Made by a program: the position numbers and the translations under genes. The notes below the pieces were generated by a model. The model saw nothing but the letters and a program-made list of their open reading frames with translations, ran no database searches and was not told where the DNA came from. Shown one piece after another: positions 1-64,000 of a stretch of 64,000 nt of DNA; the first letter of the stretch is position 1, and each line of letters opens with the position of its first letter. Source of the DNA: Callorhinchus milii (taxonomy: Eukaryota); assembly GCF_018977255.1 (NCBI RefSeq), contig NW_024704742.1:55492001-55556000 (forward strand), written 5' to 3'.

Positions 1-1235
1 TTCTTGTTGAAAATCTTTTGTGCTGAGAGAAAATAGCTTTGCCACTGACTGCTGGGGAGCTAATAAACCAATACAGTCTTTAGAGCTGTCTGCTTATTGT
101 ACCTCCCACAGTGATGAGAAATTTCACAGAACTGAGGTCTCTGGCAGGGCACATTTGTATGCTCAGACCACAATTAGGCCTTGGGGTTGTTATTATGATG
201 ACCTTGCAAGAAAAGTTCAATCTAAATGGCAGATTCTTTCTTTCAGTCGATTTGTCTCGATGATTAAAACAACAATGGTTGCTTGTCATGAAAACCCTTT
301 TCTATTTTGTTTTTCTTCATTTTCAGTTGGCGTGCAGGTAATCATGAGCCACTCAGTGTGTAGATTTGAACCATTGCCCTTGAAAGATCCTTAGCATGCC
401 ATTACAATTTTAACAAATTAAGTTAATCCAGCAGCACAGTTTTTTTTAAAAAAACAAGCTGAGTACAATGTATAGGTCCTTGCTTGTGTCTTGATAGTTT
501 ATGAATGCAAAAATATTTGTCACTGAACCAAAAATATGATATTTAATTCACAGACCATGAATGCTTTGAAGTTTAACTTAATTTGGCTTAAGTTTTGTTA
601 GAGACATTAGTAAAAATTTATTGTTAAGAGTTGCGGATAAAACCAGTACTCAATTAATGATTGCTGAATAAAAAGTGCTGAGTTCAGATACAAGCAGATT
701 AGAACTGCTGGCAGATCTGCACACACTGGTATTATGTGACAGATTCCCATGTATGAAATCTCTTGTTCTACTTGTCTTTGAATTGACAGTATGACAGCTC
801 TTCTATCCAGTTGTTAGGATTTGCAAATCTGTAATTTTACCTAACAAAGAATACCCCTGATTGCTAGCAGAAAGCATTTCCAAACTTCCTGCAAATGATA
901 TCTCTTTTCTGATTTATAGATGACACCTGTCTAACTCAATGTATTTTGGAAACATCTACATTTGCCTCCATTCATGGAGGTCTGTCAAACTGATTGTTAA
1001 TTAGGTAAAGAGTCAATGTGGCTGTTTTGGATAAAACCATTTGGGTTTGAACACCATACAAGTACTTGAACAAATTATCTATGCTTTGTGTCAGTCTGGC
1101 TCAGTTGGTAGCATTCTCTCCTCTAAAGTCAGAAGGTTGTGGATTCCAGCTCCACGTTGAGATGTGGAACTCTATGCCAGTGTGGTCCAACAGAGAGTGA
1201 ACATTTCTGATGCCAGAGTCGTGCGGCTGATTGAT

Positions 1236-1356
1236 GGAGAGAGAAAGTGGGAGAGAGTTAGAGAGTGTTTGAGAGAGGGGGAGAGAGAGAGAGAAAAAGA
1301 GGTGGAGGGAGAGAATGATTGAGAGAGAGGGAGAGAGAGAGTGATGAAGAGAGAGT
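1236..1356. repeat. Imperfect (GA)n purine-rich microsatellite
   Basis: gagagagaaagtgggagagag...gagagagagagagagaaaaagagg. Confidence 0.9.
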
Positions 1357-1364
1357 AGCATTGG

Positions 1365-2148
1365 CAGCATCACCATCCAAGGATGCACACTCCACTTCAC
1401 TGAACCAGTCTGGAACCTTGGCATCTTGTTTGACCCTCAACTGTTCTTTCTTTCCCATATCAGTGCCATGACCTGCTCTGCCTTCCCCGACCTCCGCAAC
1501 ATTCCCTGGCTCCGCCACTGCCTTTCCCCTCAGGCCGCTGAAACTCTCATCCACACATTTATTACATCTAAGCTTGACTATGCCAACTCCCTGCTTGTCA
1601 GCCTCCCCAACTCTTCCCTCCGCAAGCTGCAGATCATCAGAACCTTGCAGCTCATGTCCTCTCCCGCACCAACTCCATGATTCCCTCTACCCTCACCCGG
1701 CTCCACTGGCTCCCCATCCCCAGAGGATAGAGTTCAAAATCCTTCTCCTTGCCTTCAAAACCCTCCATGGTCTTACCCCCTGCTGATCCTATATCAACCT
1801 GTCCGCTCTCTCCACTCAGTAGGCTCCGGCCTGCTCCATGTGTCCCGCCAGGCCAGCCCCACCATTGGCAATCGGGCCTTCAGCCTCTCTGCCCTCACCC
1901 TTTGGAACTCTACCCCAAACACCAGCTTGCTTCATATCCCCCCCCCCCCACCCCCGCCACTTTATCTGCCCCACCATCGCAATTTGCCACCACTCTCTGG
2001 AGTTCCTACCTCCATCTTTCAAGGCATGTGAAGACCACGCTTTTGATTATCTTTTGCCCTCCCCAACTCACCTCCCTCAGCTCCCACCCCCAGCTCAGGT
2101 GTCAAGCTGACAGTGTCGAGCGCTTTGAGATGTCTTTCCAATGTGAAG
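1365..2148 (+). mobile_element. L2 (LINE2 clade) 3' fragment with degraded ORF2 C-terminus
   Basis: Frameshifted peptides FDPQLFF..HI, AETLIHTFITSKLDYANSLL, QRIEFKILLLAFKTLHG, IGNRAFS..LWNS, plus an L2-type tail. Confidence 0.9.
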
Positions 2149-2639
2149 AACTGACACTCCAATGCAGTGCGAGGACTAGCTGCATTGTTGAAGGTGTTAT
2201 TCTTTCGAGGTGCCATCTGCCTGTTCAGGTGGACATTAAAGATCTGATTCTTCAAAAAGAGAATGGTGTCCTGGCCAACAGTCCTCCAAATAAAAAAATG
2301 GTCATTCACTTCATGGCTGTTTACGACACATTGCTGTGTATGCAAATTGACTGCTGCGTTCGCCCACAAGACACAGTCACTCTACTTGACAGTAAATCCT
2401 GTGAAACACTTTGAGATGTCCTCCTGATGGAAAATCCGCTAAACCAAATGTAAGTACAGTATTATTATATGCTAACATTCTCGGGGGTGTTGCACTATTG
2501 GAGGTGCTGCCATTCAGAGAAAATATTAAACCCAAATTTTTCTCTGCTTATTCTGATGGATGGTAAAGATCCCATGAGCTATTTTGAACATCTGGTGCAA
2601 AATGCATTTAAAAGTGACTATAACCCTGTAAACCTTGCG

Positions 2640-3662
2640 CTTGATATAGCACTTACAATTGACATATCGCATCCTTGAGATGTCTCAAGGAGCTTCATAG
2701 AATTTTACTGGGAAATGCACTGACTGTGTTTATAGGTAAACATGGCAGTTAATTTTCACACAACAATGTCCCACAAACAGCCATAAATTAATGACCAATT
2801 TTATTTGATTGTTGGTCGAGACACTTCCCTTTTTCAATAGTGTCAAGGGATCTTTAACATCCACCTGAACTGGCAGATGAGCCTCGCTTTAACATCTCAT
2901 CTGAAAGACAGCAGCTCCAACAATGCAGCATCCGACTATCCTTCTTGGCGGGGGTAGTGGGATCTCCTTGCCACTGAACTGGCTCGAAGGAGACATGTTT
3001 GGCAATGGAATGTCAGAATCAAGCCTGTGGCCCTCATGGTAGTCTGGTTCCTGAGCCAGGCGGGTCTGCAGTATCCCAGGGCACTGCTGATGACATCATA
3101 GCCAGACTGGCTCATTGGTAGGACCTGGAAAGGCAGACCAGTCAATGGGGGCAGGGCATCCTCCCACTCAGTTCCTGTTAATCCTGCAAGCCAAAGCTCG
3201 AACGGTTAGGGTAGTCTTAACTGGGAAAGCTTGCCAATCAGCAATATCAACGGCAAGCTATGCGGTTTTAGCTGGTTAGACACCAGCAGTACCCCAATGC
3301 ACACTCTGGGGGGCCCCAAGCCTTGGCACTTGCCAACCTGCGCCTTTCTGGAATTAGGTAAGCAGGACACATCCAACCCTTTAGGGAGAGAGTGTGCATT
3401 CCATTCCAACAATCTATCTACCGAATTTCCATGTGTGGGTGGGATGCACGGAATTCTCATTTTGGTTTGATACTCATAAGCATGGTGATAGGTTTCCACA
3501 TGTGTCAGACAGCAGCGTGACTAAAATAAAATCAATGCAGCATTCCTCCCAACAATGCAATGGAGCATCACTTTAGACGATGAGTTTAACATCACAACAT
3601 GGGGCTTGAATCTACAGCTGTCTGACTCAGAGACGACTGCTACCAATTGAGCCAGGCTAACA
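2640..3662 (-). mobile_element. SacSINE1-like DeuSINE interrupted by the unclassified element
   Basis: Tail and Deu segment at 2640-2930 (gggatctttaacatccacctgaac...tttaacatctcatctgaaaga). tRNA-like head remnant at 3600-3662 (ctgactcagag...taccaattgagcca). Confidence 0.7.
2932..3531 (+). mobile_element. Unclassified structured A-tailed retroposon, copy A
   Basis: Homologous to 4 other loci in the window. Ends in gtgtcagacagcagcgtgactaaaataaaa and is flanked by an 11-bp direct repeat caatgcagcat (2921-2931 and 3533-3543). Confidence 0.8.
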
Positions 3663-3807
3663 CCTCAGCAGAGGAAGCAGAATTTAAGGGTGTTGACTGA
3701 ATGCATGCTCAAGCAGGTACAACACAATTTACATTTATATAGCACCTTTCACATTGGGAGGATAAAAATAATAATAATCCTTACATTTGATATAGCGCCT
3801 TATCACA

Positions 3808-4440
3808 GCAGCAAAAACAACAAAATTACATTTGTATAGCGACATTCACGCTGGTAGGACTTTCCAAGGAGCTGGACAGTCAGTGTTTCAGACCTGAGCT
3901 GGGGGTTGGGATTGTGGAGGGTGGGGGGGAAGCAGGATGATCAAAAGCATGGTCGAAGAGGAGGGTCTTGAGATGGGTCTTGAAGGAGGCAAGAAAGGAG
4001 GTGAGGCGGAGAGACTGTGGGATGGAGTACCAGAGGGTAGGGGCAGAGTCGCAGAAAGCCCGACTGCCAATGGCATCTTCACGTCTACAAGACATAGAAT
4101 ATCATGTCTTCTACAACAACAACAACAACAACAACAACAAGATTCCATTTATAGAGCGCCTTTCACTTCAGGAGGACGTCCCAAGGCACTGTACAGTTGG
4201 GTCAGGACCCGAGCAGGGGGGAAATGGTCAGGGTGAGGGGAGGGAAGGGAGGGGGCGAGGAGGGGGGAAATGGTCAGGGTGAGGGGAGGGAAGGGAGGGA
4301 GCGAGGAGGGAGTAGAGAGTCGAGAGTGGAGCTGAAGGCACGGTCAAAGAAAAGGTCTTGAGACCGGCCTTGAAGGAGGAAAGGGAGGAAGCAAGGCAAA
4401 GGCACTGGGGGATAGAGTTCCAGAGCCTAGGAGCTGAGAC
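3808..4440 (-). mobile_element. Two stacked L2 3' ends, (GTT)n tails
   Basis: Antisense peptides IGSRAF..APTLWYSIP..SFKTHLKTLLF and APRLWNSIP..SFKAGLKTF. (CAA)n at 4113-4140. Internal duplication of about 45 bp at 4216-4300. Confidence 0.85.
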
Positions 4441-4607
4441 CTCTAGACATCTCAAAGCGCTTCACAGAATATACCGTAAAGTGAATTGATTGTATATTTT
4501 GCAGGCGAAAGGATGTCAATGAATTGAAAAGGAGGTATGCTTTTCCAAAAGGTTTTGAAGGCAGGAATAAAAGGAACAAAGTGAAGGAAATTTGGAGATG
4601 TTTTATG

Positions 4608-4986
4608 TAGCATGTTGGTTAGAGCACCTGCCTCACCAGCGAGAGGACCCCGATTCAATTATCAAGCAGAGCAAAACCTTAGGCAAAACCTGACTCCACA
4701 TACCTGTTCACGCAGTAAGTTGGAACCCAGTTATTAGCCAATTTGTGGATCACTTTCCTGGGGTAATAATCCCTTCAAAACAAATACTTAAATAAATAAA
4801 TAAATAATTTGGTCACTCAATCCACAACTGTTTGTTTGTTTGTTGTCCACAACTGCTGTGTGGAATTGGCTGCCGCAGTTCGTCCCCAAAATATACAGTC
4901 CATTCACTTTACAGTATATTCTGTGAAGCATTTGAGCTGTCTCAATGATATGATAAGATGCTATATCAAATGCAAGGATTATTATT
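4608..4986 (+). mobile_element. tRNA/Meta-like/Deu/L2-tail SINE, long form, degraded
   Basis: tRNA-like head tagcatgttggttagagcac, central gttcacgcagtaagttggaaccc, tail gctatatcaaatgcaaggattatt. Confidence 0.8.
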
Positions 4987-6022
4987 TTCTTACGGTAAAT
5001 GCAAATTTACAAAGTCAAAAATTTGTACTGCTAGATTTTTAAATTTTGAAAAATATGGTTTTGGTTTCCTCCTATAAATAAACTTTATGCCAAGTTTTGT
5101 ACTTGAGCAGTTGTTACTGGAAGTCTACCATTTTGTAATCCTGGAAAATGTAATCCTTCAATATGTTTTGCGCGATATGCTGCCTAGGTTCAGCAGTTAG
5201 ATAACAGTAGAGGGCAAAGTTGATCCTCTTTGATGCAGAATCTGCTATCAAGAAATCAGACATATTCAAATATACATTCTATGCAATAAAGCCAAATGGA
5301 ATTGAATAATATACTAAACCATAAATTATTGTCAGTCAACTGCAAATCAGGCTTTACGACTCAAATAAACAATGTGCTCCCCATTGCTCACAATAATAGA
5401 TTCAACATATATGCCTAAGAACTCTTATGTTGTATAAATCATAAAACAATAAAAAAATCCCTAACCTGAAATGTTATTGAAACTAGTTGAATAAGTTAAG
5501 ACTTTTTGCAAGCATTTGACATGCACCTGCTAATCCTGAACATATTGCTATAACTTGGAGAGAACCGTGGAGAGTAAAAATGCAGTACAATAACCTTTTG
5601 CTGGTGTTTGGAAATTAACAACTTTATTGATCTTATTCAGCACAAAGCATACTACAGAGAACAAAAGAACTCAAGGCAAAAAAATCAAAATCCTATTTGA
5701 GCTTTTGTTTGCTAAGATGAAGTTTTGATGCATTTTCATTGTACATTGTAATAAGTCAGAGTATTGTTGGTTCAATAATAGCCGTCACTACATTAACTAG
5801 GAGCATTGTTATCTTGAAAATAGCACCTAGGCATTTCCAATAGCCCCCAAATGCCTCACTGTACCTCATCCAGTAATCAATAATATACAATAATAAAAAC
5901 ACTCTTGACATGCAAATGAAACAGTAAATCTCTAAAGTTACACCTGACTTAATGCGGTCTCAGCAGTTCTGAAGAAACTTAAATTCTACGGGTAGAATTG
6001 TATAAAGACTGATTTCACAGTC

Positions 6023-6507
6023 TTTTTTTGGTTAGTTGGGTGTCTGACACATGCGGAATCCCATCACCATGCTTAAGCGTATCCAAACTAAGCTGAGATT
6101 TCCATGCAACCCACCTACACATGGAAATCCCAGAGGTAGATTATTGGAATGAAATGCACACTCTGTCCCTGGGAGAATGCATCCTTCTTACCTAATTCCA
6201 GAAAGTATTAGGTGCAGGTTGGCAAGAACCAAGGCTTGGAGACAAGAGAGTGGGCGTTGGGATATTGCTGGAGTCTAACCATCTAAAACCGAATAGCTTG
6301 CCATTGATATTGCTGTCCGAGAAAGCTTTCCCGCTGCTTGTCCAGCTAGGACAACCTTACCCATTGGGGCTTTCGCTTGCAGGGTTAATAAGAGTTGAGT
6401 GGGATGACACCCTGTCCCAGTGACTTGTCTGCCCTTCCAGGTCCTGCTGATGAGTCAGGCTGGGTGTGTTGTCATCAGCAGTGCCCTGGAATAAGGCGGA
6501 CCCGCCT
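6023..6507 (-). mobile_element. Unclassified structured retroposon, copy B (5'-truncated)
   Basis: Reverse complement matches 2932-3531 and ends at the same 3' end, with a T7 run at 6023-6029. Confidence 0.85.
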
Positions 6508-6618
6508 CAATCATACAATGTTTGTACAGGTTGTTCTCCCAGTATGCAAGGTTTAGATCAGAGATCCAGTTTGGTGAATGCAAACTGTTCAATATGTTTT
6601 GAGCCGCTAATGGAATCG

Positions 6619-6840
6619 AGGAGGAACTCAGCTTAGGGCAGGATTTACACTATTTGTGTAACATTTCTGAGTGTCCAGAATTTAGCAAATTGTTGAATTC
6701 AGTCTTGACTGCAATTTTTGAAGAACATGCAGAAAATCACTTTAAGATCAAGGCTCTATTTAAGAATTTGTCACATTTTGGATGCGCTGAAGTGCTACGT
6801 AAATAGAATAAATCTGGACACAGGTGCAATTTGTTCCCCC
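6619..6840. mobile_element. Old palindromic MITE-like element, copy 1 of 3
   Basis: The left arm (gatttacactatttgtgtaac...caaattgttgaattcagtcttga) is an imperfect reverse complement of the right arm (tcaaggctctatttaagaatttg...aaatagaataaatc). Related sequence at 8668 and 41805. Confidence 0.65.
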
Positions 6841-7385
6841 AGCACTTGCTTGTGCTTAAATTTAATTTACATCAAATTTCTAACCCTGGGAGATTGCTTC
6901 CCCATAGAAATCTGACATTTGATCACCAGCGATAATTATCACATCAACGTAAAATACAGCCAAAGTAGTCAATAGTTATCAGTGGCTTTGGAGGGAGAAA
7001 TATTTATTTGGTTGACATGATAATTCACACTGGAGATTATATTTTATGCTGCATTGATGCTGTCCTTCCATACTTTGATATATGATCTCACAAACGAAAG
7101 AACTGATTGCCAGCACAGGGTTTGTGCACAGACTGAGAAGCGATCACATTAAAAATACGAATCAACAAATCTAATTGCCTCGGTTACTAAAATACACTGA
7201 ATGCTCACACCCTTGGGTCAAGAAGCCCATCTCAATTTTGAAAAACTAAACTTTACAGATCATGTAGTCAGCCATACAGCTTTAATAACTTATTTGTACT
7301 GATGTCAAGACGATATGCAGCGAATGTTCTGCTTCATGTAACCCTCCAAACCCAGTAACATTGATGCAGAATATGCTTCTTACAC

Positions 7386-7655
7386 CAACAACAACAACAA
7401 GATTCCATTTATAAAGCACCTTTCACGTCAGGAGGACGTCCAAGGCGCTGCACAGTTGGGTCATGACCCGAGCAGGGGGGAAATGGTCAGGGTGAGGGGA
7501 GGGGAGGGAGCGAGAAAGGGGAAGAGAGTCGAGAGGGGAGCTGAAGGCTCGGTCAAAGAGAAAGGTTTTGAGACCGGCCTTGAAGGAGGAGAGGGAGGAA
7601 GCGGCGAAGGCACTGGGGGATAGAGTTCCAGAGCCTCGGGGCTGAGAGGCTGAAG
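7386..7655 (-). mobile_element. L2 3' end
   Basis: Close match to the 3' end of the 54029-55285 L2, with a (GTT)n tail. Confidence 0.9.
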
Positions 7656-7984
7656 GTAAATTAAATTATAATCATCATTTCTTGCTGATTTAGCATTGCT
7701 GGTGGTTGTAAAATACACCTAGTGTGAGCAAGATGGTGGATAAACTGAAGCTCCATGACTTTATATGTCCATAAAAAAATTATGTGGATATGGTCCCCGG
7801 CAAAAGAGGTGATTTGAAGAGAATTCAAGACTCTACCTCATTCTTGGATTGACATAAACTTAATAGACTGCTTGAAACATCACTATGATTCTTTAAGATG
7901 CTATTCATAACCTTTATTGTTTTATGCCATCATACGTATATTAAGCATATATTTTGTGAAGTAGACCATACTGAAACTTCACAT

Positions 7985-8218
7985 AATCATAGAATTATAC
8001 AGCACAGAAGGAGGCCATTTGGCCCATTGTGTCTGTGCCGGCTCTTTTAAAAAGAGCTGTCCAAATCAATCCCACTCCCCCGCGCTCTCCCCATAGCCCT
8101 GGAAACTTGTCCTCTCCAAATAATTATCTACTTCTCTCTTAAAAGTTGTTATCGAATCGGCTTCCGCCATCCTTTCAGGCAATGCATTCCAGATCCGAGC
8201 AACTCGCTGTGTGAAAAA
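7985..8218 (-). mobile_element. CR1-clade LINE 3' end
   Basis: catagaattatacagcacagaaggaggccatttggccc (the CR1 3' stem-loop plus TTCTATGA-type tail on the - strand), and aatgcattccagatc. Confidence 0.85.
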
Positions 8219-8667
8219 CAACTTGGCTAATTTATCAATGGGTCTAATTTGTGATATTTGTGAAATTGTTACAAAACATCACCTCTCTGCAGTTTAGTTC
8301 CATTTCAAGTTATAATGGGGATAAATTATAGGTCTAGATTACTCTATGTAGCATTTTAGAATGTTCCAAATTTATTAATAAATGCTGATCCTTATATTTG
8401 TCAAAGCCCCTTTTACCTTGGGAGGACATCTCTAAGCGCTTCACAGAATTTACTGTAAAGTGGAGTGAACACAGCAGCCAATTTGCACACATCAATGTCC
8501 CCAAAACAGCCATGTTCACTGCACTTAAGAGTAAATCCTGTGAAGTGCTTTGAGACGTTCTTCTGACCTGAAAGGTGGTATATCAAATGTAAAGCTTATT
8601 AATATTTGGGAGATTGTTGGCCAGGACACTGGAAGAAGCTCTTTTCTCCTTTCGAATAGTGCCATAA

Positions 8668-8840
8668 TTTGGCAAATTGTTGAATTCAGTTTTAACTTTG
8701 AAGTTGATTCCTTTGGTTCTTAAAATAACTTACAGAAAGCCGTAGTCAAAATGAAAGCAGTATTTAAGAATTTGCCAAATACTGCACTCCAAAATACTAC
8801 ATAAATATAATAAATCTAGACCCAGGTAGAATTTCTTCCC
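8668..8840. mobile_element. Old palindromic MITE-like element, copy 2 (partial)
   Basis: tttggcaaattgttgaattcag...tatttaagaatttgccaaa...aataaatctagacccagg. Confidence 0.6.
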
Positions 8841-9389
8841 ATCTGTTTCTAATTGCTCCCTGTATTAAGATCTACAGCTTAACACATAACCGAGTTTGAC
8901 ATTGTAGTTAAATATTCTAACTAACTTTTTTGTGAATTTTGTACTCACGAAAGTGAGGCATGTTATTGGTGGAAAATGGAACAATTCCCATGTTGTATAC
9001 TTAGTGCACTTCCAAGACAAGTACTGTATATCATATTTAGATGCAAAGTAAATGTACTGTATATCACATTTAAATGCAAAATAAATATCCCTGTACTTTG
9101 CCCCAACTGCATTCCTTAGCCTCAGTCTCCAAAGAGCAGTCTGCCTCACTCTTGTAGTATCTTTGAGTAAAATTGTCAATTTAGTGCCAAATTAATAGTA
9201 TTTTGGGGTGATGAGGCCATAAGGAGCTGGGTTGATGACATCTCTTACTGATTCCAAGAATAACATGTTTTTTTCCATCCCGTCGAATAGCATTACAGTA
9301 TTCTATTAATGGACAGAGACTTATGTGCTATAAACACTGAATAATAATAAACATAACCATGGCACACTTAAAATGGAGCCGACAACTTT

Positions 9390-9778
9390 GAAATGCCTCA
9401 AACGACTTTACAGAAATTATTGTCCAATGTATTGTTTTTTTTACACAATCATGGTAGCCGTTTTGCACACTGCATCATCTCGCAAACAGCCATGAGGTAA
9501 ATGATCAATTTATCTGGTGGCATGTTTGCAAGAACACTGGGATTTAGGAAGGAAAGGAGACTCTTCTGTTTTCTATAATATCATGGGATTTTTAACATTC
9601 GTCTTAGGACGGGCATACATGACCCCAATTTCACATTTCATTTGAAAGATGGCAACTATGCAGGAGTTCCCCAGCAGTGCACTGGTATGTGAGCTGAGAC
9701 TGTGAGCTCAAGTCTTGATCTGAGGGTTGAGTCCACAATTTTCTGACCCAGAGGCAAGAGTTTTACCAACTGAACCAG
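9390..9778 (-). mobile_element. Degraded SacSINE1-like DeuSINE
   Basis: catgggatttttaacattc...acatttcatttgaaagatggca, with head remnant ctgacccagaggcaagagttttaccaactgaacca. Confidence 0.65.
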
Positions 9779-9795
9779 GTGGATTCCTGAAGTAT

Positions 9796-9976
9796 AAACA
9801 AAACACAAAATTCTGTAGATGCTGGAAATCTGAAACAAAAACAGATGTCACTGGGAACATTCAGCAAGTCAGGCAACAGAATGTTCTGACGAAGGTTCAT
9901 GGACCCGAAACGTTGACTCACTTTCCTTTCTCCATGGATGCTGCCTGATCTGCTGAGTGTTCCACTTCTGTTTTCA
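9796..9976 (+). mobile_element. Miniature Penelope-like element: inverted pLTR pieces with a minimal hammerhead ribozyme
   Basis: Inverted arms ggaaatctgaaac...ctgggaacattcagcaagtcaggca and tgcctgatctgctgagtgttcca...ttcagattcc. 14-bp flanking duplication gattcctgaagtat (9782-9795 and 9977-9990). Homologous to the pLTR attached to the GIY-YIG relic at 46263. Confidence 0.8.
9882..9918 (+). ncRNA. Minimal type I hammerhead ribozyme motif (Penelope-type), partly mutated
   Basis: tgtt-CTGACGA-a-ggttc-atg-gaccc-GAAA-cgtt-gact: both conserved core boxes, helix II with one mismatch, palindromic AACGTT as the loopless helix III, and a short helix I. Confidence 0.7.
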
Positions 9977-10924
9977 GATTCCTGAAGTATCCTAGTTTGA
10001 TACGTAGAGCCAAATCTTCTTGAAGAATTTTATCTTCTGTCTGCTTTTCAGCAGACATCACTTTTTATCCCAATGTAGATCAAAAATAAGATGGTGTTGA
10101 ATTCTTCTCACTGAAGACAGATTGCAAACCTTATGACAGAAAGTAAGTAAGAGATGGATTTTAAATAGCCTTACTGGACTCCATTACTGGATATATTGGA
10201 CAATATTAGAGCTGGCACAGTGAGCACAATAATTGAGTTGGCATTCTCATTTTGACTGCTCACTCTCTAATTTTTCTTTACCTGATTAGGGTGGTTCAGT
10301 CACCGATTTTGAATGGGGTGGGCTGGGGTGGAGCGATGGGCTAATCTGTTATTATGGTGTGAATACAAAATTTAGTTAAAATCTTAAAACCTGACAAACT
10401 ATGGGCCATTCTCCAGCTGAGCACAGAGTGGAATTTGTGAGAACTAAAACGGTTTAAACTTGCCAAACCTGAACAGTGATAATATCCTTTTCAGATCACT
10501 TTTAGAATATGAATTAATCCTCAAATGATGCACAATAGAAGTGAAATGAATATTCTAAAACTCCATTACTTTAATCATAGTGGAGTCACCAATTCGCAAT
10601 CATCTCAATTCACTTCAATTCACAGCAGCTTTTGAATGTAACAGTGCAGAAGACTTCAAAAGCAACAAAACAATCAGTTGTAAAGTGATTTTAAAGGTAC
10701 CTATGAACAAATATACAACTAGCATGACTAGGTGTAGAATAGATGTTAATAATTCACGCAGTTGATTTCATGCTCCTTTGTTATATAGTTTGCAAGCCTG
10801 GCTCGCTGCAGTAATTAGCTCTTGGAGGTTTAGTCAGGATAAAATTTAAACCCTTGCATTTGATATATAAACTTTCACATTGGGAGGATGCCTCAAACAA
10901 CATTACAGGAGTTATTATAAAGTG

Positions 10925-11270
10925 TAATGAATAATAATAGTAATAGTCATCCTTGCTTTTGATATAGTCTTTGAGACATCACTAAGCGCTTCATAGAGTA
11001 TCCTGTAAAATGAACTGATTGTACATTTTGTGAGCGAAACACGGTAGCCAATTATCTACAGCAGTGTCCCACAAACAGTCATGGATTGAGTGACCAATTA
11101 TTATAATTTTTTNGAAGGAATTATTAACCCGGAAAAAGCGATCCACCAATTGACTAACAACCAGGTTCCTATTTCTTGCTCGGTAAACAGATGCGTGTGG
11201 AATAAGGAAACTTGCCCAATTGGAATCAAACCCAGGTCCTCTAGCTTGTGAGGCAAGTGCTCTAGCCACT
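10925..11270 (-). mobile_element. tRNA/Meta-like/Deu SINE, long form
   Basis: Matches the 14497-14875 copy. Contains the single N in the window (11113). Confidence 0.8.
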
Positions 11271-11323
11271 ATACAATGCATATTTTGTAGGTGAATGTGG
11301 CAGGCAATATGCACAAACCAAGC

Positions 11324-11882
11324 TTTTGTTTGGTCTGGTGTCTGACATATGTGGAAACCCATCACCATGCTTAAGAATATCCAAACCTAGCTGAGATTTC
11401 CATGCATCCCGCCTAATATAGAAATCCCAGAGCTAGATTGTTGGAAGGAATGCAAACTCTCTCCATGGTGGAACACATCCTGCTTACTTAATTCCAGAAA
11501 TATGAAGTGCAGGTTGGCAAGGCTTGGGGTCCTCAGAATGGGCTTGAGTCTAACCAGCTAAAATTGAATAGCTTGCCATTGATATTGCTGTCTTGAAAGC
11601 TTTCTCACTGCTTGTCCAGCTAGGACCACTCTACCCATTATGGTTTTGGCTTGCAGGGTTAACAGGAGCTGAGTGGGATAATTCCCTGCCCTTCCAGTTC
11701 CTGTTGTTGAGCCAGGCTGGCTGTGCTGGCATCAGGAGTGCCCTGGAATACTGCGGACCTACCTGTCTCAGGAACTGGACTACCGAAACGGCCACAGAGG
11801 ACTGGCTCAATTCTGAAGTTCCACTGGCAGGCATGCTTACCCCCACTCCCGGGAGTGCGCAGGTTTGAACCTCACGAGGTGG
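11324..11882 (-). mobile_element. Unclassified structured retroposon, copy C
   Basis: Same 3' end (tatgtcagacaccagaccaaacaaaa on -). The 5' side abuts a young SINE tail. Confidence 0.85.
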
Positions 11883-12201
11883 ATAATAATAATAATAATC
11901 CTTGCATTTGATATAGCGCTTTTCACGTCGGGAGGACGTCCCAAAGCGCTTCACAGAACACACTGTAAAGTGAATTGACTGTATATTTGTGGGCGAACGC
12001 GGCAGCTAATTGCGCACAGCAATGTCCCACAAACAGTCGTAGATTAAAAATGACCAATTTTATTATTGTTTTTGGTTTTGGAGGGATTATTATTAGGCGT
12101 GTGGAGTAAGGAAACTTGCCCAAGGTTTCGCCCTGCCTGGAATTGAACTCAGGTCTCTCACTTGCAAAGCGAGTGCTCTAACCACTGAGCTACAGGACTC
12201 C
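11883..12201 (-). mobile_element. Young tRNA-Ala-derived Deu SINE, short form, full length
   Basis: Head GGAGTCCTGTAGCTCAGTGGTTAGAGCACTCGCTTTGCAAGTGAGAGACCTGAGTTCAATTCC (A box, B box, TGC anticodon loop), Deu-like TTTGTGGGACATTGCTGTGCGCAATT, L2-like tail and (ATT)n. Confidence 0.92.
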
Positions 12202-14496
12202 ACAGATGGTAGGTACAAGTCACACAAGTCACACATTCAGCCATGAAGAGAATGATCCATTTCATTGTTGTCAGGACACCAGTCAAAACTCGCTTCATTT
12301 TTTAAATAGTACCAAGGGATCTGTAACATTATCTGAAGAGGCAGATGGGGCCTTGGTTTAACATCACATCCGAAGCTTGGTGCCTCCAACAATGCAGCAT
12401 TGCACTTGAATGTCAGCCTAGACTGTGAATGCAAATCTGCAAACCTGGCACTTGAACTCATACCCTTCTGTGTCAGGACATTCTGTTGAAGCGCTCAAGT
12501 TATCTGCCTCCTTGCAAATAAGAAAACAGATCCAGTAAATATTCTATGTTGTGCTGTTGTGGAGAATAGGCATGCAGTAATTGTGCTATATATACATGAA
12601 TGCTACTTTCTGTGCTGTTCTTGTTTCTTAATTCAAGGTATAATAATAATTGTTATTGTATTTAAAATAGTGCCTTATCACATCCTTATGATGGGGTAAT
12701 GCAATGTATCTGCATTTCTTGACACAAGTCTACATCTGAACCAGTGGCACTATCAATCCGATACGCTAGTGTCCCTAGTGTTTGCTTATATTGCAGCAAT
12801 GGCTGCGGACTTGCAAACTCATCAATTGGGTCCTCTGTATTCATGATATACTCAGTTGTTTACAACAAGCTAAGCACAAAATAAGGAAACCAGCGGACTC
12901 TGTTGCCGAGAGGATTGTTTGCAATGAACATTATGTGAACTGCAGCATTGTATGCAGTCACAGGGGTGGGTAGCTCGGCATCAGAATGAGTGTGTCAAGA
13001 CTCCAGTTATACAGTAGCAGTTCTAGCTTGTTACCACAGACACATGGAATTGCCCCTCACTCTTTCATACAACTGCAGTGGTCCTTAGATATCTTCACTG
13101 GTTGAAAATTATTTCATGGTAAACCGAAAAACATGACGGTGTGTGGGCTGAAAGGTTATTGTGCTCATTTTTATTGTTTTTCCTTTCGAGCTGAGGGATG
13201 CTGTTGGTGTGAGTAATTACAAACAACTCAAACCCACTTCTTTGATTGAAGCTGTCACCATTGACCATTTGCTGTTGAGAGGTGCATAGTCTTAGCCTGC
13301 AAGGCCATTTTGCCTTACAATTGCAGATCGTGTATTGGAAGCCAGGTTTCTGCAGTTATTAAAATGATACAGCTTGGAAACTGAACTTTCCACAATTCTG
13401 CACAATCTTAATATTAAGGACAAAATTGTCTTACAGTCAGGTTGTAACCGAGTATAATACGCAGTCTGTCTTATCGCAATACGGTAAATTTATTCACTCT
13501 GTGCTCCTATAGTCTATGCAAGGATTATTATTATTATTACTCTGTTTAAGGTTCAATGTAGGATTGAATATATCGAAGGTGAATTACCTGGATATGCTGG
13601 AGCCCCTCCACCCCATGACATTTTTTAAGTGTCAATGTCTGGGAAGCTTGGTTGTGTTTGGCTGGTGAGTACTGGAATTGTGTCTTTCTTCTCAACACAA
13701 TACTCAGATTAATGCTGATATCCCACCAGCTGGCAGCCAAAAGCTGTGATTTCTGTGCAAAAAATATAATATTCTGTATATATATGTGAATAATAATAAT
13801 CTTTGAATTTGATATAGCGCCTTATTACATCTTTCTTTTTGTCGGTCTATCTATATGACTTTCTTTCTCTTTGTTTGTTTCTCTCTCTCTCTTAAGCTAA
13901 GGTTTTGAATTCAGTCAGTTTTGAGTCAGCACTTAATCACTTCATCTCAACAAAGTTCATTCAATTTCTAAATAAAACCGGCAACTTCCTCAAATTAAAC
14001 AGTACTCACTTTTTAAATAACATGTTTCAAGTCAGATGAAGACAGTGTTGATGGGAAGCCATATTGTATTGGGTAAAACATTCCATTTTTCATAATGTGT
14101 TTGAAGTGATAATTAAGAAATTTCACCTCAATTTCTTTTTTATGGGCGAAACATCCCTTTTTAAGATCAATTTAGCAAATTTCTCCTCTCCTCCACCTTT
14201 CTTGTAGGTGGTGTTCACAACTGAGATTACAAATCCACAGATGCCAAAATTTCTTCAACAGCTTTCCCAAATGTCCATTCTTCATACGTTACTCTGGACA
14301 GGAGCGTTGACAGACTATTTGTTAGGTGGCAGATCACAGTTAGGTCTGATTCTGTCCTCTCTGACGTCTGTTCATAGGCATTTTCCTCAGCAGACGTCAC
14401 TCCATATTAACCTAGGGATGTTGTAGGGAAGGAAAACAAATTAACAGAACAAAGAGGGACATAGAAATTATAATTATACTGTATTATTGACAGTAT

Positions 14497-14875
14497 TAAT
14501 AATAATAATCCTTGCATTTGATGATAAGTGTGCCTTATCATGTCATTGAGACGTCTCAAAGCGCTTCACAGAATATACTGTAAAGCGAATTGACTGTATA
14601 TTTTCTGGGCGAAATGCGGCAGCCAATTGCGCACAGCAGTGTCCCACAAACAGTCGTGGATTGAGTGACTAATTTATTATTTTTTTTGGGAAGGAATTAT
14701 TACCTGCGGGAAAACAATCCGCCAATCGACTAACAACCGGGTTCCTACTTACTGCTAGGTAAACAGAGGCATGTGGAGTAAGGAGACTTACCTAAGGTTT
14801 CGACTGGCTCGGGAATCAAACCTGGTTCCTCTCACTTGCAAGGCGAGCGCACTAACCACTGAGCGATAGGACTCC
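14497..14875 (-). mobile_element. tRNA/Meta-like/Deu SINE, long form, full length
   Basis: Same head and tail as the short form, plus an extra segment GCCTCTGTTTACCTAGCAGTAAGTAGGAACCCGG...GATTGGCGGATTG. Confidence 0.9.
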
Positions 14876-15436
14876 ACTATTATTGTATTAACTGCATATG
14901 TTTATAGAATCTGATGGTCAAACATCCAGAAAACATATTTGAAAGGTGGATGCTTGTGAAATGCAAGGATTATTATTATTATTTTACTCCAGTGTAATAT
15001 TGTGTTGGTAACAGGAATGTTCTGTTTCATGACATCTCTCAATACAAATTACATTAGCAACAGTCTTATGTAAAAAATACTGGAGCTCTTTATTTTGTTT
15101 TTAATGGTTCTGTGCAAAATGTTTTTGGACAGCCTCAATCCAGTGGATTTATATCCTAAAGCTGTCTGCAATTTAACATTAATTTGTAACATCACTCACA
15201 TAGGACTGAAGTTACAATGTTTCCTAACAGATTTGGTAACATCACATCAAATCTGTTTTGAAATATTGCATTTTTCAGCCAATTTTTTTTACAACTATCC
15301 CAATTCCACAAATTTGGACTTTTGCCACTTTAAATACAGTATATGGCAAGAACCAGAGCCTTGTAGCTTTAATCTCCCTTATCCAATTGCTTCTAGAGAA
15401 TGAATGCCCACTTCCAGGCTCTGCTCCACCAACTCT

Positions 15437-15750
15437 GGAGTCCTGTAGCTCAGTGGTTAGAGCACTCACTTTGCAAGCGAGAGACCTGAGTTCAATTCCA
15501 GGCAGGGTGAAACTTGGGCAAGTTTCCTTACTCCACACGAATAATAATAATCCCTCCAAAACCAAAAACAATAATAAATTGGTCATTTTCAATCTACGAC
15601 TGTTTGTGGGACATTGCTGTGCGCAATTGGCTGCCGCGTTCGCCCACAAATATACAGTCAATTCACTTTCCAGTGTGTTCTGTGAAGCGCTTTGGGACGT
15701 CCTCCCGACGTGAAAAGCGCTATAACAAATGCAAGGATTATTATTATTAT
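15437..15750 (+). mobile_element. Young tRNA-Ala-derived Deu SINE, short form
   Basis: Near-identical to 11883-12201, 20209-20536 and 42087-42407. Confidence 0.92.
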
Positions 15751-16084
15751 AACTATGCACTCAGTTGTTTAATGGGTTAATTCCATAGACCATTCTGCTA
15801 AATTGTTTGGTTGTGCTGACCAGCTGCTCAAAATGGCTAGGCTTAAGGGACAATTTGTGATGCTGTTTCACTTCACAGGTAATAACCATGTGCTGTAAAT
15901 TAAAAATCAGCTATATTGTCCTAACCAAACTGCACATTTAGTCTACTTGCTTGCTCCACTTGTTTACTTTGTTGTTAAGTGTCTGCTGCACCACTCTGGC
16001 TTCTATGCTCCCATGGTCTGTCTTTCCTCACAGATTGATCACTATTATTTTTCTCCAAAAACCCAGGGATGAATGAATACAGTT

Positions 16085-16980
16085 ACTAAGAAAGATTGGA
16101 CAGGTGGAGCTTTTCTCACTGGAGTTGAGACAATTGAGGGAGGTGTGATGGCATGCATATTGATAGAAATTGTGAAAAGATTCAATAAGGTGGACATTAA
16201 TAGGCTGTTTCCCACTTGTTGACGATTACAAAATGAGGGGACATATTATATCTAGTACAGTAAAACTCACATAAGGCATATCAATAACATTTAATATGAC
16301 TTATGTGAAGTTTGAGTTGCAGACAAACTCTATAAGTTGGAGAAAATCTGATTTAATCAATAATACACACTGCGCATGCGTAATTTAATGCAGCTGGTTT
16401 GTGCACATGGGGTAATGGGTCAAAACCACTTTTCCAGCGATTCAATGCGTTTTGACCCTTCGCTGCATACGCACTCACTGGCAAGTGTTGGAATCGCATT
16501 GAATTGTGGGCAATGAAGTTCTTCTGTGCATGTGTCAATGGCTCAGGATGTAATTTCCCATGATTCAAGGCAGCCGGTAAGCGTGGGAGTAACGGAGGGT
16601 AAGGGAGTGGTGTTCTGAGTTAGGAGGTGATTTATATGAATAGTGCAAAGAAGACTTAACTTGTTTTGATAGGAAACTGAATGGATCTCAAACGAATGTA
16701 TGATTTAGGCCTTTACATGATTTTTAAAGATAAGACTTATGCAAATTTTATTGTAGCAGACTTAATAATACTAATAATAATCCTTTCATTTGCTATAGCG
16801 CCTTATCACGTCTTTGAGATGTTTCGATGCGCTTCACAGAATATACTGTAAAGTAAATTTACTGCTTGTTTAAAAGGACTTTTTAAATAAAGAGGAAAGT
16901 CGGTGTGGAAAATAAATACTGGCAAGAACTAATTGGGCCAAATGGCTGGGTTTCCATTCTGTACCTCTTTTGTAATTCTA
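16085..16980 (+). mobile_element. Degraded CR1 3' region interrupted by a MITE and a SINE tail
   Basis: ORF2 end-like cttttctcactggag..gacaattgaggg..., and tail gggccaaatggc...ttgtaattcta. Confidence 0.6.
16258..16753. mobile_element. Non-autonomous Tc1/mariner-superfamily (pogo/Tigger-like) MITE
   Basis: TA|CAGTAAAACTCACATAAG ... CTTATGCAAATTTTATTG|TA: imperfect 18-bp TIRs starting CAGT, with a TA target duplication. Confidence 0.7.
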
Positions 16981-18685
16981 CTTTTAAAAAAATCCTTTCT
17001 TCACCCTATGGGTGTCATGCGTCATATCATCAGTAGTCTTGACAAATGGCTGCCAAATTAGTAAATCTGATCTCCGTTGACTCAAGGAAGGATAATTGCA
17101 GTCTTAATTGGAAGAAGCCTGATGATCCATGTTTGATTAAACTGAACAGCATCTGGAAATTGAAGTGTACCTGAACAGTTCTACATTTGAAGAGATCATA
17201 TCAACAAGTAATTATGCAGCATATGCCAGTCACTGGTTAGGTCAAGAGCGACTGACTGGCTGTTTTGAAGCTTGAATACAGAATACAATGCATTGCTGCT
17301 GTGAGAATCAGTTAAGGTTTACAAAGAAGGGGATTTTTTTTGACAAACAAAATGACTTGGATATCAGGGATTGATAATTATTGCGCCATGAATAAAAGTG
17401 CAATCAGCAGAAGCGGTTTGTATTAGCTGCAGAATTCATTGTGATGAAAGACTGAGGGGGTGCATCCTGATAGAGATTGTGAAAGGATTCAATAAGGTGG
17501 ACATTTGTAATTTTTCTAAATAAACCCTAGGAAAATATTTGTACCATGGCTTGTTCAATTGTAAGCAATAAATCACCTTAATAATATAAGAAAGCTCTCC
17601 AGTCTCCACATACAACTATGGACTTCACCCCGCTCATTGCCTCTCAGGCGAGAAAGCTCTGCATACAGAACTCTTAATCTCAAATTCAAGCAGTGAAAAT
17701 GTCCATAATAATCTTATATGTCTATTCAAACATGCCTTCCTTCCTCCATGACATGTATCCTGCTGGAGTATTAGTTATTTCAGTCTGCACTTGCTCTATC
17801 CTCCAGTGAGGATCTCACAAGTAGGTTGATGGTTACCAGTAGAAGTAGAACCTCCTAATAATAATAATAATTCTTACATTAGATGTAGTGCCTTTTCACA
17901 TCAGGAGGACATCTCAAAGCATCTCACAGAATATTCCTTAGAGTGATTTTTTTATATGGGTGAACGTGACATCCAATTTAAACACAGCAATGACCCACAA
18001 ACAGTCATGACATTTTTATTGGGGAATTGATTACACAGAATAGGGCCTGAGGATCTTAACTGGAACTATTTTAGGCACATACAGTAGTGTAAATATGCCA
18101 CCATGAGCATATTAAAAACACTGATCAGGGAATATGTGATTGAGGTGGGGTGAATTTCCTTTGGGTAAATTGGTACCTATGTCAACAGTATTCACTTTCA
18201 TGTGAGTTAACTGGTTCAATTTAGTGGGATTTCACACCAACCAATAAATATACATAGTGGACAAAATTTTTTATTTTTTTGCGAAAAGTTTGTAAATAGT
18301 GGGTCCTGCCAGTACCCAGAGTCCAAATGTGTCACCAGCTGATCTTCTGGAATACCCTCAGTCACTGATTTCTTGTGGGTACCAGAATCTTCCACTGGCC
18401 ACAATTTAGTTTCATAGAAATTGGAAGCAAGTCAGGAGCGCATATGACCCAATGTTACCAAAAAGGCCATGTCCATGATAGTGCTGGTCATGTATCTGTG
18501 GGGTGGGGTGAGAGTCTGTGTGTGGGGGGGAGGGGGTGGGGAGGAGAATAGGAATTAGGAATGAAGATGGGTTGTGCCTGGATTAGGAATACTTTCTTGC
18601 TCACCTTTGGAGTTTGAGATCAAATTCTGAGATGCTGAGATGTGTTGCCCACCGGAAAGCTTGTAAGGAGCTCCTTGTAATTATC

Positions 18686-19410
18686 ATCCACCTAGTGAGG
18701 GCTGAAACCCATGCTTGTTAGATGTCAATCGACCAACTTGTGACAATCCTCCTCAGGAGGGGGGGGGGCGGGAAGCAGGGTCTCCTTGGAGCTGAACTGG
18801 TTGCAAGATGACATGTTTGGAAACGGAATGTCAGAATCGAGCCAGACCTGTGTAGTCTGGTTCCTGCGCCAGGCGGGTCAGCAGTATTTCAGAGCACTGC
18901 TGATGATAGCCTACCTCATCGGCAGGACATGGAAGGGCAGACCAGTCATTGGGAATCAAAATATCATTCACTTCATGGCTATTTGTGGGTCATTGCTGTG
19001 TTCAAATTGAATGTCACGTTCACCCATAAAAAAGTCACTCTAAGGAATATCCTGTGAAACTCTTTGAGATGTCCTCCCGATGCGAAAAGGGAATCACTCA
19101 GCTCCTGTTAACTCTGCAAGTGGACCAGCAGCAGGACAGCTTGCCAAACAGCGATATCAATGGCCAGTTATGTGATTTTACCTGGTCAGGTTCCAGCAGT
19201 ACCCCAACGCACACTGTGGGGTCCCCAAGCCTTGGCTCTTGCCAACCTGCACCTAATACTTTCCAGAATTGGGAAGCAGGATGCGTTCCTCCAGGGAGAG
19301 AGTGTACATTCCAACAATCTATCTCTGGATTTCCATGTGTTTTGTTTGGATACTCTTAAGCATGACAATGGGTTTCCGCATGTGTCAGGCACTCGGCTGA
19401 CCCCCAAAAA
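18686..19410 (+). mobile_element. Unclassified structured retroposon, copy D (longest; contains an inserted SINE piece at about 18959-19088)
   Basis: Shares atccacct(a/c)gtgagg with copy C. Ends tgtgtcaggcactcggctgacccccaaaaa. Confidence 0.85.
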
Positions 19411-20208
19411 TTGATGAAACTTTAATTGTCAGAAACAGTGAAAGAAATGTGAGTGTTCAAAGGCACTGTGAATGGTGTGGAAGCAATTGGGATACTTGCT
19501 GCCCTGAGTATAAAGAATAGCGACAAGTATAATACACGCATCACCTTTTCCTGCATCACTTAATTCAAAGGATTATGCCAAATACATTCTCGACTGTATG
19601 TTTGGTGTTGTGTGAAACTTTGAAAAATAACTTTGGGATTTTTTGTGTGCTTAATTCTCTCTTGTTCCCTGATTCTGTACTTATTTATACCTTACTACAG
19701 GCACTGAGAGTGCATTTAATTCACAGCAGCTTGAATGCACATTCACTCTGCTTCCACAACAGCTCAACTTTGGATTGACTAACAAGCTGTTACTATTTTA
19801 GTCACACTTAATTTATACAATGACCCTTCTGAATAATGAATTGCAAGAGCATGAGCACTTTAATTAGTTATGAAAATCTGCCATTGTAGGAAAATCATAA
19901 GGAAGCCAATATTATTGACCATTTTTGTTTATTTATGAGAATAACTATGGATTTTCTTCATTGCATCAACATGTACTTTTCCTTTTTTACTTCTCTGATG
20001 CTCACAACACACAATTGCCATATTTTCAACATCCGATTTATTTGCAAATCATTCACTCTGTTGGTTTATTTTGCAAAAAAAATGTAATAGCAAATTCTCA
20101 TCTCAAAAGTTAGCAATTCAAATCTGTCAAGCATTATATCTAATTAGTTAGTTTACAATATTTTTTACACATCAAAGATATTGTGAGAAACTTGAAGCTG
20201 AAAAGCGG

Positions 20209-20536
20209 TAATAATAATCCTTAATAATAATCCTTGCATTTGATATAGCGCTTTTCACGTCAGGAGGACGTCCCAAAGCGCTTCACAGAACACACTGTAA
20301 AGTGAATTGACTGTATATTTGTGGGCGAACGCGGCAGCCAATTACGCACAGCAATGTCCCACAAACAGTCGTAGATTGAAAATGACCAATTTAATTATTG
20401 TTTTTGTTTTTTTGGAGGGATTATTATTAGGCGTGTGGAGTAAGGAAACTTGCCCAAGGTTTCGCCCTGACCTGGAATTGAACTCAGGTCTCTCACTTGC
20501 AAAGCGAGTGCTCTAACCACTGAGCTACAGGACTCC
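20209..20536 (-). mobile_element. Young tRNA-Ala-derived Deu SINE, short form
   Basis: Near-identical to 11883-12201. Confidence 0.92.
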
Positions 20537-23062
20537 ACAAGGTAGAAGGTACAGTACAAAATACTGAATTCTGATGGTAACTGGATGGGCATCAAACTGA
20601 CACATAGGAATTCCACTCCATAGTATCTGAAGAAGATTGTGTCGGAATGAAGTGAATGTGTGTTGTGTAATACCCATCCATTCATTGTCGGGATACAGTG
20701 ATTACAAATCCTTTGCAAATTTGTTACAAGTAATCATAGTAATACTTACATTTGAATTTGTTGTAGAACCTGTGATGTTGTGAATGTCTCAAAGCACTTC
20801 TCAGAATTTTCAATCAAGTGTAGTGACTCTGTATTTGTTGGCGAATGTGGCAGTGAATTATTCACATAGCAATATCTCACAAACAGCCATGAAGTGAATC
20901 ATTATTTTTCCTGGAGAATTGTTAGCCAGGACACTGTGAGAATCTCCCTTCTCTTTAAGAATCCCCCTGGTGTCTGTCTGAAATTGCCCTTTGCAGCTTA
21001 AAACCTGTGTCCTCTAGTTTTGCTGCCTCAGAGTATCTGAAAGTAGATACATGTAGTTAATACATGTTGCAATATAAAACATGCAGAAGAATGTGTGTTT
21101 ATTAGAAAGATGGAAAAGGATTTAGATGTGATTCTTGATCAGTCAATATGAAGCTGTTATTAAAAACATAATGATAGCTAAGACTTTCATTGCATTAGTT
21201 GATCTCACCTCGGGAAGGAAAGGTGAGTCATATACTGCTTACTGGCCTTCCTAGCTCACCTTCCACAAGCTCTATCTTATCCAGAACAACTCAGCCAGTA
21301 TCCTTTCTGACATTCACTGGTGTATAAAACACAGTGGCCACAGCTTGATTTGGCATCAGATTCATAAATACTGAATTCTGCTGTTCACTGGTTAAAATCC
21401 TGTAACCCTTGCATTAGATATAGCACCTTTCACATCAGGACATTGGGAGAAACTCTGTTCACTTTTCAAATAGTGCCATGGGATTTGTAATGTCCACCTG
21501 AATAGGCTTGGTTTAACATCTCATCTGAAGAATAACAATACAGCAATTATGGTTGTGAGTAACGTTGAACTGTGGGAACTCTGCTACAAGATAAATTATT
21601 TCTAGACACATTGAAGTTGAGTTCTCACAGGCCAGCATGATGTACATCTGATTACTAACAGTATTTATGATGTAAACTCCCGTTTCTCTCTCCAGACCAG
21701 CTGTTGGAAGGCTTCTGGGTTCCCACTTGTCTCTTGCCCTCACAGATAAACCATTCCCTCGTCCTGTTTGCTCCCTGCAAACTATGCTTTTTCTTTGAAC
21801 TTTTAACATCCTTGAAAGATAGTTGCAGTTTAGCCATTAAACTTCAAGTTTACGAACTTCAAAGAGCTATTCAATTTGTGGAGGGAGAGAAGATGAACAC
21901 CATCACTGACATTGTGTTTAGTTACCACAATGTTAATGTAAACAACTAGTCTCGTTCACACATTTGTATGAATCGAACTTTTTAGAGTCAGTGAAACAAT
22001 GGCCTTTTAAAAATCTGTTGGTCTTTGTCCTTCTAATTTACTTTTACTTAAAGGCTATTCAGGCAATTGAGGTCATGTCAAAGATTGAGACAGTCTTTAA
22101 TCAGACCACAGGGCGCTCAACTTTCATGTTTTTGTCACCAAATAGTGACTTAAAAATAATTTTTAAAATTAAAAAATGTATTTCTTGTGGCCAAAAATTA
22201 ATCTCTCAAAGTTAGATTGGCTCAGTCCCAAAACAGGCATTAAGAACAGTTTCCAGCTGATACCTATACGTTAATTGTAATCCTAAAATAATAAATCTTC
22301 CATTTGCTATAATGCCTTTCATGTCACAAGAATGTCCAAATTGCTTCAATGGATGTACTGTAAAGTGTATGACTATTTTATAGGCAAATTATCCCTGGTA
22401 ATAATGTGTTTAGGAATATCACTATTTCCCTCATGCTGAAAAGTGGTAATAATAATAATCATTGGGTTTGATAAAGCTCCTGTAACGTTTAAAAGTGTTT
22501 CATAGGTAATTGTGTATTGTAGGCAGACAGAACAGCCAATTTGCACATAGCAATATCCCACAAACAAACATAAAATGAATGACCAATTTTATCTGGAGGA
22601 GTTTGGCCAGAACACTGAGAGAAACTTCTTTCTCTTTTCAAATAATGCCATGGAAACTTAGACATCATATTCATACATGTGTTGTGTTTTATGCAATGTA
22701 TAAGACATACGTGTGCACAATTTGGAAGTGTGGAAATTTTATCTAAGTTACCTCAACAGAAAATTTGATGATGGAAAAATCATGTTTTATTCGTCTCTTA
22801 AATTAATAATCCTATCATGTTGTTAAAGTTTGTCATTGTATCTACAGTTATAAATCAGCAAATTAGCCCATTTATTTAAGTAATGGTAAGTAATTTATTG
22901 TTTAAGTGTAAGTTTAGACTTCAGTGACCTGTTCTTGGCATTGTTCTCAATTAATTCTCAGTGCAATGATTTTGTTTATTAAGTAACAACTCAATGAGAG
23001 GTGACGTGTTCCCAAACTGTGGACACGAAGATGGTGCCAATGCTCCATCCACCACTTCATCT

Positions 23063-24520
23063 CATAGAATCACAGAATCATAGAATTTTACAGCACAGAA
23101 GGAGGCCATTTGGCCCATCGTGCTTGTGCTGGCTCTTTGAAAGAGCTATTCAATTAATCCCACTCCCCGCTCTTTCCCCATAGACCTACAAATTATTCCC
23201 TTTCAAGTACCTATCTCATTTCCTTTTGAAAGATATTATCAAATGTGCTTCCACTACCCTTTCACACAGTGCTTTCCAGACCGTAACAATTCTCTGGATA
23301 AATTTTTTTTTCTCGTCTCCCATCTCGTTCTTTTGCCAATTAAATTTGTGTCCCTGGTTACTGACACAGCCGCCAGAGGAAAAGTTTCTCCCTATTACTC
23401 TATCAAAACCCCTTATAATTTTTAACACCTCAATTAAATCTTCCCTCAACCTTCTCTGCTCTAAGGAGAATAATCCCAGCTTCTCTGGTCTCTCCACATA
23501 ATTGCAGTCCCTCCACATAATTGCAGTCCCTCATCTCTGGTATCATTCTTGTAAATTTCCTCTGCACCCTCTCCAAGGCCCAGAAATCCTTCCTAAAGTG
23601 TGGTGCCCAGAATTAGACACAATATTCCAGCTGAGGCCTAACCAGCATTTTGTAAAAGTTCAATATAACTTCCTTGCTCTTATACTCAATGCCTCTATTT
23701 ATAAAGCCAAGAATTCCATATCCGCTTTATCAACTTGTCCTGCCACCTTCAAAGATTTGTGTATGTGAACCCTATGTCTTTCTGCTCCTGTAACCCCTTA
23801 AAATTGTACCATTTATTGTATATTGCCGCTCCTGATAATAATCCCTCAAAAAAATCAACAGTAATAAATTGGTCACTTCCATCCACGACTGTTTGTGGGA
23901 CACTGCTGTGTGCAATTGGCTGCCACGTTTCGCCCACATAATTTACAGTCAATTCACTTTACAGTATATTCTGTGAAGCGCTTTGAGATGCCTAGAAGAC
24001 ATGAAAAGCGCTATATCAAATGCAAAGATTATTATTATTATTCCTCCTCCCAAAATCCATCACTTCACACTTCTTTCTCTGCATTAAATTCCATCTGTCA
24101 TGTGTTTTCGCATTTCACCAGCCTCTCTATGTCCTCCTCCAGTCTGCTACCATCCTCCTCAATGGTTACTACCTTCCCAAATTTTGTGTCATCTGCAAAC
24201 TTTAAAATTATACTCCCTGAACCCAAGTCCAGGTCATTAATGTATATTAAAAAGAGCAGCGGTCCTAAAACCGACCATTGGGGGACACCACTGTATACCT
24301 CCTTCCAATCTGAAAAACAACCGTTTACCACTACCCTCTACTTTCTGACTCCCAGCCAGTTTCGGGTTCCATGCTGCTATTATTCCCTTAATTCCATGGT
24401 CTTCGATTATACTAACAAGTCTATTATTTGGCACTTTATCAAATGTCTTTTGAAACTCCATATATATACAACAAACTCACTACCTTCATCAACCCTCTCC
24501 GTTACTTCATTGAAGACCCA
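23063..24520 (-). mobile_element. CR1-clade LINE ORF2 (reverse transcriptase) 3' portion, with a SINE inserted at about 23835-24041
   Basis: Peptides [68 protein letters not shown], and a (TTCTATGA)n-type tail. Confidence 0.93.
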
Positions 24521-24536
24521 AATAAGAGTATAAATT

Positions 24537-24806
24537 GCAAGCTAAGCGGTTTTAACTGATTAGACACCAGTGCACACTCTGGAGTCTCCAAGCCTTGACT
24601 CCTGACAACCTATGCCTAATACTTTCTGAGAATTAGGTAAACAGGATTTATCCCTCCATGGTGAGTGCAAATTCTATTCCAACAATCTATCTCTGGGATT
24701 TCCATGTGTAGGTGGGCTGTGTGGGATTGTCAGGTTGGTTTGGATAATGTTAAGCATGGTGTTGAGTTTCTGAATGTGTCAGACACCCAGCTGACTCCCC
24801 CAAAAA
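24537..24806 (+). mobile_element. Unclassified structured retroposon, copy E (5'-truncated)
   Basis: gcaagctaagcggttttaactg...gaattaggtaaacagg...tgtgtcagacacccagctgactcccccaaaaa. Confidence 0.8.
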
Positions 24807-25239
24807 GTAATTTTGGGCATTGTATTGATAAAGAAACTTAATCTCTGCGCAGATTGGAATTTCCAGAGCATAACTTGAGGTTGTGCCAGACCTTTTCATA
24901 AACAGGCAACAATACATACAGCCTATGAATGAAGAATGATTGCATTATAATTTAAAGGTTGTTAGATATGCGTGGCAAAAGGACCAATGCAGCCTCTTGT
25001 ATAATACATGCAGTAAAGATTAAGTCTGAAAGAAATCCTGGCACCAGTCTGCCAATGTTTTATTCATAATGGAATGATGAACTTTTGATGTCCTTGAGAT
25101 AGATGAGGTGAAGGTATGTTTAACTAACCTTGGTGGAATTACTGTGCTTGTGGGAATGTTTTATGAGTTTAGTGTCCTTTGAAGATCAGTTATTTTACAG
25201 TTGAAAGTGCTGTGAATTATTGCTGTTATGCTGTTATAT

Positions 25240-25607
25240 GGAGTCCTGTAGCTTCAGTGGTTTGAGCACTCACCTCACAAGCGAGAGGACCTGGGTTCCA
25301 TTCCCGGGCAGGGCAAAATGTTGGGCAAGTTTCCTTACACACCTCTGCTTACCTAGCAGTGAGTAGTGAGCTGTTAGTCGATTAGCAGATTGTTTTTCTG
25401 GGGGTAATAATCCCTTCAAAATAAATAAATAAGTAAATAATAATAATTTGTTCACTCAACCCAGAACTGTTTGTGGGACACTGCTGTGAGCAATTGACTG
25501 CCGCATTTCACCCCAAAAAATACAGTCAATTCACTTTACAGTATATTCTGTGAAGTGCTTTGAGATCTCTTGAAGACGTGATAAGGCACTATATCGAATA
25601 CAAGTAT
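25240..25607 (+). mobile_element. tRNA/Meta-like/Deu SINE, long form
   Basis: ggagtcctgtagcttcagtgg head, cctctgcttacctagcagt, Deu segment and tail. Confidence 0.88.
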
Positions 25608-26461
25608 TGTAAATTAATTACAGGTATTGTGCATTGCTTCCTAAATTGTGAATCAATGCCATTTAGATTTCTATGGTGGTTTTCATGTCAGGAGTACTTT
25701 TCATAGCACTTCACATAGCTGACTGGGCACACAACAACAATAACTTGGATTTATATAGCACTCTCTTCATGTGGGGTAGCGTCCTGGGGAGCTTGACAGT
25801 GCGGAGTCTGAGCCAGGAGAAGGTGGGAGGTGACCATAAGCATGATCGAAATGGAAGGTCTTTAGTGGGGATTTGAAGGTGGGGAGGGAGGGGAGAGAGA
25901 GGAGCGTAGAGGGTGGAGAGGAGGGAAGATAACCAAAAGTGCAGTTGAAAAGGTAGGGCTTTAGAAGTGGGGATTGCTGACATAGACACAATGAGCTGAA
26001 TGGCTTTATTCTGTGCTGTAAATCTCTATGGTTCTATGGGAGGGAGGGGGCTAGGTGGAAGGTAGAATTCTTATCAAATTTGAGGAGAGAAACTGATTAA
26101 GTAAGTCTATTAATAATGAGTTGCCATTTTTTGTGGGCTACATGTGCAATATTGGGGAACATTTAAAGAAGGATATGAGATGTCTCCTCTCTTATAAAAA
26201 ACATTCAATCACAAATCTGCTTCACCTTAGACTTGTTGAATGTAAAGATGAGCCAACTTTATGACTGTCATTTTACTTTTTACAAAGATAAGACTGAATT
26301 GATCAATTTGCTGAATGTTGGACCTGCTAAAATGAAATAGTTAATTTAGACCAGATAATTTTTTTAAAAAACAAGAACAGTTTTCTGATGTTGAGCTAAA
26401 TACAAAGGATGCAACATAATGTTTTATAAAGAAGTCTCCCATTAGAAGCATAAATCAAATA

Positions 26462-27124
26462 GCAGTATTTCTTCGCTTCGTAAAATAAAAGTTCAACATT
26501 TAAGTTCACCACTGAACACGCTTGAAGAAAACTCTTATGAATTTGGCATAGAATTCTGGGAGGAAGTACAGTATCAGTACTAAGATTGCCCACAAGGTTA
26601 GTCTCTGAGAGTATTGGTGCTACAGCTGTACTAGTACTTGAGGCTACTTCCAACAATAGCCTGATCTGAGCATCAGTACATCCAAAGGAAGACTCCTGGC
26701 GACATGCCTGAGGTGTGGAGGAGAGTAGTCGGTAACAAAGCACTATTGAACAAAACAGATTATTCAGGTATGTGGTGTAATTCACCACCTAACTGTTCTT
26801 AGCCAACAGGTGAACTGCGACATAAAGATGTATTGCCTCTATTTAGTTCCCATAACATCCAGTACATTTGCAGTGTACTCCCTATCCGACTCTATGTATG
26901 TAAGGTGAACTGGATGAGATTGAAGGGTTTAAGAACAATTCTAGAGATAGATGATCAACACTCTGGGGAATATGGATGTTTTTCCACTGCTGGGAACAGG
27001 CGAATGTCACCTCTGAAATGCAGTATTTCTTCACATAGTAAAATAAAAGTTTAATACTTAAATTCACCATTGAACGGATTTGCAGAAAACTGTTAAGAAT
27101 TTGGCGTAGAATTCTGGGAGGAAG
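26462..27124. repeat. Local gapless 105-bp direct duplication (26462-26566 and 27020-27124)
   Basis: gcagtatttcttc...gtaaaataaaagtt...tagaattctgggaggaag occurs twice, with about 16 mismatches by manual count. Confidence 0.85.
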
Positions 27125-29310
27125 AATCAGCACTGAACTACAAACATAGATGGCAATGTGTAACCAGAGCCCTGGAGTTTGATTTGATTGTCTTTGTGAG
27201 CCAGGAAGAAATCTCAATGAGTATTATCTTCTTGGAATTTTGATCATAATCGAGGAAACTACATAGTTTGTGGCACCTCTATAATATTGTACAAATCAAA
27301 GATACAGTAACCACCCTTGATAAAATGGACATGTGTATGGATTTAATTTCACGAACTACAAGGCACACCTGTGGGACTTCTTGTTGTCAACTTACCTATC
27401 AACGCTCACATATTGGGCTCTGACATAGAGAAAGGTAATTTGGTTGAAGTAGCACACAGCTGTCAGCACTTTGTGCACACATTACCAACAGGAGTCGTCA
27501 CCTTCAGGAGAGGAGAGAACATATAGCATTTCTTATCCCATTCTTTGTGCTTGTGAACATAACAAATAGATTAAGAAACACTGAGAATTGTACCGCTTTT
27601 TTGGTTACACTTTCATGAACTGTGGAGTAAAGAAGATATGCATGCATGGGTCAAATGCTTGTGTGCAGTACAAAGTATAACATTTTATTATGTACATCTC
27701 TACCAACACATGAAAAGCAGAACAAATTTCTTCTGAGACTATGTTCTCCATGTTAACTGGTCATTATGGTTTTGACAGACATAGCAAAACCCCAATGCCT
27801 CTTTCCATCTTGATAACTTAAAAAGGCATTCAATTTTCATTATGGAAGATTTTTAAAAAAAAGCAGATTGCTTTTAAATACAGATGGAAAGATCTGAGGG
27901 AGGTAAAAGAAATCAGATTTGCTTACACATATTTTCCTGTTCATTTGAGGCTAGATAATGTATACTCTATAATTCATGATGTAATATAAATAATGCATCA
28001 AGATGACTTTTTTATATGGAACACAAATTCTCTGAAAAAAATCTGCAGTTATATTTGACAATCGGGACGAGATGTTAAATTGGATTGAGACTTGTATTCT
28101 TTCCAGTGCCTTGGAACGTCCTCCCGACGTGAAAGGTGCTATACAAATGTCATCTTGTTGTTGTTGTTGCATGGCTCATCATTTTTACTTGTCTACAGGC
28201 AGTAGGGAAAGGATTCTAAGCAACATCACCCACACCAAACTCTGCAAGCCCAGTCCGTTTCAGGCTTTCTTATCTTCTAACGGATTGACTTCAAAGTTCT
28301 CTATCACCTTCATCTATAAATCCCTTCACAACTATCACCTCCCAATCTTTCTGATCTACTTTGACCCCATTTATATTGTGCCTTTCACATCGGGGGAAAT
28401 CCCAAGATGCTGGACAGGGAAGAGTTTGCACCCTTCACTAACACTCCCTTCTTCTCACTGTCAGTGGCCGGGCCTTCAGCTATTTCACCCCCAATGTCTA
28501 GAACACCCTCCCTCTACCCCTCCATCTCACTCTTTCTCCATCTGTCTTTAAGTCACATCTAGAAAAACTATTCTTGAACCCACTCCCTTGCTTAACATCT
28601 GACCCCCATCATTGTTAAGAACTCCAAGTCATTATCCTACATGAAGGGTGCTATATAACTTTCAGGTTGTTGTTGACATGACATATAAGAATTATGTGGT
28701 TATTTATAGGAATAGATATTGAGAAATGAATTTCTCAATTCTCAACACTCAACACATATTGAGTGTGTTCAAATCGGCAGGTAGTGTAAATGGTCCCAGT
28801 GAATTCAGTTTAAGAAACTAATTTGGTGTAATCAGACGTGCCTTACATATAGGATTTTTTATTTCTTTTATACAGAAAGTAGAAGTAGTAAGGGAACTAA
28901 CAAAAATGGGTGGCCTATATCGTGACATTATGATACATTTAATCCAAATGCAGACTCATAACTAATGGATGACATTTTTTTAAAATATCACAGTTCGTTC
29001 CTAGAAGCATCTGCAGCCAAACTTGTAAATATTTTACAAATCCTATACATGTGCAGAAGTGGCAATCAAAGCTGCAGACCCAGACCAAAAATAGCATATG
29101 AAATCAGAAAGCAGAAAAGATCCAGAATCAGTGCACTCAATATTAAAATACGTGCCATAAGAGGAGGGGACCAAGGACAGAGCCCTGAATATCAGTTACA
29201 ACATTGAGCAATCCCAGGTCATGTAGAGCATACAATAATGAGATTGTATACTGTTCTGTACTCTTTTTTGTTTTAGACAACTGTGGATTGAAAGCATGTT
29301 TTGTGCTGTA

Positions 29311-29630
29311 ATAATATTAATAATAATCCTTGCATTTTGATATAGTGCTTTTCTCGTCTTCTAGATGTCTCAAAGTGCTTCACAGAATATACTGTAAAGT
29401 GAATTGACTGTATATTTGTGGGTGAAATGTGGCAGCCAATTGCGCACAGCAGCGTCCCACAAATAGTCGTGGATTGAAACGACCAATTTTTTATTATGCT
29501 TTTTTTCTTGAGGGATTATTATCAGGCATGTGGAATAAGGAAACTTGCCCAAGGTTTCACCCAGCTGGAAATCGAACCCAGGTCTCTCGCTTGCAAAGCG
29601 AGTGTTCTAACCACTGAGCTACAGGACTCC
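29311..29630 (-). mobile_element. tRNA-derived Deu SINE, short body with older-type tail
   Basis: Head ggagtcctgtagctcagtgg and tail gagacatctagaagacgagaaaagcac on the - strand. Confidence 0.88.
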
Positions 29631-30444
29631 ATGATATGATATTCACAAACTGGTTAGTGAGATTTGTTTGAGACTTGCCTATTGGCAGATTGTGAATCTG
29701 GTGATTTACAATAATATGAATCTTGAAATTGAATATGGCAAACTGGAAATCTTGCCATATTCAATTGCAAGATTCATATCACTGTATTCAAATATTCATA
29801 TCAATATTTACCATATTTCTTTGGGATAAAGAAATCCCTTCATCCCTCCAGAAAACCCACTGAAACAGCCTCCCATCACAGCATCAAACCATTTTTTAAA
29901 TGAGTCCAGTTACCTGGCCTCAACTACCCTTCTTAGCAACCTATTCCAGTTGTTCATTTCCTTCTGGGTAAAGAAAACAATTCTGCTATCTGTCCTGAAA
30001 TTGCCCTTTGCAACTCTAAACTCTAAAAAGTTTACTTTTTCAATGCCATTTGAAATGTTATACACCTCTGAGATCTCCCTTGATTTAGTAACTGGAATCC
30101 AGTTTGCTAACATTGTATTGCTCTAAAAGCATTTCTTAACTTGTAAATTGTAAAGTAAATTATAAGCCATGCATTGCGCTCTAGTTTTTCCTTTTTTTAC
30201 CTTCCTTGGCTTGATCTGCATAGAAGGACGAAAATCCGTGCTGTCCTAGGCCCATAAAATTGATTTTTCGCAATCAAGAACTGTACCACCTGCTGCAGTT
30301 TCTCTATGTGATCCTTAAATGAGTTAAGGAAGACATTCATTTTTACAGTATATTCTGTGAAGCGCTTTGAGATGTCTCGAAGACATGATAAGGTGCTACA
30401 TCAAATGCAAGGATTATTATTATTATTATTATTAAGAAATACCC

Positions 30445-30965
30445 GGTTTCTACAAATGCTTTTTCTAAGTAATTCTTTGTAATGTACCCTCTTTTCTCAG
30501 TCAGTCCATTTGACTCTGGATAATGAGGACTGGATATATGTAGTATGTTTAAATTGGTAATGTTAAGTACATTCTTAAAACTGCCTTTGTGTGAATTGCA
30601 GCCCATTATCTGAAACAAACTCATCGGGTAAACCATGATGTGCACCCAGGCTTTAGTGACTTCTCACAGTCTCAAGAATGTTGCTCTAAAGCTGCATTAT
30701 TTCAAAGAAGTTGGAACTGTACTATCTACTAATAGCAGTGCAATGACATTTTTTTAAAACTCCAACAAGTCTGCTCCAAGGTCACTCATTTGATGTATCA
30801 TAAGTAGTTTTTTTTTCCTTTGGCAACTATGCTTATCGCATACCACACATTTTCCAATCATTGCTTCTATTTCTGCTTGCCGATCCGACCAAAGGATAAT
30901 TCATGGGCTGTACATGTGCCCTTTTTCAGTGCAGTGCTTGTAATGGCTCACATTTCATGCTGGTT
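30445..30965 (-). mobile_element. Degraded Gypsy/Ty3-type LTR-retrotransposon integrase
   Basis: Successive frameshifted peptides LWSDRQAEIEAMIGKCVVC (zinc-finger CxxC), LGADLLEF, LLLVD, SNFFEI, HHGLPDEFVSDNGLQF, SSPHYPESNGLTEK, matching the order of DDE integrase motifs. Confidence 0.85.
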
Positions 30966-32459
30966 AGTATTAACACTTTGCTCCTTTGTACAAGATCTCT
31001 ATAGCCCAATAATAATAATGATAGCCTGATAGGGTTCACCAAGCCTCAAATTCCAACTAGTCTTAGTCATTGAGACTATTTTGTTTTAAAAGCTGTGGAG
31101 TATTGTGGAAAATTCCAAAAATACATCTTAATTTGGAAGCAGGTTCTTTTAAGGACTGGAGAAAAACGATTTCCAAATTAATAGTGAATTTAATAATTTC
31201 CCACAATTTTGTAAACATTGTAAATGTTAAGGCAAAATATTCTTACTGATTAAATCTCTGCAGATTTTCAGGCTGCTAGATCTTGTGCAGACCAGCCTTG
31301 TAACACTGCAGTTCTTAAATCTGTTCAACTGAATATTTGAACATTTATGATGTTAGCTGTTTCAGTTTAAGCATAGACAACATCTGCATCAGGTTTACCT
31401 AAAATACAACCCCCTTCATGTTCTGAAGTTCCTTACTAAAGCTACTGAAATACTGCTTGAAGTGATATCAAATTGCTTCCAGCAGTGAAATGACTCAGAG
31501 TGGGAAACACAATTTATATTTTGTGCCCTGAAATTGTATTCACTGGTGGTTGCGTAAAACTCTGTGCTACTCAATGAAGTGTGTGTGCATAGCTTAATTT
31601 CAAATCATGTCTAATGATTTGTGATGAGTTTGAGGTTTGACCTACTATTGTCTGTGAATATATTCATGAAAGTGTTCATTGATATGCAATTCTGTTGTGT
31701 ATATGTAAGAAACAAGAGATATATGCAGCAGGATAGGCTTTGTGAAGGTAACACTATCGTCCCCAAACTACGAGAACTAACATCAACAGATAAGTTTGAT
31801 TACAATGTGCTCCAGTTGAGTATGTTTAAAGTGTGGGCCTACTGTAGACCAGCACTGTATAGGAAGCTCTGAACACGGTACAGGAAGCTCCAGGAGTCTA
31901 GATCTGACAAACCATGTCTTTTGTTAAAAATGACTGACATCTAGGTTGTCGAGTCGCTGCTGACGTCATTTCCTGTATGATGTATACATATGTGCTGTCC
32001 TTATAACATTGTTTCATGTGCATGATGTGGAAGTGACAACAGAGGTGAATGATAACCTGGAAGTCAACTATTTTTTTCATGATGTGACTCCAGAAATATT
32101 GGATCTAGATGTCTGAGGTACAATGGGGTTACCCTGTAGTTTGGTGCTTTATGTAACATCAACGCATTTCAATGGAGGTGCTTATGTACATCAGGGGAAT
32201 TGGACTAAACATATAGTTATTTAAGGCAGCTGTCATGATTCTGATGGGGAAAAATTGCATCTTTCTGTGCTCAAAAATTCCCCCACAAATTATATCCAAT
32301 GTATAATGTGGAGGTGGAAATGGGGAAAGTCAGATACAAGAAGAGCCAAAATGAGGTATTTGTATAACAATAGTTTTTATCAAATTGCACAAAACAGTGT
32401 TTCTTTGCAAGCAGAGGTCGGTGACTAGAGGGCATCAATAGTTAATAAGTGATCAAATG

Positions 32460-32890
32460 GGAAGGTTAAGATATGGAATGTCCAGCTGTAAGCGATGTTT
32501 GAGGCAGAATCCATATTGATTTTCAAGAGTGAGCTAGACAAATTCCTTAAAAGAGTTAGCTGCGGGAGTATAATAATAATCCCTCCAATACAAAACAATA
32601 ATGAATTGGTCATTTTCAATCCACGACTGTTTGTGGGACACTGCTGTGCGCAATTGGCTGCTGCGTTCGCCCACAAATATACAGTCAATTCACTTTACAG
32701 TATATTCTGTGAAGCGCTTTGAGACGTCTAGAAGACATGAAAAGCGCTATATCAAATGCAAGGATTATTATTATTATTATTATCAGGAAAGGGCAGGTAA
32801 ATGGGACTAAAAGGATTGCTCTTGAGGGAACCAGCTCAGATACGATGGACTGAATGGCCTTCTTCTGTCGTAGATTTCTCTAGCTCTAGG
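32460..32890 (+). mobile_element. CR1 3' end with a 5'-truncated SINE inserted at about 32570-32782
   Basis: IFKSELDKFLK, then the SINE, then atggactgaatggccttcttctg. Confidence 0.75.
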
Positions 32891-33937
32891 GACAGTAACC
32901 TCCATTTCTTTGTACGGGGAGTAATTAATAACTGGAATGGGTTACTAGGAATGATGATGGATGCTGGACTCATTTAAAAAAAACAGCTTGATACTCCAAT
33001 GGGTTGGTGGATGTTCTGTAACAATGAGATTAAATAGGCCAAAGGGCCTTCTTCATCTGCAGTGATCTTGTGAATTTTAATGACTATTCCTGTTATTGAT
33101 CCAGACTGTCAATTCATGCACCTGTTCAATTTTATATTTCTATATAGTCAAACTAATTTTGAACCCGTTTCTTCACCGTGCTTGATAGTTTAGGATGTGT
33201 ACACTGGCACTATTAGGTTGGCTGTTGGTTTTGTTCTTAACACTGGTTCATATAGTTTTTGTTCTGAGCTGTTTCTTGATTAAAAGTATTTTGAATTTAT
33301 CACAGAATGATGGTGAGTTTTTTGTGCATTTCACTTATTTTACTTGACAGACAACTATCGATAGTTGGTTCAGTGTTCAATCGGATTCACATAAAAAACA
33401 AGCCCTGCTTTGGTCACTTTGAGTTTCACAGACAGTAGGGTCTCGAATCAATCAGGCTCCCACATTCTCATGACTCAAGTTTGCTTCTTAAATCCATTTC
33501 GCAATGATTTATTGACTCTCCTGTCTGCTCATTTCTCACATTTAAAAACATACCTTTCTCAGGTTATATACTCACTGTGGACTTGACATTTACATTAATT
33601 TTACCCGTTATTACATTACTTTTTTTTGGCTGATATGAAGGATGTTCACTGTGTCACCACCCTGCTGGGTGGAGCAGTGTGCACTCTTTCACAGACTCTA
33701 ATTTTCAGTAATTCCATTTATTTAAAGATAAAACTGAAAATGCTGTAGCCATTTCTTCAGTTATTAAGTTGGTTTCCTTTGTGGCTCAGCAGCTGCAGGG
33801 GCTTCATTTGTTCCATCCTCTGTGTTTGATTATAAAGGTTTTACTTCTGACACCATATAATAATGAGGAAACTGCACATAGTGCAGTAAAAGGCTGGTGC
33901 TCCAGACATATTTGGACCGATACCAAATATGCGTGTT

Positions 33938-34350
33938 AGAACCATAGAAGCATGGAAATATACAGCACAGAAGGAGGCCATGCCTGTGTTGGCTCTCTGA
34001 AAGAGCTATCTGTTTTAGTGCATTCTTCTGCCTTTTACCTATGCCCCTTCATATTTTTCCTTTTCAGTTATTTATTTAATTCCATTGTAAAAGCTAATAT
34101 AGATTCCGCCTCAACTCTGGTAGGGGAATAACCTAACGACCATCTGTTTACAAAAATCACCTAAGCTCCCCCTTAGCTCTTTTGGTAATCACTCCAAAAG
34201 TGCCCTCTAGTCACTGACTCACCAGTCAGTGGAAATAATCTCTCTTTATTTCTTCTCAAAACCCCTCCTGGTTTTTAAAAATCTCTCGCAAGTTCTCCTC
34301 ACAACTTTTTCTGTTTCAGGGAAAACAGTTGCAGTTTCTCCAATCTTCCC
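33938..34350 (-). mobile_element. Degraded CR1 3' end
   Basis: catagaagcatggaaatatacagcacagaaggaggcca tail and ORF2-end-like sequence. Confidence 0.7.
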
Positions 34351-36659
34351 TCATGCAGTTTGTCAGTCTGAAAATAGCTGTTTGAATCTATGAAGACATG
34401 TTCAGTCTGAACTCTCTGCACCCTGCTGATGGAGCTCTTGAGACGAGCAATGAGTACTTTTTTTTAAAATGCAGTATTAATAAATTAGCAGGAACAACAA
34501 GTAGACGGATTAAATGAACAATCTATGTTAAAGAATAACTAAAACATTCAGACTGAACATGAACTCACAAACACAGTTGTGGCCAGATGGCGAGAGATGA
34601 ACCTGGTTAAACATCATGGAAAGTATTCCTGTTTTGTAATGATCATACTCTATTCTTCCAAAAAAATTCTAGTTTTGGGCAGGACGGCTAGTGATCACTC
34701 ATAGACCGATGATGTCATCAGGATGAAGCCAACTGAAAATCAGTGGACACAAAGATTAAGGAAAGAGAAAAAAATGGGGGGGGAAAGTGATAGAAGGAAG
34801 GGGGAGTGAAAAGAGAGACAGAGAGGAAAAGAGGAAAGGAGATGAGAGGGTGGAATCGAGACAGGTAAAGGGAGTGAGTAAGAAGGGAGGACAGGCTCAG
34901 GTATACACTGACCTGTTGTCAATGAAAGTGAAAGAATATCACTTCTGGTTTGTGGCTGAGAGAGAATTTTGAAAAAGTCTTTTTTAAAAAAAGCGCTTTA
35001 AAATGTACTTTACTGTGGTTTTACGAATAAAAAAGGGACCTGCTGATTTTGATACAATCTGGAAGTGGGTGTGTGGGATGGAAGGAGGAGAGTCACCATC
35101 ATCTGAGGTATGGACAAACAACAACAACACAATTACATTTGTAAAGCGCCTTTCACATCGGGAGGATGTCACAAAGGCAACATTTCAGACAACGTGATCA
35201 TACAGTATCGCCCCTTAGTGTAAATCCCTTAGTCTATTCTAAATCCTAATTTTTGCCAAGAGTGACAGTATGGCTAAAGGTTAGAGATCAGCACCAGAAA
35301 AATACAAACTCTGCACTTCTAGTTCTCAATCATGGAATCATAGAATTATACAGCACAGAAGGAGGCCATTTGGCCTATCGTGTCTGTACCGACTCTTTTA
35401 TCCAAATCAATCCCACACCCCATGCTCTCCCCATAGCGCTGCAAATTTGTCCTCCCCAAATAATTATCTAGTTAATTATCTGGAGAATCACTACTTCTCC
35501 AGAGTTGATATTTTCAGAAATAGTCAGGCTAGAAATATGATTTCTTTTCAGAATAGTTGGCTGTTTAGTTAATTTGCTAATGGCTCTCCGACAGAAATAC
35601 TGTACTTAGTGCACTGTCTCTTTAAATTAGGGAAATAAAAAAGTTTGTTCTGTGTTTGCATAAGATTCCTATTGGGAACTATTTAGTGTGACATGATTTC
35701 AGGGATATTACAGTGCACTGACTTACAGGCTCTGAGGGACTGTACAGGCTCAGTGGGACTGTCATCCCTTTACTCAGTACATGAACATTGTTCAGAGTAA
35801 AAGGGAAGCCTCATCTGCAGCATGAATGATTTATCACCTGGGAGAAACAGTTATGTGCGGAGCAGTCACAGCGTGGAGTAGCAATTACTGTTTTTGTTGT
35901 GAAAGAGCAGATCCGGCACAAAAGGCTTGTAAAGCTGATACTACATGAACTGGATTAGAGCACCTCAGCTTTGAAGATTTTCAGCCGTGTTACACTGAGA
36001 CCTGCGTGGAACTGGTTTATAGTAGAGGAGAGGAATGTTAGGAGGAGAGCTTGATGATGTGTGAAAGGCCTATGGGAATGTGGGCAAACTGACTGCTTGC
36101 AGGTCACCATTCCTGACCGCACTGATCTCGAGATCTCACTTGGGGGAAATGCTGCTGGGTGCATTGGGCAAGGCCTGACATTTATCCAAGATGAATGCTC
36201 TTTGGTAGTATTGATTATATTGCGGTTATAATTTTAATGTGTGTTGCGATAATTAACACCCATGTCTGTGCCCAAAAGCCAGCCATACGGCACACTGGAG
36301 TTTCAGCTCACAGAACATGACAGGACATAGTTAGCAAGATATTAGCTTCACTTTTGTTGTTTTGATGATCCAGTATGTTCCTAACCTGCAGTGAAATGAT
36401 TCACAAAGCAGATGTTCACTCCATGGCACAACAGACTCTGAGTGAAACTATTGTAAACAAAGTGGTGTTTTTTAGCACACTGGAAGAACATTTGGCCTAA
36501 CATTCCCAAGACAGCTTTCTTTAAGAGCTACCTGTCTAGTCACACACCTCTGGTTTTGTCCTTCCTGCCAACCAGTTGATATATTTTTGGATTATTCACT
36601 TTTTTCAGTAAATGTTATATTAAGCATTATTGAGCACCACTGGTATTATAGCAAGAACA

Positions 36660-37070
36660 ACTTACCCTCCATGCAGGTAGCGTCTCAGAGTGCTTAACAG
36701 TGACAGAGACTGACTCTGAGCCGGGTTGGGCCATAAGCATGGTCGAAGAGGAAGGTTTTCTGGTGGGACTTGAAAGAGGGGAGAGAGGGGACAAGGCAGA
36801 GGGATTGAGGGAGAATGTTCCAGATTTTTTGGGCGTAGTAGCTGAAAGCGGTTGGTGGGGCGGTTGGTATGAGGCACGAGCAAGAGTCCGGTGCCAATTG
36901 AGTGGAGGCGCTGGGTGATGGATTGGGGAATGAGGAGGTCGGAGAGGTAGGGAGGTGCCAGAGTGTGAAGAAATTTGAACACAATCTTGAGTACGTTCGG
37001 TGATGGGGAGCCAGTGGAGCCTTGCCAGAACTGGTGAGATATGGGTACGGAGTTTGGTCCAGGTCAGTAT
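36660..37070 (-). mobile_element. L2 3' fragment
   Basis: TKLRTHISPVLARLHWLPITER, LHTLAPPYLSDLL, SFKSHQKTFLFDHAY. Confidence 0.9.
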
Positions 37071-37879
37071 GCGGTTAATATTAATGAACACATCACATTT
37101 CATTGTTGTAACTCATTGGAATAAAATCCCGAGCAGTGCAAAACCCTAGGCAGGTTTCCTTACTCCACACATCTCTGTTTATGTTAGACAATTGGCAGAT
37201 CGCTTTTCTGGGGTTAATAACTCTTCAAAAATAAATAAAATAATAATAATAACTTGGTCACTCAATCCATGACCGTTTGTGAGCCACTGCTCTGCTCAAT
37301 TGGCTGCCGGTTTACGCCCATAAAATGTGCAATCAATTCACTTTACAGTATATTCTATGAAGAGCTTTCAGATGTCTCAATGACGTGGTAAGGTGCTGTA
37401 ATATCAAAAACAAGGATTAATATTGTTATTATTGTTAACCAATATTCTTACCACAACATTATTGCAACCCTGTAGGTTCTTCATGCTGCAGTTCTTATTT
37501 CTTTCCATGGTTGCTTATTTCTTTACCCATGTGAGCATGTTTTTCCAATTCACTGTCTATTGTTCCTCCAAACCTCTTCCATCTCTGTTCTGAGAGAGAC
37601 AGTTTGTTTTCCAAGAAAGAAAGCTAAGCATGCACTGCAAACTCCAATTGAATACTACCACTACAAAATCTATAGCTGCTCAGCTGGATTGCTGTTACAG
37701 TGCTTCTCATTTATATCCCGATATTGAATTAGACACAACTCACAAGGATAGAGCCAACTTTCAGCTGCTTTTACCTTTGCAGCCAGTTCCACAGTATTAT
37801 TGGTTTCTCTCCTTGGTAATAGATACTGATTCCTCTTTGGTCACATAGCTCTGATACAGTAAGGAGATTGTGAACACAT

Positions 37880-38200
37880 TCAGGCAAAGGAATGTTCACA
37901 CTGGAAAAGAGATTGAGTGGTGACATGATTACTGTCTTTAAGATTGTAAAGGGGTTAAACAATGTCGATCATGACAGGTTGTTTCAACTTGTCCAGAATA
38001 GTAAAACCAGAGGACACAGCTTGTGATTGAAGGGGGGGAAATTCAGAACGAATCTATGGAAACACTATTTCAGTGAGCAAATAGTAAACCTGTGGAACAG
38101 TAAACCTAGGGAAACAATTGAAACAGGAAATGTTGATTCCTTCAAACACAGATTAGGTCGATTTTTTTTTAGGAAATATCATCAGTATATCTTAGCTAAC
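37880..38200 (+). mobile_element. Degraded CR1 ORF2 C-terminal fragment
   Basis: LEKRLSGDMITVFKIVKG, KTRGHSL, KHYFSEQIVNLWNS, SFKHRLGRF. Confidence 0.8.
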
Positions 38201-38219
38201 AGATCATTATATCTCTGCT

Positions 38220-39236
38220 AATGGCTTTTCCTCCAGCCCCTGCACTGTCTCGTGTGGCGTCCCTCAGGGCTCTGTCCTCAGTCCCCTCTTCTTCACCCTC
38301 TATATGCTCCCCCTGTGGTGACATCATCCGCAGATGTGGGGTTAACTTCCACATGTATGCGGATGACACCCAACCTACCTTTCCTCTTCTACCCTCAACT
38401 CCATGACCTCCGATGTCCTGACAGCTGCCTGTTCGACATCGAGTCCTGGATGAGAGACAACTTTCTTCAGCTCAACGTGCGCAAAACTGAGGCCCTCCTG
38501 ATTGGCTCGCGTCAGCGCCTCCGCACCTCAGGTACTGATACCATCAGCATCCAAGGCTGCACTCTCCACCTCTCAAAGCCGTCAGGAACCTCGGCGTTCT
38601 GTTCGACCCTGAGCTGTCCTTTCTTCCTCATATCCGCGCCACAACTGGCACCACCTTCCATCACCTCCGGAATATCACCAGACTACAGCACTACCTCACC
38701 CCTCACGCTGCTGAAACCCTGGTCCACGCTTTTATCAGCTCAAGGCTGGACTATGGGAACTCTCTCCTCGCCGGCCTTCCCGGAGCCTCCCTCCACAAGC
38801 TGCCGGTCATTCAGAACTCTACAGCTCGTGTACTGTCCCGCACCAGGCTTCGCAACCACATCACTCCCACCCTCGCTCGCCTCCACTGGCTCCCCATCCC
38901 CCAGAGGATCGAATTCAAGACCCTCATCCTCACCTACAAGGCCATTCACGGCCTCGCTCCCCCCTACCTCTCCGACCTACTATCCCCCTACTAACTTACT
39001 GGAACTCCAGTTCCAGTGCCTTCGTCTTGCTTCCTCCCTTTCCTCCTTCAAGGCCGGTCTCAAGACCTTTCTCTTCAACCATGCTTTCACCTCCCCTCTC
39101 GCTCCCTCCCTTCCCTCCCCTCACCCTGACCATTTCCCCCCTGCTCGGGTCCCGACCCAACAGTCCAGTGCCTTAGGACGTCCTCCCGATGTGAAAGGCG
39201 CTCTATAAATGCAATCTTGTTATCGTTGTTGTTGTG
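38220..39236 (+). mobile_element. L2 ORF2 RT fragment plus 3' end, frameshifted, with an internal deletion near 39000
   Basis: [12 protein letters not shown] motif, [52 protein letters not shown], and a (GTT)n tail. Confidence 0.95.
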
Positions 39237-39355
39237 GTATGGGATATATTACGTAGGTAGTTTGCGACATATGTGCATGCAACCGCCAGGAAGGTGGAAG
39301 GCGAACTAGATGGATCTGGGTATTTTTATCGTCTAGCATTTCTTATGTTCTTATG
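39237..39355 (+). mobile_element. CR1-type 3' terminal module appended to the L2 tail
   Basis: Stem ctagatgga...tcgtctag followed by ttcttatgttcttatg. Three mismatches over 111 bp to 53918-54028 (-). Confidence 0.7.
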
Positions 39356-39721
39356 AATGTGATCTGTTCCACCACCAAAGGATCAGACTTTCTTTTTCCT
39401 AACTAATATAATGTGATGGAGCCTAAAAGCAAAGTAACTTGGTGACACTGTATGAGTAGCACCTAGTCTATATTGCTTTAATGTTTTTTGACTCATCAAT
39501 TTAAGAATTATACTTTTTTACAAGTTGTTCTGTGCTGTGGTTTGTGTTGCAGAAAATGTATAGAATGCCTTTTCACAAAATGATTGCTGAATTCTCTCTA
39601 TTCCTTCTCTATGACAGGTATGGAGAAATTGCAAAAACAAGATATATTAACACAGTGATAAATACAGGTGGGTGATGGATCACTTTTTTATATCTGTATA
39701 ATGGTTGTGACCTCTCATTTT

Positions 39722-40035
39722 AGTAGCTTAGTGGTTAGAGCACTCGCCTCGCAAGTGAAAGGACCTGGGTTCTTTACTCCATGTGCCTTTGTTTACTTAG
39801 CAGTAAGAAGGAACCCGGTTGTTAGTTGATTGGCAGATTGCTTTTCCATGGGTAATAGTTCCTTAAAAAAACAATAATTTGGTCACTCAATCCATGACTG
39901 TCTGTGGGACACTGTTGTGTGCAATTGGCTGCAGCAAAATATACAGTCAATTCACTTTACAGTATATTCTGTGAAGCGCTTTGAGAAATTTTGAAGACGT
40001 GATAAGGTGCTATATCAAATGCAAGGATTATTAAT
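39722..40035 (+). mobile_element. tRNA/Meta-like/Deu SINE, long form
   Basis: tagcttagtggttagagcactcgcc head, tgtttacttagcagtaag, Deu segment and tail. Confidence 0.85.
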
Positions 40036-40429
40036 ATTAGTATTACAGTATTATGTTAGTGTACATCTTTTCATCCTCTGATGATGGCAACATAACATTG
40101 TTTAATATATTCGGCGAACTAGTATAAATGTTTTAAAAATAAACAGTGCAGAAATGCAGCCTTACTATCATTTTCTATAATAGGTCACAAATCAACCTTT
40201 AGAAATACTGCATTTCGAAAAATGTCATTCATGTTTTTAGTTTTGGTGCGGTTAATAATTAATTCATGTCTCTTACAGAGAGACCAATCAGAGCCATTTT
40301 GTCTTATATTAAAAATTTATTGCCGAACATGGTATCAGTTTAAACATATGAATAACAGCCTCCACTGTGGGAGTTGAAGTCTCCATGTTGGGATAATAAT
40401 AATAATAATAATCCTTGCATTATTATATT

Positions 40430-40995
40430 GTAGTTTCCTCACTCCTCAATCCACCACCAGGCACCTCTGTTTGACTGGAACCGGCCTCCTGCACTCTCCG
40501 CCCACCATTGGAGGTCGCGCTTTCAGCCACTACACCCCAAAATTCTGGAACATCTCCCTCAATCCCTCTGCCTTGCCCCCTCTCTCCCCTCTTTTAAGTC
40601 CCGCCTGAAAACTTTCCTGTTCGACCGTGCTTATGGCCACCTCCCTGGCTCAGAATCAGGCTCCGCCACTGTTAAGCGCTCAAGTTGTTGTTGTTTGTCT
40701 CAAAGCACTTCACTGAATATACTGTAAAGTGAATTGCCGTATATTTTGTGGGCGAAACGCGGCAGCCAATTGCGCACAGCAGTGAACCACAAACAATTTT
40801 GGATTGAGTGACCAAATTATTGTTGTTATTTATTTATTTTGAAGGGAATATTACTCCTGGAAAAGCAATCCACCAATTGACTAAAAAACAGATTCCTACA
40901 TACTGCTTGGTAAACAGAGGCGTGTGGAGTAAGGAAACTTTCGCCCTGCCGGGAATGGAACCCAGGTCCTCTCGCTTAACCACTAAGCTACAGGC
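40430..40995. mobile_element. L2 3' fragment (+, about 40430-40690) tail-to-tail with a long-form SINE (-, about 40697-40995)
   Basis: cccaccattggaggtcgcgctttcagc...ttaagtcccgcctgaaaactttcc, then the SINE Deu and Meta-like segments in reverse. Confidence 0.8.
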
Positions 40996-41804
40996 TCAAC
41001 AGCATCAGTCAGAAAAATGCAAAAGTAGCACTTTTTTTCAATAACAAATACAGTGTAAGCTTTTCACATTGCTCACAGGCTTCAAAATAGTTGCAACAGC
41101 TAATTTATCCATTATTTTTTCTAATTCAACTAATACAAATAATATACCTGATTTAGAAATGTTTACTTATTACAGTGTATACATTTTGCTCTGTCATTTA
41201 GAATGGGTATTATGCGAAACAAGATGCTTAAACAATGCAATGCAAACCTCAGAGTGGAAACCCAGTGTTCCATAACAGATATATTATTGAACATGTTATA
41301 GAATCTTATGAAAAAAAGTTTCCATCCTTCCATCCATGTGAATGTGAACCCCTCTTCTCCTATCCTGAGTCCAGAACAAAGGTTTGATCTGAAGCTGGCT
41401 CCAAGATTTCTGCACTTCCATAATAATAATATTGTATATTTATATAATATTGTATATTTTACCCATAAATATATAATCAGGTCACTTTACAGCATATTCT
41501 GTGAAGCGCTGTACAATACAAGATGTGATAAGGTGCTATATAAAATGCAAAGATTATTATTAATCATTTTTATTAATAATAATCTCATCATGTCATTCAG
41601 ATATGTTAAAGCACTTCACAGAATGTATTGTAAAGTGGATTGACTTTGTATTTTCTGGCTGAATTTTCTGCTGGTGACTGTGATTCTTGTTCCTGACCCA
41701 GAGCTGGATGTTTCAGTGTCGTTTCACAGGATACCATTGATCTAAACTAACATCCAATGATGTGGCACTGAAACATCATGACTGGTGATTGAGAAGAACA
41801 TTTT

Positions 41805-41990
41805 GGAGGAAATTCCACTTGGGTCTGGATTTACTCTATTTATATAACCTTTCAGATTTTCGCAAATTGTTGAATTCTGTCTTAATTTAAGCTGTTTCTC
41901 TCCAGTTCTTAAAAGAACTTAGAGAAGACCTGCTTAAAATTTGACAAAATCTAGATGCTCTGAAACACCAGATAAATGGAGTAAATGTTA
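41805..41990. mobile_element. Old palindromic MITE-like element, copy 3
   Basis: ggaggaaattccacttgggtctggatttactctattt...gcaaattgttgaattctgtc...aatttgacaaaatctagatgctctgaa. Confidence 0.6.
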
Positions 41991-42086
41991 TTTCTGCTTC
42001 AGTTATGACACTCAAATCAACAATTGTGCTGAAGCTGGGTGAGACGGGGGCATGGACGGTTTCACACCCACGGACCGTTTAGAAAT

Positions 42087-42407
42087 ATAATAATAATAAT
42101 AATAATCCTTGCATTTGATATAGCGCTTTTCACGTCGGGAGGACGTCCCAAAGCGCTTCACAGAGTACACTGTAAAGTGAATTGACTGTATATTTGTGGG
42201 CAAACGCGGCAGCCAATTGCGCACAGCAATGTCCCACAAACAGTCGTAGATTGAAAATGACCAATTTATTATTGTTTTTGGTTTTGGAGGGATTATTATT
42301 AGGCGTGTGGAGTAAGGAAACTTGCCCAAGGTTTCGCCCTTCCTGGAATTGAACTCAGGTCTCTCACTTGCAAAGCGAGTGCTCTAACCACTGAGCCACA
42401 GGACTCC
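42087..42407 (-). mobile_element. Young tRNA-Ala-derived Deu SINE, short form
   Basis: Near-identical to 11883-12201. Confidence 0.92.
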
Positions 42408-44704
42408 ACAGGATGGGAAAATGCTATGTTTCATAACAGATTCAATATTATTGAATTTGTTCTAAAACATTGCATAAGCACCTCCTATTTGCAAGATTTT
42501 ATGGAGCTGGAATTGTATTGGTACTTATTTATCCCAGGGAAATATGTTAAGATTACTGTTCAGTACATACCCCAACTAAGCAGTCAACAGAGCAATTTAA
42601 TTTTCAGGACCAAGCTATCATCCAGCTGCTTATATTGCAGTAATAAATCATTCTGGAGCAAAGGTCTGGAAGCTAATAGCTAAAAAAGGATTGGAGTATT
42701 TTCATTTTTTTGTTAAAAGTCTCTTGGGATCAGTGTGTTTTACACCATGTCACTGATGCAACTAACTGCTTTACCTTGCAAATTGTCTTCTGCTGTACAT
42801 GTAGACAGAGGCATCCCTGGTCAATGTCTCCTGTCAGGTTCAATCCATAAATCTGACATTTATGGTTTGCTGTGAAAATTGCAAATCATTTTTGGGCTGT
42901 GATCACTGGTGTGCATTGTTGCAAATGAGATTTAAATGAAAGCCTTTATGAAAAAAAATCTGATTGTGGAGGAGAAAATACAATGTTAGATTTTGAAACG
43001 TGTTATTTAGAAGTAAATAAAGCGAGTCTACCGCAAGGTGGAATTGAAATGTAAACTAATATATCTGCAGACGAGTTCCTGTAATTGCCTTCATTTCACA
43101 ATGCTCAAAGTTACTGTGATACTAGGCACTTGTTAGTTAACATCACTTTGGAAGTTGAGCTATGTAAAATTACTCACTCAATATATAGGTGCGTGTCCAT
43201 AGTTCACGACATTAGACTGAGCCTCAGGCAGACGTAACAGGCATAAAACATGGGAGTAAGAAATAGCAATTGTTATTCATCTGCTCGTCAATTGTCTGAA
43301 TAAACAAACATTGTAGGCAGAATGGAAAACCTTACTACTACTACTTACTGACTTTACAGAGCTTTGGAAGTGTAATAGAACTTTGAAAATATAAGCACTT
43401 ATATTTTGCCACAAATTAATCTGTGAATCATGTCCAATACGATTTGTCCAATCCGGTATCTGATTCTAAGTTGTATTAAATTGTGACAATGTGAATGCCA
43501 CATGGTTTCTGAAACATTTTGACAGGCAATTTCAGAACAAAACTTCTTAAACTATACCTGCCAAGGAAGTAATGCTTTGAGCTGCTGAAATTCTGATGGA
43601 GATTTTGCGATTAAGGTTTTCACATTCATCTTAGCTGTGGAAAACACTTGGGTTTGCCTATCTGAAGACTTCACTTTCTAAAGCACAATTGTGTAGAATT
43701 GTATGTGACTGGAACAAGCAAGTACAAGGCTAAGAAGGTCTGTCAGGTGATCTAGAACTGCCATGATCTAATGCTTGGTTCTTTATGCTTAAAATCAGTT
43801 TGAATTATGGTGAGAAAAGGAACCTTGTTTTACTATCATGACTAACAATCAGATGGAAACATAAATTGAGGAAACTTGATTTTCTACGTACCTCGTGACT
43901 GGAATATTCAAATCTCTGGGAAAGCAAAACAATTCAGACTTGTTGAAAATCTTTCAGGCGACTAAAATATTTGATCTGCGTCAGTTTCCTTGATTTTCAA
44001 ATAGGCTAGGTGAGAGAAATATTGCTTGAGGCAAATTTTTTATATCCTTTTTGTTATCCGCAGCAAACATTCTGGGCTCCTGTTAAAGTCCAGATAGGTT
44101 TTGTGAGTTTAAACTTGCAACACTAACATGTCTGTTCTGCCAATACAGCTACCTGTCGACAGATCGACAATGGTCTCTTTGAGTCTAGCAATCAGTTCTC
44201 AGCATTCCACAGTTTTTTGTTTTGTGCCTTCAGGCTACTTGTGGTCAGCCACAGTCCCCAAGTTCAATATCTATCTTTATTTAAAATGATCTATATACTG
44301 CAGATAGCAGTGCTGTTTCCAAATGTGGCACATTCAAACTTCTAATGAAAATCCCACTTAGATCTTATCCATCCTAATCTCTGTATGACATAAACACCCC
44401 CAAGCCACTTATCTTGCATGGAAGATTCAGGCTCTTGTGCTCAGTCAATTCCGAACTCCTAAGAGACTCAATAACCAAATACAAGGTTCTTGCAAACCAC
44501 CACCATTAAAGTTACCTTACTAGATTCTTCTTTATAGGATGCAACATGCACTGATTACCAAAAATAATAATCTTTTCCACCAAGTCTTTGTAAGGGGATT
44601 TCCTATAATAAAAGTTTAGTGGAAAAGATTGCTATCTTTGCCTTATTTTAGACCTTTATTATCCATGTGATAATCGAAACAGGAGCAGCTCAAACATTAA
44701 CTTA

Positions 44705-45110
44705 AAAATCATAAAAGTCACAGCATAGAAGAAAGCTACTCAGCTCATTGATCCTATGCTGCTGCCAGCTCCTCCACTGGAGCTAAATACTCTTGTCCTA
44801 ATTCCTTTTACCCTATTCTTCTTCAAATGTTTGTCCAATTTCCTTTAAATGTTATTATGGTCTCAGCCTCAATAGCCATTATGGCAAAACGTTCCATGAT
44901 CTAATAATATTTTCTGGATGAAAATGTTTCTAAACTCCTGCTTAACTCTTCCAGTCATAATCCTGAGTTTACATTTCCTTGTTACAAATACACCAGTCAG
45001 CGGGAATAATCTTTCATTATTCAGCCTTTTAAAACCTTTCTGAATTTTAAAGGCTTCTACTAGATCCCTTATATTGCAGTGGAAGCAGACCCAAATTTTA
45101 GAGCCTATCC
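44705..45110 (-). mobile_element. Degraded CR1 3' fragment
   Basis: RDLVEAFKIQKGF..ERLFPL..TR and tail remnant. Confidence 0.7.
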
Positions 45111-45429
45111 TCATAACTATTATATTGTTTGCATACAAAATATGTCCCACAAAATATACAGTCAATTCACTTTACAGTCTATTCTGTGAAGCGCTTTGAG
45201 ACGTCTTGAAGATGTGATAAGGTGCTATATCAAATGCAAGGATTATTATTATTTGTACTTTGCAGCAAAATGTTGTGCTTGTGCTATTTGAGACATTCTC
45301 CTCATACGAAAGTTGCTATCTCAAATTCAACATCAACAACAACAAATTATATTTGTACAGCACCTTACACATCAAGAGGACGTCCCCAATAAGCATCATA
45401 TTATTATTTATTAACTCCTCATTCCTGTG

Positions 45430-45762
45430 GCTGCATCCACATCAACCTGTCCACTCCCTCCGCTCAGCAGGCCTGCTCTACATTCCACAGCCGGACCGCC
45501 CCATCATCAACGGTTGGGCCTACAGCCTCTCTGTCCCCACGCTTTGTAACTCCATCCCACATTCCCTTCACCTCGCTCCCTCCCTTGCCTCCTTCAAGGC
45601 ACATCTCAAGACCCTCCTCTTAGACCGCTCCATCGGCCACCCTCCTACACTCCCTGGCCTCCACTCTCCCTGACCCCTACCCTCCTGCTCAGGTCCAAAT
45701 CCGTGACTGTCCAGCGCTTTGGGACCTCCGAACGTGAAAGGTGCTGTACAAATATTTTTTTG
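45430..45762 (+). mobile_element. L2 3' fragment
   Basis: PVHSLRSAGLL..PIINGWAYS..SFKAHLKTLL and tail gcgctttgggacctccgaacgtgaaaggtgct. Confidence 0.85.
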
Positions 45763-46262
45763 TATTTGTATTGCAATGTGTTTTATCTACAGAATGTGCT
45801 GCATAAAACTCACTAACCTGGCTTCAACAGCACTTTCCATGACCTATGCCATCCAAAAGCACAAGAACAACAAAATCATGGGGCCACCACCTCCAATTCC
45901 CTACCAATCACTCACCATCCTCACTTGGATATATTTCACTGTTGCTGTGTTAAAATCCTGTAACATTCCCAACACTGTCATGGGAATGCCATCACTTCAA
46001 GAACAGCAGTGGTTTAAAAAGCATAACCAGCACTAACTTCTCAGGCCACCAAAGATGGGTAATGAATGCTGGCCCTGTCAACGTCACTTACACCCTGAGG
46101 CAGAGAAAAAATCCTCAGTTAACTCTTTCAGATGAAAACAAAGTCAGGTTTCTTGGTTTGAGAGTTTTAGACATGTCATCTGTGATGCAGCTATGCATCT
46201 GAATCTGGGAATATAGGGGTATGCGGAAGGCTCATGTGGAGTATAAACACCAGCATTGAGTA

Positions 46263-46721
46263 CAAAAACAGCAGTCGCTGGGAACACTCAGCAGGTCAGG
46301 CAGCATCTATGGTGAAAGGAAAGTGAGTCAACAGAGGTGTTCAGCAAATCGGTCACCCAATCGGCGTTTCGTCTCCCCAATGTAGAGGAGACCACATCAT
46401 GAGCAGCGAATGCAGTAAACTATATTGGTGGTAGTACATGCAAATCGCTATCTCACTTGAAATCTGTGTTTGGGGCACTGGACAGTGGTATGGGAGGAGG
46501 TAAAAGGGCAAGTATTGCATCTCCTGTGCTGGCATGGGAAGATGCTGGGGGGAGGAGAGCAACTGTTGGTGGTGATGGAGGAATGAACTAGGGAGTCACG
46601 GAGGGAATAGTTCCTTCAGAATGCTGAGAGGGGAGGAGAGGGAAAGGTATGTTTAGTGGTTGGATCACACTGGAGGTGCCGGAAATGGCAGAGAATTATT
46701 TGTTGGGAAAACAACTACTAA
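46263..46721 (-). mobile_element. Penelope-like element (Neptune-type) relic: Cys-rich linker, GIY-YIG endonuclease and pLTR piece
   Basis: Minus-strand translation ILCHFRHLQCDPTTKHTFPSPPLSAF*RNYSLRDSLVHS...FPCQHRRCNTCPF...NIVYCIRCS*CGLLYIGETKRRLGDRFAEHL. 9-bp flanking duplication cattgagta (46254-46262 and 46722-46730). Inserted into a CR1 tail. Confidence 0.9.
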
Positions 46722-48879
46722 CATTGAGTAGATGAGTTGAATGGCCTGTTTGGTGCTGTAGATTCTATGTAATTCTATTTGATTGGCAGGAAAATAAGCA
46801 TTTTAAACGGGGTGGGTGAAATTGTGATGTATGATGTGTTAATTGACAGCACCAGAACTAATTAATACATTGTTGGCAATAATGATTAGTTGATGTGTCC
46901 TCCCGATGTGAAAGGCGCTCTATAAATGTAATTTTGTTGTGGTTATTGTCATAATGGACTGTTCAGCAGGCATGTTGGAGATAGTATCCTCCCCCTCATC
47001 CTGGACACCATTAACAATGATTGTGCCTGGAAGGTAACTATTTTGTGTTTGGACTTCCAACTATTGGATCAAATTATTGTACTCACAGTTATAAAGTTAC
47101 TAATGAATACATCAGATCGTTCAGGTCAACATTACAAACTGCAAGATCCTACTGGCAAGTTGACCTCAATGAAGCTTTGTATCCAAATTTATTTGCTTTT
47201 TCTGCCTTCAGCAAACTTGATGCTTGGCATCAGGTACAAAGAGCTTTCTGTGTCTCTCTAATGATTGTTTTTTGTGAGTGGCTGAGGTTAGACTATGAGG
47301 GTTTGGCAGCCTCAGAAGCTGATCAGCATGTGTCTGAGACTCACTTGAATGCATGTCGCTGTAGGAGTCATGAGATATTGATCTATAGTGAGAATCCTCG
47401 CTGATTTTTTCCCTAATTTAACCAATTGCAACATCCATGTGACTGTTCCAGCTGAGTGTGTTAATTTAGCACAGATCAAATATGGGGCCTTCCTAATCTC
47501 TACATTGCACAGTACCTCACCATACTGACCATATACAATTTTGTTACAGGCTACTTTTCAGGTTACTATCTCTTCTGCCAACAAAAGTGGAGTGATAACA
47601 TATAAATTACACAACTATAGCCTATTTTGTAAGGACTTTGACCAACAGGAGATTTTGAGAGAAACTCTACAAGACCTGTCAATCAAAAAGCCTCCTGGCC
47701 AATTCCACTTTTTAGCGGAATCCCAAAGGCATCCGATACACATCTCCACTCTGACCACTGATAGAATGCTAAATCTCACAGAAACATCCACTTGTACAAA
47801 GTGAAGAATTGTACAGCCCCCAGCCTGTTTTTCAACCATTACAAACCTTAAAGACCTACTGTAACATTGCAGCCTGCAAATCAGACTTGAGGTTTCAACA
47901 AGACTGCTCTGAAGGTGCAAGAATGAGAGGGAGTGAATGTATGTAAGTGTGAGAGGGGAACGAGAGCTGAAAAACAAGAGTGAGTGAGTTTTGTGCACAA
48001 GAAAGTGTGTGAGGGAAGAGAAACAAGGGAAAGAGCAAGTGAGTGCGAGATAATTTGCAAAGATGGAGAGGCAAAGACTCGCATAGAAAGGCTGAAGAGA
48101 GAGAAAACAAAAATATACGTATGCTTTTATTGCCTTTATTTCTGTTAGCCCTCCTCCATATTGACCATTCAGGGTCTGTCCACTCTACTGGTTATATTAC
48201 AGTCCATGTATTTGGTATGGTACCTTATTGTGTTGAAATGTCTCAAAGTGCTTCAAAACATTTTCTGTAAAGTGTAGTGACTGTGTAGGTGAGCCCAGAA
48301 TATCTACCCACAGAACCATCCAGAGATTCCAAATTACCTTTTGATGAAACTTTCCTTTTAAATTTTGAACAAGCAGCACTGTTCATTTGAGGCAACAGCT
48401 GGCTTTGGATAGATTTGTTTGACTCCTATATGTTAGTTTAATTTGATTTCTAGTCTAGATTCATGCTCATTTCTAAAGCATAACTCATATCCTTCAGAAA
48501 TGTTGACTGAGTTTTCCAGATAATGTAGCATATCCAACATTTCCCTCAGGGAACTCAATCTGTCTATAATTTTTTTTATTGACTTCAGCAGCGTTTACAC
48601 GCTTTCCTGGGTCATGGTACATTACAAGTTATGTGATTTCTCAGATACATAAATGAAACTTACATACTTCTGCAGATTTTGGTAGGACTAGGCTTTCAGG
48701 GGGCTGACAGACTCAGAGTCATTCATTCAATCATGACTTTTTCTTGTTTTATCATCTTGTAAGGCAAGTTCCCAGATTAGTAAGGAGATGAGAGCAAGGT
48801 TGTCTGGTTATTCATGTAATCATTTCTTGTAAAGATTGCATCTACTAATATCTATTTAATTTCCAAAATGTTTTCATCT

Positions 48880-49086
48880 AACTTATGGAACTCACTCATG
48901 GAAGCTGTGGTTGAAGCAAAAGGCCTCAATATATTTAAGAGGAAACTTGATGGATACATGAAGGAGAATTGTCTAAATGGGTATAGGAGAACAGAATAGG
49001 AGGATGGAGGCTCATGTGGATTTTAAACACCAGCATGAGCTAGTTGGACTGAATTGACTGTTTCTCTGCCATATTATTCTATGTAA
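48880..49086 (+). mobile_element. CR1 3' end
   Basis: LWNSL..AVVEA..IFKRKLDGYM and gttggactgaattgactgtttctctg..ttctatgtaa. Confidence 0.75.
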
Positions 49087-52000
49087 TTAACATGTGGAAC
49101 CAAAAATCACGTCGAAGAAAATTCTTTTGCAAGCAACAAGGCCATGTTCCAAGCAAAGTTTCCAGTGAAACTTTACTGTGCTTTGCTAAAAACTGAGATG
49201 GTTTGAAAATTGAGATGTTTTAGTTTCACATTTTTTATGCGGAAAATTATACCTTTTCTATAAATTATGTTTCTTTTGATTCCTACTCCTTCTGAGCTCA
49301 GAAAGGTGAAACGATTTTTGATGATGAGCCTTGTTTGTCAACTCTGATTGTTCAAACAGACGTTAAATATCCCATGTCACTACAGCATTTGAAAACGTGC
49401 TGGTTATTGTGGTGTTCTGGCTGATATTCCTTTCAACCATTTTCACTTAAAAATGTTACAACACAATAAAATCTACATTTATATAGCACTTTTCATGTCG
49501 GGAAGATGTCTCAAAGCGTTAACAAAGCTGGATGGGCAGCGCAGCTGGGAATGGGAGCCAAGGGGTTTGGGGAGGGGAAAGCTGATCGAATGCAGGGTCA
49601 ATTTTTCTTCCAAAAAAATTATTCGAATAGTTCCAGAGAACGGAGGCAGAATGTTTGTGGAATGTTACTGCTGTTGATTAACTGCTATGTTTTCTTATGA
49701 AACAACAGTCGCTAATGACTCTTCAAAGTAACTGACAGTAAAAAACGCTTTGAGACATTTCAACATGATTAGGTGCTGTATTAAATACTATCAATAATGT
49801 TCAGAATGCAGCACAATGTTTGCTAAGAATGATATCTGGAGAACCAAGGGGCAAATACGAACTGAATGGCTTTGTTTTGGATTGCCAAGGAAGCAAAAGC
49901 GTTAAAGAAACTAATTATATATGTTGTAAATTCAGAACTTAAACAATTCTCTTATTAACTGTTGCAATTGTAAAGGCTTATTATCTATCATGCTACTCGG
50001 CTCACTGTGTGTATGCCCAAGTTTGGAAAATTAGAGTTTAGAGGGCGAGAAGTTGAAATGTCCATGACACAATTACTGTTATTAAGTATTCTCTGTCATG
50101 GATGAATGCTGTGTCAATTATGTTAGTTTGGTTTCTATAGAAACCACCAATCGCTACTTTGTGCGTGGGAGTTGGTAATAATTTTTGTGATGTTTTATAC
50201 TGATGGTCTGTGAGTAAAGAAGCGATCCAACATTCTGATGTGTGATTGGAGTGTCCACTAATATGTAATCCATGCAACTTACATTTACTCTGCTTTGAAG
50301 ATTTGTTTTTTTATGACTTAATTTGGTGTAGTGTTTTCTTATCTGTGCTGTTTTTCTCTTGTTTTGCCCTGCCTGGCCTCTTATACATGGTCTTAAAGAT
50401 TTTATCCCTCTGATTTATTTCCACTGCTTACAGGAACACTAATTCCTTCCAGTCACAAACCACTAGATGTGGTTTATGGCTGGAATCTTCACATCCACTC
50501 CAAGTGCCTCTAACTGTATCTCTCCCATTATTACACAAACTCGCTGTGCCCCTTGATTGATGTGTATCTAAATCCTATTCCCACCTTATCTATGTTCTTT
50601 ATGCTTCCATACCTCCATCATGTCTCAGATGACTCACATAGACTTAGCTGACATTCCATAGCAGTCCTGGGGTGCCTTGCATTGTCAGAGATGCTGTGCT
50701 TCAGATGAGATGTTAAATAAGCCCCTGTCTGCCTGTTCAGGTGGATGTTAAAGATCCCATGGCACATCCCAATCCATGTATTTGTTAGCAAATGCAGCAG
50801 CCAATTTGTGCACAACAGTACATCACAACTTACATTATATAGCACGTTTTATGTCATGGGGACATTTCTAAGCGTCCCACCAACAACTATGAAGTCAATG
50901 ACCAATTTTGTCTGAAGGATTGTTGGCATGGAATAGTGCCGTGGGATTTTTAACATCCACCTGAACAGGAGACAGGACCTGAGTTAAATATCACATCTGA
51001 AGAATGGTAAGTACGATGGTACAGTATCACTGTATAACCTACAGCTCTAGTATGTAAAGCTGCAAATAAAAAAAATATAAAGAAATTAAATTGCAATACA
51101 TCTTGAAGCAGAAATGCTGATGGTGTAAAATTACAAACTAGAGGGACCAAACAACTGATTTTCAATTCAAAGAAAGTGAGTTTTCTCTGCTAGGGAGCCC
51201 ATGGGTGATGTGGTGGCATTAAGTCGGAGTTTCCATATGCTGCAAATTACAAGAAGCAGAGGATCATTTGCTTATGCATTTGTTGAATTAAGCCCTTAAA
51301 GATTAGCTCCAGCCAGTGGGAACACCAACTAAACTATCTTTTTGAGCTCCTGGAGCCCATGTTATATGACAGATGGATTTCCTTCACATGACTAAGTCAG
51401 ATGGAGAATAAGCATCAGAGGATACTTAAAAGTCTTAAGCTAATTGTAGATAAGCATTATGGGTGAAAGCTTAACGTATGTCATTCCAGATTTAGACTTA
51501 ACATATTGGAGGTAGTATCTCAAATTGTAATCTAATTTGCTCACTGGTATAGGTTCCCGAGCTCCAGGAGCCTGTCAGTATTGATTTATCTATACAGGAG
51601 TTGCTTCCCTTTTCTCTTATGTTAATAAATCTATGAGCTTGCTTGGTAGGGATCCAAAAACAACAGTTGTCCCACATCTTGTATGTCACCCATTTTATTC
51701 CATCACAGATGGAAGTCTGTGAAGTTACACTTTCCACAGTGGGTCACTAGAAAGTGTAAGAGTAGAAACGAGATCCCTGTACACTTCATTTTGTACTTTA
51801 ATTTACAATTATTACACAGGCATTTGATTTATATTTGTAATCTATTCTACGGGAAAAGTAATAGTGCATTGCCCCTTTTTCAATTGATTACGATTTTATG
51901 TTTTATTTAATTACCTATTGTTGGGGTTACCTCTGTGACCCTGCTAAATCACCCTGATTATTGCAAGATAATTGATTTTTAAATTTATGAAACGATAAGT

Positions 52001-52819
52001 GAGTTATTTAGAAAGCACAAAAGCATTTATTGTAATCATCTGTGATGTAGGACATGGGACCAGAATTTAACATGGAGACACATTGGTAACTTCTCTGAAT
52101 AACACTGGTTCGCTTTCTACCAGCTGAGCAAATCACCTACCCATTATACAATCCCAAGGGGAAAGGGTTTAGTGGGACTCATTTGGAGTATTCCAATAGG
52201 ACTCTAATATGCACTTCTGTCCCAGGTGGCAAAAGTACATTTGCTTGAGCTAACAGTCACATCGCCAAGGTAACACAACAAATGCAGTCGCTGTAAATCA
52301 CACCAAATGTGACCTTTGAGTCCCAGCTACCATGCTGGTGTGCTCAGCTGGAGATTAATTCACTCTCCATGGGTCTATGATCTATTTCTCACATTAAACC
52401 TCAAAGTACTGTACACAAAAACTAAGAAAGCAGCTTGTTTTCTTGTAGCATATCTCAAGGATATAATTTTATTCCAACAGCTTGTGCAGCGCTGCAGATT
52501 ATTTCATTTAAAAGCTGTGAACATCACTCAGATCTAATAGAATTTTCCAGTTTAATTATCTTATTGTTTTCTCTTTAAAATGAATTGCATTGCAATCGAG
52601 TTGTGCAAATATATTTTTTAATGAATAATGAACACTGCAAACCTAGATTGAAACCCACACTACATCATACAAATTTTGAAGCTGAATAAACACTTTTAAC
52701 AAATGAGATTCAGTAGGTACCTTTGCTTCATTTTGCTGGGGGATGGAGGTGGGGTGGAGTAGAGAAACAAGTTGGAGACGAAGTTTTGATATTGTGAAAT
52801 AATATTCTTCAGATATTAG

Positions 52820-53212
52820 GTGGCATTAGTAGCACTTTCTCTCAAAGCGGTGTGGGTTCAATCCTTACGTAAAGGCTTGACTGATAATTTTAGCTAACAC
52901 TCCAGTGCAGCACTGGCGGAGTGCTGCTTTGTCAGAGGTGTCGACTTTTGGAAAAAGTCCTAAACTGAGCCAGGTGAATGTTAAAAAGTCAGATCTTAGT
53001 GAGGTGGATATTAAACATCCCTTGACATTATTTGAAAGCAGAAGATAATTTTTCCCAGTGGCCCAGCCAACAATCCTCTACATTAAATGAGAGGCCATGC
53101 TGGTACGAATTGTTTTCATGTTGCCTTCAAAACAGCCACTGTCATTTACAGTAATTGCTTGTGAAAAACATTGAGAAATGTTGAGGTTGTAAGGGGCGGT
53201 ATAAATGCAAGT
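52820..53212 (+). mobile_element. SacSINE1-like DeuSINE
   Basis: gtgggttcaatcc B box, ctaacactccagtgcagcactggcggagtgctgc, ggtggatattaaacatccc. Confidence 0.65.
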
Positions 53213-53877
53213 GAAAACAAAGATCATTTGGAGGCAAAGGTTTCTTTAACAGATATAAAGCAGGATAAGTTTGAACATTGTGCAATTACTGTAAGATTGG
53301 ATCAGTAATTCTGCTTCAGCAGCTTGGAGGATGGAACTGAATGATTGTCTCACTTAAGTGAGATCAGATTTGTCTGAATGTTGCAAAGAGGAGAGTTCTT
53401 ATCAAGCCATTTCAAGCTCATAAATAGTTTAGCAGCATTTAAACCAACAAACCAACGAACAAATATTTTAGGTTTCCTATTTTCACCTGAAGTTTTACCC
53501 ATTAAATGTTAATGAAAATCTTGTCATTGAGTTTTCAAAATAACTACTGTACAGGACTGTATTTTGTACCTATCACACCACTACTGGAGTTTGTAAATAT
53601 GTGAAATATTTGGATATAGAGAGTGGGCCGGGCTGATGAATGGACCAATCTGAACTTGAATGTTGTGGACATATTGAACGAGGAATTCAGTGAGAATGGT
53701 TGAAGAGTGTTATCGACATATTTTAGCTTATCGCCATAAAATTGTTAGATCTGGTGTTTTGTTCCTGTGCTTTGTCCTGCCCTTAGGTCAAATTGAATCT
53801 TAAGTGATTTTTATGTCTTTCATATCACAAGACTGTTTCAGATGAAAAGGATACCAGCCAATTTTATTTCACCCTTC

Positions 53878-55285
53878 CAACAACAACAACCACAACAAGA
53901 TTTCATTTATAGAGCGCCATAAGAAATGCTAGACGATATAAATACCAAGATCCATCTAGTTCGCCTTCCACCTTCCTGGCGGTTGCATGCACATATGTCC
54001 CAAACTACCTACGTAATATATCCCATACAACAACAACAACAACGATAACAAGATTGCATTTATAGAGCGCCTTTCACATCGGGAGGATGTCCCAAGGCGC
54101 TGTACAGTTGGGGCAGGACCTGAGCAGGGGGGAAATGGTCAGGGTGAGGGGAGGGAAGGGAGGGAGCGAGGAGGGGGTAGAGAGTCGAGAGGGGAGCTGA
54201 AGGCACGGTCAAAGAGAAAGGTCTTGAGACCGGCCTTGAAGGAGGAAAGTGAGGAAGAAAGGTGAAGATACTGGGGGATGGAGTTCCAGAGCCTAGGGAC
54301 TGAGAGGCTGAAGGCCCGGCCACCAATGGTAGGGCGGTTGGGGAGGGGGATGTGAAGCATACCGGAGCCAGAGGAACAGACGGTACGGGCAGGTAGGTAG
54401 GGGGATAGTAGGTCGGAGAGGTAGGAGGGAGCAAGGCCGTGAATGGCCTTGTAGGTGAGGATGAGGATCTTGAATTCGATCCTCTGGGGGATGGGGAGCC
54501 AGTGGAGGCGAGCGAGGGTGGGAGTGATGTGGTCGCGAAGTCTGGTGCGGGACAGTACACGAGCTGTAGAGTTCTGAATGACCTGCAGCTTGTGGAGGGA
54601 GGTGCCGGGAAAGCCGGCGAGGAGAGAGTTCCCATAGTCCAGCGTTGAGGTGATAAAGGCGTGGACCAGAGTTTCAGCAGCGTGAGGGGTGAGGTAGTGC
54701 CGTAGTCTGGCGATATTCCGGAGATGATGGAAGGCGGTGCCAGTTGTGGTGCGGATATGAGGGAGAAAGGACAGCTCAGGGTCGAACAGAACGCCGAGGT
54801 TCCTGACGGCTTTGAGAGGTGGAGAGTGCAGCCTTGGATGCTGATGCTGTCAGCACCTGAGGTGCGGAGGCGCTGATGTGAGCCAATCAGGAGGGCCTCA
54901 GTTTTACGCACGTTGAGCTGAAGAAAGTTGTCTCTCGTCCAGGACTCGATGTCGGACAGGCAGCTGTCAGGACATCGGTGTTCGTGGAGTTGAGGGTAGA
55001 GAAGGAAAGGTAGAGTTGGGTGTCATCCGCATACATGTGGAAGTTAACCCCATGTCTGCGGATGATGTCACCAAGGGGGAGCATATAGAGGGTGAAGAGG
55101 AGGGGACCGAGGACAGAGCCCTGAGGGACACCGCACGAGACAGTGCGGGCCTGGAGGAGAAGCCATTCGTGGAAACAATTTGAAGATGGTGGGAGAGGTA
55201 CAACCTAAACCACTCAAGGACAGGGCCTTGAAGGTTGAGGTGGGAGGACAAGCGGTGGAGGAGGATAGCGTGGTCGACCGTATCA
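53878..55285 (-). mobile_element. Composite element: L2 RT fragment with tail (54029-55285), CR1-type 3' module (53918-54028), and a second L2 tail (53878-53917)
   Basis: [56 protein letters not shown]. Downstream module as at 39237-39347. Confidence 0.93.
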
Positions 55286-55552
55286 ACAGGCATGAGGTGG
55301 ATGTGCAATGTTATCTGAGGGATTATTGACCGAAGCAATAATAGTGCCATGGGATCTTTAATGCCTATCTCACCAGGCAGACAGGATGTTGGTTTAACAT
55401 CTCATTCAAAGCACGGTATCTCCAACAATGCAGTGCTCCAGCTCCAGCATTGTATTGCAGTGTCAGTCCAGACTGTGAGTTCAAAGTCCTGATGTGGAGC
55501 TTGCACAACACAACCTTTGATGTTGAATTCAGAGACAAGAGTGTTGCCAAAA

Positions 55553-55928
55553 ACCTTTCCTTACTCCACACACCTCTGTTTACCTAGCAGTAAGTAGGAA
55601 CCCGGTTGTTAGTCGATTGGTGGATCACTTTTCCTGGAGTAATAAGCCCTTTTAAAAAAAACAAATAATTTAAATAAATTTATAATTTGGTCACTCAATC
55701 CACAACTGTTTGTGGGACACTGCTGTGCGCAATTGGCTGCTGGGTTCAGCCCACAAAATATAGTCAGATTCACTTTACAGTGTGTTCTGTGAAGCGCTTT
55801 GGGACGTCCTCCCGACGTGAAAAGCGCTATATCAAATGCAAGGATTATTATTATCATTAAGGGCTTTCAGACATCTCTAAACATGATAAGGCACTATGTC
55901 AAATGCAAGGATTATTATTTATTATTAT
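55553..55928 (+). mobile_element. 5'-truncated long-form SINE with young L2-matching tail, followed by a second stacked tail
   Basis: cctctgtttacctagcagtaagtaggaaccc...gcgctttgggacgtcctcccgacgtgaaaagcgc. Confidence 0.85.
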
Positions 55929-57319
55929 TAAATAAACCAGATTAACACTTCAATAGGAAGTTTTACAGAAAAGTGCAGAATTTTGCCCAGGTAGATAGAG
56001 TGGATAGAATGGAATCCATAATCAGGTACATTTTGCAGTCTGTGGAACCAGTATGTTTGTAAAATTATTACCTTCTTCTTCTTCTCAAGAGAATAGCAGC
56101 AAACGTTATTGCCAAAACTGAAAGGCAAATCAGATTGAATTTTAATGGATTAGGAATATTCTGCACATTATCGCAACAGTTTTCAAGGAATTTAGGAATA
56201 ACAAGCAAGCACCTGCCACTTGAAGATAAATAGGATTAAATTCTTAAACTGGAGCCTGAAATGAAAGATGATATGGAGAAGTTTTGCCTGATTAAAGTTC
56301 TGTAATGCCACAATGTGACAATCATAATTTCATCAAAGGGAATATACTATACTTTTAAATTAATCATTCTGTAATTAAAGATACGGACTATTGATGTTTA
56401 CATTATCCACACAGAGCAGACTGACCTACAAGAGTCAAGTTTTAAAAAAACATTAAATGCAAAATTTATGACTCAATTTACACATGGAATGTGCTGTGCC
56501 CAAGTAATGACCTAGACACATCTGTGAAAGTCTTTTCTCAGACAGTGAATCCTTGAAGTCTGACAATTATTTTGTCTGAGCAGTCTGATTATTTTTTCTT
56601 TTTGCTGGTACAGATTTAGCTATTTATTTTTCCTTTATCAAAGTCCTGTATCTCGCTCTGTCTTCAAGGTAGAATATCTTCATCCCATATAGACTGTTTT
56701 TGTCTGCGTAATTGAAATATCTCATTGTGGATGATGATGAATATCATATCAACATTCTGGCCTGTTGGCTCTTTGTGCAAGTATTCACAGGACAATAACC
56801 AGATTATATCAGAAAAATTTGGGTGCAATCCTTTTTTGTTTAGATAAAAGGAAACTTTTTTTAAAAAGAGACAGCAACATAATTTGATGTATAATTATGA
56901 CTGCTTAGTAGTTTGATTGAATAACTTGTTTTTAACCTAGAAAAGAACTTGAGGGCGAAGAGATGCTGGACAAAGCTAAGCTCAAAATAAAAGCTTCCAA
57001 CACGGTCTTTTTCTTCATAAAACAATTGAACGGCTGTGCATTTCCAAGATTTTTGGATTCTAATAAAATAAATAATAATCCTTGAATTTGATATAGCGCT
57101 TTATCGCTCTGTTGAGACATCTCAAAGCATTTCAGGGGAGTTTATGGTAAAGTGTAGTGACTGTATTTGAAGCTAAACATGGCAGCTAATTTTATTTCAG
57201 ACTTGTATTACAATGAGTTGTATAATGGATCAGTGTTGGATGCTGGATGTTAAACTGCTGTTGGAGTTTAAGGTATCATATTAAGCCCCAAATATCTCAA
57301 GGCTGTAGCCTTAACAACA

Positions 57320-58226
57320 GTGCCTTCTTGTTCGACCCTCAACTGTCTTTTTCTTCCCCACATCCAAGCCATGACCAGCTCTGCCTTCCCTCACCTCCGT
57401 AACATCGCCCGACTCTGCCACTACCTCACCCCTCAGGCCGCTGAAACTCTTGTTCGTGCCTTCATCACCTCCAGGCTCAACTATGCAAATGTCCTGCTTG
57501 TCGGCCTTCCCAACTCCTCCCTCCACAGGCTGCAGAAAATCCAGAACTCTATAGCCCGTGTCCTCTTTTGCACCAAACTCCGTGACCCCATCTCCCCCAT
57601 TCTCGCCCGAATCCATTGGCTCCCTATCCTTCAGAGGATCCAGTTCAAGATCCTGGTCCTCACCTACAAAGCCCTCCATGGCCTCGTTCCACCCTAATCT
57701 CTGTGACCTCCTAAACCCCTACCAACCCTCCCACTCCCTCCACTCAGCCGACTCCGGCCTGCTCCACGTCCCCCGACTCACCCGTCCCACCATTGACAGG
57801 AGAGCCTTCAGCCACTCTGCCCCCATCCTCTGGAATTCCATCCCCCAACCACTCAGCCTCGTCCCCTCCTTAGCCTCCTTCAAGTCCCGCCTCAAGACCC
57901 TCCTCTTCAACCATGTCATCGGCCACCCCCTTCCACTCCCCTCCCCTCTTCCCCCCTGACCCCAGCTTAGGTCTGATATGTTGTACACTGTCCAGCGCCT
58001 TGGGACGTCGTCCTGACGTGAAATGCCTCCACCTCACCCCTTCCCTTGCCTCTTTCAAGACCCTTCTCAAGACCCTCCTCTTCGACTGTGCTTTTGGTCA
58101 CCCTCCTTCCCCCCCTGCCCTCCACCCTCACCGATCCTGACCCCCAGCTCAGGTCCAAAACACTGATTGTCCAGCACCTTGGGACGTCCTTCCAATGTGA
58201 AAGGCGTTATACAAATGTAATTTGTA
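57320..58226 (+). mobile_element. L2 ORF2 C-terminal fragment with a duplicated 3' end
   Basis: AETLVRAFITSRLNYANVLL..RLQKIQNSIARVL..IHWLPILQRIQFKIL. The 3' UTR and tail occur twice (to about 58023 and about 58226). Confidence 0.93.
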
Positions 58227-60721
58227 TAGAAATGGCACAGAGCCCTACTAATATAATTCTGGTTCTAGCAACCTACTTCATTGTTTTCATGTGAATGGAC
58301 AAAAGAGAGATCAGCAGCTCTCAATAATGCTTTAGCATCATGTTTCAGAACAACTTGCGCTGTCTTCATGGAAACTGGCAAAATGGCTATTTTTAAATTT
58401 CCGATGTGATTTTCTTCCAGATTAGAGTTCCTGCAGGTCAACAAGATTTCTAACTAAATTTTTTTACAATTAAGGAATTCAATTAATCCATTCTGCAATG
58501 ATTATCTTGTTTGATATTTTTAGTACAAATTATAATATTATAATTACATACAAATGGAATTTGTTTTTTCACAAGTTCACAAGAGGGGTACAGATGAAGT
58601 CATACTAAAGCTGTTGTATGCACAATTCTGATCACTGCAACATAAGAGAGCAGCCCAATCCCTGGAGGCAGTAGAGAAGGGAGCATTGAAGCTGATCCTC
58701 TGTTTTAAAGGGATGATAACCAATAGGGCTCTTAAACCTAAAAATGAGACCTCTCAGAGAGGGTATTTTAGAGGTATATACAATGCTTAACAGGATTGAG
58801 ACTGTAAACATTGCACTTTCCTCCTCTTAGAATGCAAATGCAGCACTTATTTTAATCCTTATTTTAAGTTTCACAGATTTGAGTCTGGTATTCGATTAAA
58901 TCTTGGTGATGCTGGGATTTGTAAATTAGACTTTTCTAAGAGTCAAGCATGGGTTATCTTCTGATTGGACTGGATTGGATCCATTCTGCAATGATTATCT
59001 TGTTTGATATTTTTAGTACAACAGCAATAAGTATTTACAATTGAAGTGAACACAAAGAGGAAAATGTAATGTGGTATTAACACCATTGAAATAAGCTTTA
59101 ATGTTAAGGGTGCTACACTCGGTTAGAAATGTCCGTTGAGTTAGATGGCCAATTTTCTTAAACTAATATTTAAGAAAAGGTTAACAGGCCAATGCTACAT
59201 TGTGTATTGAATCGCTTTTACTCATTAGCAGAATGATTTGAATTTCAGCATAATATGTAACACCATTTAGAAAGAGGAACACTCTTCTGCCCTAATAATT
59301 GACAAGGATGTGTCCATTAACTCCAGCACGTGCCTGAAGACTTACGGCAACGGTTCTCAAATAGCAAGCAAGGTAATCTTTTGTTTAGATTGCCAAAGGC
59401 TAGAACATGACCTGAATCGTTTGATACTTGCAAACATTTCATGGATTTCATTTTCACAGGTTTCATTTACTTGCAAATTTGGCTAGCTTCGAGCAATGGG
59501 GAAGACCATAAATTTTTCCAAAAACTACATTTTCACCGTTGAAAATATGAACTATCTGTAAGGAACTTGGTGATGGGCATCAAAATTAAATTTTTTGAAT
59601 GCGGGTCTAAAACTGTGGGTGTTAGGCTCTCACAATTTTTATCCATAGATTAACTAAAAATAAATTATTCAGGCATGGTTTAAGGGCTCTAATGGATATT
59701 CCTCAACGGTGAAGATTAGTAATTTTCTCTTTGGTGTGAAACAGTGGTTCAAGTAATGGGCCTTACTAGGTGTTGATCTTGTGTTTGGGACAGCGGGTTG
59801 TGAGTTCAAGTCCCATGTCAGAATCTGAGCTCATATTCTATTTATGTAGTGTTGGCTGAGGAGCGCTAACTCTTGTTGTGTCTATCTGTTCAGAAGGATA
59901 TTAAAGATCCATTGATACTATTCAAAAAGAGGAGTGTCTCCTGGTATCCTGACCAACATTCCTCCCAGTTATTTGGCCATTCACAATGACTGTCTGTAGG
60001 GCTTCACCATGTGAAAACTGGCTCCTGGGTTGTTCTCCTTGGAGCCATTTGAATGCTGATAGTTTTCTGGCCAAGGACGAGAGCAGGAATTTCATCTCCT
60101 TCCTAGTAGATTCACAGTCCGAACCTGATTTGTTTAAAAAAAAGGAACTTAGAACCTTAAGAGTTAAAATTTACAAATTAAAAATAAAAAAAGCTCTTGC
60201 CTCAGGGTCAACAAAATGTCAGTGTTAGGATCCAGACAGTAACTTCTGAGGTTAGTGATAGTTATTTGCTATTTTTAACTGTTTTTTTGATCGATGTGAT
60301 AATTATCAATGGTGATATTGCATGGTACAATTTTGACCGCAGGCTGTGTTATTGTGATATGTGTGGGTAGAAATTAAACGATAATAATCCCAGAGCCTTT
60401 CATGTTGGGAGGAAGTGTCTGTGTATGAGTGGTGGGTGGGTGCGGGTGTTTAAGCTTATAAATTACTTGTTTCAGTTATTCTGAAGTCCAATTCTATCAC
60501 TTGCCCAGTGAATCTCTGGTACACATTATGTGAGTAACTGACTAGGTTAAAAGCAAGTAACATTTTCTTCACAGAAATATAGCCTCCATTTCCCTGGATA
60601 TATGAAGTGTCTTGATTGACATTCCGTAACAGTAATAAGGATGCGTAATGACATGATAAAAATAAAACAAGTTACAAGTTTGGTATTAACATGTAGCATT
60701 GATTTCAAAATGTAAGTGCAT

Positions 60722-61090
60722 ACAACAACAGCAACAACAAAATGACATTTGAATAGCGCCTTTCACGTTGGGAGGACGTACCAAGGTGCTGAACAATCAG
60801 TGTTTCGGACCTGAGCTGGGCATCGGAATTGGGGGTTGGGAAGGATGGAGGGCAGGGGTGGAAGGAGGATGATCAAAGGCACAGTTGAAGAGGAGGGTCT
60901 TGAGACGGGTCTTGAAGAAGGAAAGGGAAGGGGTGTGGTGGAGGGACTGTGGGATGGAGTTCCAGAGAGTGGGGGCTGAAGACCCACCCACCATTGTGGG
61001 GCGGGCGAGGTGGGGGACCCGAAGCAGGCCGGAACTCACTTAGCGGAGGGAGCTGGCAGGTTGGTCGGGGTTAGGTGATCACAGAGGTCG
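60722..61090 (-). mobile_element. L2 3' fragment
   Basis: SGLLRVP..APTLWNSIP..FKTRLKTLLF. Confidence 0.88.
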
Positions 61091-61693
61091 GGGAAGCTCC
61101 ATACTAATAAAGTATGGAGATTTAAAGACTAAAGCCTTAGCACATTGCAGTCAGACGTTTCAGAAAGATTTCCTAAAGAAAGGCCTTTGAAATGCTATCA
61201 ATAGCACTTGCATACTGTGAAAGATGTTAGTTAAGCCAAAGGGATCATTTGCATTATCTGAAGACTTATTTATCTAAAACAAACCTTAAGTCTCTTGTAC
61301 TGCTTGTCAGATTAATGCCACTGGGGGAATATTTTGAACCAGGCAAATCTGAAAAGAGATTAAATCACAAATTAGAGGCGAGATCAGCACGTGAAGAACC
61401 ATTAAGTCTGATATTCATGGAAAGGTTAGAAAAACATATACTGTTGGATTCCTACAAACAATAGGGTACAAGAGGGTTCAGTGATTATTCAGAGTGCTGT
61501 GAAACTAGCTAAGAATGTAAATGTAACACTGCATATGCCTTTTTGTATTGTGTGTAACAAAGTAATGTTTAACAACAGAAGTACCTCAGAATCTGATGAA
61601 AATTACAAGGAGAAGTGAAGGGAAACTGAGGAGGAGCACAGGGGAACTTTAAAGATGAGTGAAGGATTGTCAGCAAATAGCTGACTGGGAATA

Positions 61694-62335
61694 AACAACA
61701 ACAACAACAACAAAATTACATTTGTACAGCTCCTTTCATGTTCGGAGGACTTCCCAAGGTGCTGGACAGTGAGTGTTTGAGACCTGAGCTGGTCATAGGG
61801 ATTGGGGAGGGTGGAGAGCAGGGGGGGGAAGGAGATGATAGAAAGCACAGTTGAAGAGGAGAGTCTTGAGATGGGTATTGAAGGAGGGAAGGGGCGAGGC
61901 GGAGAGACTACAGGATGGAGTTTCAGAGGGTGGGGCAGATTGGCTGAAGGCCCGCCCACCAATGGTGGTGCAGGCAAGGAGGGGGACGTGAAGCAGGCCG
62001 GAGGCCACTGAGTGGAGGGAGTGAGCAGGTTGGTTACGAGGTTGCAGAGGTGAGGGGACACAGGGCCACAGAGGACTTTGAAGGTGAGGACCAGGATCTT
62101 GAACTGTATCCTCTGTGTGATGGGAAGCTAGTGAAGTCGGGTGAGGATGGGGATCATAAGGACACGGATCCTGGTGCGGGAGAGGACGTGGGCTGCAGAG
62201 TTCAGGATGATCTGTAGCCTATGGAGGGAGGAGTTGGGGATGGCGCCAAGCAGGGAGTTTGCATAGTAAAGTCTCAATGTAATGAATGCATGTATGAGGG
62301 TTTCAGCAGCCTGTGATGTGAGACAGTGGCGGAGA
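61694..62335 (-). mobile_element. L2 3' fragment
   Basis: AETLIHAFITLRLYYANSLL, IQFKILVLTFKVL, IGGRAFS, LKTLLF and a (GTT)n tail. Confidence 0.9.
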
Positions 62336-62939
62336 CCGTGGGAGATTCAAAATGATTTCAGAATGTCTAACTCCTGATGGTCTATTGGAGAACACGCTTT
62401 TATGTATTGTGTAGGCTGAGCAACAACAACAACAAAATCACATTTGTAAAGCATCTTTCACATCGGGAGGATGTCCCAAGGTACTGGACAGACAGAGGTA
62501 CAGACCTGAGTACTCCTTGGGGTGGAAGGGGTATCTTGATCTGATCCTCTGGGTACTGAAATAAAGATCTTTTCCAATCTAGGCTTCACCTAGCTACCAT
62601 TCCTCGATTTATCTAGGTTTCTCTGCCCGAGGAGAAGCAGAGATATGGAGAGTCTGTGTAGTCCTGGAGATGCAGGAAAATAGAGGAAGATGATCTCAGA
62701 GGCACAGAGGAAGGGAAGATGTAGCAAATATGGAATGGAATAGAAGGGAAGGACAAATTATAATAATCCTTGCATTTCAATATAGTGCCTTATCACTTCC
62801 TTGATAAGTGCTTCACAGGATTTTACTGTGAGGTGTAGTGACAGTGGATTTGTACGCAAATCCCATTTATCCATCTAATTATCAACACATTTACTGCTTT
62901 TTCACATATTAAATGTAATGATCATTATTATGATGAAAG

Positions 62940-62990
62940 AGTGTGTGTGTGTGTGAGAGAACGGTAGAGTATGTATGGGAGAGAGAGAGA
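62940..62990. repeat. (GT)n and (GA)n microsatellites
   Basis: gtgtgtgtgtgtgtgagaga...gagagagagaga. Confidence 0.85.
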
Positions 62991-64000
62991 AACATGAAAG
63001 ATTTTGGATTGTGATATGATAATCTGGACTGGGCAGGGTCAATTGTATTTTTCTTTTTTAGATTACTGAGAATTCATTGAGTAAAGCTACATAAAGGTAA
63101 GTTGATATTGTTGTTAACTAGTAGGATAAACTGTCATACTCTCCATATAATATACAAATTAACTAATATACAAATAGGTAGAAAAACACGCAGAGAAATG
63201 TATATTAAGCATCATTCTGTCCTCCTTATTAATGTTAAAAAGCTTCAATTTATCATGCAAAAAATGCCTGAACACTGCCTTAGTATAATTGCCTTATAAT
63301 AGTAATATAATCCTTGCAGTTGATATAGCACCTTATCACTTCACTAAATTCTCCATGGGTTTGAATGTAAAAGCTGATTTGCGCACAGCGCAACCAACTA
63401 TTGAAGTGAATAACCATTTCTTTTTAATTTGTAGGATTGTTGGCCAAGGTACTGGTAGATAAAGAGTGAGTGAGGTAGGAGAACTGAGGCAGGGAGTTCC
63501 AGAGGTTAGTGATCAAAGGCATGGTCATTGATGGAGGTACGGAGGGGTCAGTGTTGCGCAGCAGAAATGATCATCTGATCATTATGGGTTGGCACAGTTG
63601 TGGGGTACAAAAGTTTAGCTGCTGCTGGGGTGGGAAGGGATTATATGTGAGTCTTGGCATTGAGATTGAACCCCGAACCTTGGAAGCAAGAGTGCTACAA
63701 ACTGAGCTAGGCTGGTGCATTTTACCATAGGCTGTAAAAAATACGAATTTACACTGCTGATTATCTCAATGCAAATTTAGTGACAGATAAACTAAAGACC
63801 TGTGCCTTAGTCATTTTAAAATGCAATTAGATGTTGACTGACAAAGGTAAATATACTTGCTTTAACCTGAAAATAAACCAGGAAAAAAACACTATAAACA
63901 GAGTGCGATCTGTGTACAGACAAAGCACAAATTAGCATTTCCCTTGCTGTCTTTGTTTGGCTGAAAGACAACCCTCACTTCCCCATTCAAAAGCTTTCTA

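What the first reader, a model, noticed from the sequence alone, without database searches (positions are those of the whole stretch)
2921..3543. Unclassified, hairpin-rich, A-tailed retroposon family (5 copies in the first 25 kb)
Seen: copies at 2932-3531(+), 6023-6507(-), 11324-11882(-), 18686-19410(+) and 24537-24806(+). They share one 3' end (TGTCAGACACCCAGCTGAC + A-rich) and differ in 5' truncation. Copy A has an 11-bp TSD (caatgcagcat) inside an older SINE. There is no tRNA head, no L2/CR1 tail and no recognisable ORF. Established: 5' truncation, A-tail and a 7-20 bp TSD mark target-primed reverse transcription, as with L1/Tx1-type machinery. Inference: this is a non-autonomous retroposon, the 3' UTR of an unseen LINE, or retrocopies of a structured host ncRNA of 600 nt or more. 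I do not recognise it, but it may already be in a repeat library.
Basis: partly seen in the sequence, partly recalled or inferred. Interest (0 to 1): 0.72.

Follow-up and report, generated by a model that had tools for sequence, protein, structure and literature searches.

The report
Truncated tails of an old retrotransposon
Five decayed, front-shortened copies of a very common A-tailed jumping-gene fragment lie in this cartilaginous-fish DNA; they are ordinary retrotransposon debris, most likely the non-coding tail of a LINE whose coding part was not found.

Summary
The five copies are real (71-78% pairwise identity by blastn). They share one 3' end plus an A-run and have staggered 5' ends. 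Copy A has an exact 11-bp target-site duplication (TSD) inside an old Deu-type SINE. Copy C also sits in an old SINE, with an 8-12-nt overlap that may be a decayed TSD. B, D and E show none.

Sequencing contigs show a very abundant family in three organisms, with the A-tail family-wide. The host looks like a chimaera. Rfam, Pol III box, ribozyme and Pfam scans found nothing convincing. The ancestral RNA folds well, but the hairpins show no covariation.

Target-primed reverse transcription is well supported. The parent was not found, because no genome was available.

Best reading (0.6): 5'-truncated copies of the ~0.65-kb non-coding 3' end of an old LINE, clade undetermined. Main rival (0.23): a Bov-A-like internally deleted RTE derivative, based on weak post-hoc resemblances. 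Unchecked earlier notes on this genome point to the LINE-tail reading. Both readings are known kinds, so interest is low.

The parts
2921..2931 (+). 5' copy of the 11-bp TSD of copy A, inside an old Deu-type tRNA-SINE on the opposite strand
2932..3522 (+). Copy A, 5'-truncated by about 60 nt relative to copy D
3075..3129 (+). Long hairpin kept in A, B, C, D (91% of cells paired; no compensatory change)
3254..3337 (+). Block with a weak resemblance to the first half of the conserved RTE 5'-UTR (Ceph) domain; the domain's best-conserved second half is not recognisable by eye
   Evidence: top ranks, but within the window-wide null; for the published text
3365..3524 (+). Terminal 160 nt: a 16-bp hairpin (about 3418-3460), a short terminal stem-loop, and a weak collinear resemblance to cattle Bov-A
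3523..3531 (+). A-rich tail of copy A
3533..3543 (+). 3' copy of the 11-bp TSD
6023..6508 (-). Copy B, 5'-truncated, 7-A tail, no TSD found
11324..11888 (-). Copy C, main part; nested in an old SINE whose two halves overlap by 8-12 nt in 3 of 4 reference SINE copies (probable decayed TSD)
12201..12219 (-). Probable 5'-most piece of copy C, beyond a young tRNA-SINE (about 11885-12200) that inserted into it; 12 of 15 nt match D at 18674
   Evidence: 0.7% of 3550 tiles score as well
18674..19410 (+). Copy D, the longest, with internal deletions; its true 5' end is not known
18587..18721 (+). Open frame of 44 codons ending in a stop inside D's 5' part; candidate decayed end of the parent ORF, not confirmed
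   Evidence: no support
18964..19092 (.). SINE tail fragment inserted into copy D, with an 8-nt repeat on both sides
24520..24806 (+). Copy E, shortest and most diverged; abuts a decayed RT-bearing LINE fragment; no TSD found

Best explanation
The copies are dead, 5'-truncated insertions of the 3' end of an old, very abundant non-LTR retrotransposon (LINE). The roughly 0.65-kb shared sequence is its structured, non-coding 3' UTR. The element's endonuclease nicked the target, its reverse transcriptase primed on the A-tailed 3' end, and most events stopped within 0.3-0.75 kb, leaving staggered 5' ends and a short TSD. SHOWN: fixed 3' end, A-tail, staggered 5' ends, TSD in A, high abundance. INFERRED: that the family continues upstream into an RT ORF, and that the hairpins served RNA recognition or stability. 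The clade is undetermined.
For: No copy is cut at the 3' end, while the 5' ends are staggered: about 290, 485, 590, 580 and 700+ nt. The A-run is family-wide. A has an 11-bp TSD and C a probable decayed one. No Pol III A+B box pair, tRNA or other Rfam head was found. The apparent common start of C and D is only the end of the second-longest copy, and D has no TSD there, so a defined 5' end is not shown. At their shared 5' block C and D read the same seven residues with two silent third-position differences, then diverge by indels and stop within 7-11 codons. This weakly fits an ORF end followed by a UTR; one of the two differences may belong to the SINE tail. Abundant short 3' fragments are the usual fate of LINEs (established knowledge).
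Against: No RT or endonuclease sequence is joined to any copy. The frame upstream of D has no credible homologue (one search gave only two WD40 artefacts) and ranks 3584 of 6844 scored tiles against a fish-L1 C-terminal profile. No listed loose end shows a run-on into coding sequence, but 3703 rows were hidden and the stretch laid was truncated copy A. TSDs are missing in B, D and E. The terminal 160 nt resemble Bov-A, whose first half is RTE 5' UTR; this reading must treat that as chance.
Confidence: 0.6

Rival explanations
1. A bipartite, ORF-less derivative of an RTE-clade LINE, like Bov-A, RTESINE or MAR4: a long piece of 5' UTR joined by internal deletion to the short 3' tail, about 0.73 kb in all, moved in trans by the parent RTE.
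For: A Bov-A majority built from 11 fetched cattle units aligns collinearly with the family's last ~140 nt, on the sense strand and flush with the A-tail. Shuffle p was 0.014-0.02. It beat 99.6-100% of 6038 window tiles, and 0, 0, 18 and 30 of 1900 GC-matched tiles reached it under four scoring schemes. The majority scored at least as well as any single copy, and the antisense did not score. Two published motifs of the RTE 5'-UTR domain together rank B and A first in the window and C sixth. Such derivatives are common for RTE and may end in poly(A) or a microsatellite (PMC5786205); AviRTE has an ~800-bp 5' UTR and a 13-bp TSD (PMC4844689).
Against: All of these tests were chosen after I saw the resemblance by eye. 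A family HMM finds nothing in the BovB/Bov-A loci. A Bov-A HMM gives B and E only E=3 and E=22, and a tile scan in the same call did not rank the family ends at the top. The BovB 5' UTR alone gives p=0.12. In one search, 4 of 40 null windows reach the same joint score. The best-conserved half of the RTE domain is not recognisable (by eye). The RTE and RTE-derived ends printed are mostly microsatellites, not poly(A). No defined 5' end is shown, and no ribozyme was found.
Confidence: 0.23
2. A head-less SINE-like family or mass retrocopies of a structured host non-coding RNA, mobilised through its A-tail by a LINE with relaxed template choice.
For: The majority sequence folds well (z -3.5). It is non-coding and A-tailed, and no parent LINE was found.
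Against: Rfam has no match at a gathering score. There is no covariation. Copies differ by subfamily-like blocks in the 5' part, which fits a self-propagating lineage better than copies of one conserved gene. The abundance is close to that of the major Deu-SINE.
Confidence: 0.07
3. A bipartite derivative or tail of an Ingi/Vingi or R2-type element, or a terminal repeat of a Penelope, DIRS or LTR element, or a non-autonomous DNA transposon.
For: Ingi, Vingi and R2 also produce ORF-less bipartite elements (PMC5786205). An 11-12-bp TSD with poly(A) is recalled for Ingi (not checked).
Against: No hammerhead core or HDV-like fold was found in the copies (descriptors from memory, no positive control). 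By eye there is no resemblance to the Vingi 5' end printed and no terminal inverted repeat. An 11-bp TSD with an A-tail and one-sided truncation does not fit LTR or DIRS integration (established knowledge).
Confidence: 0.08

Closest known systems
5'-truncated 3' ends of poly(A)-tailed LINEs (L1/Tx1 group and other APE-type clades)
   Same: Fixed 3' end, A-tail, staggered 5' truncation, TSD of about 11 bp, no Pol III head.
   Different: The parent ORF was not found, and the fish-L1 C-terminal profile does not match. The UTR is about 50% GC, strongly folded, and ends in a stem-loop with no AATAAA before the tail in the majority sequence.
Bipartite non-autonomous RTE derivatives (Bov-A, RTESINE1/2, MAR4_MD, WALLSI3, RTE-N2_Lch; PMC5786205)
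   Same: No ORF, no small-RNA head, weak collinear resemblance of the last 140 nt to Bov-A, compatible TSD length.
   Different: Poly(A) tail rather than a microsatellite; resemblance below HMM significance; no defined 5' end, partner RTE or ribozyme shown.
CmiSINEs (SINE2-1_CM, SINE2B-1_CM) and SacSINE1-CM of the elephant shark, partnered by L2-2_CM (PMC5499810)
   Same: Probably the same host group and overlapping age; these SINE types host copies A and C and interrupt C and D.
   Different: They have tRNA heads and L2-type tails; the family shares no sequence with the window's SINE or L2 repeats.

Membership tests
Non-LTR retroposon (TPRT product) | Fixed 3' end with A-rich tail and variable 5' truncation | tested here: met
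Non-LTR retroposon (TPRT product) | Target-site duplication | tested here: inconclusive
   exact in 1 of 5 (A), probable and decayed in C, not found in B, D, E
Autonomous LINE 3' end | Longest copies continue into an RT ORF | tested here: inconclusive
   44-codon open frame upstream of D with weak silent-change hint; no homologue; no genome held
L1 clade (teleost type) | ORF2 C-terminal motif upstream of the 3' UTR | tested here: not met
   profile from 91 of 120 fetched ORF2 proteins; D tile rank 3584 of 6844
Tx1 clade | ORF2 C-terminal motif and RT phylogeny | not testable with these tools
   no Tx1 reference could be fetched; the resemblance is recalled only
Bipartite RTE derivative | 3' end homologous to an RTE tail | tested here: inconclusive
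   3' half of Bov-A p 0.013-0.026; HMMs not significant
Bipartite RTE derivative | Body homologous to an RTE 5' UTR | tested here: inconclusive
   BovB 5' UTR p 0.12; domain motifs top-ranked but within null, 4 of 40
Bipartite RTE derivative | Defined 5' end and a partner RTE in the same genome | not testable with these tools
tRNA-, 5S- or 7SL-headed SINE | Small-RNA-derived head with Pol III boxes | tested here: not met
   Rfam; only one B-box-like word, in C alone
L2- or CR1-mobilised SINE of this genome | Tail shared with the window's L2/CR1/SINE repeats | tested here: not met
   blastn word 7, E up to 0.5: A, B, C, E hit only each other apart from one 25-nt chance-level hit
Ribozyme-bearing retroelement (HDV-like, hammerhead, twister) | Catalytic core fold | tested here: inconclusive
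   no Rfam hit on A or B; descriptors negative but lacked a positive control, and copies are about 10% decayed
Repbase or Dfam named family | Match to a library consensus | not testable with these tools
   no repeat library is held; five family motifs were not found in paper full texts

The most novel reading that the evidence does not exclude
A very abundant SINE-like family of chimaeras, about 0.73 kb long, with no tRNA, 5S or 7SL head and no LINE parent for its body, derived from an undescribed structured RNA and copied through its poly(A) tail.
Probability: 0.05. Interest if true: 0.7.

Novelty: new member of a known kind. Interest (0 to 1): 0.2.

Why it matters
As a LINE tail it matters for repeat annotation only. 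It marks an abundant poly(A)-tailed retrotransposon lineage besides L2 and CR1 in a chimaera-type genome, a possible source of machinery for poly(A) retrocopies there (inference). If it is a bipartite RTE derivative, it extends a known pattern to holocephalans; paper searches listed no such report, though Repbase and Dfam could not be checked. Only the low-probability novel case would surprise a specialist.

Tried and rejected
GENOME AND RUNS. The whole genome is not held. No RNA holder was listed. Run X13 is only guessed to be RNA, so its contigs say nothing on expression. Summed contig depth is not a copy number and is used only as a sign of high abundance. Orthologous empty sites in organisms B and C could not be told from paralogous SINE copies.

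COLLECTION SCANS. A pattern built jointly from the family and the RTE domain found 0 loci in viral and metagenome contigs; its 4 window hits are circular and not counted. The RTE-domain motif gave 9 viral and 2 prokaryote loci with no meaningful similarity to the family. The BovB protein found no relative in viral contigs.

RNA. The Rfam miRNA-model hits on B's hairpins are far below gathering scores. A twister-like look of A 3176-3235, seen beside the RTE-2_EBu 5' end, got no Rfam support. The second helix was entered in the wrong register and is replaced.

PROTEIN. Pfam on 4 family ORFs gave 0 hits. Pfam on 122 of 169 window ORFs of 72 aa or more showed only two RVT_1 fragments of other repeats and noise. 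The two hits of the D-upstream peptide are WD40-repeat artefacts. A whole-ORF2 L1 profile found no L1 fragment in the window.

IDEAS DROPPED. I first took the common start of C and D as a defined 5' end; it is only the end of the second-longest copy. A candidate TSD for D (2 mismatches) is at chance level, 18%. All five copies lie in the first 25 kb; this is borderline (about 5% by a hand-calculated range test) and was not pursued.

Full report
VERDICT. [quoted passage not shown] Its parent was not identified, because no genome is held for this window. The best reading is 5'-truncated tails of an old LINE (0.6). The main rival is an internally deleted RTE derivative (0.23). Both are known kinds.

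OBSERVATION. blastn with copy A returns the four other copies at 71-78% identity. An HMM of the copies finds no others except one weak hit at E=0.064. All end at the same 3' point followed by A-rich letters and start at different places. Distance from the leave-one-out majority is 9-11% for A-D and 19% for E. Copy A is bracketed by an exact 11-bp repeat, matched by 0 of 200 random flank pairs, and its flanks map to overlapping parts of a paralogous SINE. Copy C is also nested in an old SINE: its flanks overlap by 8-12 nt in 3 of 4 reference copies, and a 15-nt piece beyond a young inserted SINE matches D at 18674. No TSD was found for B, D or E within 1500 nt. D carries an inserted SINE fragment.

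ABUNDANCE, HOST, AGE. Laying contigs of four runs on 2780-3700 at 80% likeness placed 26,873, 7,361, 16,993 and 13,306 contigs, including those on the SINE flanks. In X1 the summed depth over the element is 5,700-154,000 per bin, against 7.3 for the one exact unique contig and 207,000 for the Deu-SINE core. The tool warns this is not a copy number; I infer thousands to tens of thousands of copies. The family is in organisms A, B and C. Loose ends behind 3511 read into an A-run in 309 (X1) and 167 (X11) contigs. The SINE letters behind 2930 in X1 are, by eye, the reverse complement of 29 nt of SINE2-2_CM as printed, which points to the elephant shark or a close chimaera (inference). With the rate in PMC5499810 (1.0-1.1e-3 per site per My) 10% is roughly 100 My; that paper's alternative rate gives far older dates.

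ANATOMY. There is no Rfam match at a gathering score in the copies, no A+B box pair, no Pfam hit in 4 family ORFs, and at least three stops in each sense frame of the majority. The majority folds at z -3.5, where 15 background pieces range from -2.7 to +1.5. Two long hairpins are 87-91% paired across copies but show no covariation beyond shuffles, as expected for neutrally decaying copies of a folded ancestor. Hammerhead and HDV-like descriptors, written from memory and without a positive control, found nothing.

THE RTE LEAD. I recalled a likeness to Bov-A and tested it with cattle-like loci fetched by a published motif; L002 holds an EN-RT ORF. For: a Bov-A majority from 11 of 19 blast hits (those of 85 nt or more) aligns with the last ~140 nt, on the sense strand and flush with the tail. 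Shuffle p was 0.014-0.02; it beat 99.6-100% of 6038 tiles; and 0, 0, 18 and 30 of 1900 overlapping GC-matched tiles reached it. Two motifs of the conserved RTE 5'-UTR domain jointly rank B and A first in the window. Against: the family HMM finds nothing in these loci; the Bov-A HMM gives E=3 and E=22; the BovB 5' UTR alone gives p=0.12; 4 of 40 null windows reach the joint motif score; the best-conserved half of the domain is not recognisable; and the tests were post hoc. The result is suggestive only.

THE LINE-TAIL LEAD. Earlier notes on this genome describe a ~630-bp hairpin repeat with at least 7 copies per 64 kb, read as the 3' UTR of an L1/Tx1-like LINE (e1-7812807), and a six-copy A-tailed family read as the tail of an APE-type LINE (e1-7812094). 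These notes are unchecked and I could not show they concern this family. It is plausible, since this is the only abundant repeat in the window's self-comparison that I could not assign to SINE, L2 or CR1 types. They made me re-examine D. A 44-codon open frame runs through 18587-18718. In the shared block C and D encode the same seven residues with two silent differences, then diverge and stop. A Tx1-like look of this peptide is recalled, not tested. Searches found no homologue, only WD40 artefacts, and a profile of 91 of 120 fetched fish L1 ORF2 C-termini ranks it 3584 of 6844. On my own calls the LINE-tail reading leads modestly, from the poly(A) tail, staggered ends, lack of a shown 5' end and the commonness of such debris. 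The notes moved my ranking but are not counted as evidence.

MECHANISM. Shown: fixed A-tailed 3' end, variable 5' ends, one exact TSD, nesting inside and by SINEs. From established knowledge: these are marks of TPRT by a non-LTR element. Inferred: an autonomous parent upstream, and a role of the terminal stem-loop in template recognition.

LITERATURE SEEN. PMC5786205: abstract, main text parts 1-4 of 5, supplement parts 1, 2, 3 and 12 of 15 plus two searches; its Fig. S4 alignment gave almost no text and may bear on the RTE lead. PMC7245038: passages and supplement file 2. PMC5499810: parts 1-2 of 6; supplements not readable. Passages only: PMC3747384, PMC8501958, PMC4350176, PMC4844689, PMC13708176. 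Search listings; none showed a description of this family. Repbase and Dfam could not be searched, and a family this abundant is probably in a repeat library (inference).

SCORES. Interest 0.2; new member of a known kind. The novel case (a head-less SINE class from an unknown RNA) has probability 0.05 and interest 0.7 if true.

Noticed in passing
window 11270-12500: Three-level nesting: an old Deu-type SINE holds copy C, and a young tRNA-SINE inserted at an ATT-like word near C's 5' end, in the same orientation.
   Followed up: partly
window 18964-19092: A headless SINE tail fragment inside copy D is flanked by the same 8-nt word on both sides.
   Followed up: partly
window 3176-3235: A family block loosely resembles the twister-like 5' end of hagfish RTE-2_EBu as printed; Rfam twister models do not hit.
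   Followed up: partly
window 29706-29787: A hairpin hit on both strands by several miRNA models below their gathering scores, probably a short inverted repeat.
   Followed up: no
window 8658-8840, 6670-6838, 41805-41986: A small repeat of about 190 nt whose copies match each other in both orientations, so it may be a palindromic MITE-like element; one copy lies about 160 nt upstream of copy B.
   Followed up: no
L018, L019, L020 (about 2000-4060): Three large virus contigs (186-211 kb) each carry a ~485-aa ORF; the one tested (L018) has fish L1 ORF2 proteins as its best relatives and is far shorter than them.
   Followed up: partly
window 1-25000 versus 25000-64000: All five copies lie in the first 25 kb and none beyond; borderline clustering.
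   Followed up: no
window 26457-26566 and 27016-27124; 58486-58528 and 58979-59021: Two local direct duplications, of 110 nt (85% identical) and 43 nt (100%).
   Followed up: no
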